A stretch of 64,000 nt of DNA from Gammaproteobacteria bacterium (GTDB lineage Bacteria > Pseudomonadota > Gammaproteobacteria > Eutrophobiales > Eutrophobiaceae). The DNA is taken from positions 192,001 through 256,000 of the forward strand of contig CAXMWX010000001.1 in the NCBI GenBank assembly GCA_963422205.2. Direction: 5' to 3'. Positions 1-64,000 of this stretch are shown one piece after another. A program made the translations under genes and the position numbers. The notes under the pieces were generated by a model that worked only from the letters and a program-made list of their open reading frames with translations, did not search any database and was not told the origin of the DNA. Position 1 is the stretch's first letter, and every line of letters begins with the position of its first letter.

Positions 1-425
1 CCCCCCAGGCCAGCGATCCCGCACTCACGAATGACCTCCTGTAACAGCTTAGGGTCAACCGAGGCGTATTCATTCACCGGCTCGATATCAAACAGCGTAT
101 CCTCGCCATCCGGTTCCAGCACGATGCACGGTGCATCGAGGCCGGACGGATGCGGCACGGGGTAGTCGCCGATGTCGGTGATCGCACCGGAGGTGCTGGC
201 ATGTACCGGCACACTCACATAGCCACTGGCGCGGGCGATCGGCTGGCCCTTGCGTACCTTATCGCCCGGCTTGACGATAGGCACAGCGGCGATGCCGATA
301 TGCTGCTGCAAGGGCAGAAACATCCGCTCCGGCAAGGGGTGCAGGATGGATGGCTTCTGGTTGGTGATCTCCTTGTGCGGTGTCAGTGACAGCCCCCCGG
401 GAAAGCGGTGCAATGCCCGGCTCAT
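1..425 (-). CDS. rsxC: Electron transport complex subunit RsxC/RnfC, N-terminal part (runs off window edge)
   Basis: Manual translation from ATG at 425 gives MSRALHRFPGGL...LPLQQHIGIAAVPIVKPGDKVRKGQPIA...PVHASTSG...GIAGLGG, typical of the RnfC N-terminus; start overlaps the rsxB stop. Confidence 0.9.
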   Translation of the reverse strand, partial: MSRALHRFPGGLSLTPHKEITNQKPSILHPLPERMFLPLQQHIGIAAVPIVKPGDKVRKGQPIARASGYVSVPVHASTSGAITDIGDYPVPHPSGLDAPCIVLEPDGEDTLFDIEPVNEYASVDPKLLQEVIRECGIAGLG

Positions 426-991
426 GAGGCTTGCCCGTATCGGGGGGCCGGGTTTTGCCATTGCCAGTGCGGCGGCGGTGCCGGGATAATACGGATGCAA
501 TCCACCGGGCAGGGCGGCAGACACAGTTCACAGCCGGTGCAGTGGGCGGGAATGATGACGTGTAGCTGTCTGGCCGCCCCGATGATCGCATCCACCGGGC
601 AGACATGGAGGCATTTGACACAGCCGATGCACCGGTCCGGATCGATATGGGCAATGCGTGCCGCCGGTCGCCCGTTGTCGCCAGCGTTCTCCGAACGGCC
701 AAGTAACCGGGCCAGTTTGTTTTGTGTGCGGTTGCCACCGGGCGGGCACAGGGAGAGGGATTCATTGGCATGGATCAGGGCAGCGGCATAAGGCGCACAG
801 CCCGCATAGCCGCATTTGCCACACTGGGTCTGGGGCAGCAGCCGGTTCACCTGTTGCAGCAATTCAGACCGGGCGCTCGCCTTGTCTTCCTGCCCCTCGC
901 CTGTCTGGCAATCATCAAACCGCAGCAACAGCAGAGACAACACGACACTGATGATGCTGGCAACAGCCAGGGCCGAGAGCAGCGCCAACAT
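422..991 (-). CDS. rsxB: Electron transport complex subunit RsxB/RnfB
   Basis: LPQTQCGKCGYAGC, CPPGG and two ferredoxin motifs (CIGCVKCLHVCP, CTGCELCLPPCP); N-terminal TM helix. Confidence 0.93.
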   Translation of the reverse strand: MLALLSALAVASIISVVLSLLLLRFDDCQTGEGQEDKASARSELLQQVNRLLPQTQCGKCGYAGCAPYAAALIHANESLSLCPPGGNRTQNKLARLLGRSENAGDNGRPAARIAHIDPDRCIGCVKCLHVCPVDAIIGAARQLHVIIPAHCTGCELCLPPCPVDCIRIIPAPPPHWQWQNPAPRYGQAS

Positions 992-1573
992 CTAGGATGC
1001 CGCCAGCCCGGTAAAGCCGAGAAAGGCCATGGCGATCAGCCCCAGGGTAATCAGCTGTATGGACAGGCCCTTGACCGGTGCCGGCAGATCGGCCACTTGC
1101 AGGCGGGCATCAATGGCCGTGAACATCAGCAACACCAGCGCAAACCCCACGCCCGTGCCAAGACCAAAGGCGATCGCAGCCGGGAGGCCAGGATTGCGCT
1201 CAAGCGTCAGCAGGCCGCCGGCCAGCAGCAGGCTGTTCATGGTCAGCAGGGCCTTGAAACGGTGGCTGAGCTCGGCCAGATTGGCGGCCAGCCGCTGTAT
1301 CGGTTTATCGGAGAGCTGGATGATGGCAAAGATACATAACACCAGTAGCAGATAACGAAAGCTGTGCATCCCGGCCAGGCTGAAGAGGGTGATATTAATA
1401 AGGTAGATCACCACGCTGGTCAGGGTCAGCAGATAGATCATGACCAGAGATAATTCGCCTGCCAGCCGCAGCCGCCTTGATGCTGCCAGCAGCGGGCTGA
1501 TGCCGAACAGGTGGTGTACAACGATGTTGTTTACCAGGGCCGTGGCGATGACGATGGAGAGCAGGGTGAGCAT
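992..1573 (-). CDS. rsxA: Electron transport complex subunit RsxA/RnfA
   Basis: Hydrophobic 193 aa, ALVNNIV start and ITLGLIAMAFLGF end; adjacent to rsxB. Confidence 0.88.
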   Translation of the reverse strand: MLTLLSIVIATALVNNIVVHHLFGISPLLAASRRLRLAGELSLVMIYLLTLTSVVIYLINITLFSLAGMHSFRYLLLVLCIFAIIQLSDKPIQRLAANLAELSHRFKALLTMNSLLLAGGLLTLERNPGLPAAIAFGLGTGVGFALVLLMFTAIDARLQVADLPAPVKGLSIQLITLGLIAMAFLGFTGLAAS

Positions 1574-1594
1574 GATTTTCAGGTGATGCCGTGG

Positions 1595-3610
1595 CTATTG
1601 TACGCGCATACCCGGTGCTGCTCCGCTATCGGGTTGCAGCAGATACATATCGCTGCTGCCATCGCTGGCCGCCAGCACCATGCCCTCGGAGATTCCAAAG
1701 CGCATCTTGCGGGGCGCCAGGTTGGCGACCATGACCGTCAGGCGTCCTTCCAGAGTGGCCGGGTCATAGGCCGATTTGATGCCAGCGAAGACCCGGCGTG
1801 TCTGCCCGCCGGTATCGAGCGTGAGTTGCAGCAGCCTGTCGGCCCCGGCCACCGGTTCCGCCTTGATGATCCTGGCAATCCGCAAGTCCAGCTTCATGAA
1901 GTCCTCTATGCTGATCAGTTCGGCAGCGGGTTGATCCTGACGCTGTGGGTTCGGCGTGGTACCGGTATTCAGGTTGGCTTTGCTGGCTTTAATCATGGCA
2001 TCTATGTTGTCCTGGGTCATGCGAATCATAAGGGGTTTGAATCTGTTGATGGTATGGTTTAGCAGTGGCTGGTCCAGATCATCCCAGGCCAGCGGTGCGC
2101 TGTTAAGAAAGGCTTCGGCAGCGGCTGCTGTTGCCGGCAGGACGGGCTTTAGGTAGATCATGAGCTGCCGGAACAGGTTGATCCCCTGTGTGCATATCGC
2201 CTGCAATCGGGCCTCATCATCTGCCTGGCGGGCGATGACCCAGGGCTTGTGTGCATCAATGTATTGATTGGCCTCATCGGCCAGTGCCATGATCCGGCGC
2301 ATGGCACGGGCATATTCACGCTGCTCATACGCACTGGCGATCTCCCCGGCTGCTGTACTAAAGGCGGCAAACAGCGCGCTGTCATGCAGCCTGCCACCGA
2401 GTTGGTTTTGAAAACGCTTGTGAATAAAACCGGCACAGCGGCTGGCGATATTGATCACCTTGCCCACCAGGTCGGAGTTCACTCTGAGGATAAAATCCTC
2501 CAGATTGAGATCGATATCCTCCACCCCGGCCCCCAGCCTGGCAGCGAAGTAATAGCGAAGATATTCAGGATTTAAGTGCTGGCTATAGGTCTCGGCGGTG
2601 ATGTATGTGCCGCGTGACTTTGACATTTTCTGCCCATCAACCGTCAGAAAGCCATGCACAAAAATGCCGTTGGGTTTGCGGAAACCGCTGGCTTGCAGCA
2701 TGGCCGGCCAGAACAGGGCATGGAAATACATGATGTCTTTGCCGATGAAGTGGTACAACTCAACCTCGCTGTCGGGCTGAAGGTAGTCGTCAATATTCAC
2801 CGCCTGGCGATCACACCAGTTTTTCAAGGAGGCGAAATAACCGATCGGTGCATCTACCCAGACATAAAAATATTTGCCCGGCGCATCCGGGATTTCAAAA
2901 CCGAAATAGGGTGCATCCCGGGAGATATCCCACGCCTGTAACCCGGCGGCAAACCATTCCTTGAGTTTATTGCTGATCTCATCCTGCAAATGCCCGCTGG
3001 CCGTCCAGTCTTGCAGCATGTCGGCAAAGGCCGGCAGATCAAAAAAATAATGCTCGGATTCTTTGACCAGCGGGGTAGTGCCCGAGATAGCCGATACCGG
3101 ATTGATCAAATCTGCCGGGGCATAGGTGCGGTTACACTGCTCACAACTATCGCCATATTGATCTGCTGCATGGCAAAACGGACACTCGCCGCGGATAAAG
3201 CGATCCGGCAGGAACAGCGATTTTTCCGCATCGTATAACTGCGTGATGCGGCGGCGCGTGATATGCCCGGCGGCTTGCAGGCGGCGGTAGATGAGGTGGG
3301 CAAAATAGCGGTTCTCTTCTGAATGGGTGGAATGATAGTTATCAAAGCCGATATGAAAGGCAGCAAAGTCACGCTTGTGTTCGTTTGCCGTGCGCTCGAT
3401 CAATGCCTCGGGCGTCACCCCCTCCTGTTCGGCTTTGAGCATGATGGGTGTTCCATGGGCATCATCGGCGCAGACATAAACACAGTCATGGCCGCACAGC
3501 CGCTGGAAACGTACCCAGATGTCGGTCTGAATATACTCCAGCAGATGACCGATATGGATCGGCCCGTTGGCATAGGGCAGGGCGCTGGTGATCAGTATTT
3601 TTCTCATCAT
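1595..3610 (-). CDS. metG: Methionine--tRNA ligase
   Basis: [18 protein letters not shown], Zn-knuckle cysteines, C-terminal tRNA-binding domain. Confidence 0.98.
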
Positions 3611-3766
3611 CAATTACGTTACCCGATCAACGGGTTATAAGCACTTGTCAATCAGCGACCTAACTTATCATCATTCCCATGCCGGGTGAAGCAAAGCCAT
3701 GATAAGAGATGGTAAAATCGTGTAGAATGCCTAGCGTGTTTGAACAGACAGACAGGTTGCCGCACG

Positions 3767-4855
3767 ATGCCAATCAGTAATGAGAAGATCGAAGATGCAC
3801 TGACAAATGTGATCGATGTCCACCTGCAACAGGATATTATCACCGCCGGCATGGTCAGGGAAATCGTCACCGATGCCGACCAGGTGAGCATACACTTAGA
3901 GCTTGCCTATCCGGCGGCCAGCTACCATGCCAGCTTGCAGCAGCAGATTGAACAATGCCTGCAAAACAACACGAACATCAGCTCCGTGCAGTGCCGGTTC
4001 AGCACCAACATCGTATCCCATGCGGTGCAAAAAGGCGTCAAGCCGCTGGATAATGTCAAGAATACCCTGGTTGTCGCCTCCGGCAAGGGCGGCGTGGGCA
4101 AGTCCACCACCGCCGTTAATCTGGCGCTGGCCTTGCAGGGTGAAGGTGCCAGTGTGGGTATTCTCGATGCCGACATCTACGGCCCCAGCCAGCCACGTAT
4201 GCTGGGTTGCCAGGCCAAGCCCGACAGCCCGGATGGCAAGCGCATTGAGCCGAACATCAGCTACCAGTTGCAATCCATGTCCATCGGGTATCTGGTCAAT
4301 GAAGAGACGCCCATGATCTGGCGGGGGCCGATGGTGACCTCCGCCTTGGAGCAGTTGCTGGGGGATACGAATTGGTCCGGGCTGGATTATCTGGTGATCG
4401 ATCTGCCGCCCGGCACGGGCGATATTCAGCTTACCCTGTGCCAGAAGATACCGGTCTCCGGGGCCATCATCGTCACCACCCCGCAGGACATTGCCCTGCT
4501 GGATGCGCGCAAGGGCCTGGGCATGTTTGAGAAAGTGGCGGTGCCGGTGCTGGGGATCGTGGAGAACATGAGCACGCATATCTGTCGCAACTGTGGCCAT
4601 GAAGAGCCTATCTTCGGTCACGGTGGCGGCCAGCAGATGGCACAGCAACATGGGGTTGATCTGCTTGGCACCTTGCCGCTGGACCGGGCTATCCGTGAAG
4701 GTGCAGATAATGGCCGGCCGACCGTGGCGATGGATGCCGACTCCGCCATTGCCGCCACCTACCGCACCATCGCCCGCAATGCCGCCGCCCGGCTGTCCCG
4801 GCGCGCAAAAGATTACAGCGGCAGGTTTCCGAAGATTGTCGTGGAGACGGCCTGA
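3767..4855 (+). CDS. apbC: Fe-S cluster carrier ATPase ApbC/Mrp
   Basis: [30 protein letters not shown]...CxxC; divergent from metG; start taken at second Met. Confidence 0.95.
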
Positions 4856-5421
4856 TGCCGGTAAAAAGCGATCGCTGGATCAGACGCATGGCCGCTGAGC
4901 AGCAGTTGATTGCCCCGTTTGAGCCGGCACAGGTCAGGCAAAGCGGCAGCACCCGCCTGATTTCCTACGGCACCTCCAGCTACGGTTATGATGTGCGTTG
5001 TTCCGATGAGTTTAAGATTTTCACCAATATCAATTCCGCCATTGTTGATCCGAAGAATTTTGACGAGAGCAGTTTTGTTGATTTTACCGGCGAGGTCTGC
5101 ATCATCCCGCCGAATTCTTTTGCCCTGGCAAAGACAGTCGAATATTTTCATATCCCGCGCAACGTGCTGACGATTTGTCTGGGCAAATCGACCTATGCCC
5201 GTTGCGGCATCATCGTCAACGTCACGCCGCTGGAGCCGGAGTGGGAAGGGCATGTCACGCTGGAGTTCTCCAACACCACGCCGCTGCCGGCCAGGGTCTA
5301 TGCCAACGAGGGCGTTGCCCAGGTCATTTTTCTGCAATCCGATGAGCCTTGCGAGGTGTCCTATAAAGACAAAGGCGGCAAGTACCAGGGCCAGCGGGGC
5401 GTTACCCTGCCAAGGGCCTAG
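4855..5421 (+). CDS. dcd: dCTP deaminase
   Basis: [29 protein letters not shown]. Confidence 0.97.
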
Positions 5422-5607
5422 TTCGGAGATCCCCGGATCGTTATCTGCCCATGCTGTGAATTTCGGCCCGGCAGCACGCCCCCGGAAGACTGTGACGAAA
5501 AACCTGCGGCTGTCCTGGACGCCGCTTTGCCCGCCCTCTGCTTCGCCTCTGCCAGCAGGGGGCATCATCGCCTGTCGACTTGGCTGCAATCCCGCCTACA
5601 ATAACGC

Positions 5608-7002
5608 ATGTATTTCTTTCCGGCATTTTTGAATCTGCAAGATCGCACCTGCCTGGTGGTGGGCGGCGGGGATGTTGCCTTACGCAAGATTCAGCCACTG
5701 CACAGGGCCGGGGCGCAACTGCGGGTGGTGGCGCCGGACATCTCCCCGGCGATAAGCCGCCTGCTGGCCACCGCGCCGCATGAATTGCACGAGCGGGCAT
5801 TTGCCAGGCCGGATATGGACGGGTGCGCCGTGGTGATCGCCGCCACCGATGATGAGGCCGTCAACAAGGCGGTATACCAGCAGGCGATGCAAAGCAATCT
5901 GCCGGTCAACACGGTTGATAACCTGGCGCTGTGCAGCTTCATCGTGCCGTCCACCGTGGATCGCGCCCCGGTGCAGATAGCCATCTCTACCGGTGGTACT
6001 TCGCCGGTGCTGGCGCGCCTGCTGCGCTCACGCCTGGAGACCCTCATCCCGTCCGGGTTCGGCAGGCTCGTCAGCTTGATGGGGGAGTTTCGCGATCAGG
6101 TGAAACAGCGTTTTCCAAATACCGATCAGCGGCGGCGCTTTTGGGAGAGAACAATACAGGGCCCCATCGCCGAGATGATGTTTGCCGGCCAGGACAAGGC
6201 CGCCCTGGCGGCTTTACGCCGGCAACTGACAGATCAGAATGCACGCGTTGAGCAGACCGGTGAGGTGTATCTGATCGGCGGCGGGCCGGGCGATCCTGAC
6301 CTGCTCACCTTTCGCGCCCTGCGGCTGATGCAACAGGCCGATGTGGTGTTGTACGATCGTCTGCTGGCCCCGGCCATCCTGGAACTGGTCAGGCGCGATG
6401 CGGAGCGAATCTATGTCGGGAAAAAACAGGACCGTCATGCGGTGCCACAGACGGAGATCAATGAACGGCTGATCACGCTGGCAAAACAGGGCAAGCGGGT
6501 ATGTCGCTTAAAGGGCGGCGACCCGTTCATCTTTGGCCGAGGCGGGGAGGAGATCGCCGAGCTGGCTGCCGCCGGCATACCGTTTCAAATCGTCCCCGGT
6601 ATCACGGCGGCGGCTGGTTGTGCCGCTTATGCGGGGATCCCCTTAACGCATCGTGATCATGCACAAGCCTGTTTGTTTATCACCGCTCACCTCAAGGACG
6701 GCGCCCTGGATATGAACTGGCCGGCGCTGATACAGCCGCAGCAGACGCTGGCGATCTATATGGGCGTCAGCGGCATTGAGGTATTGACAAGGGAGCTGTT
6801 GCGCCACGGCATGGCCGCCGCATTGCCCGCCGCCATCGTTCAGCAGGGGACAACACCACAGCAAAAAATCTACATAGGCACCGTGAGTACGTTGCCGGAT
6901 ATTGTCATGCACAACGACATCAAGGCGCCCGCCATGATCATCATCGGCGAGGTGGTGAAGCTGCATGAAAGACTGGCATGGTATGCCGAGGGCAAGCGAT
7001 AG
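5608..7002 (+). CDS. cysG: Siroheme synthase
   Basis: N-terminal VVGGG dehydrogenase/chelatase part plus GPGDPDLLT and LKGGDPFIFGRGGEE methyltransferase motifs. Confidence 0.96.
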   Translation: MYFFPAFLNLQDRTCLVVGGGDVALRKIQPLHRAGAQLRVVAPDISPAISRLLATAPHELHERAFARPDMDGCAVVIAATDDEAVNKAVYQQAMQSNLPVNTVDNLALCSFIVPSTVDRAPVQIAISTGGTSPVLARLLRSRLETLIPSGFGRLVSLMGEFRDQVKQRFPNTDQRRRFWERTIQGPIAEMMFAGQDKAALAALRRQLTDQNARVEQTGEVYLIGGGPGDPDLLTFRALRLMQQADVVLYDRLLAPAILELVRRDAERIYVGKKQDRHAVPQTEINERLITLAKQGKRVCRLKGGDPFIFGRGGEEIAELAAAGIPFQIVPGITAAAGCAAYAGIPLTHRDHAQACLFITAHLKDGALDMNWPALIQPQQTLAIYMGVSGIEVLTRELLRHGMAAALPAAIVQQGTTPQQKIYIGTVSTLPDIVMHNDIKAPAMIIIGEVVKLHERLAWYAEGKR

Positions 7003-7050
7003 CCGCCCAAAAAATCGGCCTGCTGGCAGGTTGGTCTCATCCGCCATGCC

Positions 7051-7072
7051 TGACGATGACGATGACGATGAC
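7051..7072. repeat. Hexamer microsatellite (GACGAT)n, about 3.5 units
   Basis: tgacgatgacgatgacgatgac read directly. Confidence 0.8.
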
Positions 7073-7075
7073 CTT

Positions 7076-7348
7076 GTCCGGTTAGCCCACACCTCTGCCC
7101 CTAACCAAACGCAAGACCGCCGCCTTGGTCTTTCCTTCCATTATATGCCGACCTGCACCAGGCAAATCATCGGCGCCTGGGACAGCGCCGCCCTGGTGCG
7201 CGGGGAAGACCGCTTTGGGCATTTTGAAATAACTCCCCGCCCCACCCAGGACTATGATCCTCAAGTGCTGCCTTTCCATGAAAAAGCGACCCATGCCATG
7301 CGGGACGTCTTGTTCAAAGAGGCTGAAAAAGTGCGCTCCACCCTTTGA
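7076..7348 (+). pseudogene. 3' fragment of a phytanoyl-CoA dioxygenase (PhyH)-family gene
   Basis: LAHTSAPNQTQDRRLGLSFHY...DSAALVRGEDRFGHF resembles the PhyH C-terminus; no HxD motif or N-terminal two-thirds; upstream of it is low-complexity sequence. Confidence 0.6.
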
Positions 7349-7625
7349 GTCGCCTAAAGCAAAGACATGGTTCTGAAGAGATAACAGAAATTTTTCGTAT
7401 TTTTGCCTGAAAATATTTTGCATCGGAAGGTGATGGCTTTGCTTTTTGTTGGTCAAGCGGTTTTATCTTCCTCCTTCCGTTATTCATGGGTTGCCCATGG
7501 CGTTCTATGTGTTCCATTCGGGGCAGTGGGTTGTCTTTTGGCTGGCGAGTAGAATAGCAGATATAATCGAAAATGCGCCTTTGGCAGATAAGGTCATCGC
7601 ACCAATTAAGATAAAGAAAATACCT

Positions 7626-9335
7626 ATGGCTAACAAACAACAGAAATCGGACTTGCGAGGGAAAGAGCCGCTCGCAAAACAGCTTTGGAGGGCGGCAGAT
7701 AAGCTCAGAAAGAACATCGATGCCGCAGAGTACAAGCACGTTGTTCTGGGGTTAATGTTCCTGCGTTATATCTCCGATGCCTTTGAAGCGCTCTATCAAC
7801 AGCTCAAAGCAGGCGAAGGCGAATATGCCGGCGCCGACCCGGAAGACAAAGACGAATACAAGGCGGAAAATGTCTTTTTTGTGCCAAAGGAATCGCGCTG
7901 GCGTCACCTGCTCAACGAAGCGAAGAAACCCACCATTGGCAAGCGCATTGATGAGGCCATGGATGCCATCGAAAAGGAAAACCCTGCCTTGTTGAAAGGG
8001 GTGCTGCCGAAAGTCTATGCCCGCCAAAACCTGGATCCGGTCAGTCTTGGCGAATTGCTCGACCTGATCGCCAATATCGCCTTGGGCGATACCAAACAGC
8101 AAAGCGCCGATGTGCTCGGCCATGTGTTTGAGTATTTCCTCGGCGAATTTGCCCTGGCAGAAGGCAAGAAAGGCGGGCAATTCTACACGCCAGCAAGTGT
8201 CGTAGGCTTATTGGTGGCAATGCTGGAACCCTATCAGGGCCGCGTGTTTGATCCCTGCTGTGGTTCGGGCGGTATGTTTGTGCAGTCGGAAAAGTTCGTC
8301 CTGGAGCATCAGGGAAGAATCAATGACATTTCCATCTACGGACAGGAAAGCAACCAGACCACCTGGCGGCTGGCGAAAATGAACCTCGCCATACGCGGCA
8401 TCGACAGCTCACAGGTAAAATGGAACAATGAGGGCTCATTTCTCAACGATGCCCACAAAGACGTCAAAGTCGATACCATCATCGCCAATCCGCCGTTTAA
8501 CGACAGCGACTGGAGCGGTGATGTATTGCGTAAAGACGGGCGCTGGCAGTTCGGTGTACCGCCACAAGGCAACGCCAACTATGCCTGGATTCAGCACTTC
8601 CTGTACCACCTCGCCCCCGGCGGACAAGCGGGTTTTGTGCTGGCAAAAGGGGCCTTGACCTCCAAATCCTCCGGGGAGTGGGAGATACGCAAAAACCTGA
8701 TTGAAGCCGACCTGATCGACTGCATCGTCAACCTGCCCGCCAAACTGTTCCTCAATACGCAGATCCCCGCCTGCCTTTGGTTTATGCGAAGGAATAGAAA
8801 CCACCCCGCCCTAAAGGGCACCCCTCCATCGGAGGGGAATGTACCGCCTCGCCTTTCAGGCACCCCGCCAATGGAGGGGAATGTACCACCCCGCCTTTCA
8901 GGCACCCCGCCACCGGAGGGGAATCGAAGCAAGGAGATTCTTTTTATTGATGCCAGAAACCTCGGCCACCTCATCAACAGACGCACCAGGGAATTTTCAA
9001 AAGCAGACATTCAAACGATTGCCGACACCTACCACAACTGGCGCCATTCCCCTCCCTCGGAGGGGTGGCAGCCGTCAGAGACGGCTGACGGGGCGGTTCA
9101 TGAGGGCAACTACGAAGACATCCCCGGCTTTTGCAATTCCGCTTCCATTGAGCGAGTCAAAGCGCTCGATTACGTCCTCACGCCGGGGCGCTATGTGGGG
9201 CTGGCCGGGGAAGACGATGACTTTGATTTTGCCGAACGATTCGCCCAACTCAAAGCCGAGTTTGCAACACAATTAAAAGAAGAAAGCAGGCTCAATGAGA
9301 TTATTGTTGCCAACCTGGATAAAATGAAACCATGA
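7626..9335 (+). CDS. hsdM: Type I RM methyltransferase subunit (N6-adenine)
   Basis: [24 protein letters not shown] (motif I), NPPF (motif IV), [10 protein letters not shown]; start taken at ATG 7626. Confidence 0.96.
8799..8924. repeat. Three tandem 42-bp palindromic units inside hsdM, in frame
   Basis: Units 8799-8840, 8841-8882, 8883-8924 each end CCCC(T/G)CC-N3-GGAGGGGAAT; they encode [14 protein letters not shown] / [14 protein letters not shown] / [14 protein letters not shown]. Confidence 0.92.
9046..9098. repeat. Same palindromic element, opposite orientation, inside hsdM
   Basis: attcccctcc-ctc-ggaggggtg-g-cagccgtc-aga-gacggctg-acggggcggtt. Confidence 0.88.
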
Positions 9336-9754
9336 ACATAGACACACAATTTCTCGCCCGTTGCCTTGCCGCATTGGAAAAAGCCATGCAGCAGCTACCA
9401 CAGTTTACCGAAGCCGACATTGAATACGACATCTACCGGGCGGCCATTGTCAAAGAGTTTGAGATTGCGCTGGAACAAAGTGGCAAGCTGTTAAAAAAAC
9501 GCCTGCAACCCTTTTTTCACACCCACAAAGCGGCGGACAGGCTTCACTTCAAAGACATCTTCCGTCAGGCCGGGCAACACGGGCTGCTGGACATAGACGA
9601 GGTGGAACGCTGGCTGGCATACCGCGACAACCGAAACGCCACCGCCCATGATTATGGCGCGGCGCTGGCGCAACAAACCCTGCCGCTGATGCCGCAATTT
9701 ATCACCGATGCCAAAAAACTGGTCAGCATACTGCAAGCCAACCATGATCATTAG
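9332..9754 (+). CDS. HEPN-domain protein (HI0074-like nucleotidyltransferase substrate-binding family), putative RNase toxin 1
   Basis: AIVKEFE, KDIFR, Rx4H motif RNATAH followed by DY; ATGA overlap with hsdM stop. Confidence 0.88.
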
Positions 9755-10070
9755 AGCAAAAGACCGGCAACGCATACAGCGCATCGCGGGCGAGGTATTC
9801 ACCGCACCATTGGAAATATGGGCCTATGGCAGCCGGGTCACACACCGGGCGCACCCATGCAGCGATTTGGATCTGGTCATCCGCACCGAAAGCCTGAGGC
9901 CGGTGGATAGGGGGCAGTTGCTGACGTTTACAGAGTTGCTGCAAGAATCCAACATCCCGTTTATTGTGCAGGTATTCGACTGGGCAGAGCTGCCCGACTC
10001 TTTTCGGCAAAACATCCTGAACCATTACCAGGTATTTTTTTCTTCCCTGCCGGAAAAGCACAGTGTATGA
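9744..10070 (+). CDS. Minimal nucleotidyltransferase (MNT), putative antitoxin 1
   Basis: GS-x10-DxD motif ([15 protein letters not shown]); overlaps HEPN gene end. Confidence 0.88.
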
Positions 10071-10288
10071 GCGGAGAGGTGCAAAAAATTGTATCAGGTA
10101 GAGACGCAACATTTTGCGTCTCTACAATGGTCACAAATTGCGACCGGTTCGATTCTTTGAGGTCACAATCTGTCACCTCAAAAGGGCGCGGGGGAAGACG
10201 ATATCTTCCCTATGCCTTCACCGAGCAGGGCATAGCCATGCTTTCAGCCGTGTTGCGTAGCGAGACGGCCATCACCAAAGCCATGTAA
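10067..10288 (+). pseudogene. ORF6N-family DNA-binding protein remnant
   Basis: [39 protein letters not shown] is the conserved ORF6N segment; N-terminal part absent, a REP palindrome lies there. Confidence 0.75.
10098..10125. repeat. GTAG-type REP palindrome
   Basis: gtagagacgcaa-catt-ttgcgtctctac, perfect 12-bp arms. Confidence 0.9.
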
Positions 10289-10308
10289 CATAAAGAACCT
10301 TATAAATT

Positions 10309-10716
10309 ATGAACAACGACAACCGATGGAAGCAACGCTTTCAAAACTTTGAAAAATCTTACCGGGTATTGCTGCGAAGGGTAGAAGAATATCAAACAGA
10401 CCCCAATTCAGAAGCCTACCAAATGGCACTGATCCAGGGGTTTGAAATACTACAGGAACTCAGTTGGAAAACCTTAAAAGACTATCTGGAAAATGAAGGG
10501 GTGCCGGTAAAACCCAATCCCAAAGACACTATTAGAAACGCTTTTCAAAATGAACTTGTTGCCCATCCCGAAGCCTGGATAAAAAGCATAGAAAACCGCC
10601 ACCGCACCAGCCACACGTACAATGAGAAAATATTACATGAAACCGTACATTACATTGCTGAAGATTTTTATCCCATTGTGCGCGACCTGTATGATCAATT
10701 AAAAGCCAGGCTATGA
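10309..10716 (+). CDS. HEPN-domain protein (HI0074-like), putative RNase toxin 2
   Basis: RWKQRFQNF, ALIQGFE...ELSWKTLKDYL, Rx4H motif RHRTSH followed by TY. Confidence 0.9.
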   Translation: MNNDNRWKQRFQNFEKSYRVLLRRVEEYQTDPNSEAYQMALIQGFEILQELSWKTLKDYLENEGVPVKPNPKDTIRNAFQNELVAHPEAWIKSIENRHRTSHTYNEKILHETVHYIAEDFYPIVRDLYDQLKARL

Positions 10717-12167
10717 AATACGGTCTGTCCGCTCAGCAACTACAGGAAATCACCGGCATTCTCGCCGCGTATGAGGAAGTAGAAACCGCCGTGCTGTTTG
10801 GCTCACGGGCCATAGACACCTACAAAGAAGCCTCCGATGTTGATATTGCCATCAAGGGCGAAAAGGCCGACTTTGGGCTTGCCCTAAGCATAAAAGACCA
10901 CCTCGAAGAAGAAACCTACCTGCCCTTTTTCTTTGATGTTATTTCCTATCAAAGCATTAGCAATGAGGAACTGAAAAAACATATCCGCACCAAAGGCAAA
11001 GTGATGTATCGGAAAAGCATGAAAGAATGGCGGGAAATACGATTAGAAAGGTATATCAAAACCAATAAAAAAAGTATTGGTATGGATTTTCCGTATCAAG
11101 AAATATTATATCTGGATACAGGTTCAATAACGAAAAACAAAATTGATAAATTACAAGAATTTTCATTAACGAATGCGCCCAGTCGAGCAAAAAGAATAGT
11201 TGAAGAGGAGGATATTATCTATTCGTCGGTAAGACCTAATCAGCTTCATTATGGTTTCATTAAAAACCCAAAAGATAATCTGGTAGTCTCTACAGGCTTC
11301 GTTGTTATTTCTTGTGATAAAGAATTTCTTGAACCAAAATACTTATACTATTTTCTCGCATCTGAAAATTCTACTGAATATTTACATTCAATAGCGGAAG
11401 CCTCAACCTCAGCATATCCTTCTTTAAAGCCAAGGGATATTGAAACTTTAGAAATCCTACTCCCACCCCTGCCCGAACAAAAAGCCATCGCCTCTGTCCT
11501 TTCCAGCCTGGATGACAAAATCGACCTGCTCCACCGCCAAAACCAAACCCTCGAACAACTGGCAGAAACCCTCTTCCGACAGTGGTTTGTGGAAGAAGCG
11601 GATGAGGGATGGGGGGAAGGTTGTTTAGGAGATGTTATTGAAATATTTGATAGTAAAAGAATACCTCTTTCAAAAATGCAAAGGCTCGAAATGAAGATTG
11701 GAAAGATGTATCCCTATTATGGAGCAGCCAAAATAATGGATTATGTGAATGATTTCATTTTTGATGGTGAATACATACTATTTGCTGAAGACGGAACTGT
11801 AAAAACTGATGAAGGTTATCCTGTTCTTCAATATGCAACAGGTCAATTTTGGGTCAACAATCATACCCATATTTTGAGAGCCAAAAAGCCTTATTCCAAC
11901 TTCTTCATTTGGTGTTATTTGGTTAAAAAAAATATTGAAAAATATATCACTGGGGCAGTCCAACCCAAAATAAACCAGTCCAATCTTAAGTCCATCGATT
12001 TTCCAAAGTTTCCAGGAGACTTAGTAGAAAATTGGAATGTTGAAACTGAGCCGATATTTGGCAAGATAAATCAAAATAAAACTCAGATAAAAACCATAAC
12101 CAACCTAAGAGACACCCTGTTGCCCAAACTCATGAGCGGCGAAGTGCGGGTGGAAATGGAAAATTAA
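10713..12167 (+). CDS. hsdS: MNT nucleotidyltransferase fused to type I RM specificity subunit
   Basis: Residues 1-102: LFGSRAIDTYKEASDVD (GSx10DxD). From internal Met at 11019: two TRDs, central LPPLPEQKAIASVLSSLDDKIDL, C-terminal LRDTLLPKLMSGEVRV. No stop between the two parts. Confidence 0.92.
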   Translation: MKYGLSAQQLQEITGILAAYEEVETAVLFGSRAIDTYKEASDVDIAIKGEKADFGLALSIKDHLEEETYLPFFFDVISYQSISNEELKKHIRTKGKVMYRKSMKEWREIRLERYIKTNKKSIGMDFPYQEILYLDTGSITKNKIDKLQEFSLTNAPSRAKRIVEEEDIIYSSVRPNQLHYGFIKNPKDNLVVSTGFVVISCDKEFLEPKYLYYFLASENSTEYLHSIAEASTSAYPSLKPRDIETLEILLPPLPEQKAIASVLSSLDDKIDLLHRQNQTLEQLAETLFRQWFVEEADEGWGEGCLGDVIEIFDSKRIPLSKMQRLEMKIGKMYPYYGAAKIMDYVNDFIFDGEYILFAEDGTVKTDEGYPVLQYATGQFWVNNHTHILRAKKPYSNFFIWCYLVKKNIEKYITGAVQPKINQSNLKSIDFPKFPGDLVENWNVETEPIFGKINQNKTQIKTITNLRDTLLPKLMSGEVRVEMEN

Positions 12168-12752
12168 ATGATTAGGAAAATAGAACTTTTCTTTTTATCA
12201 CTTTGGTTATTGTTTGTATTGATTATCATCATTACGGCAAAAATTCCTTTTTGCTTTTCAGAAGTTTGTGGGTTTGTTGGATTCGAATATCTCATTTTGA
12301 ATAATATCATCTCTCTGTTATGCATAATCTCATTAATTATTGGGGCTGTTGCTTATTTTGATTTCATTTATCAGATGAAGGGATCGCCCGAGTTATCTTT
12401 TAAGATAACTAAAATTGAAAAGATTGATTATGAACATTTGATCTTTCTTACGACATATATAATACCATTGGTATGCTTCAAATTTGAATCACTTAGATAC
12501 CAGATAGTGTTTTTTTTGATAATTGTGGTGATTGGAATAATTTATGTCAGAACTGACCTCTTTTATGCAAATCCAATACTGGCAATGCTTCAATTTCGAA
12601 TCTACAAAGTGGATGGAGAATTTAGAAATAATGAAACACGTGAAGCTAGAATATTAATTTCCAAAGAAAAACTAAGTAAAGAAGATAATGTCAAGTACTT
12701 GAAACTTGATGACCGAATATATTATGCATTTAGAGTAAAGAAAAATGACTAA
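12168..12752 (+). CDS. kwaA: Kiwa anti-phage membrane protein KwaA
   Basis: About four TM segments, FLTTYIIPL and LFYANPILA motifs, directly upstream of a KwaB-like gene; AT-rich. Confidence 0.8.
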   Translation: MIRKIELFFLSLWLLFVLIIIITAKIPFCFSEVCGFVGFEYLILNNIISLLCIISLIIGAVAYFDFIYQMKGSPELSFKITKIEKIDYEHLIFLTTYIIPLVCFKFESLRYQIVFFLIIVVIGIIYVRTDLFYANPILAMLQFRIYKVDGEFRNNETREARILISKEKLSKEDNVKYLKLDDRIYYAFRVKKND

Positions 12753-13728
12753 AGAAGAACTTAACCAGGCACTTCAGTTTATCAATAACCCACAAGGTGA
12801 ATTACAGATAATCTTATATACATTATTTAAGAATGGAGGAGATATAAAGAAAATAGATATACGAGTAGATGATCTTCCACAAATCCGTGAAATATTTATT
12901 CAGGGCATAAAGTCTTATGTTGTGGAAAAAGATGATCATGTTGTCCTGCCACTTTCTACAGCCGATGAAAGAGTGAACTGTTTTTATACCTATGACCTTG
13001 AATTGCCAGATGAACTGACATATTTAGAAAGTGTTATTGGCAATGATGATTTAGACAACTTTAACTTTCAAGATGATCAGTTATCTGAAATTGATGCACT
13101 TATTGTAATCCTCGCTGATAATGATTTTGAAATTTCTTTATTCAAAAAATTAACACCGGTAGAAGTAGTAGGCAGAGGTGGATATATGTTATGGAAATCA
13201 AATGAGAGATTTGAGCGATTTGATGAACAGCTATTGCGAATTACTCCTCGATTTCAAGTAATTCGAGTAAATAATGAGGTAGTCATTATTGATTTAAATA
13301 CAATAGAGAAAAGCCTTGGGTTCCATGATGTAATCACTAGGGAGGCTAGTGCAAGCCTTGATGTTATTAGACAAATGGAAATTGTAAGTAATATTGAGAG
13401 TTTAGAAGAACTGGTTACGGATGTCAGTTTTGCAAGAAAGTTAACAAGAGTGGCGAAAAATTCACCTGTCATTCAGAATAACATACCAAATACAGATATT
13501 ATCGCCTTTTCAAAAAGGTATCCCATTACAAGAAATAAGATGAGATATAATGAAGATGAAAGTCAATTTAATTTGGATACACGTGTTTCTAAAGACTTAT
13601 TTATCAAAATACTGAATGATGACCTCCTTACTTCAGAACTGACAAGGCTATATTATGACAGTCTGGCTAAAGATGGTGTTGGAATTGAAAATGTAGATGA
13701 AAACCAAGATGCTGATAATACCCTATGA
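12745..13728 (+). CDS. kwaB: Kiwa anti-phage protein KwaB (DUF4868-like)
   Basis: 327-aa acidic protein with LSTADER, FARKL, FIKILNDDLLTSELT...YDSLAK; paired with kwaA. Confidence 0.8.
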   Translation: MTKEELNQALQFINNPQGELQIILYTLFKNGGDIKKIDIRVDDLPQIREIFIQGIKSYVVEKDDHVVLPLSTADERVNCFYTYDLELPDELTYLESVIGNDDLDNFNFQDDQLSEIDALIVILADNDFEISLFKKLTPVEVVGRGGYMLWKSNERFERFDEQLLRITPRFQVIRVNNEVVIIDLNTIEKSLGFHDVITREASASLDVIRQMEIVSNIESLEELVTDVSFARKLTRVAKNSPVIQNNIPNTDIIAFSKRYPITRNKMRYNEDESQFNLDTRVSKDLFIKILNDDLLTSELTRLYYDSLAKDGVGIENVDENQDADNTL

Positions 13729-13808
13729 CTTGCTTAACCAAAAACGAAATTGAGGAATTGGTCACACAGAAATTAAAAATCCCCGAAACCGAGGTTAAGG
13801 GGATATGA
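13725..13808 (+). other. 27-codon mini-ORF resembling an HsdR N-terminus (remnant)
   Basis: MTCLTKNEIEEL vs HsdR MTRLTESAIENF; same ATGA overlap with the upstream stop. Confidence 0.45.
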
Positions 13809-13841
13809 AAGGTTGGGCTGATGAGCGGTTGGGGTGATGTG

Positions 13842-13888
13842 GTAGAGACGCAAAATTTTGCATCTCTACAGGATATTTCGTCTCTACG
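13842..13888. repeat. GTAG-type REP palindrome plus partial copy upstream of RAYT
   Basis: gtagagacgcaa-aatt-ttgcatctctac followed by aggatatttcgtctctac. Confidence 0.88.
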
Positions 13889-14070
13889 GGGGTATCGGAT
13901 ATTCATAATACATTGCACCAGAAACCCAAAAAAACAAAATAATGACCGGCCTTTACAAAAACAAATACCGCATCGCCTCTGCCCGCCACCCGGCTTGGAA
14001 TTATGGATGGAACGCTGCGTATTTTGTGACGATCTGTACCAAAGACCGGGTATGTTGGTTTGGGCAAATC

Positions 14071-14152
14071 GTAGAGACGCAAGATTTTGCGTCTCTACAG
14101 GATCTTGCGTCTCTACAAAATGTTGCGTCTCCACAGGGTATTGCACCTCTAC
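14071..14152. repeat. REP palindrome plus three tandem 18-bp half-copies inside RAYT, in frame
   Basis: 14071-14098 palindrome; 14099-14116, 14117-14134, 14135-14152 decaying copies; encodes VETQDFASLQDLASLQNVASPQGIAPL. Confidence 0.9.
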
Positions 14153-14337
14153 CACATGAACCACAAATGAAATTATCAGAAATGGGTGAAATCGCCCACC
14201 AATGCTGGTTGGAAATACCACAACATTTTCCGTTTGTGAAATTGGGAAATCACATTATCATGCCCAATCATGTACACGGCATTGTGATCATTGATAAACC
14301 GGATGATGGATTCGGTGAAAACCATGATTTACACAAC

Positions 14338-14383
14338 GTAGAGACGCAAAATCTTGCGTCTCTACAGGATGTTGCGTCTCTAC
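14338..14383. repeat. REP palindrome plus one 18-bp half-copy inside RAYT, in frame
   Basis: gtagagacgcaa-aatc-ttgcgtctctac-aggatgttgcgtctctac. Confidence 0.9.
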
Positions 14384-14627
14384 CGTCCAAACCATCAGAA
14401 ACCAACAAACCTAAAAACCAATTTGGCCCGCAATCCAAAAACCTGGCATCCATCATCCGCGGGTTCAAAACAGGGATCACCAAAAATGCCAGACGCATTG
14501 CCCCGGAATTTGCCTGGCAACCCCGATACCATGACCATATCATCCGAAATGAAAAATCCTATTATCATATTTCAGAATACATTGTGAATAATCCCCCGAA
14601 ATGGACAGAAGATGAATTCTATGCCCC

Positions 14628-17600
14628 ATGACCCGCTTAACTGAATCCGCCATCGAAAATTTCGCCATTGAACTGTTTGAACACTTGGGCTACCAGTACC
14701 TCTACGGCCCGGACATTGCCCCATTCCCCTCCTCTGGAGGGGTGGATTTCATCGAAGATGGAAGACGAGGTGGTGCAGACACTCGCGAAAGCTACAGCCA
14801 AGTCCTGCTCCTCAATCGCCTGCGAGAGGCCATTGCCAGAATCAACCCCGGCATTGCCCATGACACCCGGCAGGAGGCCATCAAGGAAATTCAGCGCCTG
14901 CATTCCCCGGCATTATTGACCAACAATGAGGCTTTTCATCGTCTGCTTACCGAAAGCATTCAGGTGACGTATCAAAAAGACGGTCAGCAAAGGGGCGATT
15001 TGGTCTGGCTGATTGATTTTGAAAACCCAGGCAACAATGATTTTGTCGTCACCAATCAATACACCATCATAGAAGATGGCAACAACAAACGCCCCGACAT
15101 AATATTGTTCATCAACGGTATCCCGTTGGTGGTTGTCGAGCTTAAAAACGCCGCCGATGAAACTGCAACTGTAGAGTCAGCATTCGACCAAATAGAAACC
15201 TACAAAGCCACCATTCCAAGCCTGTTTACTTACAATGCGTTTTCCATCATTTCCGATGGTCTGGAAGCCAAAGCCGGAACCGTATCTTCTGAAATCAGTC
15301 GCTTCATGGCATGGAAATCTGTGGACGGCAAAAAAGAAGCCTCTCATCGGGTCAGTCAGCTGGAGACCTTGATCCACGGCATGTTGAACAAGGAAACCCT
15401 GATTGATGTGATCAGGCATTTCATTGTCTTTGAGAAGTCCAGAAAGGAGGACGCTGAATCGGGGCAGATCACCATCAACAGCATAAAAAAACTGGCCGCC
15501 TATCATCAATACTACGCCGTGAATCGCGCCATTGACTCAACCCTGCGAGCGACAGGGTACAGGTTAGAAAGAAAGACACCTGTAAGCAGCGTACAGGAAT
15601 CACCGGAGAGTTACGGTGTGCCGGGGGTAAAGTCACAGCCATCGGGCGATAGAAAAGGCGGAGTCGTCTGGCATACGCAGGGAAGTGGAAAGTCGCTTTC
15701 CATGGTCTTTTATGCAGGCAAAATCGTGCAGGCCCTCCATAACCCCACAGTCGTCATGATTACAGACAGAAACGACCTGGACGATCAGCTGTTCGATACC
15801 TTTGCCGCCTCCGCGCAATTACTCAGGCAGGAACCCAAACAGGCCGCCGACCGCAATGATCTCAAGGCAAAACTGAAAGTCGCTTCAGGGGGTATTGTTT
15901 TCACCACCATTCAGAAATTCCAACCAGAAGAAGGCCATAGTTACGAGACGCTTTCAGCGCGAGACAACATTGTGGTCATCGCCGATGAAGCCCACCGCAC
16001 CCAATACGGCTTCAAGGCAAAACATGTCGATGCCAGGGACGCAAGCGGCCATGTCATGGGGACGAAAACCCGCTATGGTTTTGCCAAGTACATGCGTGAT
16101 GCCTTGCCCCATGCCACTTATCTTGGCTTTACCGGCACACCGATTGAAAATGCCGATGTCAACACGCCGGCCGTTTTCGGAAATTATATTGATGTCTATG
16201 ACGTAGCCCAGGCCGTGGAAGATGGCGCTACCGTTCCCATCTATTATGAAAGCCGCCTGGCCAAGGTCAATCTCAGTGATGAGGGCAAACAGTTGGTGGC
16301 AGAGCTTGAAGAGGAACTGGAACAGGAAGAGCTAACCGAAACCCAAAAGGTCAAAGCCAAGTGGACGCAATTAGAAGCGCTTATAGGCAGTGAAAATCGC
16401 CTTGCCACGGTAGCAAAAGACATGGTTCAGCATTTTGAGCAGCGACAGGAAGTCTTTACCGGCAAGGGCATGATTGTGACCATGTCCAGACGCATCGCCG
16501 CAGACCTCTATGCAGAAATCATCCAGCTCAAACCCGAATGGCATTCAGATGATCTCGACAAGGGTGCGATTAAAGTGGTGATGACTTCCTCATCATCCGA
16601 TGGCCCCAAGATGGCAAAACACCATTCCACCAAGCAGCAACGCAGGACTCTGGCAGAGCGCATGAAAGACCCGGACAATGCACTGAAGCTGGTTATTGTT
16701 CGGGACATGTGGCTGACCGGTTTTGATGTGCCCATGATGCACACGCTCTACATCGATAAACCCATGCAAGGCCACAACCTGATGCAGGCTATAGCGCGGG
16801 TGAACCGGGTCTATCAAGACAAGCCCGGTGGCTTGGTCGTGGATTATCTCGGCATTGCCTCGGACTTAAAGCAAGCGCTGTCCTTCTATGCCGATGCCGG
16901 CGGCAAAGGCGACCCGGCCATAGCACAGGAACAGGCCCTGTCCTTGATGCTGGAAAAACTAGAAGTCGTATCTCAGATGTACAATGAATGCCCCTCCCGT
17001 GCAGGAGTACCCGAAGGACGGGGCGGTAAATTCCCCTCCTCTGGAGGGGTGGATTTCATCGCAGATGAAAGACGGGGTGGTTTCGCTTACCAAAATTACT
17101 TTGATGCAAACACCTCAGAAAAGCTATCCATCATCCTGGCAGCAGCAGAACATATTTTAGGGCTGGAAGACGGGAAGAAAAGGTACATCAACCAGGTGAC
17201 TGCCTTGTCAAAAGCCTTTGCCATCGCTATCCCGCACGAGCAGGCCATGCAGGTGAAAGAGGAGGTTGGCTTCTTTCAAGCGGTAAAAGCCAGACTGGCC
17301 AAGTTTGATTCGAGCGAACCAGCAACCGGCTTAGGCAGAACGGATAAGGCCATAGAGACGACTATCCGTCAGGTGGTGGACAACGCCCTGGTCTCCGAAA
17401 AAGTGGTGGATGTATTCGATGCCGCAGGGATCAAAAAGCCCGACATCTCTATTCTTTCAGAGGATTTCTTAATGGAATTGAAAGGCATGGAACACAAGAA
17501 TGTGGCGCTGGAGGTGCTGAAAAAGCTGCTCAATGACGAGATAAAAAGTCGCGCCAAAAAGAATCTGGTCAAGAGCAAATCATTGTTGGAGATGCTTGAG

Positions 17601-17999
17601 AACTCGATCAAAAAATATCAAAACAACATTCTCACCGCCGCAGAGGTCATAGACGAACTCATCAAACTGAGCAAAGACATTGTCAATATGGACAGTGAAG
17701 CCCGGCAACTTGGCCTGTCAGATTTCGAGTACGCTTTCTACACCGCCGTGGCCGACAATGACAGCGCCAGGGAGCTGATGGCAAAAGACAAACTGCGCGA
17801 GCTTGCTGCCATTCTCACCGAAAAAGTAAAACAAAATGCCTCGATAGACTGGGCGATTAAAGACAGTGCCAAAGCAAAACTGAAGGTGATTATCAAAAGA
17901 ACCCTGCGCCAATATGGCTATCCGCCGGATATGCAAAAGCTCGCCACTGAAACCGTACTGAAACAGGCCGAGATGATTGCAGATGAGTTGGCAGCGTAA
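14628..17999 (+). CDS. hsdR: Type I RM restriction subunit
   Basis: RPDIILFINGIPLVVVELK nuclease motif, HTQGSGKS Walker A, DEAH, FTGTP, MWLTGFD, QAIARVNR, C-terminal YGYPPD. Confidence 0.97.
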   Translation: MTRLTESAIENFAIELFEHLGYQYLYGPDIAPFPSSGGVDFIEDGRRGGADTRESYSQVLLLNRLREAIARINPGIAHDTRQEAIKEIQRLHSPALLTNNEAFHRLLTESIQVTYQKDGQQRGDLVWLIDFENPGNNDFVVTNQYTIIEDGNNKRPDIILFINGIPLVVVELKNAADETATVESAFDQIETYKATIPSLFTYNAFSIISDGLEAKAGTVSSEISRFMAWKSVDGKKEASHRVSQLETLIHGMLNKETLIDVIRHFIVFEKSRKEDAESGQITINSIKKLAAYHQYYAVNRAIDSTLRATGYRLERKTPVSSVQESPESYGVPGVKSQPSGDRKGGVVWHTQGSGKSLSMVFYAGKIVQALHNPTVVMITDRNDLDDQLFDTFAASAQLLRQEPKQAADRNDLKAKLKVASGGIVFTTIQKFQPEEGHSYETLSARDNIVVIADEAHRTQYGFKAKHVDARDASGHVMGTKTRYGFAKYMRDALPHATYLGFTGTPIENADVNTPAVFGNYIDVYDVAQAVEDGATVPIYYESRLAKVNLSDEGKQLVAELEEELEQEELTETQKVKAKWTQLEALIGSENRLATVAKDMVQHFEQRQEVFTGKGMIVTMSRRIAADLYAEIIQLKPEWHSDDLDKGAIKVVMTSSSSDGPKMAKHHSTKQQRRTLAERMKDPDNALKLVIVRDMWLTGFDVPMMHTLYIDKPMQGHNLMQAIARVNRVYQDKPGGLVVDYLGIASDLKQALSFYADAGGKGDPAIAQEQALSLMLEKLEVVSQMYNECPSRAGVPEGRGGKFPSSGGVDFIADERRGGFAYQNYFDANTSEKLSIILAAAEHILGLEDGKKRYINQVTALSKAFAIAIPHEQAMQVKEEVGFFQAVKARLAKFDSSEPATGLGRTDKAIETTIRQVVDNALVSEKVVDVFDAAGIKKPDISILSEDFLMELKGMEHKNVALEVLKKLLNDEIKSRAKKNLVKSKSLLEMLENSIKKYQNNILTAAEVIDELIKLSKDIVNMDSEARQLGLSDFEYAFYTAVADNDSARELMAKDKLRELAAILTEKVKQNASIDWAIKDSAKAKLKVIIKRTLRQYGYPPDMQKLATETVLKQAEMIADELAA
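14723..14774. repeat. CCCCTCC/GGAGGGG palindromic element inside hsdR, in frame
   Basis: attcccctcc-tct-ggaggggtggatttcatcgaagatggaagacgaggtggt; encodes FPSSGGVDFIEDGRRGG. Confidence 0.88.
16988..17082. repeat. Two tandem copies (one degenerate) of the same element inside hsdR, in frame
   Basis: 16988-17028 degenerate (CPSRAGVPEGRGG); 17030-17082 nearly identical to the 14723 copy (FPSSGGVDFIADERRGG). Confidence 0.88.
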
Positions 18000-18068
18000 A
18001 AAATTGCTTTGCGGCGGGAGGGCGATGCCTTCACCTCATCTTGCCCTGGTAATTTTGACGGCTCTTAA

Positions 18069-18731
18069 CTAAGTACGCCTGTTGAGATTTCCCTCAAGCC
18101 GCCGGGCGCGTTCCCGCCAGCTCGTTGACAAGACTGCCAGCGCTTTCAAGGCGGTGATCGCTGTCCTGTCTCGGTCATTGCCAACCAGCAAACCCAACAC
18201 CCGGGCCACCGGCCATTCAGGATACGGGCGTGCCAGCAAGGCGATGCTATCGCCCGCCCGCACTTCGCCCGTGTTGATGATGCGGTAATACCAGCCGCTG
18301 CGGCGACTGTCGATGACCTGGCGTACCATGTCCGCTGCGCCGAACCGGTGGCCTAGCTTCCAGCAGGGCTGTCGCCCCTGGCTGATCTCGACTGTGGCCG
18401 TGCCCAGGCGGAATTGATCGCCTATGCAGACTGTCGCTTCGGTCAGATCATGGCTGGAGATATTCTCACCAAAGGCGCCGGGGGCGGCGAAGTGTTCGGC
18501 CAGTTCCGGCCGCTCCTGTTGCCAGGCCGGGTAGTGGTCATAGCTGTAATGCAGCAGCGCCTTGTCTGGGCCGCCATGATAGCGGGGGTCGGCCTGCTCA
18601 TCGCCCTGTAATCCTGTTTTAGTGAGGGCGATAGCCGCATCAACCGGTTGTTTACGAAACGCGCTGGGCTCGCCCTTCGGCCCGAATGGCTGAACCCGGC
18701 CGGTAAGCACGGCATGGATGGTTGTCTGCAT
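18069..18731 (-). CDS. MOSC domain protein (YiiM-like)
   Basis: GDEQAD...HGGPDKA, FGEN, QGRQPCWKL, GWYYR. Confidence 0.9.
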   Translation of the reverse strand: MQTTIHAVLTGRVQPFGPKGEPSAFRKQPVDAAIALTKTGLQGDEQADPRYHGGPDKALLHYSYDHYPAWQQERPELAEHFAAPGAFGENISSHDLTEATVCIGDQFRLGTATVEISQGRQPCWKLGHRFGAADMVRQVIDSRRSGWYYRIINTGEVRAGDSIALLARPYPEWPVARVLGLLVGNDRDRTAITALKALAVLSTSWRERARRLEGNLNRRT

Positions 18732-19126
18732 CAGTCGGGTTGCTGTTTCAATGTCAAGGCCACCGAGTTGATGCAGTAGCGCAGGCCGGTGGGATCAGGG
18801 CCATCGGGAAAGACATGGCCGAGATGGGCATCACAGCCATGGCATATCACCTCGGTGCGTACCATGCCGTGGCTGTTATCGGTGGCCGTTTTGATGGCCT
18901 TATCCGCAGCGGGCTGATAAAAACTGGGCCAGCCGCTGCCGGAATCAAATTTGCTGGTCGAGTTGAATAATGCCTGGCCGCAGCAGATGCAGTGGTACAT
19001 GCCAGCGGCTTTGCAGTCATGATATTCACCGCTGAAAGGGCGCTCGGTGCCCTTGTTGCGGCAGACGGCATATTGCTCCGGGGTGAGGTGTTCACGCCAG
19101 TGTTGTTCGGTCTTTTCTCTGCTCAT
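18731..19126 (-). CDS. msrB: Peptide-methionine (R)-S-oxide reductase
   Basis: [33 protein letters not shown]. Confidence 0.97.
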
Positions 19127-19324
19127 CACGCTGCCTCTGGTGTAGCGGTCATTATAGGGCGAGGATCAGCATTGTCACTGACATCCTGCGGTGTTGTTGG
19201 CCGGTTTGCTCATTAGAACCTGCTCGCCAGGAAGATAAGGCAAGGCGACAGGCTGATCATCCAAGGGCGATGTTTCTGGCGGGCTTCTTACCGGTGCGGG
19301 CATGATGGCGGGGACCTCCGGGTG

Positions 19325-20806
19325 TTATAACACGGGCGAATCAATGATCTGGTATTCGACCAGCTGATCGCCCGGCTTGGCTTGCTCCTGGGTTAATTGC
19401 ACCAGGACGTTATAGTATTTGCGTATGTTTTTCACGAACTGCACCGGTTCATGTCCCCGGGCATAGCCGTATCGGGTTTGTGCATACCATGACTTTTTGC
19501 TCAGCAAGGGCAGGTGCGTTTTCACCGCATCCCATGAATCCGGATCAGCGCCCTGTTTTTGCGTCAGCACCCGCGCATCCTCCAGATGGCCAAAGCCGAC
19601 ATTATAGGCCGCTAACATGAACCACGTCCGATCCGGCTCGCCGATGCGGGCGGGGATTTTCTCTGCCAACTGCCGCAGGTAGTTTGCACCGCCCTGGATG
19701 CTTTGTTGTGCATCCAGTCGGTCTGTCACGCCGACGTGTCGGGCTGTGGCCCGGGTGAGCATCATGATCCCTCTGACCCCGGTGGCCGAGCGCGCCATCG
19801 GATCCCAGTGTGACTCCTGATAACTCAGGGCAGCGAGCAGGCGCCAGTCGAAGGCAAACTCCGCCGCCGCCGCCTGGAACAAAGGTTTAAGCTCACGCAA
19901 CCGCCGGTGGTAGCGATCGATAAATTTGCGCGAGTCCACATAATCGAAAAATTCAACAGGGCCGTAGAATTGCTGTATCAACTCGGCCAGCCTGCCGTCA
20001 GCCGTTATTTTTTGATAGAACTGCTGTACCGATTGCAGCAGGGAGTCATCGTGGTCTTCCAGCTTCAACAGCCAGCTTAAGGGTTGTTGTGAAGAGATAT
20101 CAAATGCGGTTCGGATCTCCGGGTTCAGCAGCCTGGCATGGGCAAGTTCATTGGAATAGGCAACGGTGTAGCGGATCTCGCCTCTCTCCACCATCTGCAA
20201 TAATTCGTAGGTACTCTTGTCAGGATGTATCTCCCAGGCCAGAGTGGGATATCGCCGGCGGTATTGCTCAAGGACGGCGCTTTGCAGCATCCCTTCGGAC
20301 AGGTGCAGTATATGCGGATACATCTCCCCCAGGTTGTGCGGTTTGCTCTGGCCGTTGCGATACACCACCTGCTTTGTGACCCATTGATAACCGGGACCAA
20401 ACACCAGTCGTTGATCATTGTCTGTCGGGTGAATCATGCCAACGGCGGCCAGATCGGCCTGGTTTGTGCTGATAAGCTGCGCTATATCGGCTGTGTTATT
20501 GACGATGACAAGTTCATAATCAACGCCAAGCTCCCGGGCGAATCTGCTCAACAATTCATACTCCAGGCCAGTCTCGCCGTCTTTGTCGATGTAGTATGTG
20601 CTGGGGGCAAGACGGGTGATCACCCGGATCACGCCGGCCTCCTGTATCGCCTCAAGGTGTGTGCGTTTGTCAGCGCAGGCCGATAAAACAAATACGCATA
20701 ACAGGCTGGCTGCCCTGCTGATGACCGGCGGGTATCGCAAGTGGTGCGCTCTGTTCACCGGGTTTACAGGGCGGCGGTGCGGCCTGGATTTAAAGTGGCC
20801 ATGCAA
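19325..20806 (-). CDS. mltF: Membrane-bound lytic murein transglycosylase F (start uncertain)
   Basis: Solute-binding-like N-domain plus SLT domain (YQESHW, GIMMLT, AAYNVGFGH, YGYARG); LSAC lipobox-like motif. Confidence 0.92.
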   Translation of the reverse strand: MHGHFKSRPHRRPVNPVNRAHHLRYPPVISRAASLLCVFVLSACADKRTHLEAIQEAGVIRVITRLAPSTYYIDKDGETGLEYELLSRFARELGVDYELVIVNNTADIAQLISTNQADLAAVGMIHPTDNDQRLVFGPGYQWVTKQVVYRNGQSKPHNLGEMYPHILHLSEGMLQSAVLEQYRRRYPTLAWEIHPDKSTYELLQMVERGEIRYTVAYSNELAHARLLNPEIRTAFDISSQQPLSWLLKLEDHDDSLLQSVQQFYQKITADGRLAELIQQFYGPVEFFDYVDSRKFIDRYHRRLRELKPLFQAAAAEFAFDWRLLAALSYQESHWDPMARSATGVRGIMMLTRATARHVGVTDRLDAQQSIQGGANYLRQLAEKIPARIGEPDRTWFMLAAYNVGFGHLEDARVLTQKQGADPDSWDAVKTHLPLLSKKSWYAQTRYGYARGHEPVQFVKNIRKYYNVLVQLTQEQAKPGDQLVEYQIIDSPVL

Positions 20807-20874
20807 TCCTCACTGGGCGACTCTCACTGGGCAATCCTCACCGGGCGGCTCTCACTGGGCGATGCTCATCGCCC
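20804..20874. repeat. 14-bp tandem repeat (4 units) ending in a perfect 8-bp hairpin
   Basis: caatcctcactggg / cgactctcactggg / caatcctcaccggg / cggctctcactggg, then gggcgatg-ct-catcgccc. Confidence 0.8.
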
Positions 20875-20948
20875 AAGCAGCGCTTGCGTGAAGAGGGTGC
20901 GGCAAGAAGAGGCTCAAATAACAAACAGCGCACCATGCGGGTTGGGTA

Positions 20949-21947
20949 TTATTTACGCACCAGCAGTAATGAATAATATTCGTTGCCGGGTTGAAAGTGT
21001 GCTATCCGGGTGAAGCCCGCCGCCGTCAGCATCTGCTCCAATTCGTGATAGGCAAACTTGTGGCTCAACTCCGTGAGTATTTGCTCGCCTGCCTGCAACT
21101 CAATGGTCTCATCCAGCGCTTGCAGGGTGATGGTTTGGGTGATCAGCGAGACAAGATACATCTCAATGCGGTTCAGCTCGGTGTTATACAGGGCCTTATG
21201 GGAGAAATTGTCCACGGCAAAATCGGCGCCCAATTCCCGGTTCAACACGCATAACAGGTTCAGGTTGAATCTGGCAGTCACGCCCCGGGCATCATTATAG
21301 GCACAGTGCAGGGTGTTGGTATCCTTGATGCGATCAGCCCCTAACAGAAAGTGATCATCGGTATTCATGCAGTGGTAGACTTCATTAAGAAAACGCCTCG
21401 CCTCGGTGCGGGCAAAGTTGCCAATCGTGCCGCCGAGAAACAGATACAGGCGTGAACCGTAAAAGTCAGGCAGGTTATCAAGGCCGGCATGATAATCGCC
21501 GAGCATGGGCGTAATCCTCAGCCAGTCATAGTGGGTTTTCAGCGTGTGCGCCGCTTCATGCAGGGCCGGCTCACAGACATCAAACGGCGCATAATCACAG
21601 GCATGGGTCTGCTCTTCACAGGCATCAAACAAGTGCTTGGTCTTGGCCGAACTGCCGCTGCCGAACTCGATAATTTTATCCGGTCGTGCCCGGGAGATGA
21701 TCGCCGGGCTGTGTTCAAGCAGCAGATTGTCTTCCGTGCGGGTCGGGTAGTATTCTGTGGTCTGACAGATCTCCTGAAACAATTTGGCACCGGTATCATC
21801 ATAAAAATATTTCGGCGGCAGCGCTCTTGGTGCGGTCAACAGGCCGCTGCGGGCATCTTCAAGCAGGCCCGGTAGTTCTCTGGATGGTTTAACGTGAAAC
21901 ACGCCCGCCGAATCGGCAGGCTGAAGCGCATCTGCGTAAAATTGCAT
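20949..21947 (-). CDS. egtD: L-histidine N-alpha-methyltransferase
   Basis: PPKYFYD, EYYPTRTE, EFGSGSSAKT, GTIGNF, AYND..GVTARFNLN. Confidence 0.92.
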   Translation of the reverse strand: MQFYADALQPADSAGVFHVKPSRELPGLLEDARSGLLTAPRALPPKYFYDDTGAKLFQEICQTTEYYPTRTEDNLLLEHSPAIISRARPDKIIEFGSGSSAKTKHLFDACEEQTHACDYAPFDVCEPALHEAAHTLKTHYDWLRITPMLGDYHAGLDNLPDFYGSRLYLFLGGTIGNFARTEARRFLNEVYHCMNTDDHFLLGADRIKDTNTLHCAYNDARGVTARFNLNLLCVLNRELGADFAVDNFSHKALYNTELNRIEMYLVSLITQTITLQALDETIELQAGEQILTELSHKFAYHELEQMLTAAGFTRIAHFQPGNEYYSLLLVRK

Positions 21948-22073
21948 TATGATTAATGTTTATTTCCTGACGGCGACACACTACCATTTAGCGCTGGCTG
22001 TTTGCAACCAGCCAACACCGGCAAAAGCCGGGTTCACGCATGCCGCCATGCCGGTTCATGTCAGGAGAGCGCA

Positions 22074-24731
22074 ATGACTACCCAGAGCATCGATCAGTAT
22101 CTTGATAAGCGTTACACGGTGGTTACCGCAACCAACCGGCTGGCCAGATACTTTCGCCATCGTTATGCTGAAAGACAGGCCGAGAAGGGCAGGCAGAGTT
22201 GGGAGTCTGCCGATGTTTTGCCGTGGAGCGCCTGGTTGCAGCGCCTGTGGGAGCAGCACAATCTGCATCACGGGCAGGCGTTTTTGCTGCTCAATCCATA
22301 CCAGCAGAAACTGATCTGGCAAGCTGTCATTCAAGCCTCGGCATACAGCCGCAACATCCTGCATGTCGATGCCCTGGTGAGCGAGGCAATGGCCAGTTAT
22401 GCCCTGTGCAAGGCATGGCATATTCCGGTGTTTCCGAGCGGTTACTATTTGAATGATGATGCCCATGCCTTTAAGACCTGGCTGGCATCGTATGCACAAA
22501 AGCTACAGCACAAACGCTGGCTTGACGTGGAAACGCTGCCGGATTTTTTGCTCGAACACGGCATGAGCAGGCAGCATGGCAATAACACCGTTTTCTCCGG
22601 TTTTGATTTTATCACCGCCCAGCAGCAGGCAATCATACAGGCGCTGCACACTCTGGGGCTGACGGTGCTTATCGATACCCCGCCCGCAATCAACCAGAGT
22701 GCCGGGTACATGGATTTTCCTGACACCGATACGGAAATGACGGCGGCGGCCAGTTATGCACGGCAGGTTGCTGCCGCCGGGCAAGGGCAGAGGATAGGGA
22801 TCATCGTACCGAATCTGGCCGAGGATCGGGAAGCGATTATCCGTATTTTCCAGCGCGTGTTGCAGCCTGCCAGCCTGCTGACAGATCACGGCGATGACAG
22901 TGCTGTGTTTACTATCTCACTCGGCAAGCCGCTGCAAGACTATGCGCTGGTGCAAGCCGCATTGACCGTGCTGGCACTGGCCCGGCGGCAGGTGTATTTT
23001 TCTGATGTCAGCCGATTGCTGCATTCGCCCTACATCGCTGGTGCAGAAAAAGAAGCGGTAGCACGCGCCGGGCTGGAGTATGAATTACGCCGTCATGGCG
23101 AGCGGGTATGGTATAAGGATACGCTGCTGCACAGGCTGGGACAGGCGGCTGGCAAGGAAAATCATGCGCCGGATTTTATCCAGAGATTAAGCGCCATGGA
23201 GTCCGCCATGCTGGCCTGTTCGGGCAGGCATCGTCTTGCAGATTGGGTCGGGTTGTTTTCGCGCCTGCTGGATAGTGCCGGCTGGCCGGGTGAGCGGGAG
23301 TTAAGCAGCGAGGAGTACCAGCTGGTCAATGCCTGGCATGAGCGGGTGGCAACGTTGACCAGCCTGGATCACCTGCTGGGTGAAATCGATTATGCACAGG
23401 CCATCTTGCAGCTAACTCGCATCATCAATGCCACCCGGTTTCAGCCGGAGACAGCCGAGTCGGGCATCCAGGTGTTGAACATCACCTCGGCCGCCGCCAT
23501 GCAGTTTGATCATCTCTGGATAACCGGCCTGCATGATGCCGCCTGGCCGCCTGTGATGGGAAATTACCCGTTTATCCCGGCCAGACTGCGCGCCGAATCA
23601 GCCATGCCTTTTGCCGATACAGCCCGGCATTATGATTATACCAAAGCACTGTTAAAGTCGCTGGTCAGCTCCGCCCGGCATGTTGTGTTGAGTTTTGCAC
23701 ACCGGGAAAAAGACAGTGTACGAAGCCCCAGCCCGCTGCTGAAAGACCATGCCCGGCGTGATCAGGATTGTCTGGTGCTGGCCGAGGATGTGCGGCAGTC
23801 AATCCGCCGGGCAGCGGAGTTGGAGCAGATAGAGGATATGGCCTGTCATGTGCTGCCATCGACAGAGATCAGCGGCGGGGCGGGTATCTTCACCGATCAG
23901 GCCAAGTGTCCATTTCGCGCATTTGCCAAACATCGCCTTCATGCAGACAGCCTGCCTGAATTGACTGTTGGACTTGATCGTATGCAGAGAGGCTCGCTGG
24001 TGCACCTGGCCATGGAATTGTTCTGGGGCGAGATAGAATCACAGCAGAATTTACAGCAACTGACCCCGGCAGAGCAGCAGATGTACGTGCAGCGCTGTGT
24101 TGATCAGGCCATTGAACAGACGCTGGACAGGCAGCCGGCCATCGTCAATGCGAACTTCATGCAGGTTGAAGGCCAGCGCCTGGCCGCCCTGCTGAACGAG
24201 TGGCTGGAGTATGAAAAAACCCGCACCCCGTTCATCGTCAAGGCCACCGAAAGCCGACAGACGGCGCAGATAGGGAATATCCGCTGCAAGATGCGCCTGG
24301 ATCGGATCGATGCGTTGGCCGATGGAAGCGAGATCATCCTCGATTACAAAACCGGCCAGGTCAATAAGGCAAACTGGTTTGATGAGCGGCCCGCCGACCC
24401 GCAACTGCCTGTCTATGCTGTCAGTCATGGCGAGCCGCTGGCCGCCGTGGCCTATGCCCATGTCAGGCAGGGCGAATGCCGGTTCAGCGGTGTCAGCCGA
24501 TCAGCACACCTGCTGCCGGGTGTCGATGCCCTGACCGCATCTGACACGGCGGCCAACGGCGAGCGACCATCCTGGCCGGGGCAGTTGGATCACTGGCGGG
24601 AGATCATCCACCAACTGGCGCATGAGTTTCAGCAGGGCGTGGCCGAGGTTAAGCCGTTACATTCCGAGGTCTGCCGTTATTGCGACCTGCCGACCCTGTG
24701 CCGCATCCGTGAGGTAATGGCAGAAGAATGA
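22074..24731 (+). CDS. AddB-like DNA repair protein with C-terminal PD-(D/E)xK nuclease
   Basis: KCPFRAF, RLDRID...ILDYKTG, PQLPVY, CRYCDLPTLC (Fe-S type cysteines); coupled to helicase gene. Confidence 0.85.
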   Translation: MTTQSIDQYLDKRYTVVTATNRLARYFRHRYAERQAEKGRQSWESADVLPWSAWLQRLWEQHNLHHGQAFLLLNPYQQKLIWQAVIQASAYSRNILHVDALVSEAMASYALCKAWHIPVFPSGYYLNDDAHAFKTWLASYAQKLQHKRWLDVETLPDFLLEHGMSRQHGNNTVFSGFDFITAQQQAIIQALHTLGLTVLIDTPPAINQSAGYMDFPDTDTEMTAAASYARQVAAAGQGQRIGIIVPNLAEDREAIIRIFQRVLQPASLLTDHGDDSAVFTISLGKPLQDYALVQAALTVLALARRQVYFSDVSRLLHSPYIAGAEKEAVARAGLEYELRRHGERVWYKDTLLHRLGQAAGKENHAPDFIQRLSAMESAMLACSGRHRLADWVGLFSRLLDSAGWPGERELSSEEYQLVNAWHERVATLTSLDHLLGEIDYAQAILQLTRIINATRFQPETAESGIQVLNITSAAAMQFDHLWITGLHDAAWPPVMGNYPFIPARLRAESAMPFADTARHYDYTKALLKSLVSSARHVVLSFAHREKDSVRSPSPLLKDHARRDQDCLVLAEDVRQSIRRAAELEQIEDMACHVLPSTEISGGAGIFTDQAKCPFRAFAKHRLHADSLPELTVGLDRMQRGSLVHLAMELFWGEIESQQNLQQLTPAEQQMYVQRCVDQAIEQTLDRQPAIVNANFMQVEGQRLAALLNEWLEYEKTRTPFIVKATESRQTAQIGNIRCKMRLDRIDALADGSEIILDYKTGQVNKANWFDERPADPQLPVYAVSHGEPLAAVAYAHVRQGECRFSGVSRSAHLLPGVDALTASDTAANGERPSWPGQLDHWREIIHQLAHEFQQGVAEVKPLHSEVCRYCDLPTLCRIREVMAEE

Positions 24732-27700
24732 CGCTGCCGCCTGCCGCCCTGCCCACCGATAACGAGGCGCGCTCATCAGCGATCCGGCCCGGACGCTCTT
24801 TTATCGTCCAGGCACCGGCCGGCTCTGGCAAGACCGAGTTGCTGATCCAGCGCTATCTCGCCTTGCTCGCCACGGTTGATCATCCCGAGGAGGTCATCGC
24901 CGTGACCTTCACGCGCAAGGCGGCCACCGAGATGCAACAGCGCATACTGGCGGCACTCACCGCGGCGGTGTCGGCACAGGCGCCAACGACAGCACATGCA
25001 CACCGAACGTACACGCTCGCCCTTGCGGTCATGGAAAAAAGCCGGCAGGGCGACTGGCACATTATTGATAATCCGGGGCGGCTGAGGATACAAACCATCG
25101 ATTCTTTATGTGCCTATCTGACGAGGCAGATGCCTGTTCTCTCGCAACACGGCGGCCGGGTAAAGACCGTGGAAGATACGGGGGCGCTGTATGAAGAGGC
25201 GGCGATCAACACGCTCAGTACCATTTTATCGGCTGATTTTTATTCCGATACGTTTCAGCACCTGCTGTTACATCTGGATAATGATCTGCCCAGATTGGCA
25301 TCCCTGTTACAGGACATGCTCGGCCAGCGCGATCAGTGGTCACGTTATCTCTCTGCTGCTGGCAACCGCCAGGAGTTGCAACACGCCATCGGGGTGCTGG
25401 TGGAGGAGAGGTTGCGACAGGTGGCTGCTTTATTTCCGCAGGATTGTGTGGCCGACTTGCTGGCCCTGCTGGATTATGCCGCCGGGAAGTTAGCCAGCCA
25501 GGGCGATGATACGCTAGTGCCCTGCCAGGGCCTGGCGGCATTGCCCGGCAGCGAGATCGGTGATCTGGCGGCATGGCAGGGTATTGCCGATTTTCTACTG
25601 ACCCGGAAAGGTGGCTGGCGGGTGCAAGTGGACAAGCGTCAGGGCTTCCCATCTCCGGCGGAGAACCAGGCGGAGGCGGTGCTGCGAAAAGAAAAGAAGG
25701 CCGCCATGAAGGCACTGCTGCTGGCCTTGCATGAGAAGTCTGAACTTGCTGCCCTGTTGGGTGATGTCCGATTACTGCCTGCCCCTGAGTACAGCGATGC
25801 AGAATGGCGGGCGGTTGATGGCCTGTGCGAGTTGCTGAAAATAGCCAGTGCCGAGCTAAAAGTGCTCTTCTCCACTAGCGGTGAGTCGGATTTCATCGGC
25901 ATCGCCGAGGCCGCCATGAATGCGCTGGGTACGCCGGATGAACCCACCGATCTGGCCTTGTATCTGGATTATCAGGTGAAGCATATTCTGGTGGATGAGT
26001 TTCAGGATATTTCAGTCAATCAGTTCCGGCTGGTGGAGGCGCTGGTGGCCGGCTGGCAGGCCGATGATGGCCGGACATTATTTCTTGTCGGCGATCCCAT
26101 GCAGTCTATTTATGGCTTCAGAGAGGCCGAGGTCGGGCAGTTTATCTCAACGTTTCACCGCCGCCGCCTGGGCGATGTTGCCCTGACCGCATTGCGGTTA
26201 AGCTGTAATTTTCGCTCCCAACCCCGGATCATCGACTGGATTAATCACAGTTTTACTAGCGTATTCCCGGCATACGATGATGTGGCGGTCGGGGCGGTTA
26301 AGTTCAGTCCCTCAACGATGCTGGAGGAGGCGCCAGCCGGGATGGTTAAGGTGTATCCGTATCAGTCCGGCCAACACGCCGCAGAAGCACAACAGACCGC
26401 CGATATTATCCAGACCATCCGGGCCGAACATCCAGCCGACAGCATTGCCCTGCTGGTCAGGAGCCGCCGTCATCTTGGCGATATCCTGCCGCTGTTACGA
26501 GATGCGGGGGTGACCTATCAGGCGATTGATATTGATGCCCTGGGCGAGCAGCCGTACATACAGGATGTATTCGCCTTGACCCGGGCCTATTTATACCCGG
26601 CTGATCGCCTGGCCTGGTTATCCGTTTTAAGGGCGCCCTGGTGCGGCTTGCCGCTGGATGATCTGTTTACCATCGTCCATGCCGCTAACAGTCAATCAAC
26701 GGGCCGATCCCTGTGGCACTGTTGCCAGCAGGTGCTCGATGATGAGGTGCTTGAGGGCAGCGCCCGGCAGCGGCTGGCCGCCCTGGTGGCTGCCTTTGCC
26801 CCCGTGCTGTCCAATCGGCAAAGACACAGCGTAAGGCACAGCGTTGAGTCCATCTGGTGTCGCCTGGGTGGCCCGGCCACCTTGACCCACGCCGCCCAGC
26901 TCGACAATGTCGAAGCCTTCTTCCGGCTGATTGCCAGCCTGGATAAGGCCGGCCGTATTGATGACATAGGCCTGCTGGAGCGAAAAACAGCCGCCCTGTA
27001 CGCCTTGCCGGACAGTCATGGCGAACAAAACCCGGTGCAGGTGATGACCATGCACAAGTCCAAAGGACTGGAATTTGATCATGTGGTGTTGCCGCAACTA
27101 GGCCGTAAGCCCAAGGCACGCCAGAGCGCCCTGTTGCTGTGGATGCTGCACCCCGATCACTCAGGCCATGCTCACCTGCTGTTATCCCCGATCGCACCAA
27201 TCGGGCGGAACGACCAGGGGCCGGGCCGGTTGTATCGTTATCTGGCGATGATCAAAAAACGCAAGGCCGAGCATGAGGCCGCCCGTCTGCTGTATGTGGC
27301 CGCCACCCGGGCCAGGTGCTCGCTGCATCTGCTGGGGCAGGCCAAATCGGTAACGACCAGCGAGGCAGAGCAGGCGTATAACCCCCCGTCCGGCTCCTTG
27401 CTGGCACATCTGTGGCCAGCGGTGGCCGATCAATTTGCTCATGTTGCCGGGGAGGGGGATCAGCGCCCGCCCGCCGCCTCGCCGCCTGCCGCCCCGCACT
27501 GTCTGACACGGCTGCCTGCCAACTGGCAACTACCGGCTATCGACATACCGATCACGCCCCGCCAGCGGCGGCATGATCATCCGCTGGATTATCCTGAGCT
27601 GGTGATACACTTTGATTGGGCGGGGGAGACGATCAAGCATGTCGGTACCGTGGCGCACCGTTATCTGGCACAGATATCGGACGTGCCAGAGCCACGCCTT

Positions 27701-28150
27701 GGCGGCAGTCCGGCGCTTGCCGCCTCGATCCGTCACGGCCTGCTGCAAGCCGGTGTCAAGGCGAGCGAAGTCAGCCGGGCAGGTGAGTTAGTGCTGACGG
27801 CGCTGCATAACATACAAACCGACGAGCGAGGCCGCTGGCTGTTTTGTCGAACACACACACAGGCCAGCAATGAATATGCTTTGAGCGGCATGGTCGCCGG
27901 CCAGGTCATGCATGTTGTGATGGATAGAACCTTTATCGACAAGGCGGGCTGTCGCTGGATTATTGATTACAAGATCAGCCGACACGAAGGCGATGATCGG
28001 GAGAGTTTTCTTGATCATGAACTGGACAGATACCGGCACAAGATGGCGCTTTACGCCCGCATCATGGCCGGTCTGGAACAACGGCCAACCCGGCTTGGCC
28101 TGTATTTTCCCCTGCTAAAGGGCTGGCGGTGCTGGCAGTTCACCGGCTGA
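24728..28150 (+). CDS. AddA-like UvrD helicase-nuclease
   Basis: APAGSGKT, VTFTRKAA, DEFQD, VGDPMQSIYGFR, TMHKSKGLEF, LYVAATRAR, C-terminal DR...IIDYK. Confidence 0.9.
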   Translation: MTLPPAALPTDNEARSSAIRPGRSFIVQAPAGSGKTELLIQRYLALLATVDHPEEVIAVTFTRKAATEMQQRILAALTAAVSAQAPTTAHAHRTYTLALAVMEKSRQGDWHIIDNPGRLRIQTIDSLCAYLTRQMPVLSQHGGRVKTVEDTGALYEEAAINTLSTILSADFYSDTFQHLLLHLDNDLPRLASLLQDMLGQRDQWSRYLSAAGNRQELQHAIGVLVEERLRQVAALFPQDCVADLLALLDYAAGKLASQGDDTLVPCQGLAALPGSEIGDLAAWQGIADFLLTRKGGWRVQVDKRQGFPSPAENQAEAVLRKEKKAAMKALLLALHEKSELAALLGDVRLLPAPEYSDAEWRAVDGLCELLKIASAELKVLFSTSGESDFIGIAEAAMNALGTPDEPTDLALYLDYQVKHILVDEFQDISVNQFRLVEALVAGWQADDGRTLFLVGDPMQSIYGFREAEVGQFISTFHRRRLGDVALTALRLSCNFRSQPRIIDWINHSFTSVFPAYDDVAVGAVKFSPSTMLEEAPAGMVKVYPYQSGQHAAEAQQTADIIQTIRAEHPADSIALLVRSRRHLGDILPLLRDAGVTYQAIDIDALGEQPYIQDVFALTRAYLYPADRLAWLSVLRAPWCGLPLDDLFTIVHAANSQSTGRSLWHCCQQVLDDEVLEGSARQRLAALVAAFAPVLSNRQRHSVRHSVESIWCRLGGPATLTHAAQLDNVEAFFRLIASLDKAGRIDDIGLLERKTAALYALPDSHGEQNPVQVMTMHKSKGLEFDHVVLPQLGRKPKARQSALLLWMLHPDHSGHAHLLLSPIAPIGRNDQGPGRLYRYLAMIKKRKAEHEAARLLYVAATRARCSLHLLGQAKSVTTSEAEQAYNPPSGSLLAHLWPAVADQFAHVAGEGDQRPPAASPPAAPHCLTRLPANWQLPAIDIPITPRQRRHDHPLDYPELVIHFDWAGETIKHVGTVAHRYLAQISDVPEPRLGGSPALAASIRHGLLQAGVKASEVSRAGELVLTALHNIQTDERGRWLFCRTHTQASNEYALSGMVAGQVMHVVMDRTFIDKAGCRWIIDYKISRHEGDDRESFLDHELDRYRHKMALYARIMAGLEQRPTRLGLYFPLLKGWRCWQFTG

Positions 28151-28211
28151 GGGGTGGAACCAGCGCCCGGTTAATCCAGATCAAACCGAAGGCAGATGCC
28201 CCTCGCCCGTG

Positions 28212-29183
28212 CTAGTGCATCTCCAGCGAATCGTGTTCTACCACATGCGCCAGCGCCTGTTCCATAAGAAAACGTGCCTGGCCGGTGATGTTGCCCAGAT
28301 AGCTGTGCAACTGCTTGTCCCGGTCATCCAGGCTCTCGCACTCGCCGCTGTAGATTTCAAACTCGACCAGCTTTTTGATGATGCCAACCAGATGCAGCGG
28401 GCATTCACAGCCGACGATATTGGCCTTGTCGGTGAGCTGGGTGAGTTGCTCATTGGTATAAAGCCTTGCCTGGCTGGCCGACCCGGTCGCCACCGTCCGG
28501 TGATTTCGCCGCTGATGGGCATCCCGCAGGCTGTCTATCAACTCAAACAGGCTGTCCACAGAAACGGGCGCCTGCTTGCAGATGGTCACTTGTTGCATCA
28601 GTTGCTGTAGCAGTCTCTCCTTGGTGAAACCGTAGATCACAATGAATTTGGCGCGCTCATTTAATCGTTGCAGGTGCCCGATCTCATCCAGGGTGGTGGC
28701 CTGGATGCTGGGATATTCCAGCACAATAATGTCTGCTGTTTCTTTGCCGATGGCCGCCTTGAACTCTGCCAGGGAGCGGCTGGCGATGATGAACTCATAG
28801 TCAGGCGACTCATCCTCATCCGGTAATTGCAGCGGCAGAAATTGCCCATAAACAGCGACCTTGACGGTGTTGGTATTCTGCTCGGTATGATAGGCCGAGG
28901 TCTTGAATTGCCGCATCAAATACAGGCGCTGGGATAACTCTTCCAGGCTGAGACGGGCGATCCGGCCGATGGCATCCCCCCGGTCAACCAGGGTCTTGAG
29001 AATGGAAAGGCGGTTGATCTGCGCGCTGTTATACAGGCGATGGCTGCCTTGCTCTCTTGCTGGCGTGACAACGCTGTAACGTCGCTCCCAAATTCGCAAG
29101 GTATCCACCGAAATCCCGGTCAGGCGTGAGACGGCACCGATGCGGTACATCTGCTCTGTGCAATGTGCGGCTGGTTTTGACAT
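28212..29183 (-). CDS. MerR-family transcriptional regulator
   Basis: YRIGAVSRLTGISVDTLRIWERRY HTH; C-terminal CECPxHL. Confidence 0.88.
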   Translation of the reverse strand: MSKPAAHCTEQMYRIGAVSRLTGISVDTLRIWERRYSVVTPAREQGSHRLYNSAQINRLSILKTLVDRGDAIGRIARLSLEELSQRLYLMRQFKTSAYHTEQNTNTVKVAVYGQFLPLQLPDEDESPDYEFIIASRSLAEFKAAIGKETADIIVLEYPSIQATTLDEIGHLQRLNERAKFIVIYGFTKERLLQQLMQQVTICKQAPVSVDSLFELIDSLRDAHQRRNHRTVATGSASQARLYTNEQLTQLTDKANIVGCECPLHLVGIIKKLVEFEIYSGECESLDDRDKQLHSYLGNITGQARFLMEQALAHVVEHDSLEMH

Positions 29184-29438
29184 GTTTTCCTCCTTAATAT
29201 AGACTTAACATGGACAGTTTAACGGATAAAAATCTGCTTTATATCTCTGGCTAAACACACTTAACTGGTTAATAACTAATAAAAATATATTTTTTTATGG
29301 CCAAGCATCTGTTGTAGCCTGGCTTATTTATAGCTGAACGAATACTGTTTGTCTACAACAAAACATAAACGAAGGTAATAGTGTGTGTCTATTCGCTGGC
29401 AATGTCCACGAAATAAATCAAAACAAGCCGGTACAGCC

Positions 29439-30353
29439 ATGAACAAAGTACGGTTTCATGCCTTTATGGCGAGTTTGATTGTCTGTTTTTGTATAGATTC
29501 TGTCAAGGCTGAACCGGTAGATTACCTGCAAACCCCGTCCGGCCTGTTTGTCTTGTTCGATACCCACAGGCTGTATTACGACTGCCGGGGGGAGGGCAGG
29601 CCCACTGTCCTGATCGATGGCGGCATCGGTGATTCCTCGGCCAACTGGCTTGGCATCCAGCAGGCGGTTGCCCGCCATACCCGGGTGTGCGTGTACGACC
29701 GGGCGGGCTACGGGATGAGCGATGCCGGGCCCGGGCCACGCAGCACCGAGATAATAGTCAGCGAATTACACCGGTTGCTGGCAATCGCCGGACTTAAGCC
29801 GCCCTATGTGCTGGTCGGGCAGTCCTTCGGCGGCTTCACAGCACAGTTATTTGCCAGGCGATATCCAGAGCAGACAGTCGCCCTGGTGTTGGTTGACTCA
29901 TCACATCCTGAACAGGTTGAACGGCTGGCGGCGCTGGACAGCCTGCCGGATGATGAACGGGTCATCATCACCGGCCATGATCCGGATTTATCAGCCAGCC
30001 TGACGCCCCGGCAGCGCCAGTGGAACATCTTGAACACCCGGCGCAAGGCCATTGTCGCGCAGATGGATGAGCTGCGGCATTTCGCCAGGAGTGCAGCGGA
30101 GGTGAGCCAAGCCGGGCCGGTGACCGGCATGCCCGTCATCGTCTTGACCCGGGGGATAGCGCAGCTACCTGAACTGGCCGATGGCCGCTCTATGGAGCAA
30201 GAGTGGCGCTTGATGCAGCGCCAGCTTGTCAGTCAGCATCCGCTGAGCCGGCAGAGAGTGGTGCCAGATGCCGGCCATAATATTCACATGGAACAACCCG
30301 AGGCGGTAAGCCAGGCCATTGTCGAGCTGCTGGATACGCTGGCTGAGCATTAG
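29439..30353 (+). CDS. Alpha/beta hydrolase, probably exported
   Basis: YDRAGYG, GQSFGG nucleophile elbow, AGHNIH; signal-peptide-like N-terminus. Confidence 0.88.
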   Translation: MNKVRFHAFMASLIVCFCIDSVKAEPVDYLQTPSGLFVLFDTHRLYYDCRGEGRPTVLIDGGIGDSSANWLGIQQAVARHTRVCVYDRAGYGMSDAGPGPRSTEIIVSELHRLLAIAGLKPPYVLVGQSFGGFTAQLFARRYPEQTVALVLVDSSHPEQVERLAALDSLPDDERVIITGHDPDLSASLTPRQRQWNILNTRRKAIVAQMDELRHFARSAAEVSQAGPVTGMPVIVLTRGIAQLPELADGRSMEQEWRLMQRQLVSQHPLSRQRVVPDAGHNIHMEQPEAVSQAIVELLDTLAEH

Positions 30354-30392
30354 CTGGCTTTCGCTTGTGCGGGCAGGGCGGGAACGAGTAGT

Positions 30393-31664
30393 ATGAATCC
30401 TGCCATGAGACTGAGACGATGCCTGCCGGGGTTTTTCCTGCTGCTTTTTGCCGGGCAAATTCACGCCGATACAACACCGCATGAGGCGGATGCCACCGCC
30501 CGGCAGACCTTGTCTCGCTACCAGAAATTGCAGGTGCAGACGGCCGCAGTACATGGGGTCTATGATGTGGCGAATCTGGAGCTGCTCATCCGCATCGGTC
30601 AGCTACAGCAGTCACTGGGCCAACACCCCGATGCCATCACGGCGTTCTCGCAGGCGATACAAATCATCAAGGTCAACAACGGCCTGTATGCCCGCCAGCA
30701 ATTACCGGTGGTGGAGCGGCTGCTTGACAGTCTGCATGTGCTGAACGATGAGCAGGCACTCAGGCGCTATTACGCCTATCTGCTATGGGTCTACAAACGC
30801 CATTATGCTGATGATAACGCCAGCGTGCTGCCCATCATCAAAAGAGTAGGGCAGTGGTATTATGAACTGTACGATTTCAGCCCGCCCGGCAGCGACCTGG
30901 AGCCGTTGGTGGCGGCGGACAGCTTGTACGATGAGGCCTTGGCGTTCACAGAGGCGGGGCTGGATGACAGGGTCATGCTGCTGTACCGCCGGGCGCTGGT
31001 CAATTACCGTCTGGCCGAGGCCGTGATGGATCATACATTCTCCCATCGTGAAATTCGTGCCGCCATGCTGGCACATAAACGCAGCTCGCCCTATGTGCAT
31101 GAGATTGCGGTCAGGCAGTATTTTTTCGATCAGAGTTTTTTCAAAGCCCGGCGGGCGATTGAGCAGATTATTGCACTCTATGAGCGCAGATTGCCGGACA
31201 GTGCAGTGGCCTATGCCGAGGCGCTGGTGTTTCTGGCGGACGGGCATCATCTGTTGAGGCGCACCTGGAATGCCGATAAGTATTACCGACAAGCCTATGC
31301 TGTGCTGCTGGAGAATCAGGCCGGGGATGAGGCCATCCGGCAGATCTTCGGCAAGCCCGTGCCGATTGACCCCCCGCTGCTGCCGGGCGAGGCCCGGCAG
31401 CAGCCGGCCAGGACAGCGACTTATGTGGATGCCTTGCTTGATGTGCCGGTCAGCGGCTGGCCGACCAATATACGAATCGTGCAGCCAGGCCCAGCCACCA
31501 ACGGCTCGGACAGCGATGATCTGTTACACGCACGTGCCAGGCAGGCCATTGCCGCCCTGCGTTACCGCCCCCGTTATGTCAAGAGTGAAGCCGTGGCCAC
31601 CTCAGATGTGAAATTACGCTTTGTATTTAAGCAGACAACGGCACCAGGGCGGTTACATTTCTGA
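30393..31664 (+). CDS. Exported TPR-like protein with TonB C-terminal-like tail
   Basis: Signal peptide, helical repeats, C-terminal RYRPRYVKSEAV...LRFVF. Confidence 0.6.
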   Translation: MNPAMRLRRCLPGFFLLLFAGQIHADTTPHEADATARQTLSRYQKLQVQTAAVHGVYDVANLELLIRIGQLQQSLGQHPDAITAFSQAIQIIKVNNGLYARQQLPVVERLLDSLHVLNDEQALRRYYAYLLWVYKRHYADDNASVLPIIKRVGQWYYELYDFSPPGSDLEPLVAADSLYDEALAFTEAGLDDRVMLLYRRALVNYRLAEAVMDHTFSHREIRAAMLAHKRSSPYVHEIAVRQYFFDQSFFKARRAIEQIIALYERRLPDSAVAYAEALVFLADGHHLLRRTWNADKYYRQAYAVLLENQAGDEAIRQIFGKPVPIDPPLLPGEARQQPARTATYVDALLDVPVSGWPTNIRIVQPGPATNGSDSDDLLHARARQAIAALRYRPRYVKSEAVATSDVKLRFVFKQTTAPGRLHF

Positions 31665-31757
31665 TTTTCCGGCATTTAACCCCCTCTGCCTTCAATAAAG
31701 TATTGAAAATCATCTCAATACTGCTAGTATTTGCTGAAAATTACGGGGACTGTATAA

Positions 31758-32048
31758 ATGATATTCGGCAAGTTATTCGGTAAGCAGGATGCAGCTCCTG
31801 CTGTAGATGTTGGCGCCCTGAAGCAGCAACTCTCGCAGTTGAAAGGGCAGAATACCAAGCTGATAGAGCATAACAAGATGATGATTGCGGCACTGGAGTT
31901 CTATGCTGACAAAAAAAGCTGGGAGGAAGGGCATAAGTACCGTGATGATGATGATGCCACCATCTTTGCCGATAATTCCGAATCAGCCATCACAGCAGAT
32001 AAGGGCATTGTTGCCCAGCGTGCCTTGGCCACATTAAAAAAGCCGTAA
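31758..32048 (+). CDS. Hypothetical protein with coiled coil
   Basis: 96-aa ORF with upstream GGGGA RBS-like sequence; heptad pattern. Confidence 0.65.
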   Translation: MIFGKLFGKQDAAPAVDVGALKQQLSQLKGQNTKLIEHNKMMIAALEFYADKKSWEEGHKYRDDDDATIFADNSESAITADKGIVAQRALATLKKP

Positions 32049-32319
32049 ATCCGCCACCGGGACGACATCTCTACTGGCATTTTTACATGGGTATCCCGCA
32101 CAGGTATTGTTGGATTTTTTGATCACCCGCCAGCGACCGTGGAACACCATTCAACGGCGCAGCATGTTAATCACAACGCCTTATCACATTTTATCAGACC
32201 AACCGCCTGCCCCGATCTTCCTTAATTATCGTGTTGATTATCGTCTGCACCGGGCCGAGGAGGCGATCAGCCGACTTCCCCCGGATGCAATCCCCTTCAA
32301 CCCCCGTTAATGCCTGTTG

Positions 32320-32940
32320 ATGTCTGCCAACAAGCCGTTCTCACAGGCGTGTGAGAATAATAAATTGCCCATCCTCACAGTGTTGCAGCCCCTCTTTGCC
32401 CACCTTAAAACCGTCCTGGAGATAGGCAGTGGCAGCGGCCAGCATGCCGTTTACTTTGCCGAAGCCATGCCCACCCTGCACTGGCAGACCAGCGATCTGC
32501 CTGAAAACCATGCGGGGATTAAGTTATGGCTGGATGAGTCCGCTCTTGCTAACGTGGGCGCACCGTTGGCATTTGATGTGCGTTCCAGGGTCTGGCCAGC
32601 ACAACAGTACGATGCGGTGTTCACGGCCAACAGCCTGCATATCATGGCATGGGAGTCGGTGCAGTTGATGCTGGGCCGCATTCACCAGGTGACTAATGAG
32701 GCGGGCTATCTGGTCATTTACGGGCCGTTCAATTACGGCAATCACTATACCAGCGAGAGTAATGCGCGGTTTGATCACTGGTTGCAACAGCAAAACCCCG
32801 ATAGCGGGCTTCGGGATTTTGAAGCCGTTGATGACATGATCAAACAGGCCGGCCTGACCCTGCATTTTGATAAAGCCATGCCAGCGAATAACCGGTTGCT
32901 ATGCTGGCAAAAAAATGGCGGCGGCAGCTATGGCAGCTAA
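32320..32940 (+). CDS. DUF938-family SAM-dependent methyltransferase
   Basis: ACENNK, LEIGSGSGQHA, YGPF, SNARFD, MPANN. Confidence 0.9.
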   Translation: MSANKPFSQACENNKLPILTVLQPLFAHLKTVLEIGSGSGQHAVYFAEAMPTLHWQTSDLPENHAGIKLWLDESALANVGAPLAFDVRSRVWPAQQYDAVFTANSLHIMAWESVQLMLGRIHQVTNEAGYLVIYGPFNYGNHYTSESNARFDHWLQQQNPDSGLRDFEAVDDMIKQAGLTLHFDKAMPANNRLLCWQKNGGGSYGS

Positions 32941-33829
32941 ACAGACTGAGAACCCGGATGAGGATTTGGGCTTCAGCAAGGCCTACTGGCAACAGGAGGG
33001 GGGTGGGCAGTGGGCCGAGCATGTCGACCGAATCGAAGCCGTGATGCAGGGGTTAAATGAGGTGTTGGTGGATGCGGCGGCGCCCAAAGCCGGTGAATCC
33101 GTCCTGGATATCGGCTGTGGTGGGGGGTTAACCAGTTTTGCCATAGCGCAGCGTGTCGGTGCTGACGGGCATGTGACCGGCGTGGATGTATCGCCCCGGA
33201 TCCTCGCTGTGGCGAAGCGACGCCATGCTGACCGGCTGCCGGTCAATTTTACCCTGGGCGATGCCGCCACTGCCGATCTTGGCAGGGAAAAATATGATCT
33301 CCTGGTCTCGCGTTTTGGCCTGATGTTTTTTGATGAACCGGTGGCTGCTTTGACCAACATCCGCAAGGCCATGAAAAAGAGCGGACGTCTTGTTGCGATG
33401 GTCTGGCAGGGGCTGGAGGAGAATCCGTGGCTGTCAGAGGCAGCCAAAACCGTTGCCGCCTTGCTGCCAGATGAGGATGGCAAGCAGGAATCCGGCCAGC
33501 AAGCCGAAGAGTATGCCCCCGGCCCGTTTGCCCTGGCTGATCCCGATTTTATCAGGGCCGTATTCAGCGCTGCCGGTTTCTCAAAGGTAGCGCTGGATGA
33601 TCTACACACCCGCATCACGCTGGGGCGTCTGGAATCAGCGGTGCAGTTTTTACTTGACATCGGCCCGGCAGCATCACAGCTACGTGATGCCAGCCCGGCA
33701 CGTATCGACAAAGCCCGTGTTGCACTTGGTCAGCTGTTGCAAGGCTATCAGCAAGGCCAGGACATCGTCATGCCGGCGGCAAGCTGGATAATCCGCGCCA
33801 GTCCCCAGGCATGTCCTCTGGACAGATGA
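32930..33829 (+). CDS. Class I SAM-dependent methyltransferase
   Basis: VLDIGCGGG, SRFGLMFF, PGPFA. Confidence 0.9.
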   Translation: MAAKQTENPDEDLGFSKAYWQQEGGGQWAEHVDRIEAVMQGLNEVLVDAAAPKAGESVLDIGCGGGLTSFAIAQRVGADGHVTGVDVSPRILAVAKRRHADRLPVNFTLGDAATADLGREKYDLLVSRFGLMFFDEPVAALTNIRKAMKKSGRLVAMVWQGLEENPWLSEAAKTVAALLPDEDGKQESGQQAEEYAPGPFALADPDFIRAVFSAAGFSKVALDDLHTRITLGRLESAVQFLLDIGPAASQLRDASPARIDKARVALGQLLQGYQQGQDIVMPAASWIIRASPQACPLDR

Positions 33830-35606
33830 GGCCGAGGATAACCCAGCCGGGTTCCGGCTCTATGTTGCCGGTGTCTGTGAATATGTGCAGGCGGTGTTTG
33901 GAATCGAGGCCGAAAAGGGGGGTGCAGCGCTCCCGGTAGTTATACAAATAATCATTGAAGCTGAATGCGTCGCTTAGCTGTGTGGATTTGATTTCTGCCC
34001 CATGGCGCAGCCAGTCGGCCAGTCGGCCATAAGTCGCTGTTGTTCCGAATAAGGCTTGCCCGGAATGGCGGTCTGAAATACGGTGTTTGTCAGCGATATG
34101 ATTTTCACTGCTGGCGGTCAGTTTATAAATATTACTCACCCCGAATTCCGTTGCAAACCGGATACATGCCAGGGCATCAAAGTGAGTGCGGCCGGAGAGC
34201 GCCAGCATGTTGCCAATGCCACTTAAATCAAGATGCACATCGGCATGTTCGGATATCGGGTTGCCGTAATAGCAGTCCAGCCCATCCATGCGCGCTTGGC
34301 GGGTATTCTCCCAGTGACTGTCGGTCAGGATAACCTTGAAATGATTCTCTTGCAGTGCACGGGCTATGGCACGGGCAACATGGCCAGCACCGATAATCAG
34401 AAAACCGGTAGGGGCAGGCTCTCTGACATCCAGCCAGCCGGCCACCACTTTTGCCGTTGCGCTCTGAAACACCACGGTGCCGATGATGATCATAAACGTC
34501 AGCGGCACCAGCAGGGCGGCCTCTTGCTGTCCGGCTTGTTCCAGCCTGAAGGCAAAGATGGCGGCAACCGCCGCAGCGACTATGCCACGGGGGCTGATCC
34601 AGGAGAGCAGGCATTTTTCCTTAAAGCTCAAATCCGAGCCGATTGCCGAGAGAAACACCGCTAACGGCCGGGCGATGAACATCACCAGCAGCAAGACAAA
34701 CAGTGCTGGCCAGCCCAACAGGACAAGCTGGTCAATTTCAATGCGTGCGGCGAGAATGATGAACAGGCCGGAGATGAGTAACAGGCTCAAGCTCTCTTTG
34801 AAATCAAGAGTATCGCTGATGTCGGTATCTTTCATGTTTGCCAGCACCATGCCCATGATGGTAACAGCCAGCAGCCCGGATTCATGGGCAAGCAAATCGG
34901 CGCATACAAATACGGCGGCCACCAGAGTTAAGCTGAAGACATTACGCAAGTATTCAGGGATGAGGCGATGGCGCAGGACATAGCCCAGGGCCAGGGCGCT
35001 GATCGCCCCTGTCGCTAAGCCAACGGCCAGTATCCTGGCGAAGATGATGAGAGCATTCGTGAAGACCGGCGCACCTTGGGTTGCCACGATAAAGTCAAAC
35101 ACCAGCACGGCTAATAAGGCGCCCAGGGGATCAATCACAATGCCCTCCCAGCGCAGGATGCTGGCGATGTTGGCATTCGGCCTCACCGTACGCAACATGG
35201 GCATGATGACTGTTGGCCCGGTAACCACGATGACGGCACCAAACAGCAAGGCCAGCTTAAAATCAAACCCCAGCAGATAGTGCGTGCCAGCAGCGGTTAC
35301 TGACCAGGTAATCAGCGCCCCCAGGGTGAGAAGGTTACGCACCACCCGGCCCAGCCCCCTGATCTCATCCAGCTTCAAGGTCAGGCTGCCTTCAAACAGG
35401 ATGATGGCGACTGAGAGAGAGACGACCGGAAAGAGTAACTCGGCAAATAATACATCCGGCTTCAGCCAGCCTGACACCGGGCCGGCGATGATGCCGGCAA
35501 GCAGCAGAAACAGGATGGCCGGCAGGCGCACCACCCAGGCCAGCCACTGGCACAGGATACCGGCCACACCGATGGCGGCCAGCGAGAATAACACCTCTGC
35601 CTGCAT
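33768..35606 (-). CDS. Cation:proton antiporter (NhaP/CPA1) with C-terminal RCK-like domain
   Basis: ILFEGSL, VTGPTVI, WEGIVIDP, PRGIVAAA, IIGAG. Confidence 0.9.
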   Translation of the reverse strand: MQAEVLFSLAAIGVAGILCQWLAWVVRLPAILFLLLAGIIAGPVSGWLKPDVLFAELLFPVVSLSVAIILFEGSLTLKLDEIRGLGRVVRNLLTLGALITWSVTAAGTHYLLGFDFKLALLFGAVIVVTGPTVIMPMLRTVRPNANIASILRWEGIVIDPLGALLAVLVFDFIVATQGAPVFTNALIIFARILAVGLATGAISALALGYVLRHRLIPEYLRNVFSLTLVAAVFVCADLLAHESGLLAVTIMGMVLANMKDTDISDTLDFKESLSLLLISGLFIILAARIEIDQLVLLGWPALFVLLLVMFIARPLAVFLSAIGSDLSFKEKCLLSWISPRGIVAAAVAAIFAFRLEQAGQQEAALLVPLTFMIIIGTVVFQSATAKVVAGWLDVREPAPTGFLIIGAGHVARAIARALQENHFKVILTDSHWENTRQARMDGLDCYYGNPISEHADVHLDLSGIGNMLALSGRTHFDALACIRFATEFGVSNIYKLTASSENHIADKHRISDRHSGQALFGTTATYGRLADWLRHGAEIKSTQLSDAFSFNDYLYNYRERCTPLFGLDSKHRLHIFTDTGNIEPEPGWVILGLICPEDMPGDWRGLSSLPPA

Positions 35607-35619
35607 GATCTGACGGGCG

Positions 35620-36840
35620 TCAGTCCAGCCGGCTGAATACCAGGCAGGCGTTAGTACCGCCAAAACCGAAGCTGTTCGACATCACCGTGTGCAGCCCGGC
35701 CGTATCAATGCGCGCTCTGACGATGGGCATGTTGGCTGCCTCGGGGTCGAGCTGTTCAATATGCGCCGATTTGCAGATAAAATCCTGTTGCAGCATCAGC
35801 AGGCTGAAGATACTTTCATTGACCCCGGCCGCCCCCAGGGCATGACCGGACAGGGCCTTGGTGGAGCTGATGGGCGGCGATTGCTCGCCGAATACCTGCC
35901 GGATCGCCTGCAATTCCCCGATATCCCCGGCTGGCGTGCTGGTGGCGTGGGCGTTGATATAATCTACCCGGTGCTTGACCGTTGCCAATGCCTGCTGCAT
36001 ACACCGGCTGGCGCCCTCGCCGGAGGGCTTGACCATATCAAACCCGTCTGAACTTGCACCATAGCCGGCCACCTCGGCATAGATGCGCGCCCCCCGTGCC
36101 CTGGCATGTGCGTATTCCTCCAGCACGATGATGCCGCCGCCGCCTGAGATCACGAAGCCATCACGGCTGGCATCAAACGGCCTCGAGGCGGTGGTCGGTG
36201 TCTCGTTATGCCCGGACGATAAGGCACCCATCGCATCAAACAGCAGGGTATCCGTCCAGTGCACCTCATCGCCGCCGCCAGCGAAGATGATCTTCTGCTT
36301 CCCGCTCTGGATGATCTCACAGGCATTACCGATGCAGTGCGCGCTGGTGGCACAGGCCGAGCTGATGGAGTAATTCACGCCCTGAATCTTAAAGGCAACC
36401 GCAAGACAGGCGCTGGCGGTGCTGGCCATAATTCGTGGCACCATGGTCGGGCCGAGTTTACGTGCGCCCCTCTGCCGCAGCGTATCGGTCGCCAGCAGCA
36501 TATTCGCCGTGGAGGTGCCGCCGGAGCCGACGATAAGGCCGATGTCGGGAGCGGAGATAGCCGCCGCATCCAGCCCGGCATCAGCGATGGCATCCTGCAT
36601 GGCAAGATAAGGATAAGCAGCCGCATCGCCCATGAATCGCCTTATTTTTCTGTCGATCAGCGTATCCAGGTCGAGCTGAATCGGCGCATGCAGGTGGGAG
36701 CGAAAGCCCAGCTCGGCATACTCGGGTGCGTAGATAACGCCTGATTTGGCCTGCCGCAGGGACCGGCTCACCTGCTCAAGGCTGGTGCCTATGCTGGATT
36801 TAATCCCCAGGCCGGTAACGACCACTCGTTTTAATGTCAT
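35620..36840 (-). CDS. fabB: Beta-ketoacyl-ACP synthase I
   Basis: [37 protein letters not shown]; downstream of fabA. Confidence 0.95.
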
Positions 36841-37024
36841 GTTGTTTTCACTTGTGCTTTGATGTATCAGGATTGCGCGCTGTCTTAACCCGTCTCTGCG
36901 GCGGTGTTCGCCCACACGCCAGGCACCGCATCGCCAATACGCCCCCGGTGCGTCTGATGCGCCCGCCGGCGCCCTGGCTGTCTGCCCCTATAATCTTGCC
37001 GTCACAGGCAGGGTCGGATGATCT

Positions 37025-37546
37025 CTAAAACCCATCGGCCTCCTTAAACAGCCCGACCCGCAGATTGCCGGCCATATAGATGGCCTTCCCATCGGCCTGC
37101 AGGATACCATCGGCAACCCCCATGATCAGTTTGCGTGTTATCACTCGCTTGATGTCGATCACGTAGCTGACGACTTTAACATCCGGTGTCACCTGTCCGT
37201 TAAATTTAATACTGCCAGCACCAAGCGCCCGGCCCTTGCCGGCGGCGCCAGTCCAGCCAAGATAAAACCCGACTAACTGCCACATGGCATCCAGCCCCAG
37301 GCAGCCAGGCATGACCGGATCACCTGCAAAATGGCAGTCAAAGAACCACAGATCGGCACGGATATCCAATTCGGCGATGATTTGCCCCTTGCCCGCCCGG
37401 CCGCCGTGATCGTTAATATCAGTGATGCGATCGATCATCAGCATATCCGGCAGGGGCAGCTGCGCGTTGCCCTCGCCAAATAACTGGCCGCGTCCGCAAG
37501 CCAGCAAATCGTCTTTGGTGTAACTGTTTCTTCTCTCATGCTGCAT
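37025..37546 (-). CDS. fabA: 3-hydroxyacyl-ACP dehydratase/isomerase
   Basis: [26 protein letters not shown]. Confidence 0.97.
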
Positions 37547-37796
37547 GGGATCAGTATCTCATGTCGTTACGTATTTTTCCTGGCATCATCCTGTGGCCGA
37601 CCGCAGACGGTGATGGGATGATAAGCCGGGCCGGCTGAAAATCGTTGCAGATGGTAATCAACGGGATGGGTTTTCAGCATGAAATACCGGTAAGACCCGA
37701 AATACGGGCAAGCCCCGGCGCAGGCCGAATCGCTGTCCTTGACAGCTATCTGACTGGCGCTAGACTTAATGGCAGCCAAATCACCAGGTAACTTAT

Positions 37797-39023
37797 ATGT
37801 CGGAGACTATGCGGCCCATTGTCAGGCGCAAAAGCATGGCTGTCAATATCGGTGCTGTCACTGTTGGCGGGGCGGCGCCGATCGTGGTGCAATCCATGAC
37901 CAATACGGACACGGCAGATGTGGATGCGACAGTGAAACAGATACAGCAGTTAGCCGCCGCTGGTTCTGAGCTGGTCCGGCTGACGGTCAATAATGAACAG
38001 GCGGCCAGCCAGGTGGCGCCGATTCGCGACAAGCTGGATGCACTGGGCTGTGCTGTTCCGCTGATCGGTGATTTTCACTATAACGGCCATCAGTTGCTCG
38101 GCAAATACCCGGCGTGTGCCGAGGCGCTGGCCAAATACCGCATCAACCCCGGCAATGTCGGGTTTGGCAGAAAAAAAGACAGCCAGTTTGCCAGCATGAT
38201 TGAAACGGCGATTCGGTATGATAAGCCGATCCGAATCGGGGTGAACTGGGGCAGCCTGGATCAGCAGCTGGCCACCCGCATGATGGATGACAATGCAAAG
38301 CTGGCAGTGCCGCTCGATGCTGCTGCCGTCATGCAGGAGGCGCTCATCGTCTCGGCCATCAGCAGCGCAGAGAGGGCTGAACAGATTGGCCTGTCCAGGG
38401 ATCGCATCATCCTCTCATGCAAGGTCAGCGGTGTGCAGAAATTGATCGCAGTCTACCGGACGCTGGCGGTGCGCTGTGAGTATGCCTTGCACCTTGGCCT
38501 GACCGAGGCGGGGATGGGCTCCAAGGGGATCGTGGCCTCCACGGCGGCCCTGGCCGTCCTGTTGCAGGAGGGGATCGGCGATACCATCCGCATTTCCTTA
38601 ACGCCTGAGCCGGGCGGCGATCGTGCCAATGAAGTCCTTGTCGGCCAGCAGATTCTGCAAACCCTGGGCCTGCGCTCATTTACCCCGCTGGTCACCGCCT
38701 GTCCGGGCTGTGGCCGCACGACCAGCACGGTGTTTCAGGAATTGGCGGCCAACATCCAGGGCTATATTCGGACGCAAATGCCGGCCTGGCGGGAAAAATA
38801 CCCCGGTGTTGAAACGCTCAATCTGGCGGTGATGGGCTGTGTGGTCAACGGCCCGGGGGAGAGCAAACATGCCGACATCGGGATCAGCCTGCCAGGCACG
38901 GGCGAATCGCCATCTGCCCCGGTATTTGTCGATGGCAGGAAAGTCACCACACTGAAAGGGGCGACGATCGCTGAGGATTTTCGTGCTATCGTTGATGCGT
39001 ATATCGAACAACGCTTTGCCTGA
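37797..39023 (+). CDS. ispG: HMBPP synthase
   Basis: [47 protein letters not shown]. Confidence 0.97.
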
Positions 39024-39081
39024 CGGGCGGTCTGCCACGGCGACTTGCCGTTTTATGCTGGCGATGGCTACGTGGCCGAAG

Positions 39082-39125
39082 TGTGATCAGAACGTGACCA
39101 AAGTGTAACCAAAATGTAACCATTG
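39082..39125. promoter_or_regulatory. Four 11-bp-phased direct repeats, possible regulator binding array
   Basis: tgtgatcagaa / cgtgaccaaag / tgtaaccaaaa / tgtaaccattg in the intergenic region. Confidence 0.45.
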
Positions 39126-39255
39126 GGGGGCTGCCTGGCGGTTGCTGCTTGCTTATCCTTGCCAAGAGGCGGATGATTAAAGAGCACCTGTTGCCTGCAC
39201 TGTGCAAGCCTGGCTGACAACTGGCTGACAATAAGGGGGGGGCTGGTCAGAACTG

Positions 39256-40446
39256 ATGAATACATTGCGGCGATTGTCAAGCAGTCAAAAAGCCATACAG
39301 CAGGCCTGGCATGAGTTTGTTGTTGATGGTCGTTGTAAAACCCTTCCCCGGGAGCACATTTTACATGCCTGGCAGTGTGCTCGTGAGTGCGGTATCGATC
39401 CCGCCCGGATGCGCGCGCCCACTGTCTATGATGAGCAGCAGATTGAGCAGTTACTGCACACGGAAAATCTGGGTATTGTTGGCCGCAAGGTGCTGGAGAA
39501 GATGTCGGCCGTGGTGGAGGGGACAGGGCATGTGATGGTGCTGGCTGATGATAAAGGCAGGATCGTCTATTCAGTCGGGCATAAGAAAATACAGGGCGAG
39601 TTGGAAAAAATTAATTTCCGCCCCGGCGGTGACTGGTGTCAGTCTGTCGTCGGGCCGAATGGTATCGGCACGCCCCTGGCGCTGGCGCAACCGGAAAATA
39701 TAAACGGCAGCGAGCACTACTGCGCTGGCTGGAAGCCCTGGAACTGTTATGGATCGCCCGTGCATCACCCCGCCGATCATTCGCTGTTAGGCTGTATTGA
39801 TATTACCGGGCCGGTGCATGAATTTCAGTCCCAGGGCATGGCGCTGGTCGTCTCCATCGCCCAGACCATTGAAGCGGAATTGGCCCTACTGCACATGCAG
39901 CAAAGAGAAAAACTGCGGCAGTATTTTTATCATTTTCATCAGCAGCATCCCAACGACAGCGTGATGTTGGTGGATTCATGCGGGCAATTACTGGAACATA
40001 CCAGTGATATGCCCGATCTGCTGGGCTCAGAGCGCATCTCATCTGCACGCAGACAATTCAAACAGCCCTTCCCTGCATTGTGGCGCATCATGCAGACTGT
40101 GATGGAAGCCGGGCATGGCTGTGATGCCGAGATTGCAACCCATCACTATCCTTACCTGGATAAATGTACGCTGTTACCAGTGCAGTGTGATGCTGCCTGT
40201 AGCGCAGCGCTTGTTATCGTCACACGCTCCCCCATCAGCCAGTCCGAGGTCAGGCACACAAGCCCATCACCCATCACGCCGCTGTGTGCCGCACAGGATA
40301 ATCTGCAATCTATCAAAGATGATGTGATCCAGCAGGCACTGGAGAGAAACCGCGGGAATGTCAGCATGGCGGCCAGAGTCTTAGGGATCAATCGCAGCAC
40401 CATCTACCGACGCATGAAGCATCTCGCCAAGCCTTCAGGCCATTAG
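39256..40446 (+). CDS. GAF-domain regulator with Fis-type HTH (AcoR-like sensor, no AAA+ domain)
   Basis: GPNGIGT...EHYC...CYGSPVH...DITGP GAF; C-terminal ALERNRGNVSMAARVLGINRSTIYR. Confidence 0.85.
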   Translation: MNTLRRLSSSQKAIQQAWHEFVVDGRCKTLPREHILHAWQCARECGIDPARMRAPTVYDEQQIEQLLHTENLGIVGRKVLEKMSAVVEGTGHVMVLADDKGRIVYSVGHKKIQGELEKINFRPGGDWCQSVVGPNGIGTPLALAQPENINGSEHYCAGWKPWNCYGSPVHHPADHSLLGCIDITGPVHEFQSQGMALVVSIAQTIEAELALLHMQQREKLRQYFYHFHQQHPNDSVMLVDSCGQLLEHTSDMPDLLGSERISSARRQFKQPFPALWRIMQTVMEAGHGCDAEIATHHYPYLDKCTLLPVQCDAACSAALVIVTRSPISQSEVRHTSPSPITPLCAAQDNLQSIKDDVIQQALERNRGNVSMAARVLGINRSTIYRRMKHLAKPSGH

Positions 40447-40652
40447 ATGCTGTCACAGCATTCGCTTAAATCGCAGAGGTGGATGCTCGGTTTCGTCTTT
40501 ATGCTACAATTCAATACCTTAAAAACCGTGCAGACAACCACACAAGCGAAACAAGCAACACAACCCCAACCCAACCAGCAACGCAGCCATGATAAAAACC
40601 TCAGCACCAACACCACTGCAACAATGAGATGATAACCCCATGAGCCCCCACT

Positions 40653-40958
40653 ATGAGCCAGGTCGCCTTTGGCACCCTGAAGTTTACCGAGACCCTGAAA
40701 CAAGCCGGTGTCTCCGAGCAGCACGCCAAAGCCGAAGCCATCGCCATTCAAGGCGCCTTTAGTGAGGCGCTGAATACGCAGGTGGCAACCAAAGAGGATA
40801 TCCATGAGTTAAGAACGGAGCTGAAAACCGACATTCACCGCCTTGAGCGGGGGCAGGACGAATTACGGGCAGAGCAGCGTTTACTGAAATGGATGCTCGG
40901 CTTTAACCTCATTATGACAACGGGTATACTCTGGAAGCTGTTCATCCCGGCAGGTTGA
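40653..40958 (+). CDS. DUF1640/CCDC90-like coiled-coil membrane-anchored protein
   Basis: F.TLKFTETLKQAG, VATKEDI, LLKWMLG plus C-terminal TM. Confidence 0.75.
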   Translation: MSQVAFGTLKFTETLKQAGVSEQHAKAEAIAIQGAFSEALNTQVATKEDIHELRTELKTDIHRLERGQDELRAEQRLLKWMLGFNLIMTTGILWKLFIPAG

Positions 40959-41143
40959 CCGGCACTTTCGAAAACAGCATCAAAGCAATACGGATGAACC
41001 CTACGCAAAGCCACATCACCGAAGAGAAAACCACCATGCGACAGACCACATGCCATACAACCCGGAACACCGTCCGCAGCCCGTTGACGGCCTGTGCAGT
41101 TGCCTGCCAAACTCTGCGCCTGCTTGTCAGACGCTGTTATCTA

Positions 41144-41153
41144 CCCCCCCCCC
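41144..41153. repeat. Poly-C tract (C10) upstream of the autotransporter
   Basis: Read directly; followed by an A-rich stretch. Confidence 0.8.
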
Positions 41154-41242
41154 AAGAAAAATAAAATAAAAACAAACACTTATTTTTACATAAACAAGTC
41201 TTACCTAAACATACATCCCCGCCGTCTTACTCCCCCGCCGCA

Positions 41243-44200
41243 ATGCCTTATCACCGGCGGGCTGGTATAGTGGTCGGCATCAGTGCTGGCCTGATAACTC
41301 GCCTTATCGCCCCTCTGCGCGTCCGGCGTACCTCGGCCATCCGCATCCGCACCAGCCTGCTAACGAACCGCCGCCTAACAACACGGCGCGCCAGCACCGT
41401 TGCCAACCAACCGGGGCGCCGCCCTGGGCAGCCACCAGTCACGGAACAGCCCGCGCCGCCGCATCACCAGCCGGAACAGCGCTTATTCTCCTCGGCCCAG
41501 GGCCGCCCCCGCCCCCTGGCCCGAATCACGCCGATGGCCACCCCTCTGGCCTGGTTTCTCACCGCCTGGCTCCTGGGTGCCAACACTGCCCTGGCCGCCT
41601 CCTTTACCGTAGGCATGACGCCCCCGAATTTTTTCCCCTCCTTACCCTACCTCTACTCCCTGGATGGGACCGGCCAGATGGGCAACGTACCCGAGGGGCA
41701 AATCCTGGAAAATAAATTTTTTGTCCGTAACTTAGTGTCTCTTCGTTTTGGCAATGGCCTTCGCCTTGATATCAGCGGCACCCTGCGGCTGACTGGCAGC
41801 GACTTTGGTAGTGCGATCAATGCTCGAGCCGATGGTGCGCAAGACAATCCGAACACCATCACCATTCGCAGCGGCGGCCTCGTGGAGTCACGAAGCTCCG
41901 GCAGATTCGCCATACCTGTGCGTATAGCCGGCAATTACAACAGGCTGGATGTGCATGCGGGCGGGCGCATCCTCAGCACCCATAACAATGCCGTGTTCTC
42001 CTATGGTGACAACACCACCATCAACGTGGCCGGCACCATCACCACCGAGGGCCGCGGGGCACCCACAGCCAGCGGATCATCCGGAGCCATATTCGGCGAA
42101 GCTATTATTATCAGGGATGCCGACAACGCCAACATCAACATCATGGCTGGCGGCCTGCTGGAGACCACCGCCTGTCTGACGGACGGCATGAACGGTGCCA
42201 GCACCTGCCCCGCCAATGCCAACCCCAACCCCTCCAACGGCCACGGTATAAACATTTCAGGGGAAAACGCCACCATCACCCTGGGCACGGAACCGATGAT
42301 GGGCACCACGGTCAGCTTTGATGGGATGAACGAAGCCAGAAACGCCCGCATCATCACCCTGGGCGCTACTTCCCACGGCATCGTCCTCGCCGCTACCGGG
42401 GCGGCGATGAGCAACATCGGCCGCATCACCACTTATGCCGACAGCCTGATTCGCACCATGGGTGCCGGTGCCCACGGCATCGTGATTGGTGATACCCCCG
42501 GTGATTCGACAACCACCGCCGTTGAAAATACCGCCGCGGTGAGGCTGGACTTGGGCGGGCATATCGAAGTGACGGGTGCCAATGCCGTGGGGCTGCAACT
42601 GTCCGATACCAACCTCGTGCTGGCCAATGTCGATGGCAATACGGGCAACGGTAGGGAGATCCGCATTACTGGCCAGATCAGCGCCACGGGTATGGACGGC
42701 GCCGCGATACGCGATAGTAGCGGCACCGGCATCCGCCTGCTGCTCGATGGTGCCATGATCAGGGGTGATGTGGCCCTGGGGGCGGGCGATGATGAGCTGG
42801 ATGTCACCGGCAGCACCGCCATCGGCACGGCCAGCGCCCGCAGGAATATCCGCATGGGCGATGATAATGATCTCGTCAGCTTCCGCAGCAGCGCCATGAG
42901 CTATCTGACCGACATCGACCTCGGTGACGGCAATGACACGCTTGCCTTAAACGCGAACCTTACCATCAGTGGCAGCCTGATGGGCGGGGCCGGAACCGAC
43001 ACCCTGCAGGGCTATACCACCAACGCCACCTGGACGCTTGACACCACGAGCAACCGCTATCAGGCAGACGGCCAGACGGCGGCGCTGCCCTTCGCCGGTT
43101 TTGAGGGACTCTACGGCGGGAACATGAGAGACACCTTTAACATCAGCGTCAGCCACACGGGCAACTTGAGCGGCAGAGGCGGGGCGGACGTCTTCAACCT
43201 CACCGGCGGTGTGCTGATGGGCAATATCGAGGGCGGCGATAACGAGGATACGCTCACCCTCACCGGCACCACCGCCGCCATCGGCAGCAACGTCTCGTCG
43301 ACCATCACCCGCCAGAGCATCAACATGGGCGATGGCGATGATGAGATCACCTTTAACAGCACCGCCACCAGCTACCTCACCGACATCGACCTCGGTGCGG
43401 ACAATGACACGCTCACCTTGAGTGCGAATATCGACATCAGCGGCAGCCTGACCGGCGGGGCAGGCACGGACACCTTAATCGGCTATGCGGCCGATGCCAC
43501 CTGGACGCTGGCCAGAACCGCCAACAGTGGCGCAAACACCTACGCCACCGGCACGGGAACCAGCGCCCGCTCGCAGACCTTTGCTGAATTCCAGAACCTC
43601 ACCGGCGGGTCAATGAATGATGCCTTCACCCTCACCGCCGCCCATGCGGGCAACTTGGATGGCGGGGCGGGCGATGACAGATTCACCCTCACCGCCGCCC
43701 ACACCGGCAACCTTAACGGCGGGGCGGGCGATGATACCCTGATCCTTAACACCGGCGGCAGCCTCACTGGCACCGTGGCCCTCGGTGATGATATGGACAC
43801 CCTCTCCTACGGCAACCGCAGCACCACAGTGGCCGTCACCCTCACCAGCCGCGATGCCACCGGCTTTGCTGGTGCCGCCACGGCCACCGGAGGCTTCTCC
43901 GGCGTCAATGCCTTGACCGCTGGCAGTGCCACCGCCACCACCGATGCCCTGACCGGCTATAACACCACCGCCACCTGGACGCTGGGCAGAACCGGCAACA
44001 GCTATGCCGATGCCAGCCACCGCCTCACCTTCACCGGTTTTGAAAACCTCACCGGCGGGGCGATGATGGATACCTTTGAAGTGACTACGAGCCACACGGG
44101 CGACCTTAACGGGCGTGAGGAGGATGATGTCTTCACCCTCAGCGGCAGCGCCCGCCTCCAGGGCCGAATCATCGGCCATACGGGTTCTGACACCCTTAGG

Positions 44201-47152
44201 GTCACCGACAGCGCCAGCAGCCGCGGGGATATCTGGATGGGCACGGGCAATGACCGTGTCATCTTTAACAGCAGTGCCGCCAGCTACATCAACAGCCTTA
44301 CCCTGGGGGATGGTGCTGATGAGCTCACCCTGGGTGCGGGCGTAAATCTGGCCACCGGCTCCACGCTGGACGGCGGCAGTGACGTTGATACCCTCACCGG
44401 CTATACCACCACCGCCACCTGGATACTGGCCTCGGACGGCAACAGCTATCAGGCGGGCGGGCAGACGCTCAGCTTCTCCGCTTTTGAAAATCTGATCGGC
44501 AGCGCAATGGTCGACACCTTTAACGTGAGTGTGAACCACACCGGCAACCTTAACGGCGGGGATGGCGATGATGCCTTTACCATCAACACCGGCGGCAGCC
44601 TCACTGGCACCGTGGCCCTCGGTGCAGGCAGCGACAGCTTCTCTTACGGCAACCGCAGCACCATAGTGGCCGTCACCCTGACCGGCAGCGATGCCGATGG
44701 TTTTGCGGGCAGTGCCACCGACACCGGCGGCTTCACTGGTGTGAATACCCTGACCGCTGGTAGTGCGATGGACGATGCCCTCACCGGCTATAACGTGGCC
44801 GCCACCTGGACAGTCGCCACAGCGGGCAACACCTACGGCACTGGCACGGGGCAAAATGCGCGCAGCCTCACCTTCTCCGGCTTTGAAAACCTCACCGGCG
44901 GCGCGATGGCGGACACCTTTGAGATCCGCACCAACCACCGCGGCAATATCAACAGCAGCGCGGGCGATGACATCGTCGCCCTTTATGGCTCTGTCACCCT
45001 CACCGGTGTCGTTAATCTGGGGGCAGGCGGCGGGGATTTTCTGCAATTTAACAACCTGGGCTCGGGCGACTTCACCCTCACCGGCAGCGATGCCACCGGC
45101 TTTTCCGGCACCCACTCGGCGATTACGGGCGGGTTCCGGGGCGTAAATTCACTTGCTGCCAACGACCCCCCAACCGGCGGCGCAGTCCACAACCTGATCG
45201 GCCTGAACCGGAACGCCACCTGGACGTCGGATAGCCAGGGCATACGGTATGCCGTGACCGAAGGCACAACCACCCGCAGCCTGGGATTATTCCATTTTGA
45301 ACAATTCACCGGTGGCACGGGCAACGATACCTTCAATGTGGGCTTCAACGACGATATCGACATCAATGGCGGGGCAGGCGATGACCGCTTCAACCTGAGC
45401 GGGCTAATCACGGGCAATCTGACCGGCGGGGCGATGATGGATACCTTCACCATCAGCACCGACCACACCGGCAACCTTGATGGTGGGGCGGGCGATGACA
45501 GCTTCACCCTGAGCGCCGGTACCCTCACAGGCAACCTCACTGGCGGCGATGACAATGATACCGTCACCATGGACGGGGATGCCCGGCTGGTCGGTGATAT
45601 TACCCTGGGGACAGGCGATGATACCCTGACCTTTGCCAGTGCCGATGTGCGCTTCTTTGGTCTGGCCGATGGTGGCCCCGGCATGGACACCCTGAATGGC
45701 CTGCAACTGTTCACCGAGGCCAGTGCCACCACCATCTTCCGCTTCCGCAACTTTGAGACCGTCAATGGTGAGACAGAACTGCTGACCAACCTGCCGGTAG
45801 TGGCACGTCAGGAGACGATGGATGCGGCAGGCACCATCATCTCTTATACCGATGGTCAACCCCCACCGCCACCACCCGCACCCCAAGGCACAGGCACGGG
45901 GACAGGCACAACACCACCGCCCACAGGCGGCACAGCCACACCCCCACCCCCATCCCCGACCGACTTTGCGGTGTTGGCGGCGGCCTATTGTGAGGCCACG
46001 GGGACAGCCTGTCAGCCCGCCACCGCCACCCGACCGGCCACCGTCACACCGACCCCGCCAGCACTCCCTGACCCGACCACCCTGCCCGATGAGCCTGCCA
46101 GGGCAGCCGCCCGTGACCGCTTCCAGAGCCAGGTCGAGAGCTATGTCTATGTTGACCCCACCGGCCCGTCCGTACAAGCCTCTGCCGTGGGCGCTCTGAC
46201 CACCACCATCAACACCCTCATCAGTCAACGGCTGTCCGCTTATCGCCGTGCTGCCCGCCCACCGGTGCAGGTGGCCGCCACCGCCCTGCTGCCGGGGATG
46301 CTGGCCAGGGGAGAAGACCCGCTCATCTGGGGAGAATTGTTTGCTTCTGACCGGCAACGGGGACGGGATGGCCGCACCCTGTCCTACTCCCATGAGTACC
46401 GGGGCGTGTTGTTCGGGGCCGAGCAGCGTTATGGGCAGGAGGCCGTGCTGGGGTTGATGCTGGGCTATGCCGATGCCGATGTCAGCACCCACATCACGGC
46501 GCTGAATGTCGAGACCGGCAGCCTCTTCGGGGGAGTGTATGGCCGTCTTGACCTGGCTGGACTGGCGGTGGATGTGGGGCTGAACTTAGGCTATGAAGAG
46601 CATGACAATCAGCGCTTTATCCCCCAGCAAAGACAAACTGCCGAAACCAGCACCCACAGCTTCTTTATCAACCCGTCCCTGACAGTCAGCCAGAGCTATA
46701 GGGTAGAGGCCCTGTCCGGCCGGGCAACCTTTCGTCTCACTCCCTCCCTGAGCATGAGCTACACCGCCGCCTTCTATGGGGACTACACCGAGCGGGGGGC
46801 AGCGGGGTTTAATCTTAGCGTTGATAGCCGCACGGCCCATAACCTGACCACCCGGCTGCAACTGGGTGGCGACTGGGCGCTGCCGAAGAGTAACAGCGGG
46901 CTGGGGCTGCGCTTAGGATTACAGAGCCGCTTCACCGACAGCAGTGACTTTGAAGGGACTTTGAGTGGGGCGAGCTTCAGCTATGCCAGCGATGCGGATA
47001 AGAGCGTACACAGCCTGTATGTCGGTGTGGATGGTCGGCACGAGCTCCGTGATAATCTCAAGCTGCTGGTCGATGTGGAATACAACCATGATGTGGGGGA
47101 GGTGAGTGAGCGGGCCTTGAGTGGGATTGTCAGGTTGGAGTATGCCTATTAG
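41243..47152 (+). CDS. Large repetitive autotransporter / adhesin (true start may be ATG 41534)
   Basis: Signal-like MATPLAWFLTAWLLGANTALA, Gly/Thr/Asp-rich GGAGDD-type repeats, Pro/Thr linker, C-terminal beta-barrel ending VRLEYAY. Confidence 0.88.
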   Translation: MPYHRRAGIVVGISAGLITRLIAPLRVRRTSAIRIRTSLLTNRRLTTRRASTVANQPGRRPGQPPVTEQPAPPHHQPEQRLFSSAQGRPRPLARITPMATPLAWFLTAWLLGANTALAASFTVGMTPPNFFPSLPYLYSLDGTGQMGNVPEGQILENKFFVRNLVSLRFGNGLRLDISGTLRLTGSDFGSAINARADGAQDNPNTITIRSGGLVESRSSGRFAIPVRIAGNYNRLDVHAGGRILSTHNNAVFSYGDNTTINVAGTITTEGRGAPTASGSSGAIFGEAIIIRDADNANINIMAGGLLETTACLTDGMNGASTCPANANPNPSNGHGINISGENATITLGTEPMMGTTVSFDGMNEARNARIITLGATSHGIVLAATGAAMSNIGRITTYADSLIRTMGAGAHGIVIGDTPGDSTTTAVENTAAVRLDLGGHIEVTGANAVGLQLSDTNLVLANVDGNTGNGREIRITGQISATGMDGAAIRDSSGTGIRLLLDGAMIRGDVALGAGDDELDVTGSTAIGTASARRNIRMGDDNDLVSFRSSAMSYLTDIDLGDGNDTLALNANLTISGSLMGGAGTDTLQGYTTNATWTLDTTSNRYQADGQTAALPFAGFEGLYGGNMRDTFNISVSHTGNLSGRGGADVFNLTGGVLMGNIEGGDNEDTLTLTGTTAAIGSNVSSTITRQSINMGDGDDEITFNSTATSYLTDIDLGADNDTLTLSANIDISGSLTGGAGTDTLIGYAADATWTLARTANSGANTYATGTGTSARSQTFAEFQNLTGGSMNDAFTLTAAHAGNLDGGAGDDRFTLTAAHTGNLNGGAGDDTLILNTGGSLTGTVALGDDMDTLSYGNRSTTVAVTLTSRDATGFAGAATATGGFSGVNALTAGSATATTDALTGYNTTATWTLGRTGNSYADASHRLTFTGFENLTGGAMMDTFEVTTSHTGDLNGREEDDVFTLSGSARLQGRIIGHTGSDTLRVTDSASSRGDIWMGTGNDRVIFNSSAASYINSLTLGDGADELTLGAGVNLATGSTLDGGSDVDTLTGYTTTATWILASDGNSYQAGGQTLSFSAFENLIGSAMVDTFNVSVNHTGNLNGGDGDDAFTINTGGSLTGTVALGAGSDSFSYGNRSTIVAVTLTGSDADGFAGSATDTGGFTGVNTLTAGSAMDDALTGYNVAATWTVATAGNTYGTGTGQNARSLTFSGFENLTGGAMADTFEIRTNHRGNINSSAGDDIVALYGSVTLTGVVNLGAGGGDFLQFNNLGSGDFTLTGSDATGFSGTHSAITGGFRGVNSLAANDPPTGGAVHNLIGLNRNATWTSDSQGIRYAVTEGTTTRSLGLFHFEQFTGGTGNDTFNVGFNDDIDINGGAGDDRFNLSGLITGNLTGGAMMDTFTISTDHTGNLDGGAGDDSFTLSAGTLTGNLTGGDDNDTVTMDGDARLVGDITLGTGDDTLTFASADVRFFGLADGGPGMDTLNGLQLFTEASATTIFRFRNFETVNGETELLTNLPVVARQETMDAAGTIISYTDGQPPPPPPAPQGTGTGTGTTPPPTGGTATPPPPSPTDFAVLAAAYCEATGTACQPATATRPATVTPTPPALPDPTTLPDEPARAAARDRFQSQVESYVYVDPTGPSVQASAVGALTTTINTLISQRLSAYRRAARPPVQVAATALLPGMLARGEDPLIWGELFASDRQRGRDGRTLSYSHEYRGVLFGAEQRYGQEAVLGLMLGYADADVSTHITALNVETGSLFGGVYGRLDLAGLAVDVGLNLGYEEHDNQRFIPQQRQTAETSTHSFFINPSLTVSQSYRVEALSGRATFRLTPSLSMSYTAAFYGDYTERGAAGFNLSVDSRTAHNLTTRLQLGGDWALPKSNSGLGLRLGLQSRFTDSSDFEGTLSGASFSYASDADKSVHSLYVGVDGRHELRDNLKLLVDVEYNHDVGEVSERALSGIVRLEYAY

Positions 47153-47170
47153 GTGGGGTGGGATGACGCA

Positions 47171-47414
47171 GGGGCGACTGCTCAGGATGGCAGTAACCCG
47201 TCATTCTGAGCGTAGCGAAGAATCTATGGTTCTGTGTGATAGATCCTTCGTCACTTTGTTCCTCAGGATGACGAGAGGGAGGGCAACTGCTCAGGATGTG
47301 ACAAGCAGCACGTCATTCTGAGCGAACGACTACAGGGATGTAGGAGGTAGAGAATGTCAGGAACACATTATCGAGGTAGAAAACGTCGGGAACAGGTTTT
47401 CGAGCGAAGAATCT
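47171..47414. repeat. Cluster of GTCATTCTGAGC...GAAGAATCT / CTCAGGATGAC palindromic repeats with a nested insert
   Basis: 47200-47225 pairs with 47241-47272; second left arm 47312-47414 is split by ~78 bp containing two 29-bp direct repeats. Confidence 0.8.
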
Positions 47415-47515
47415 ATGTGCTACTGCAATAGAGCCTTACGGTCGCTCGAAAATAGGCCAGGGATGGTGGGATACGTGATGCTTGTCGGTTGATAGCAAAG
47501 ATGGCGCCTGCCCGG

Positions 47516-47743
47516 TCAGTCGTTGGCGTAGACAGTCGGGTCGGTGATGCTGGCCGCTGTGAAGCCCTGACGCCGAAACCGACAGGCATCACAATAGCCA
47601 CAGGCCTGGCCTGCCTGGTCTGCCTGGTCTGCCTGATAGCAGGAAATAGTGAGATCATAATCCATACCAAGGCGGCTTCCCGTTCGAATGATCTCTGCCT
47701 TGTGCATGCCGATCAAGGTCGTATGGATAGCAAAAGACTGACC
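47516..47743 (-). pseudogene. queC: 3' remnant of 7-cyano-7-deazaguanine synthase
   Basis: [34 protein letters not shown]...[15 protein letters not shown]...DP; N-terminal SGGxDS domain absent. Confidence 0.85.
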
Positions 47744-47883
47744 GGCAAGCCAGGGTAAAGGCAGATGGGCGGGGATAGCGGTCAGGGATGGGGGATTTAG
47801 GCAATGCTCGGCACTGATGGTATCAAGCCAGGAGACTAGCGAAAGATGGCTGGGGATGATGCCGGGGTTAAGTGGGAGTGAGT

Positions 47884-47923
47884 CAGAGATAATTGGCGAT
47901 AATTAGTGATAATCAGAGATAAT
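47884..47923. repeat. Four 10-bp tandem repeats with GATAAT core
   Basis: cagagataat / tggcgataat / tagtgataat / cagagataat. Confidence 0.75.
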
Positions 47924-48129
47924 CTTGGGGGGCGCCGGGGTAGGCAGGGATGACCGAAGTTGAGTAGCGCAATTACGCCGGTATCAGTTAGGAATGAGGC
48001 AAGGCCGCTCGCCATGCCGTATGTAATCTGCCTTGTTGGCAAGGTGATGGATTGCAAGTGCGGTGATCCGATCAGACGGGCGTGAATTGACTACCTGCAA
48101 CCGGGCGATTATGCTTACCCGCTAGAGCC

Positions 48130-48711
48130 ATGTCCATCCCCGCCCGTAAAACTCACCCCAGTGCGACCTATCAGGATGTGCTGGATGCACCGCCGCACAA
48201 GGTGGCAGAAGTCATCTATGGCGTGCTGCGAATGCAACCACGACCGGCTATACCTCATGCTTGGGCAAGTTCGACATTGGGGATGGAAGTTGGCAACCCT
48301 TTTGGTCGTGGTCGCGGCGGCCCCGGTGGCTGGTGGATTATTGATGAGCCGGAGTTACACTTCGGTGAGGATATTCTCGTCCCCGATCTCGCCGGTTGGC
48401 GGCGTGAAACCTTGCCCAGTCTTCCCAATGCGGCCTTCTTTGAGCTTGCCCCGGACTGGGTCTGTGAGGTGTTATCGCCCTCGACCCGCCAGTTGGACTT
48501 GACCGACAAACGCGACATCTATGCCCGTGAAGAGGTTGCTTACCTGTGGTTTGTCGACCCGGACGTGCGTACACTGGAGGCGTTTCAACTCAACAGTGGC
48601 CTATGGTCGCTAATCGCCTCCTTAGCCGGTGATGCCGCCGTCTCTGTTCCCCCGTTTGATGCGATCAGTTTCCCACTGAGTGCGCTGTGGCCGGATGGGG
48701 AAGGCGATTGA
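48130..48711 (+). CDS. Uma2-family endonuclease (DUF820)
   Basis: EPELH...LVPDLAGWRR, APDWVCEVLSPST, YLWFVDP. Confidence 0.92.
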   Translation: MSIPARKTHPSATYQDVLDAPPHKVAEVIYGVLRMQPRPAIPHAWASSTLGMEVGNPFGRGRGGPGGWWIIDEPELHFGEDILVPDLAGWRRETLPSLPNAAFFELAPDWVCEVLSPSTRQLDLTDKRDIYAREEVAYLWFVDPDVRTLEAFQLNSGLWSLIASLAGDAAVSVPPFDAISFPLSALWPDGEGD

Positions 48712-48927
48712 TCTAATCGTAGCCATTATCCCCTTTCTCTTCGAATGCCTTTGCGGGCATCTCATCTGTTATACACTGTTTGTCAGCCTCCACTGGATGA
48801 GTAGCTGACATGATCGCATTAAAGCCCCCGCCCCTGACAAGCCGAAATGAGATTATTCGGGGCAACGCTTTATGGCATAATGGCGACCTGATTTACATAT
48901 AAAAAGCCAGGCCGAGAGGTGATACAC

Positions 48928-50865
<1,938 letters not shown>

Positions 50866-50929
50866 ACCCGGCTGAGATCGTCATGCTGATCTGGCCCTGG
50901 TGGCGGCACACCTGCTCGCTGCCGTTGGC

Positions 50930-51802
50930 TCAATCATCCGCCAGCCTGGGATCCAGTGCATCACGCAGGCCATCGCCTAAAAAATTTAAGGCAAACAAGG
51001 CCAGCGACAAGGTGAGCGCCGGGAAGAGCAGCAGCCAGGGATGGACTTCCATGGATTCTATGCCATAGGCGATCAGCAGCCCCCAGGAGCTCTGTGGCGG
51101 TTGTATGCCCAGCCCCAGAAAACTCAGGAAAGATTCCAGCAGGATCACATTCGGGATCGTTAAGGTGGTATAGACGATGATGACGCCGCTGATGTTGGGC
51201 AGCACATGCCGCCACATGATCTGCCAGGTCGGCAGCCCCAGGGTGATCGCCGCTTCAATGTACGCCTGCTCTCTGATGCTTATCACCTGACCGCGCACCA
51301 CCCGGGCCATGGTCAACCATTCCACCGCACCAATGGCAAGAAAAAGCAGCAGCAGGTTACGGCCGAACACCACCATCAACAGGATAATAAAGATCGTAAA
51401 CGGCAGGGCATACAGAATATCGACAGTACGCATCATGACAGCATCCACATAGCCGCCCAGATAGCCGGCCACAATCCCCCAGGTCACGCCGATGCTCAAG
51501 GCGACAGCCGTTGCCAGCAAGCCGACAGCCAGTGATATGCGGCTGCCGTACAGGATTCGGGTCAACAGGTCTCGGCCGAAGGTGTCAGTCCCCAGCCAGT
51601 GTTGCCAGGAGGGTGGGGTGGCGCCCAGGCTCAAGTTCTGCTCGGCATAGGAATACGGCGCGATCCAGGGCGTGAGCAGGGCGATCATGGCAAGCCCCAG
51701 CACCACCGACAAACTGACCATCGCCAGTTTATTGCGATACAGCCGGGCGCTGGCATCCCGCCACAGCGAGCGTCCGGCAAGCCTTGCGCTGCTGGTATCC
51801 AT
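50930..51802 (-). CDS. oppC: Oligopeptide ABC permease (OppC-like)
   Basis: HWLGTDTFGRD, EAA loop, ESFLSFLGLG, GDGLRDALDP. Confidence 0.88.
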   Translation of the reverse strand: MDTSSARLAGRSLWRDASARLYRNKLAMVSLSVVLGLAMIALLTPWIAPYSYAEQNLSLGATPPSWQHWLGTDTFGRDLLTRILYGSRISLAVGLLATAVALSIGVTWGIVAGYLGGYVDAVMMRTVDILYALPFTIFIILLMVVFGRNLLLLFLAIGAVEWLTMARVVRGQVISIREQAYIEAAITLGLPTWQIMWRHVLPNISGVIIVYTTLTIPNVILLESFLSFLGLGIQPPQSSWGLLIAYGIESMEVHPWLLLFPALTLSLALFALNFLGDGLRDALDPRLADD

Positions 51803-52731
51803 CAGCCGGCCTTGCCGCTTCGCCGTTTGGGGTCCAGCCAGGCGCTGAGGACATCGGCCAGCAGGTTGAAGCCGATGATCAGGGTGGAGAAAAATAACGT
51901 CATGCCCAGTATCAGGGTATAGTCCCTGTTAAAAGCCGCCTGCACGTAATAGCGCCCCAGCCCTGGAATTTGAAACAGGGTTTCAACCACAAAAGAGCCG
52001 CCGATAAGGCCGGCCATCGCCGGCCCCAGAAAAGACACCACGGGCAGCAGGCCGCCTTTCAAGGCATGGCGGATGATGATCATCACCTCACTGACGCCTT
52101 TTGCCCTCGCCGTGCGAATAAAATCAGCGGATAAAATCTCCAGCAGGCCGCCGCGGCAAAGGCGGGCAATATAGGCAGCATAGGCCGAACCCAGGGTGAT
52201 CACTGGCAGCAGCTTGTCGCCAGGGATATTGCCCCAGCCAGCCACCGGCAGCCATGCCAGCCAGATCCCGAACACCAGCACCAGCGATGGGCCTAACACA
52301 TAAGATGGCAGGCAGATCCCGACCATGGCGATGGCCATAGGCAGATGATCCGACCAGGTATTGGGGCGCAAGACGGCAATGATGCCGCTGCTGATCCCCA
52401 GGATGAGCGCAAATAACAGCGCCCACAGGCCGAGCTCCAGGGTGACGGGCAGGCCGGCCGCGATGATTTCATTGACGCTGCGGCCGGGAAATTTGAATGA
52501 AGGCCCTAAATCGCCGCGCACTGCCTGGCTTAAATAGTCGATGAGCTGGACGTGCAGGGGTTGATCCAGCCGGTAGCGCTCGTTCAGTTTTTTCAAGATC
52601 GATTCTGGTACGGCTCTCTCCTCATCAAACGGGCCGCCCGGTGCCAGGTGAATCAGGAAAAACGTGGCGCAGGTAACGATCAGTAATATCGGTATGGCGT
52701 GTACCAGGCGTTGCAGGATGTAATTGAACAT
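51802..52731 (-). CDS. oppB: Oligopeptide ABC permease (OppB-like)
   Basis: APGGPF, GDLGPSF, RTARAKG, NRDY. Confidence 0.88.
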   Translation of the reverse strand: MFNYILQRLVHAIPILLIVTCATFFLIHLAPGGPFDEERAVPESILKKLNERYRLDQPLHVQLIDYLSQAVRGDLGPSFKFPGRSVNEIIAAGLPVTLELGLWALLFALILGISSGIIAVLRPNTWSDHLPMAIAMVGICLPSYVLGPSLVLVFGIWLAWLPVAGWGNIPGDKLLPVITLGSAYAAYIARLCRGGLLEILSADFIRTARAKGVSEVMIIIRHALKGGLLPVVSFLGPAMAGLIGGSFVVETLFQIPGLGRYYVQAAFNRDYTLILGMTLFFSTLIIGFNLLADVLSAWLDPKRRSGKAG

Positions 52732-52735
52732 GGCC

Positions 52736-54382
52736 TTAATTTCGTCCCGGCGTTCTCTCCAGCACCATGTGTTTGTATGAGCGATGGTCCATGATATTGG
52801 CGGCATAGCCCTTGACATCGGCATGGATCAGCATCTGTCGGGTGTAGGTGTATATCGGGATGATCGGCGCCTCTTGCATTAGTATCGCCTCGGCCTGCTG
52901 GAAATAAGCGAATCGTTGCTGTTGCTCTACCGTATTGGCAGCCGCCTTGATCAAGGCATCATAGTCGGTATTTGACCAGCCGGTGCGGTTGTTGCCATTC
53001 TCACTGGTGAACATGTCCAGAAAGGTATTCGGATCAAGATAATCGCCGATCCAGGCAGCACGGGCGATGTCATAATCGCCGCTGTCGGTGGTATCGAGAT
53101 AGACCTTCCACTCCTGGTTCTCCAGCGTGACCTCAATATTCAATGCCTGTTTCCACATCGCCTGGATGGCAATGGCGATCTTGCGGTGGGCATCGCTGGT
53201 GTTATACAGGATGGTCAGCGGCGGGAAACCCGCACCGTCGGGATACCCTGCCTCAACGAGCAGCTCCTTGGCGGCTGTAATGTCGTATGGCATGGTGGCC
53301 TCGGCGGTGTAACCATTGGTATCTGGCGGGGTGAAGTTATATGCCGGCAACTGCCCGCCACGGGTGATCTGCGCTACGATGCTGCGGCGATCGATGCTCA
53401 TCCCCAGGGCGCGTCTGATACGCTTATCCTCAAGCACGGGTATTCGGGTATTCAAGGCATAGTAATAGGTGCCAAGATAGGGATTGATACGCAATGGGGT
53501 ATGCGTTTTTTTGCGGTAGGTCGGCAGCCTCTCCAGCGGCACGGTGCTGGTGATATGCAGCTGGTTGGCCCGGAACATGTGCTCTTCGGTGGTTTGATTA
53601 TCGATAGGGTAGAAGCGTATCTCCTGAATGGCTACCCGCTCTCTATCCCAGTAGTGTGGGTTTTTTTTAACGATAATGACCCGATTCATCTGCCACTCTG
53701 TTAAGACATAGGCCCCGTTGCCGACATGTCGGCCCGGCCGGGTCCATGCCGTGCCTCTTGCATCTGCCGGCCCGTACTGCCTGATAATGTCAAGCGGCAC
53801 CGGGAAGTAGCTGTAGTGATCCAGCAGTTGCAGAAAATACGGCACAGGCCGTTCCAGTTCCACCAGCAAAGTACGATCATCAACCGCCCTGGCGCCCACC
53901 TGGGTGAAGTCGGTTATCTCGCCGAGGTTAAAGCGCTCGGCATTTTTCAAGGCATACAGATTATAGGCATAGGCATACGCCAAACCCGGGCTGAGTGCCC
54001 GCCGCCAGGAGTCGACAAAGTCCTGGGCGGTGAGCGGCTGGCCGTTTGACCAGCGGGCATCGGCCCGGAGGGTGAAGGTGTAGGTCTTCATGTCTGCGCT
54101 GATCTGCCAGCGGTCGGCCACGGCCGGCTGTATCGACAGATCGACCGGGTCCCGGCTGACCAGCCCCTCATTCAGGGCGATGATGAGATGATGTTCAGAG
54201 ACGCCGGTGACGACATGCGGGTCAAGCTCTTGCGGTTCGGTGCCGTTGCCGACATGCAGCACCTGATCGCGGGTGCCTGATTCCACATTGCTCTCAAAAT
54301 CCAGTGAACAGCTGACCATCGTCAGCAAAAATGCGACAACGGCCAGCCGGGCAGGGGGTTTATTCCTCATAGGTGAGGGCAT
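52736..54382 (-). CDS. oppA: Oligopeptide ABC substrate-binding lipoprotein (OppA-like)
   Basis: EPQELDP, ARWSNG, GNGAY, AWIGDYLDP; lipobox-like MVSC. Confidence 0.88.
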   Translation of the reverse strand: MPSPMRNKPPARLAVVAFLLTMVSCSLDFESNVESGTRDQVLHVGNGTEPQELDPHVVTGVSEHHLIIALNEGLVSRDPVDLSIQPAVADRWQISADMKTYTFTLRADARWSNGQPLTAQDFVDSWRRALSPGLAYAYAYNLYALKNAERFNLGEITDFTQVGARAVDDRTLLVELERPVPYFLQLLDHYSYFPVPLDIIRQYGPADARGTAWTRPGRHVGNGAYVLTEWQMNRVIIVKKNPHYWDRERVAIQEIRFYPIDNQTTEEHMFRANQLHITSTVPLERLPTYRKKTHTPLRINPYLGTYYYALNTRIPVLEDKRIRRALGMSIDRRSIVAQITRGGQLPAYNFTPPDTNGYTAEATMPYDITAAKELLVEAGYPDGAGFPPLTILYNTSDAHRKIAIAIQAMWKQALNIEVTLENQEWKVYLDTTDSGDYDIARAAWIGDYLDPNTFLDMFTSENGNNRTGWSNTDYDALIKAAANTVEQQQRFAYFQQAEAILMQEAPIIPIYTYTRQMLIHADVKGYAANIMDHRSYKHMVLERTPGRN

Positions 54383-54452
54383 TGTATTCTGAACTAAACA
54401 TAATTGCTGCAATCGCATATAATCAGGCACGAAGTTGCTCAGTGATAACGCC

Positions 54453-55484
54453 ATGACAACCTATTTTATCCGCCGCCTGTTACTCATCATACCCACTTTT
54501 ATCGGCATCACGATACTGGTATTTGCGATCACCCGTCTGGTGCCGGGGGGGCCTGTCGAGAGAATACTGACGCAGATCCAAATCGCCGGCGGCGAGCAGA
54601 GCAGCCGAGGCGCAGCGGATAATGCCATCGCAGGCAGCACCCTGTCAGCAGCGCAACTGGATCAGTTGCGTGCCTATTACGGCTTTGATAAACCGATCAT
54701 CATCAGCTATCTCACCTGGTTGGGGCAGGTGGTGCAACTCAACCTTGGCACCTCCACCCGTTACAGTGAGCCGGTCTGGCAGACGATCAAAGAGCGCCTG
54801 CCGGTGTCTGTGTTTTACGGTTTCTGGACCTTGCTCATCACCTATGCCGTGTGCCTTCCGCTGGGGATAGTCAAGGCCATAAGACACAACACGGCGATAG
54901 ATAATCTCTCTTCCATCGTGGTGTTTGTCGGTTATGCCATACCCAATTACATTGTTGCGATTATTCTGTTGATCCTGTTTGCCTCTATCTGGGAGATCTT
55001 TCCCCTGGGCGGGTTCATCAGCGATGATTTTGATGATCTGAGTGTTGTCGGCAAGCTGCTGGATCTGGCCTATCATGCCGTCTTGCCGCTGATCGCCTAT
55101 CTGGCCGGCAGCTTTGCTGTCATGACGTTCATGATGAAGAACTCGCTGATGGATAATCTGGCGGCTGATTATGTGCGTACCGCGATGGCCAAGGGGCTGG
55201 CGTTTCACCATGCCGTGTTCAGGCACGCCCTGCGTAACAGCCTGATCCCGATAGCCACCAACCTCGGCCAGACTATCAGCCTGTTCATCACCGGCTCTTT
55301 TCTTATTGAGAAGGTATTTAATATTAATGGGATTGGCCTGTTAGGGTTTGAGTCCCTGGTAGAGAGAGATTATCCCGTGGTCATGGGCATACTGGTCATC
55401 TCGTCCATTCTGTACCTGTTAGGTAATATCCTCTCTGATCTGTGTGTTGCCCTGGTTGACCCGCGTGTTAAGTTTGGTGCCTGA
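54453..55484 (+). CDS. Peptide ABC permease (YejB-like)
   Basis: YFIRRLLLIIPT, PGGPVE, YGFDKP, ERDYPVVMG. Confidence 0.88.
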   Translation: MTTYFIRRLLLIIPTFIGITILVFAITRLVPGGPVERILTQIQIAGGEQSSRGAADNAIAGSTLSAAQLDQLRAYYGFDKPIIISYLTWLGQVVQLNLGTSTRYSEPVWQTIKERLPVSVFYGFWTLLITYAVCLPLGIVKAIRHNTAIDNLSSIVVFVGYAIPNYIVAIILLILFASIWEIFPLGGFISDDFDDLSVVGKLLDLAYHAVLPLIAYLAGSFAVMTFMMKNSLMDNLAADYVRTAMAKGLAFHHAVFRHALRNSLIPIATNLGQTISLFITGSFLIEKVFNINGIGLLGFESLVERDYPVVMGILVISSILYLLGNILSDLCVALVDPRVKFGA

Positions 55485-55515
55485 GCAGGCTGCCCCGGTA
55501 TGATGTAAATCCATA

Positions 55516-56559
55516 ATGCAACTCAATCCGCTAACAAGAAAAAAACTACAGCGCTTTGCCTCCATACGGCGGGGTTATTTCTCGGCAATCATTTTATCTG
55601 TGGTGTTGCTGCTGTCTTTGTTTACCGAGCTACTCGTCAACAGTCGTGCCTTGCTGGTGCATTATGAAGGTGCGTATTATCTCCCTACCTATGGTGCGAT
55701 GATTGCCGGCAAGCATCTGGGGCTGGATTATCATTACGAGACGAACTATCGCGAGTTGAAGCAGTTCTATGCCGAGCAGGGCAGGGGGAACTGGGTGATC
55801 TTGCCGCCCGTGCCTTACAACCCCTATGAGAATGATCTGGTGGATGGTGCTTATCCGCCGTATCCGCCAACGATGGCGAACAAACATTATCTGGGGACTG
55901 ATACAACCGGCCGGGATGTGCTGGCCCGGCTGGTTTACGGCTTCAGGATCGCGATCCTGTTTTCCATGATTCTGCTGTTATGCAATTACCTTATCGGCAT
56001 CACGCTGGGCTGCCTGATGGGCTACTGGGGCGGCTGGTTTGATCTGTTGTTTCAGCGCATTATAGAAGTCTGGTCAAACATTCCTTTTCTGTATGTGATC
56101 ATGATCATCTCCTCCATCATCCTGCCGAACTTCTGGACGCTCATTATCGTGATGGTCTGCTTTGGCTGGATGGGCATGACCTGGTATATGCGAACGGCCA
56201 GCTACAAGGAAAAAGAGCGGGATTATGTCCTGGCTGCCAGGGCGCTGGGCGCATCCACCGGCCGCATTATTTTCCATCATATTCTGCCGAACACGGTGTC
56301 TATTATTGTCACGTTTATTCCTTTCTCCATCGCCGGTGGCATTACTGCCCTGACTGCACTCGACTATCTGGGTTTTGGTCTGCCGCCGCCGACGCCTAGC
56401 TGGGGCGAGTTATTACAACAGGGCACGGCCAATGTACATGCACACTGGATCGTGACCTCCGTGGTGGCCGCCCTGTGCATTTTGCTGATGATGGTCACGT
56501 TTATCGGCGAGGCCATCCGTGAGGCGTTTGATCCAAAAAAATACACGACCTATATCTGA
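55516..56559 (+). CDS. Peptide ABC permease (YejE-like)
   Basis: RRGYFS, LGTDTTGRDVLARLVYGFR, PSWGELL, EAFDP. Confidence 0.88.
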   Translation: MQLNPLTRKKLQRFASIRRGYFSAIILSVVLLLSLFTELLVNSRALLVHYEGAYYLPTYGAMIAGKHLGLDYHYETNYRELKQFYAEQGRGNWVILPPVPYNPYENDLVDGAYPPYPPTMANKHYLGTDTTGRDVLARLVYGFRIAILFSMILLLCNYLIGITLGCLMGYWGGWFDLLFQRIIEVWSNIPFLYVIMIISSIILPNFWTLIIVMVCFGWMGMTWYMRTASYKEKERDYVLAARALGASTGRIIFHHILPNTVSIIVTFIPFSIAGGITALTALDYLGFGLPPPTPSWGELLQQGTANVHAHWIVTSVVAALCILLMMVTFIGEAIREAFDPKKYTTYI

Positions 56560-56567
56560 GAGGGACG

Positions 56568-58445
56568 ATGCTGATAATGAAAAAATTGCTTTTACCGGCC
56601 GGTGTTGTTATTGCGGTTTTGCTGTCAAGTGCCTGTGACTCTGACCGGCAGGCAACAGAGCAACAGGCGACCACGGCCACCCAGCAGGTGCTGCCGCCCT
56701 ATCCGATCTCACCCTTGCCGGAGGGGCTGGCATGGGAGACCAACACGGACGATCCGGTGTTTGCTTCGGCTGATGCGGTAACTGGCGGGACGCTGCGCCT
56801 GTTCATGTTGAGCTTTCCGCTGACCTTGCGTACGGTGGGGCCGGATTCAAACGGCAGTTTTCGCAGCAATATTAATGGTAATCAGTTGTCATTAACCACC
56901 TTCCACCCCAACACACTGAATATCATCCCGCAGCTTGCCACGCATTGGGCCTATGGTGATGATGGTAAAACCATATATTACAAGTTGCAGCGGATGGCCA
57001 GATGGTCTGATGGCCGTGCTGTGACTGCCGATGATTATCTGTTCACGCTGGAGTTTATGCGCTCTGAGCATATCATTGCACCGTGGTATAACAATCATTA
57101 CCGCAAGGAAATTGTGGCGGTGAAAAAATACGATGACTATACCATCAGCGTGACCGGGGCAACTGAAAAGCCCAGGGCCGATCTGCATTATTATTATAAT
57201 TTAGTGCCAACCCCCAGGCACTTTCATGTGTTGGATAGGCATTGGGTCACAGCGTACAACTGGCGTATCCAGCCTAACACCGGCCCGTATCAAATCAGTA
57301 AAGTGAACAAGGGCAAGTCCATTGAGTTTGTACGAAAACCCGACTGGTGGGCTGATGAGCTGAAGTATTTTAAGAATCGTTTTAATGTCAGCAAGGTCAG
57401 GTTTACGGTGATACGTGATCTGGAAACGGCATTCAGGCATTTTCTCAAAGGCGAGCTGGACACCTTCAACATGGTTGATCCGAAGTTCTGGCATGAGCGG
57501 AGCAAACACCCGTTATTTAAAGAGGGGTATATCCACCGCATCTGGTTTTATAATGACACACCGCAGCCCTCCTATGGCTTGTTCCTGAATCAGGACAATG
57601 CGCTGCTCGCCGATGCGAATATTCGCTATGCCATCGCCCATGCGATCAACATGGACAAGTTGTTGAATAATGTATTGCGAGGGGATTATTCACGTCTGCA
57701 TAACATCCACACCGGCTATGGTGCGTACACCAATACGGCGATCCGCGCCCGTGGTTTTGATCTGGATAAAGTCGATGCCTACTTACAGCAGGCCGGCTGG
57801 CAGCAGCGTGGTGCAGATGGCATACGGGTGAAGGACGGTGTGCGCCTGTCATTTACCATCACTTACGGTGTGCCGGATCACACCGATCGCCTGATCCTGC
57901 TGAAAGAGGAGGCGAAGAAGGCCGGCATTGAATTGCAACTGGAATTGCTCGACAGCTCGGCGGCATTCAAGAAGATACTGGAGAAGAAACACGACATCGC
58001 CTGGATGGGCTGGAGTACCGGCCTGCGCCCGGCCTACTGGCAGCATTTTCATTCTGATAACGCCCATAAACCCCAGACGAATAATATTACCAACACCGAT
58101 ATCGCCGCGCTGGATACGCTGATTATGACTTACCGGGATGCGGTTGATGAGCCAACGCGCATCCGGCTGGCAAAAGAAATCCAGCAACAGATTCATGAGC
58201 AGGGCATGTATATCCCTACCTATATGGCGCCCTATGCCCGCTCGGCTTACTGGTCATGGATCATCCTGCCGGAATTCTATGGCACGAAATCATCGCTGTC
58301 ATTGTTCAATCCGTTTGATGCCGGTGGCAGTGGTGGCCTGTTCTGGATCGATCAGGCCCGGCGCAAGCGGGCAGAGCAGGCGAGGAGGGACAAGCAGAGC
58401 TTCGCCCCTGTCACCCTCAAAGATGAGACCTATCGGGTTTTTTAA
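56568..58445 (+). CDS. Peptide ABC substrate-binding lipoprotein (family 5, YejA-like)
   Basis: LSSAC lipobox, GGTLR, ARWSDG, TGPY. Confidence 0.85.
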   Translation: MLIMKKLLLPAGVVIAVLLSSACDSDRQATEQQATTATQQVLPPYPISPLPEGLAWETNTDDPVFASADAVTGGTLRLFMLSFPLTLRTVGPDSNGSFRSNINGNQLSLTTFHPNTLNIIPQLATHWAYGDDGKTIYYKLQRMARWSDGRAVTADDYLFTLEFMRSEHIIAPWYNNHYRKEIVAVKKYDDYTISVTGATEKPRADLHYYYNLVPTPRHFHVLDRHWVTAYNWRIQPNTGPYQISKVNKGKSIEFVRKPDWWADELKYFKNRFNVSKVRFTVIRDLETAFRHFLKGELDTFNMVDPKFWHERSKHPLFKEGYIHRIWFYNDTPQPSYGLFLNQDNALLADANIRYAIAHAINMDKLLNNVLRGDYSRLHNIHTGYGAYTNTAIRARGFDLDKVDAYLQQAGWQQRGADGIRVKDGVRLSFTITYGVPDHTDRLILLKEEAKKAGIELQLELLDSSAAFKKILEKKHDIAWMGWSTGLRPAYWQHFHSDNAHKPQTNNITNTDIAALDTLIMTYRDAVDEPTRIRLAKEIQQQIHEQGMYIPTYMAPYARSAYWSWIILPEFYGTKSSLSLFNPFDAGGSGGLFWIDQARRKRAEQARRDKQSFAPVTLKDETYRVF

Positions 58446-59431
58446 TGGCCACGGCAGGCACGTCTGTTCTGACCATTGAAGATTTAAGCGTCAGGTTCGC
58501 ATCGGATGAGGGCGACCATGATGTGCTGGATCGGGTGACGCTCACATTACGCCATAACCAGATCCTGGGGCTGGTGGGGGAGTCCGGTTGCGGTAAAAGT
58601 GTGACCGCCCTGTCTGTGTTGCGCCTGTTGCCGCAACCGGCGGGCCGGATTGTCGCCGGCCGTATTTTATTTGACGGGCAGGACCTGCTCACGGCAGCAC
58701 AAGAGGAGCTGTACAAAATTCGCGGCCGACGGATTGCCATGATCTTCCAGGAGCCGATGACGGCGCTCAACCCGGTGCAAAAGATAGGTCGGCAGATCGC
58801 CGAGGTGTATGAGTTGCACTTCCCGTCCATGTCGGCTGATGAGGTGATGACGGCGGTGATTGATATCGTCAATCAAGTCGGTATTCCCTCGGCCGAGCAA
58901 CGCCTGCAGGAATATCCGCACCAGCTATCCGGTGGTATGCGGCAACGGGTCATGATTGCTATGGCCCTGGCGCCCCGGCCAGCTATTTTAATCGCCGATG
59001 AGCCGACTACCGCCCTGGATGTCACCATTCAGGGACAGATCCTGGAGTTGTTGCAAGACCTGCAGGCGAAGTTTGGCATGGCGATCCTGTTTATCACGCA
59101 CGATTTAGGTGTGATTGCCAACCTGTGTGATGAGGTGGTGGTGATGTATGCTGGCCGGGTGGTGGAACACGCCGATACCCGGACATTATTCGCCGCCCCC
59201 AAACATCCGTACACGCAAGGCTTGTTACATGCCGTACCTAGGCTGGATGGCCCGGCAAAATCCAGGCTGGCAACGATTGAGGGGGCTGTGCCTGCCCCGG
59301 GCGAGTTTCCTCAAGGCTGCCGGTTTCAGGAACGCTGTGTGTTGAAGCAACCCGATTGCGAGCAGATCAATCCGCCCTTGCGAGCCGTCTCCGAACAGCA
59401 GCATGTCGCCTGTCTGCATTGGCAGGACTAG
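58445..59431 (+). CDS. Peptide ABC ATPase (OppD/DppD-like)
   Basis: [30 protein letters not shown]-terminal Cys cluster. Confidence 0.92.
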
Positions 59432-60427
59432 ATGAGCCGCCCCCTGCTCCGGGTGCAGAACCTGAAGCAATACTACCCCATCAGAGGCGGGGTGTTATTT
59501 CGCACGGTGGCCGAGGTGCGGGCGGTGGATGATATTTCCTTTGATGTGTATCCCGGCGAGACCCTTGGTCTGGTAGGCGAATCCGGCTGTGGCAAGAGCA
59601 CCATCGCCAGGGCCCTGCTGCGGTTAGACGAACCAACAGCCGGCCGGATTGTGTTTGACGGGGCTGATCTGCTGGCTATGGACAGACACGCACTGCGCGC
59701 CATCCGCCAGCAGATACAGATCATCTTCCAGGACCCGGCCGAATCCCTCAATGCCCGACAGACAGTCGGTGCGATCATACAGGAGCCACTGGTCATTCAT
59801 AATATCGGCACGGAGGCAGTGCAGCGGCGAGAGGTGGCCGAATTGCTAGAGCGGGTGGGCCTGCCGGCCAGCGCCGCTGATCGTTATCCGCATGAGTTCT
59901 CCGGCGGACAGCGGCAGCGTATCGGCATCGCCCGGGCGATTGCCTTAAAGCCCCGCCTGCTTGTCTGTGATGAGCCGGTCTCGGCGCTGGATGTGTCCAT
60001 TCAGTCACAGATCATTAATCTGTTGCTGGAACTACAGCAGGAATTGCAGTTGACGATGGTCTTTATTGCCCATGATCTGTCGGTGGTCAAACACATCTCC
60101 GATCGGCTGGCGGTGATGTATCTCGGCAAGATCGTTGAAATGGGCACCGCCGCTGAGTTATATGCTGCGCCCGTGCATCCGTACACACGTGCATTGATCA
60201 GCGCAATCCCTGTGCCGGATCCGGTGAGGAGAAAGCCATTTGCTCGCTTGGCAGGTGAAGTCCCCTCGCCGATAAGCCCACCCTCCGGTTGCTATTTCCA
60301 TGGTCGTTGCCCGCATGCGGTACAGCAGTGTCAGGTGTTACAGCCAGAGTTGCTGACCATAGCCGGGCAGGGGGAATCCCCTCGGCAGGTCGCCTGCCAT
60401 TTGTCTGAGCAGTTTTTGGTCAACTGA
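59432..60427 (+). CDS. Peptide ABC ATPase (OppF/DppF-like)
   Basis: [29 protein letters not shown]. Confidence 0.92.
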   Translation: MSRPLLRVQNLKQYYPIRGGVLFRTVAEVRAVDDISFDVYPGETLGLVGESGCGKSTIARALLRLDEPTAGRIVFDGADLLAMDRHALRAIRQQIQIIFQDPAESLNARQTVGAIIQEPLVIHNIGTEAVQRREVAELLERVGLPASAADRYPHEFSGGQRQRIGIARAIALKPRLLVCDEPVSALDVSIQSQIINLLLELQQELQLTMVFIAHDLSVVKHISDRLAVMYLGKIVEMGTAAELYAAPVHPYTRALISAIPVPDPVRRKPFARLAGEVPSPISPPSGCYFHGRCPHAVQQCQVLQPELLTIAGQGESPRQVACHLSEQFLVN

Positions 60428-60584
60428 GCGCATACGGCTTCCCAAGGCGATGAGATTTATGTAGATTACCTGCCATGCCCGCCTGCCAGATAACGCCGGT
60501 CGGCGTGTCAGCCGGACAAGCCCTCTGGAGGCTTGCCGTTTGCCTGTAAGAGATAATGCATCATATAATTGAGAGTATCGCCCT

Positions 60585-61895
60585 ATGAGTTATGCCACCG
60601 GCAGGCGTGATGTCTATATTGTTGATGGCAGCCGCAGCCCTTTCCTCAGAGCCACGGGTGTGCCCGGGCCGTTCACTGCCTCGGACCTCGCCGTTCATAC
60701 CGCCCGTTCGTTGCTCGCCCGTCAGCCGTTTGCGGCCAGTGAGATCGATGCCGTTGTGCTGGGCTGCACCATGCCGTCACCGGATGAGGCCAATATCGGC
60801 CGGGTGGTTGCCCTGCGTCTGGGGTGCGGCGATCATGTGCCCGCCTGGACGGTGATGCGTAACTGTGGCTCCGGTATGCAGGCGATTGACAGCGGGTTAG
60901 GTGAGATTGACAGTGGCCGGGCTGATCTCGTGCTGGCGGGCGGCACGGAGGCGATGAGCCATGCCCCCTTGCTGTTCAGTCAGGCGATGGCAACTTTTCT
61001 GGGCAGGTTCCTGACGGCCAGGACCGTGCCGGGGCGGCTGCGATCTCTGCTGACCTTCCGCCCGAGTTCGCTGGCACCGGTCATCGCGCTGCAACGCGGG
61101 CTGACCGATCCGGTAGTGGGACTGAATATGGGGCAGACCGCCGAGCAGATCGCCTGGCGGTTTGGTATCACACGGGAGCAGATGGATGGCTATGCCGTAT
61201 GCAGCCATCAGCGCCTCCTGGCCGCACAGGAGGAAGGTCGTCTGCCGGAGATCGTCAACCTGTACGATGATAAGGGAAATTTTTATGATCATGATGATGG
61301 TGTGCGCAGAGACAGTGCAATGGAGAAGCTGGCGAGGCTGCGTCCGGTGTTTGATCGCCCCTTCGGGCAGGTGACCGCTGGCAACAGTTCGCAGATCACC
61401 GATGGGGCGGCCTGGCTGATCCTGGCCAGTGCCGAGGCGATGAACCGCTATGCGCTGACGCCGCTGGCAAAAATCAGTGACACGCACTGGGGCGCGTTAT
61501 CGCCGGCAGAGATGGGGCTGGGGCCGGTACATGCCATGACACCGATCATGCAGCGACAGCAGCTCAGCATCAGCGAGGTGGATTATTGGGAAGTCAACGA
61601 AGCCTTTGCCGGTCAGGTGCTGGCCTGCCTCGCTGCCTGGCAGGATGAGGCGTATTGTCGTGATCATCTCGGCCTCGAGGCGGCCATGGGTGCCGTGCCA
61701 CAGGATAAACTGAATGTCGATGGGGGGGCGATTGCGCTGGGGCATCCGGTGGGCAGCAGCGGGGCGCGTATTGTCCTGCATCTGTGTCATGTTCTGGCGC
61801 ATAATGAGGCCAGATACGGCATGGCCTCGTTGTGTATTGGTGGGGGTCAGGGTGGGGCGATGTTGCTGGAGAGGGCGGCAACGCCCCAAAATTAA
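60585..61895 (+). CDS. fadI: Acetyl-CoA C-acyltransferase (FadI-like thiolase)
   Basis: NCGSG, NEAFA, GGAIALGHP, CIGGGQG; upstream of fadJ-like gene. Confidence 0.85.
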   Translation: MSYATGRRDVYIVDGSRSPFLRATGVPGPFTASDLAVHTARSLLARQPFAASEIDAVVLGCTMPSPDEANIGRVVALRLGCGDHVPAWTVMRNCGSGMQAIDSGLGEIDSGRADLVLAGGTEAMSHAPLLFSQAMATFLGRFLTARTVPGRLRSLLTFRPSSLAPVIALQRGLTDPVVGLNMGQTAEQIAWRFGITREQMDGYAVCSHQRLLAAQEEGRLPEIVNLYDDKGNFYDHDDGVRRDSAMEKLARLRPVFDRPFGQVTAGNSSQITDGAAWLILASAEAMNRYALTPLAKISDTHWGALSPAEMGLGPVHAMTPIMQRQQLSISEVDYWEVNEAFAGQVLACLAAWQDEAYCRDHLGLEAAMGAVPQDKLNVDGGAIALGHPVGSSGARIVLHLCHVLAHNEARYGMASLCIGGGQGGAMLLERAATPQN

Positions 61896-61915
61896 ACATC
61901 AATGATGGCGTGACG

Positions 61916-63961
61916 ATGAGCGAGTATATCAACTGGCGGCTGGATACCGATGATCAGAACATCCTCTGGTGTTATATTGATGTGCCTGACCGCTCGCTCA
62001 ATCTGTTATCACTGGCCGTGATTGAAGAGCTGGAGCATATTATCCGCCTGCTGGAGTCAGAACCGCCTGCGGGCTTTATTTTATTATCTGGCAAGGAGAC
62101 GGGTTTTATTGCCGGTGCTGATGTCCATGAATTTACCCGGGTCAGCGGTGTGGATGAGGCGCACGATCATGCCAGGCGGGTGCAGGGCGTGTTTGATCGC
62201 ATCGAAGCCCTGATCTGCCCGACTGTCTGTGCGATCAATGGGGTCTGTCTGGGGGGTGGGTTGGAATTGGCGCTGGCGTTTGATTATCGCCTGGCGCTGG
62301 ATGATGCCAGGACCCGTATCGGCCTGCCGGAGGTCTTGCTGGGGATCCATCCCGGCTTTGGCGGCAGTGTGCGTTTTATCCGTCAGGTTGGCCCGGTGCA
62401 GGGTCTGCAACTGATGCTGGCCGGTAAATCAGTCAATGCCCGTACCGCAAGCCGGCTGGGTCTGGTGGATCACCATGTTCCCCGGCGGCAGTTCAAGGCC
62501 GCAGCAAGGCAGTTAATCGGGCAACAGCCGCCCAGGTCACGGCCCCGGTTTTATCTCCGCCTGCTGAACAAGGCGCCGTTGCGCTGGCTGCTCGCCAGTG
62601 GGGTTCGAAGACAATTACGCAAAAAGATCAGGCAGGCGCATTATCCGGCCCCTTATGCCCTGCTGGGGCTGTGGCAGCAACACGGCGGTGATGAGCGTGC
62701 CATGCTTGCAGCCGAAGCCGATTCGGTGGCTGAGTTGATCAACAGCACAACCTCCCGCAATCTGGTGCGGGTGTTTTTGCTACAGGAACAACTGAAGTCA
62801 GCCGGCAAGGCGCCAGCGCAGACGTTTGATGCGGTGCATGTGATCGGGGCGGGTGTGATGGGCGGTGATATCGCTGCCTGGTGTGCCTGCCAGGGATTGA
62901 ACGTCAGCTTGCAGGATAAGACGCCTGCATTGATTGCCCCGGCTGTACAGCGGGCGGTCCGGCTGTTTCAGCACCGGTTAAAACGACCACGCCAGATCAC
63001 GGCGGCCAGGGATCGGCTGCTGCCGGATGTGGCGGGCAGCGCCGTGGCAAGGGCGGATGTGATCATCGAGGCGATTGTTGAAGATGCTGAGAGTAAGGCA
63101 CAGTTGTTCAGTGAGTTGCTGCCGAAACTCAAAGCGGGGGCGATCCTGGCGACCAATACTTCCAGCATCGGCCTGGACAGGCTTGGCGGCGCGTTGGCTG
63201 ATCCGGGCCGATTGGTGGGCATACATTTTTTTAACCCGGTGGCACAGATGCAGTTGGTTGAAGTGATTTACTCGCCGGCCACCGAAAAACCATGGATCGA
63301 TGCGGCCAGTGCGTTTTGCCGCCGGATTAACCGCCTGCCGTTGCCGGTCAAAAGCTCGCCGGGTTTTCTGATCAACCGCATTCTCTCAGCCTATATGAAT
63401 GAGACCATGATCCTGCTGGAGGAGGGCATACAGGCGGAACTCATTGACAAGGTGGCGGTGGATTTTGGTATGCCCTTAGGGCCGGTGGAACTGGCCGATA
63501 CGGTGGGACTGGATATCTGCCTGTCGGTCAATCAGATTATGGCGGATGAGATGGCGATGCCGATCTCTGATACGCTGTCAGAACGGGTGGCGCAGGGGCA
63601 TACCGGCAAGAAGGCCGGCCGCGGGTTTTATCATTACAAAAAAAACCGGCCGGTCAAACGGCAGATAGCGACTCCAACGCCTGATCTGCAAACCCTGGAA
63701 GACCGTCTGGTCTTGCGGATCTTAAATGCGTGTGCCGCCTGTTTACGTGAACAGCTCGTTGAGACAGCGGACTTGCTCGATGCCGGGATGATCTTCGGTA
63801 CCGGGTTTGCGCCCTTCCGTGGCGGCCCGATGCATTATGCAAAACATCGAGGGATCGCTTCTGTCGTGGCCAGGTTAGAGTCTTTGCAGGCAGAGCATGG
63901 CAGGCGCTTTACCCCTGACAGCTATTGGGATGGCATGGCCGGGTCGCCCGGTACAGGGTAG
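61916..63961 (+). CDS. fadJ: Fatty acid oxidation complex alpha subunit (FadJ-like)
   Basis: FIAGAD, CLGGGLE, GLPEV hydratase part; GAGVMG, TNTSS, HFFNP dehydrogenase part. Confidence 0.85.
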   Translation: MSEYINWRLDTDDQNILWCYIDVPDRSLNLLSLAVIEELEHIIRLLESEPPAGFILLSGKETGFIAGADVHEFTRVSGVDEAHDHARRVQGVFDRIEALICPTVCAINGVCLGGGLELALAFDYRLALDDARTRIGLPEVLLGIHPGFGGSVRFIRQVGPVQGLQLMLAGKSVNARTASRLGLVDHHVPRRQFKAAARQLIGQQPPRSRPRFYLRLLNKAPLRWLLASGVRRQLRKKIRQAHYPAPYALLGLWQQHGGDERAMLAAEADSVAELINSTTSRNLVRVFLLQEQLKSAGKAPAQTFDAVHVIGAGVMGGDIAAWCACQGLNVSLQDKTPALIAPAVQRAVRLFQHRLKRPRQITAARDRLLPDVAGSAVARADVIIEAIVEDAESKAQLFSELLPKLKAGAILATNTSSIGLDRLGGALADPGRLVGIHFFNPVAQMQLVEVIYSPATEKPWIDAASAFCRRINRLPLPVKSSPGFLINRILSAYMNETMILLEEGIQAELIDKVAVDFGMPLGPVELADTVGLDICLSVNQIMADEMAMPISDTLSERVAQGHTGKKAGRGFYHYKKNRPVKRQIATPTPDLQTLEDRLVLRILNACAACLREQLVETADLLDAGMIFGTGFAPFRGGPMHYAKHRGIASVVARLESLQAEHGRRFTPDSYWDGMAGSPGTG

Positions 63962-64000
63962 CCCGATACAGATCATCTCAAGACCAACGTGCAGGATTAT

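Follow-up and report, generated by a model that had tools for sequence, protein, structure and literature searches.

A type I restriction locus in the DNA analysed here (the window: 64,000 nt of a gammaproteobacterial genome, GenBank assembly GCA_963422205.2, contig CAXMWX010000001.1, positions 192,001–256,000) encodes a HEPN protein directly upstream of a specificity subunit that begins with a complete MNT nucleotidyltransferase domain. Judged from related loci, it belongs to a conserved kind of operon with a wide distribution, hsdM - HEPN - MNT::hsdS (- hsdR). The fusion is a real, widespread new variant whose function is inferred. We read the locus as a toxin–antitoxin (TA) pair of the Legionella type built into a type I restriction–modification system, with the covalent link selected for coupling, and give this explanation as a whole a probability of roughly 45%. 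That the fusion protein is real and functional is highly likely, and homology makes it likely that the HEPN and MNT partners work as a TA pair; that the fusion was selected for linking toxin and restriction complex, as a guard or as an addiction module, is a little less likely than not. An earlier note, made from the sequence alone, had described a HEPN gene, an ATGA overlap, a complete MNT and a complete two-TRD HsdS, and every one of these elements lies where it was drawn. The features of the locus are as follows.

7623–9335, + strand: hsdM, type I methyltransferase subunit (PF02384 N6_Mtase, E 4.4e-102; PF12161 HsdM_N, E 6.2e-26)
9332–9754, + strand: HEPN1, first HI0074-family HEPN gene (PF08780, E 9e-20; TIGR01987, 57.9 bits vs 55.8)
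9708–10070, + strand: MNT1, stand-alone MNT nucleotidyltransferase paired with HEPN1 (PF18765, E 4.2e-08)
10067–10288, + strand: ORF6N-domain gene fragment, profile positions 50–86 of 86 only (PF10543, E 4.4e-09; PADLOC PDC-S05)
10309–10716, + strand: HEPN2, predicted RNase toxin, 135 aa (PF08780 NTase_sub_bind, E 2e-33)
10713–11018, + strand: MNT domain, predicted AMP-transferase antitoxin, without the alpha4 helix (PF18765, E 6.9e-15)
11019–12167, + strand: HsdS part, with TRD1, central conserved helix (~11460–11620), TRD2 and C-terminal conserved helix (PF01420)
12168–12752, + strand: kwaA, Kiwa defence gene (NF041622 KwaA, 228 bits, cut-off 100)
12745–13728, + strand: kwaB, Kiwa defence gene (NF041623 KwaB, 363 bits, cut-off 200)
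13841–14631, + strand: REP-like palindromes at 13841, 14070 and 14337 (repeat families D1/D3, inverted pairs I1–I7)
13942–14631, + strand: RAYT-like ORF (NF047646 REP_Tyr_transpos, 46.5 bits, under the cut-off of 80)
14628–17999, + strand: hsdR, type I restriction subunit (TIGR00348 hsdR, 597.8 bits)

The fusion ORF (10713–12167, + strand) encodes 484 aa, with MNT at residues 1–102 and HsdS at residues 103–484. Both parts are intact, the MNT forming the N-terminal domain, and only a few linker residues (0–5) separate them. Residues 11–102 match both PF18765 (Polbeta) and PF01909. The motif GSx10DxD is intact (G30-S31-x10-D42-V43-D44), and G30, S31, D42 and D44 are invariant across nine aligned relatives. 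The domain matches the solved MNT chains 8xeh_E/8xeo_A (phmmer E 1e-11), and in Foldseek residues ~1–101 match the MNT antitoxin 8xeo_B with a TM on target of 0.94 and an rmsd of 1.3. The HsdS part matches PF01420 (Methylase_S) in two stretches (E 3.2e-29) and aligns end to end with unfused HsdS proteins of 380–382 aa (P0002, P0003, P0006, P0012; 68–74% identity), with M103 (ATG 11019) aligned to their Met-1; Foldseek places it with the solved HsdS chains 5ybb_D (E 8e-21), 3okg, 1yf2 and 2y7c_A. The AlphaFold2 model of the fusion has a mean pLDDT of 91.6 and a pTM of 0.74, its sole dip (to 72) falling in block 101–110, and its helices at 253–294 and 435–475 separate or flank the two TRDs. GC content changes from ~0.46–0.51 in the MNT part to 0.32 in TRD1. 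The ATG at 11019 could additionally yield an unfused HsdS.

The open junction claimed in the earlier note was borne out: Logan contigs of two runs cover 10250–11488 with 0 other letters and 0 gaps, as a consistency check rather than independent proof, being contigs of one study instead of raw reads, unable to show starts or ends, and possibly derived from the same sample as the window assembly. Contigs of both runs break at 11453–11501, well away from the junction and within the conserved central part of HsdS, and a short Logan contig carrying different upstream sequence joins at 11453. This alternative sequence could come from another strain, another organism or an alternative TRD1; when a second copy of the central HsdS region was sought in the assembled genome, the window's own copy alone was found.

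HEPN2 passes the TIGR01987 HI0074 model (77 bits against a cut-off of 55.8) and matches the solved HEPN toxin 8xdj_A/8xem (phmmer E 6.8e-21). Its sequence ...NRHRTSHTYNE gives R97-x4-H102-x-Y104, the RX4HXY motif, and in residue numbers taken from the alignment to the Legionella homologue it also carries Q43/E46, the counterpart of that homologue's metal site. Across 28 aligned HEPN sequences, R97, H102 and Y104 are invariant and E46 is nearly so. Profile searches found no ABC domain in HEPN2, with PF08780 as the sole match above the curated cut-off, and PADLOC gave it no defence-system name (0 families). A sub-threshold Glypican match (E 0.006, 15.9 bits vs 26.4) was also recorded. The stop codon TGA of HEPN2 (10714–10716) overlaps the ATG at 10713 of the 484-aa ORF, and the two genes are translationally coupled through this ATGA overlap. 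By homology, we infer that HEPN2 is a Mg2+-dependent RNase toxin and that the MNT domain neutralises it by AMPylating Tyr104, the predicted modification site, with MNT probably acting as a monomer on a HEPN tetramer. A complex prediction weakly supports the pairing: four HEPN copies with fusion residues 1–300 scored 0.43, against 0.00 for the best of three controls, with runs agreeing in at least 75% of contacts and partner pLDDT of at least 79. Of 80 solved complexes, 58 pass the mark on this scale, as do 2 of 110 mismatched pairs; passes at scores of 0.60 or below account for only 7 of the 80 and for both mismatches. The pass may reflect likeness to the solved 8XEH only.

The architecture recurs far beyond the window. 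Nineteen other MNT+HsdS proteins were found among the best 120 full-length matches, of the 120 top-ranking longer relatives of the MNT domain, 116 combine PF18765 with PF01420, and 6 of 30 ESM Atlas matches are clusters of 50–73 members with the same architecture. At 55% identity or more lie 58 of the best 150 cluster representatives. At least 42 of these are fused, with 35 of at least 400 aa and 7 shorter ones matching HsdS; another 11 exceed 125 aa but show no match to the window's HsdS, most of them visibly running into other TRDs, and just 5 measure 125 aa or less. Carriers belong to at least six groups, as named in the source records (Gammaproteobacteria, Desulfobacteraceae, Nitrospirota, Desantisbacteria, Melioribacteraceae and Firmicutes), plus Cloacimonadales, and the fused MNTs are joined to many different TRDs. 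In this comparison, the fused state is the usual one in a large multi-phylum MNT clade, apparently ancestral to it and retained while the HsdS TRDs vary, and not the one-off stop loss that the earlier note had set against itself. MNT+HsdS proteins are labelled merely "restriction endonuclease subunit S" in the records, and the PADLOC "Specificity_I" model includes the MNT domain; the TA content of these loci therefore goes unseen in present-day annotation.

Conserved context accompanies the fusion. Among 61 related loci compared (12 genome, 49 metagenome), MNT and HsdS share one ORF in 30 (23 complete, 5 running off a contig end and 2 cut short), which is not the same as 30 independent lineages, as L027 and L028 share a junction and are probably one element from two samples. 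The upstream HEPN gene that the earlier note proposed to look for across genomes stands directly before the fusion in 30/30, the 4-nt ATGA overlap is kept in 28 of 29 extracted HEPN ORFs, and hsdM lies upstream in all 19 fused loci with at least 2200 nt of upstream flank. HEPN residues in fused loci are Q43 in 25/29, E46 and R97 each in 28/29, and H102 and Y104 each in 29/29, while GSx10DxD is present in 30/30 and absent only from two broken, unfused copies; this conservation indicates that both enzymes are under selection in fused loci. Between MNT residue 96 and the conserved HsdS Trp, an in-frame ATG occurs in 6/30 loci and GTG/TTG only in 15/30. The remaining 9/30 have no in-frame ATG, GTG or TTG there, so that their HsdS can arise only as a fusion; by this count, the fusion protein is the specificity subunit in many family members.

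A quick tree of 169 MNT domains requires at least 17 changes of the fused/stand-alone label, of which well-supported branches alone force at least 7, gain or loss. With 109 columns, many unresolved forks, three long branches, 34 rows of ambiguous length left unlabelled and rows under 85 aa dropped, it supports more than one change of state rather than a number of origins or a direction. Of the 67 rows in the group holding the window MNT, 42 are fused, 6 stand alone and 19 are fragments. Searched for at E 1e-8 or better, the MNT had no match in the one genome of the same genus or in 23 of the same family, and matches in 3 of 16 same-class genomes; the near relatives searched thereby offer no comparison with which to date the fusion.

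The locus as a whole is mosaic, made up of imported pieces of low GC and carrying REP/RAYT elements. The hsdM frame is likewise open from a TTG at 7446. In-frame palindromic repeat insertions occur in hsdM (8817–8924 and 9045–9097) and in hsdR (14722–14774 and 17030–17081; repeat family D2). Both genes are present and both ORFs remain open, but given these insertions the window's restriction system is only a putatively active one. HEPN1, whose start overlaps the hsdM stop, carries the motif RNATAHDY (Rx4HxY). Its partner MNT1 probably starts at an internal ATG near 9744 and groups in the tree with the HsdS-fused MNTs P0091 and P0106 (SH-aLRT 98, long branch). The ORF6N fragment contains a REP-like palindrome at 10097–10126 (repeat family D3). 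The Kiwa genes (12168–13728; GC ~0.30), within which a PF16162 match falls, are inserted between hsdS and hsdR, and KwaA is the sole membrane protein in the locus.

As the earlier note proposed, the fusion might couple toxin and restriction. M2S1 and R2M2S1 complexes contain one HsdS each, so each complex would carry one copy of the antitoxin enzyme. The HEPN RNase tetramer would dock on the MNT built into HsdS, and neutralising new toxin would depend on continued HsdS synthesis, stability and possibly conformation. The module would then be a fail-safe whose RNase fires when HsdS supply or function stops, with possible triggers in host or phage shut-off, locus loss, proteolysis and anti-restriction proteins, e.g., the DNA mimics Ocr or ArdA. 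AMPylation would cease, the RNase would be released, and growth arrest or abortive infection would follow. In its strictest form, the type I complex itself would be the antitoxin, a guard that releases the RNase upon anti-restriction or HsdS depletion; taken alone, this form is rather unlikely. The covalent mark left by an enzymatic antitoxin persists, and blocking MNT affects newly made toxin only, which is a difficulty for the guard, as is the survival of MNT in truncated loci that have lost HsdS. The data fit addiction or a neutral fusion as well. We know of no allosteric path from the DNA-binding cleft to MNT.

The fusion may instead carry no regulatory meaning: an autonomous, selfish HEPN-MNT TA would have lodged between hsdM and hsdS, and loss of a short gap or overlap would have joined mnt to hsdS, tolerated through the free C-terminus of a monomeric MNT and the free HsdS N-terminus. 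Gene fusions are hard to reverse and can persist neutrally, since undoing one calls for a stop codon, a start codon and a ribosome site to arise anew. Pairs of this class also stand alone in the absence of restriction genes, both in related loci (L009-L011) and in 85 annotated plasmid records, all below 60% identity and 77 of them Piscirickettsia, with no fused example among the 15 plasmid matches listed of the 85. Unfused MNTs also occur in hsdM...hsdS contexts (L058-L061), the linker of fused proteins varies from 0 to ~45 residues, and MNT outlasts HsdS truncation, either in short proteins (L005, 157 aa; L032, 162 aa) or in ORFs that end a few residues into HsdS (L008, L041, L049). Retention of MNT where HsdS is cut off indicates selection on the antitoxin, not demonstrably on the fusion. 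However, neutral joining sits poorly with the dominance of fused forms in the deep clade, their presence in several phyla with many different TRDs, and the seven or more gains or losses on well-supported branches. The same genome, moreover, holds a second HEPN-MNT::HsdS (572 aa; MNT 36% identical; EcoR124-type locus), the two fusions having unrelated MNTs, and neutrality leaves unexplained why this TA class so often adjoins hsdS. We consider a purely neutral origin somewhat unlikely.

Addiction would achieve the coupling with no phage sensing: loss or silencing of the locus would bring post-segregational growth arrest, protecting the hsdM-hsdS core once it has been horizontally transferred. 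Type I restriction systems are not self-addictive. The patchy, transfer-like distribution of the MNT (no match in the same-genus and same-family genomes searched, but some in the same class), the mosaic of imported pieces, the related stand-alone pairs on plasmids and the toxin gene placed first and translationally coupled all suit such a module. Against this, toxin already AMPylated should stay inactive once the genes are gone, barring its de-AMPylation or turnover, and the truncated forms show the HsdS part unprotected by the fusion. On balance, addiction alone appears decidedly unlikely.

A very improbable reading makes HEPN and MNT not a TA at all but a two-subunit nucleotidyltransferase that the restriction complex would turn on some other substrate, e.g., HsdM, HsdR, a phage protein or DNA ends. 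This older proposal is echoed in the names of the families, PF08780 "nucleotidyltransferase substrate binding protein" and TIGR01987, and both partners retain nucleotide-transfer residues, but the RNase metal-site residues Q43 and E46 kept in fused loci would be needless in a pure adaptor, and the nearest characterised homologue, the Legionella HEPN, is toxic, cleaves rRNA and is itself an AMPylation substrate according to the sections of the source drawn on here (PMC11586414). Finally, an assembly error or one-off stop-codon loss is rejected as having negligible probability, its sole oddity being the distant contig break, because the contigs match across the junction and, as the stronger argument, the same continuous ORF occurs in dozens of independent assemblies.

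PrrC and Ronin are textbook second-line defences that fire when a phage disables the first, and few such systems are understood. We know of no restriction-embedded toxin system whose silencer is covalently built into the restriction enzyme. The arrangement of a toxin with MNT::HsdS, which might form a physical link between restriction enzyme and suicide module, is apparently undescribed so far. As the earlier note suspected, no description of the MNT-HsdS fusion was found in the freely available main texts searched, and a term look-up in PMC3710099, PMC2701414, PMC3632139, PMC12707154, PMC12839542 and PMC4621449 returned no mention of it; the supplements of PMC3710099 (Additional file 1), PMC12839542 and the Ronin preprint list architectures or neighbourhoods and might include the fusion. 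If the guard reading is true, a type VII TA pair would have given rise to a PrrC/Ronin-like guard that is widespread across several phyla, and to the first case of an antitoxin covalently part of an immune effector. The family makes immunity–suicide coupling directly testable with simple constructs. Should the fusion be neutral, it would still be a clean example of TA modules becoming fixed inside defence operons.

The kinship with type VII TA systems drawn in the earlier note holds, although the nearest characterised relative is the HEPN-MNT module of Legionella pneumophila (PDB 8XEM, 8XDJ, 8XEH, 8XEO; Jin et al. 2024, PMC11586414) and not HepT/MntA of Shewanella or Aphanizomenon. The RNase site of the Legionella HEPN is a Mg2+ site formed by Q44/E47 and not the Rx4H motif, whose following Tyr (Y105) is the residue AMPylated. 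Its MNT partner, monomeric and devoid of the C-terminal alpha4 helix, binds the HEPN tetramer 1:4, contacting it via the alpha2 helix and the alpha2-beta3 loop (PMC11586414). The window pair shares the PF08780/HI0074 class, the Q/E Mg2+ site, RX4HXY with its AMPylatable Tyr, GSX10DXD, the missing alpha4 and the same MNT fold (TM on target 0.92–0.94), at moderate identity, 28–29% for the MNT in the Foldseek alignment. A monomeric MNT lacking that helix could accommodate a fusion partner at its C-terminus. Whereas the Legionella MNT is a free 108-aa monomer, the window MNT runs via 0–5 linker residues into a full HsdS, and its pair belongs to a type I restriction operon, with hsdM on one side and hsdR on the other.

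In HepT/MntA of Shewanella oneidensis and Aphanizomenon flos-aquae, the MNT (oligo)AMPylates the RX4HXY Tyr of a HEPN RNase (PMC7641770, in part), as is predicted here. Those HepT toxins, however, are of the DUF86/PF01934 class and HEPN2 is PF08780, with no HepT_toxin (NF047751) match in the NCBIfam equivalog profile search. In PMC11586414, MntA-type MNTs are described as depending for binding on a C-terminal alpha4 helix, which the window MNT lacks; the latter also falls below the MntA_antitoxin (NF047752) equivalog cut-off (45 bits vs 60) and folds less like 7ae9_G, 6m6u_A and 7bxo_E (TM on target 0.51–0.63). Gene order differs too, as MNT-HEPN dyads usually place MNT first in the account given by part of PMC3710099, whereas HEPN comes first in the window and in the fused loci. 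By profile scores, HEPN2/MNT is a relative of the Legionella/HI0074 class and not of the named HepT/MntA equivalogs.

PrrC is a HEPN-superfamily anticodon nuclease inside a type IC locus, silenced by EcoprrI and freed when a phage inhibits the restriction complex, as the consulted parts of PMC12707154 and PMC3632139 describe. The likeness lies in a HEPN-superfamily RNase encoded within a type I restriction locus, and it was on this concept that the earlier note drew. PrrC, however, begins with an ABC-ATPase domain and is restrained by contact between proteins, with no antitoxin enzyme, AMPylation or HsdS fusion, whereas HEPN2 lacks the ABC domain and the other three are predicted or present in the window system; HEPN2 is not a PrrC/RloC member, though by analogy it may work like PrrC. 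In Ronin, as far as the preprint was covered (Silas et al., bioRxiv 10.1101/2023.04.06.535777), HsdM/HsdS suppresses the linked toxin RonA, and ArdA, Ocr and Aop1 trigger death. RonA is a membrane peptide of 61 aa, kept in check without any enzyme or covalent bond, and the system pairs a small transmembrane toxin with hsdMS without hsdR, whereas the window has a predicted RNase, a predicted enzyme as antitoxin and hsdR. Closest in covalent design are the single-chain fused MNT-HEPN TA systems described in the available part of PMC13000451 (NAR 2026), in which MNT is likewise covalently joined to a protein of the system; there it is fused to its own toxin, whereas in the window it is fused to HsdS and the toxin stands separate.

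The window holds a predicted RNase toxin gene, HEPN2, that runs into an ORF joining an MNT antitoxin to a type I specificity subunit (HsdS), and ORF calls, profiles, HsdS alignment, AlphaFold2 and Foldseek all bear out the earlier note's claim that both domains of this ORF are complete. The gene (10309-10716) encodes a 135-aa protein matching PF08780 (E 2e-33) and TIGR01987 HI0074 (77 bits against a cut-off of 55.8) with the motif R97-HRTS-H102-T-Y104, and its TGA stop overlaps ATG 10713 of a 484-aa ORF ending at 12167. Residues 11-102 of this ORF are a minimal nucleotidyltransferase (MNT; PF18765, E 6.9e-15) carrying G30-S31-x10-D42-x-D44, and residues 103-484 are a complete HsdS with PF01420 in two stretches. 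Unfused HsdS proteins of 380-382 aa align end to end with residues 103-484 at 68-74% identity, their first Met falling on M103 (ATG 11019). The AlphaFold2 model of the fusion, built from 77 sequences, has high confidence along its whole length (mean pLDDT 91.6, pTM 0.74), dipping only at a ten-residue junction block (pLDDT 72). Foldseek placed the N-terminal 101 residues on the MNT antitoxin 8xeo_B (TM on target 0.94, rmsd 1.3) and the C-terminal part on solved HsdS chains (5ybb_D, E 8e-21; 3okg; 1yf2).

Contigs from two public runs, which belong to one study and possibly to the window's source sample, match the window over 10250-11488 without a difference or a gap. The contigs of both runs stop at 11453-11501 in the central conserved HsdS region, where a short contig whose upstream part differs is attached at 11453; its depth in run X1 is 137, against 561. 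Because the assembled genome has a single copy of this central region, the joining sequence possibly comes from another strain, another organism or an alternative TRD1 in the sample.

Around the fusion is a type I restriction-modification operon with several acquired elements.

Features of the restriction locus (window positions)
7623-9335: hsdM, first gene of the locus
8817-8924 and 9045-9097: second palindromic repeat family in hsdM, including three 42-nt tandem units
9332-9754: HEPN1, directly after hsdM
9708-10070: MNT1, stand-alone, paired with HEPN1
10067-10288: ORF6N gene fragment with a REP-like palindrome inside
10097-10126: REP-like palindrome
10309-10716: HEPN2
10713-12167: MNT::HsdS fusion
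12168-13728: kwaA/kwaB, a complete Kiwa defence pair (NCBIfam KwaA 228 bits, KwaB 363 bits)
13841-14631: REP palindromes and RAYT-like ORF
13841-13870, 14070-14099 and 14337-14366: REP-like palindromes
14628-17999: hsdR (TIGR00348, 598 bits)
14722-14774 and 17030-17081: second repeat family in hsdR

The locus is a mosaic, as its parts differ in GC content: about 0.5-0.6 in hsdM and hsdR, 0.43-0.51 in HEPN2 and its MNT, 0.32-0.35 in both TRDs and 0.29-0.32 in the Kiwa pair inserted between hsdS and hsdR. Of the 28-30-nt REP-like palindromes, one lies between MNT1 and HEPN2 and three in or around the RAYT-like ORF (13942-14631; NF047646 46.5 bits, under the cut-off of 80), so that they bracket the stretch from HEPN2 through the fusion to Kiwa (10097 on one side, 13841-14366 on the other). 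In another genome, the C-terminal end of a fused HsdS (P0043) is a REP-type peptide, VETQNLASLQ. The second palindromic family (23-nt core) sits in frame within hsdM and hsdR, adding Pro/Gly-rich peptides and leaving both ORFs unbroken. HEPN1-MNT1 and HEPN2-MNT stand as two toxin-antitoxin pairs in tandem upstream of hsdS, and in other organisms MNTs of the MNT1 subtype are themselves joined to HsdS (P0091, P0106).

The MNT+HsdS architecture recurs widely in sequence databases. It was present in 19 other proteins among the best 120 full-length matches, with differing TRDs and three MNT subtypes, and PF18765 and PF01420 occurred together in 116 of the best 120 from a word-indexed search of longer proteins only. 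The 102-aa MNT domain gave 2321 matches at E ≤ 1e-3 against 1.84 billion cluster representatives. At least 55% identity was reached by 58 of the best 150 of these; 35 of the 58 are at least 400 aa long and match HsdS, as do 7 shorter ones; 11 exceed 125 aa and have no BLAST hit to the window HsdS (most visibly run into other TRDs), and just 5 are no longer than 125 aa. Among the remaining 92, all under 55% identity, the pattern is reversed: 62 do not exceed 125 aa. The fusion is thus the normal state of the window's MNT clade. Sources include Gammaproteobacteria (symbionts among them), Desulfobacteraceae, Nitrospirota, Desantisbacteria, Melioribacteraceae, Firmicutes and Cloacimonadales, and in the ESM Atlas no fewer than six clusters, with 50 or more members each, show this architecture. 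Two further proteins may be deletion chimeras: P0138 joins an MNT domain to a tail matching the HsdM C-terminus, and P0151 runs from an MNT domain and HsdS N-terminus into an HsdR C-terminus.

The architecture stands unremarked in these databases, where names and models show it only as an S subunit. Where fused proteins carry a source name, it is just 'restriction endonuclease subunit S', and the PADLOC 'Specificity_I' model PDLC03138 (485 positions) aligns to fusion residues 12-294, that is, MNT plus TRD1. Since this model covers the MNT domain and also matches stand-alone MNT1, it may mislabel stand-alone MNT antitoxins as S subunits.

The predicted toxin gene upstream accompanies the fusion throughout the loci collected. 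We collected 61 loci with MNT relatives (12 species genomes and 49 metagenome contigs), 30 of which have MNT and HsdS in one ORF: 23 complete, 5 running off the contig and 2 cut short (157 and 162 aa). The earlier note had asked whether an upstream HEPN is conserved with such fusions, and a HEPN2 homologue stands immediately upstream in all 30, although these are not all independent, L027 and L028 looking like one element sampled twice. The HEPN ORF overlaps the MNT start by 4 nt in 28 of 29 extracted cases, and hsdM lies upstream in all 19 fused loci whose 5' flank extends to 2200 nt or more. Both HEPN and MNT are under purifying selection when fused, since the HEPN residues important in the characterised homologue are kept (Q43 in 25/29, E46 in 28/29, R97 in 28/29, H102 and Y104 in 29/29) and GSx10DxD is present in 30/30 fused loci, missing only from two broken, unfused copies.

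In the window, ATG 11019 could act as an extra HsdS start, with both products made. From MNT residue 96 to the conserved HsdS tryptophan, only 6 of the 30 fused loci have an ATG and 15 have only GTG or TTG. The other nine (L004, L006 and L007 are examples) have no possible start in this interval; there at least, the fusion protein must therefore be the specificity subunit.

The distribution of fused and stand-alone forms was mapped on a quickly built maximum-likelihood tree covering 169 MNT domains (109 columns, many forks unresolved). The label requires at least 17 changes, of which strongly supported branches force at least 7; label shuffles averaged 45, and all 500 gave more than 17. In the window MNT's group of 67 rows, 42 are fused, 6 stand alone and 19 are unlabelled fragments. 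The same genome carries a second locus, L065 (G000:C3:434000-452000), about 240 kb away and outside the window, in the order hsdR (EcoR124 type), YhcG/DUF1016 nuclease, HEPN (L065:7579-7938; PF08780 E 5e-37), a 572-aa MNT::HsdS (L065:7935-9653; 4-nt overlap with HEPN), GmrSD and hsdM. Its MNT shares only 36% identity with the window MNT, and repeat-derived peptides are inserted in its HsdS. Unfused MNT genes that end a few residues into the HsdS N-terminus (L008, L041, L049) or precede what is left of the central HsdS helix (L002) look like decayed fusions.

By sequence, the nearest characterised relatives are the Legionella pneumophila HEPN (E 6.8e-21) and MNT (E 1e-11). The Legionella HEPN is described as a Mg2+-dependent RNase with its active site at Q44/E47, not RX4H, and is (poly)AMPylated at Y105 by its MNT, a monomer that lacks the C-terminal alpha4 helix found in other MntA proteins and binds a HEPN tetramer 1:4 via its alpha2 helix and alpha2-beta3 loop (PMC11586414). 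A monomeric antitoxin without that helix could tolerate a large C-terminal partner. Complex prediction for four HEPN2 chains with fusion residues 1-300 scored 0.43 (best of three controls, 0.00), passing a mark that 58 of 80 solved complexes and 2 of 110 mismatches also reached; at 0.60 or below, those reaching it are only 7 of the 80 solved complexes plus both passing mismatches. Runs agreed in at least 75% of contacts with partner pLDDT of at least 79. The prediction lends the pairing weak support, and the pass may reflect likeness only, because a like complex has already been solved. On the Legionella homology and this prediction, we take HEPN2 and its MNT to be a type VII-like toxin-antitoxin pair with the antitoxin borne by HsdS.

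Carriage on HsdS would give each restriction complex one antitoxin copy, and coupling to restriction might serve as a guard, a fail-safe or addiction. The guard mechanism proposed in the earlier note is plausible. The boldest reading, in which antitoxin and guard are the restriction complex itself, is unlikely, at a probability of roughly 0.27. Alternatively, the link to restriction may not be a selected coupling: the AMP mark on the toxin is covalent, MNT persists in truncated loci lacking HsdS, stand-alone HEPN-MNT pairs exist without restriction genes, and gene fusions are hard to undo. Against a neutral fusion stands the recurrence of the fused arrangement.

No account of an MNT-HsdS fusion emerged from our full-text literature searches, which covered main texts outside subscription journals. 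The HEPN superfamily survey reports clustering with restriction operons and HEPN fused to MNT and to methylase domains, and its main text contains neither 'HsdS' nor 'specificity subunit' (PMC3710099). A paper on immunity-suicide coupling describes immunity loci as having toxins but apparently no antitoxins (PMC3632139). In PrrC/EcoprrI (PMC12707154), the type I complex keeps the toxin encoded with it inactive, anti-restriction proteins being the trigger for release, and Ronin works likewise (bioRxiv 10.1101/2023.04.06.535777). At the family level, comparative sequence data make hsdM-HEPN-MNT::hsdS a widespread, conserved operon type; it is not a new category and combines two known kinds, a type VII pair and a toxin inside a type I locus.
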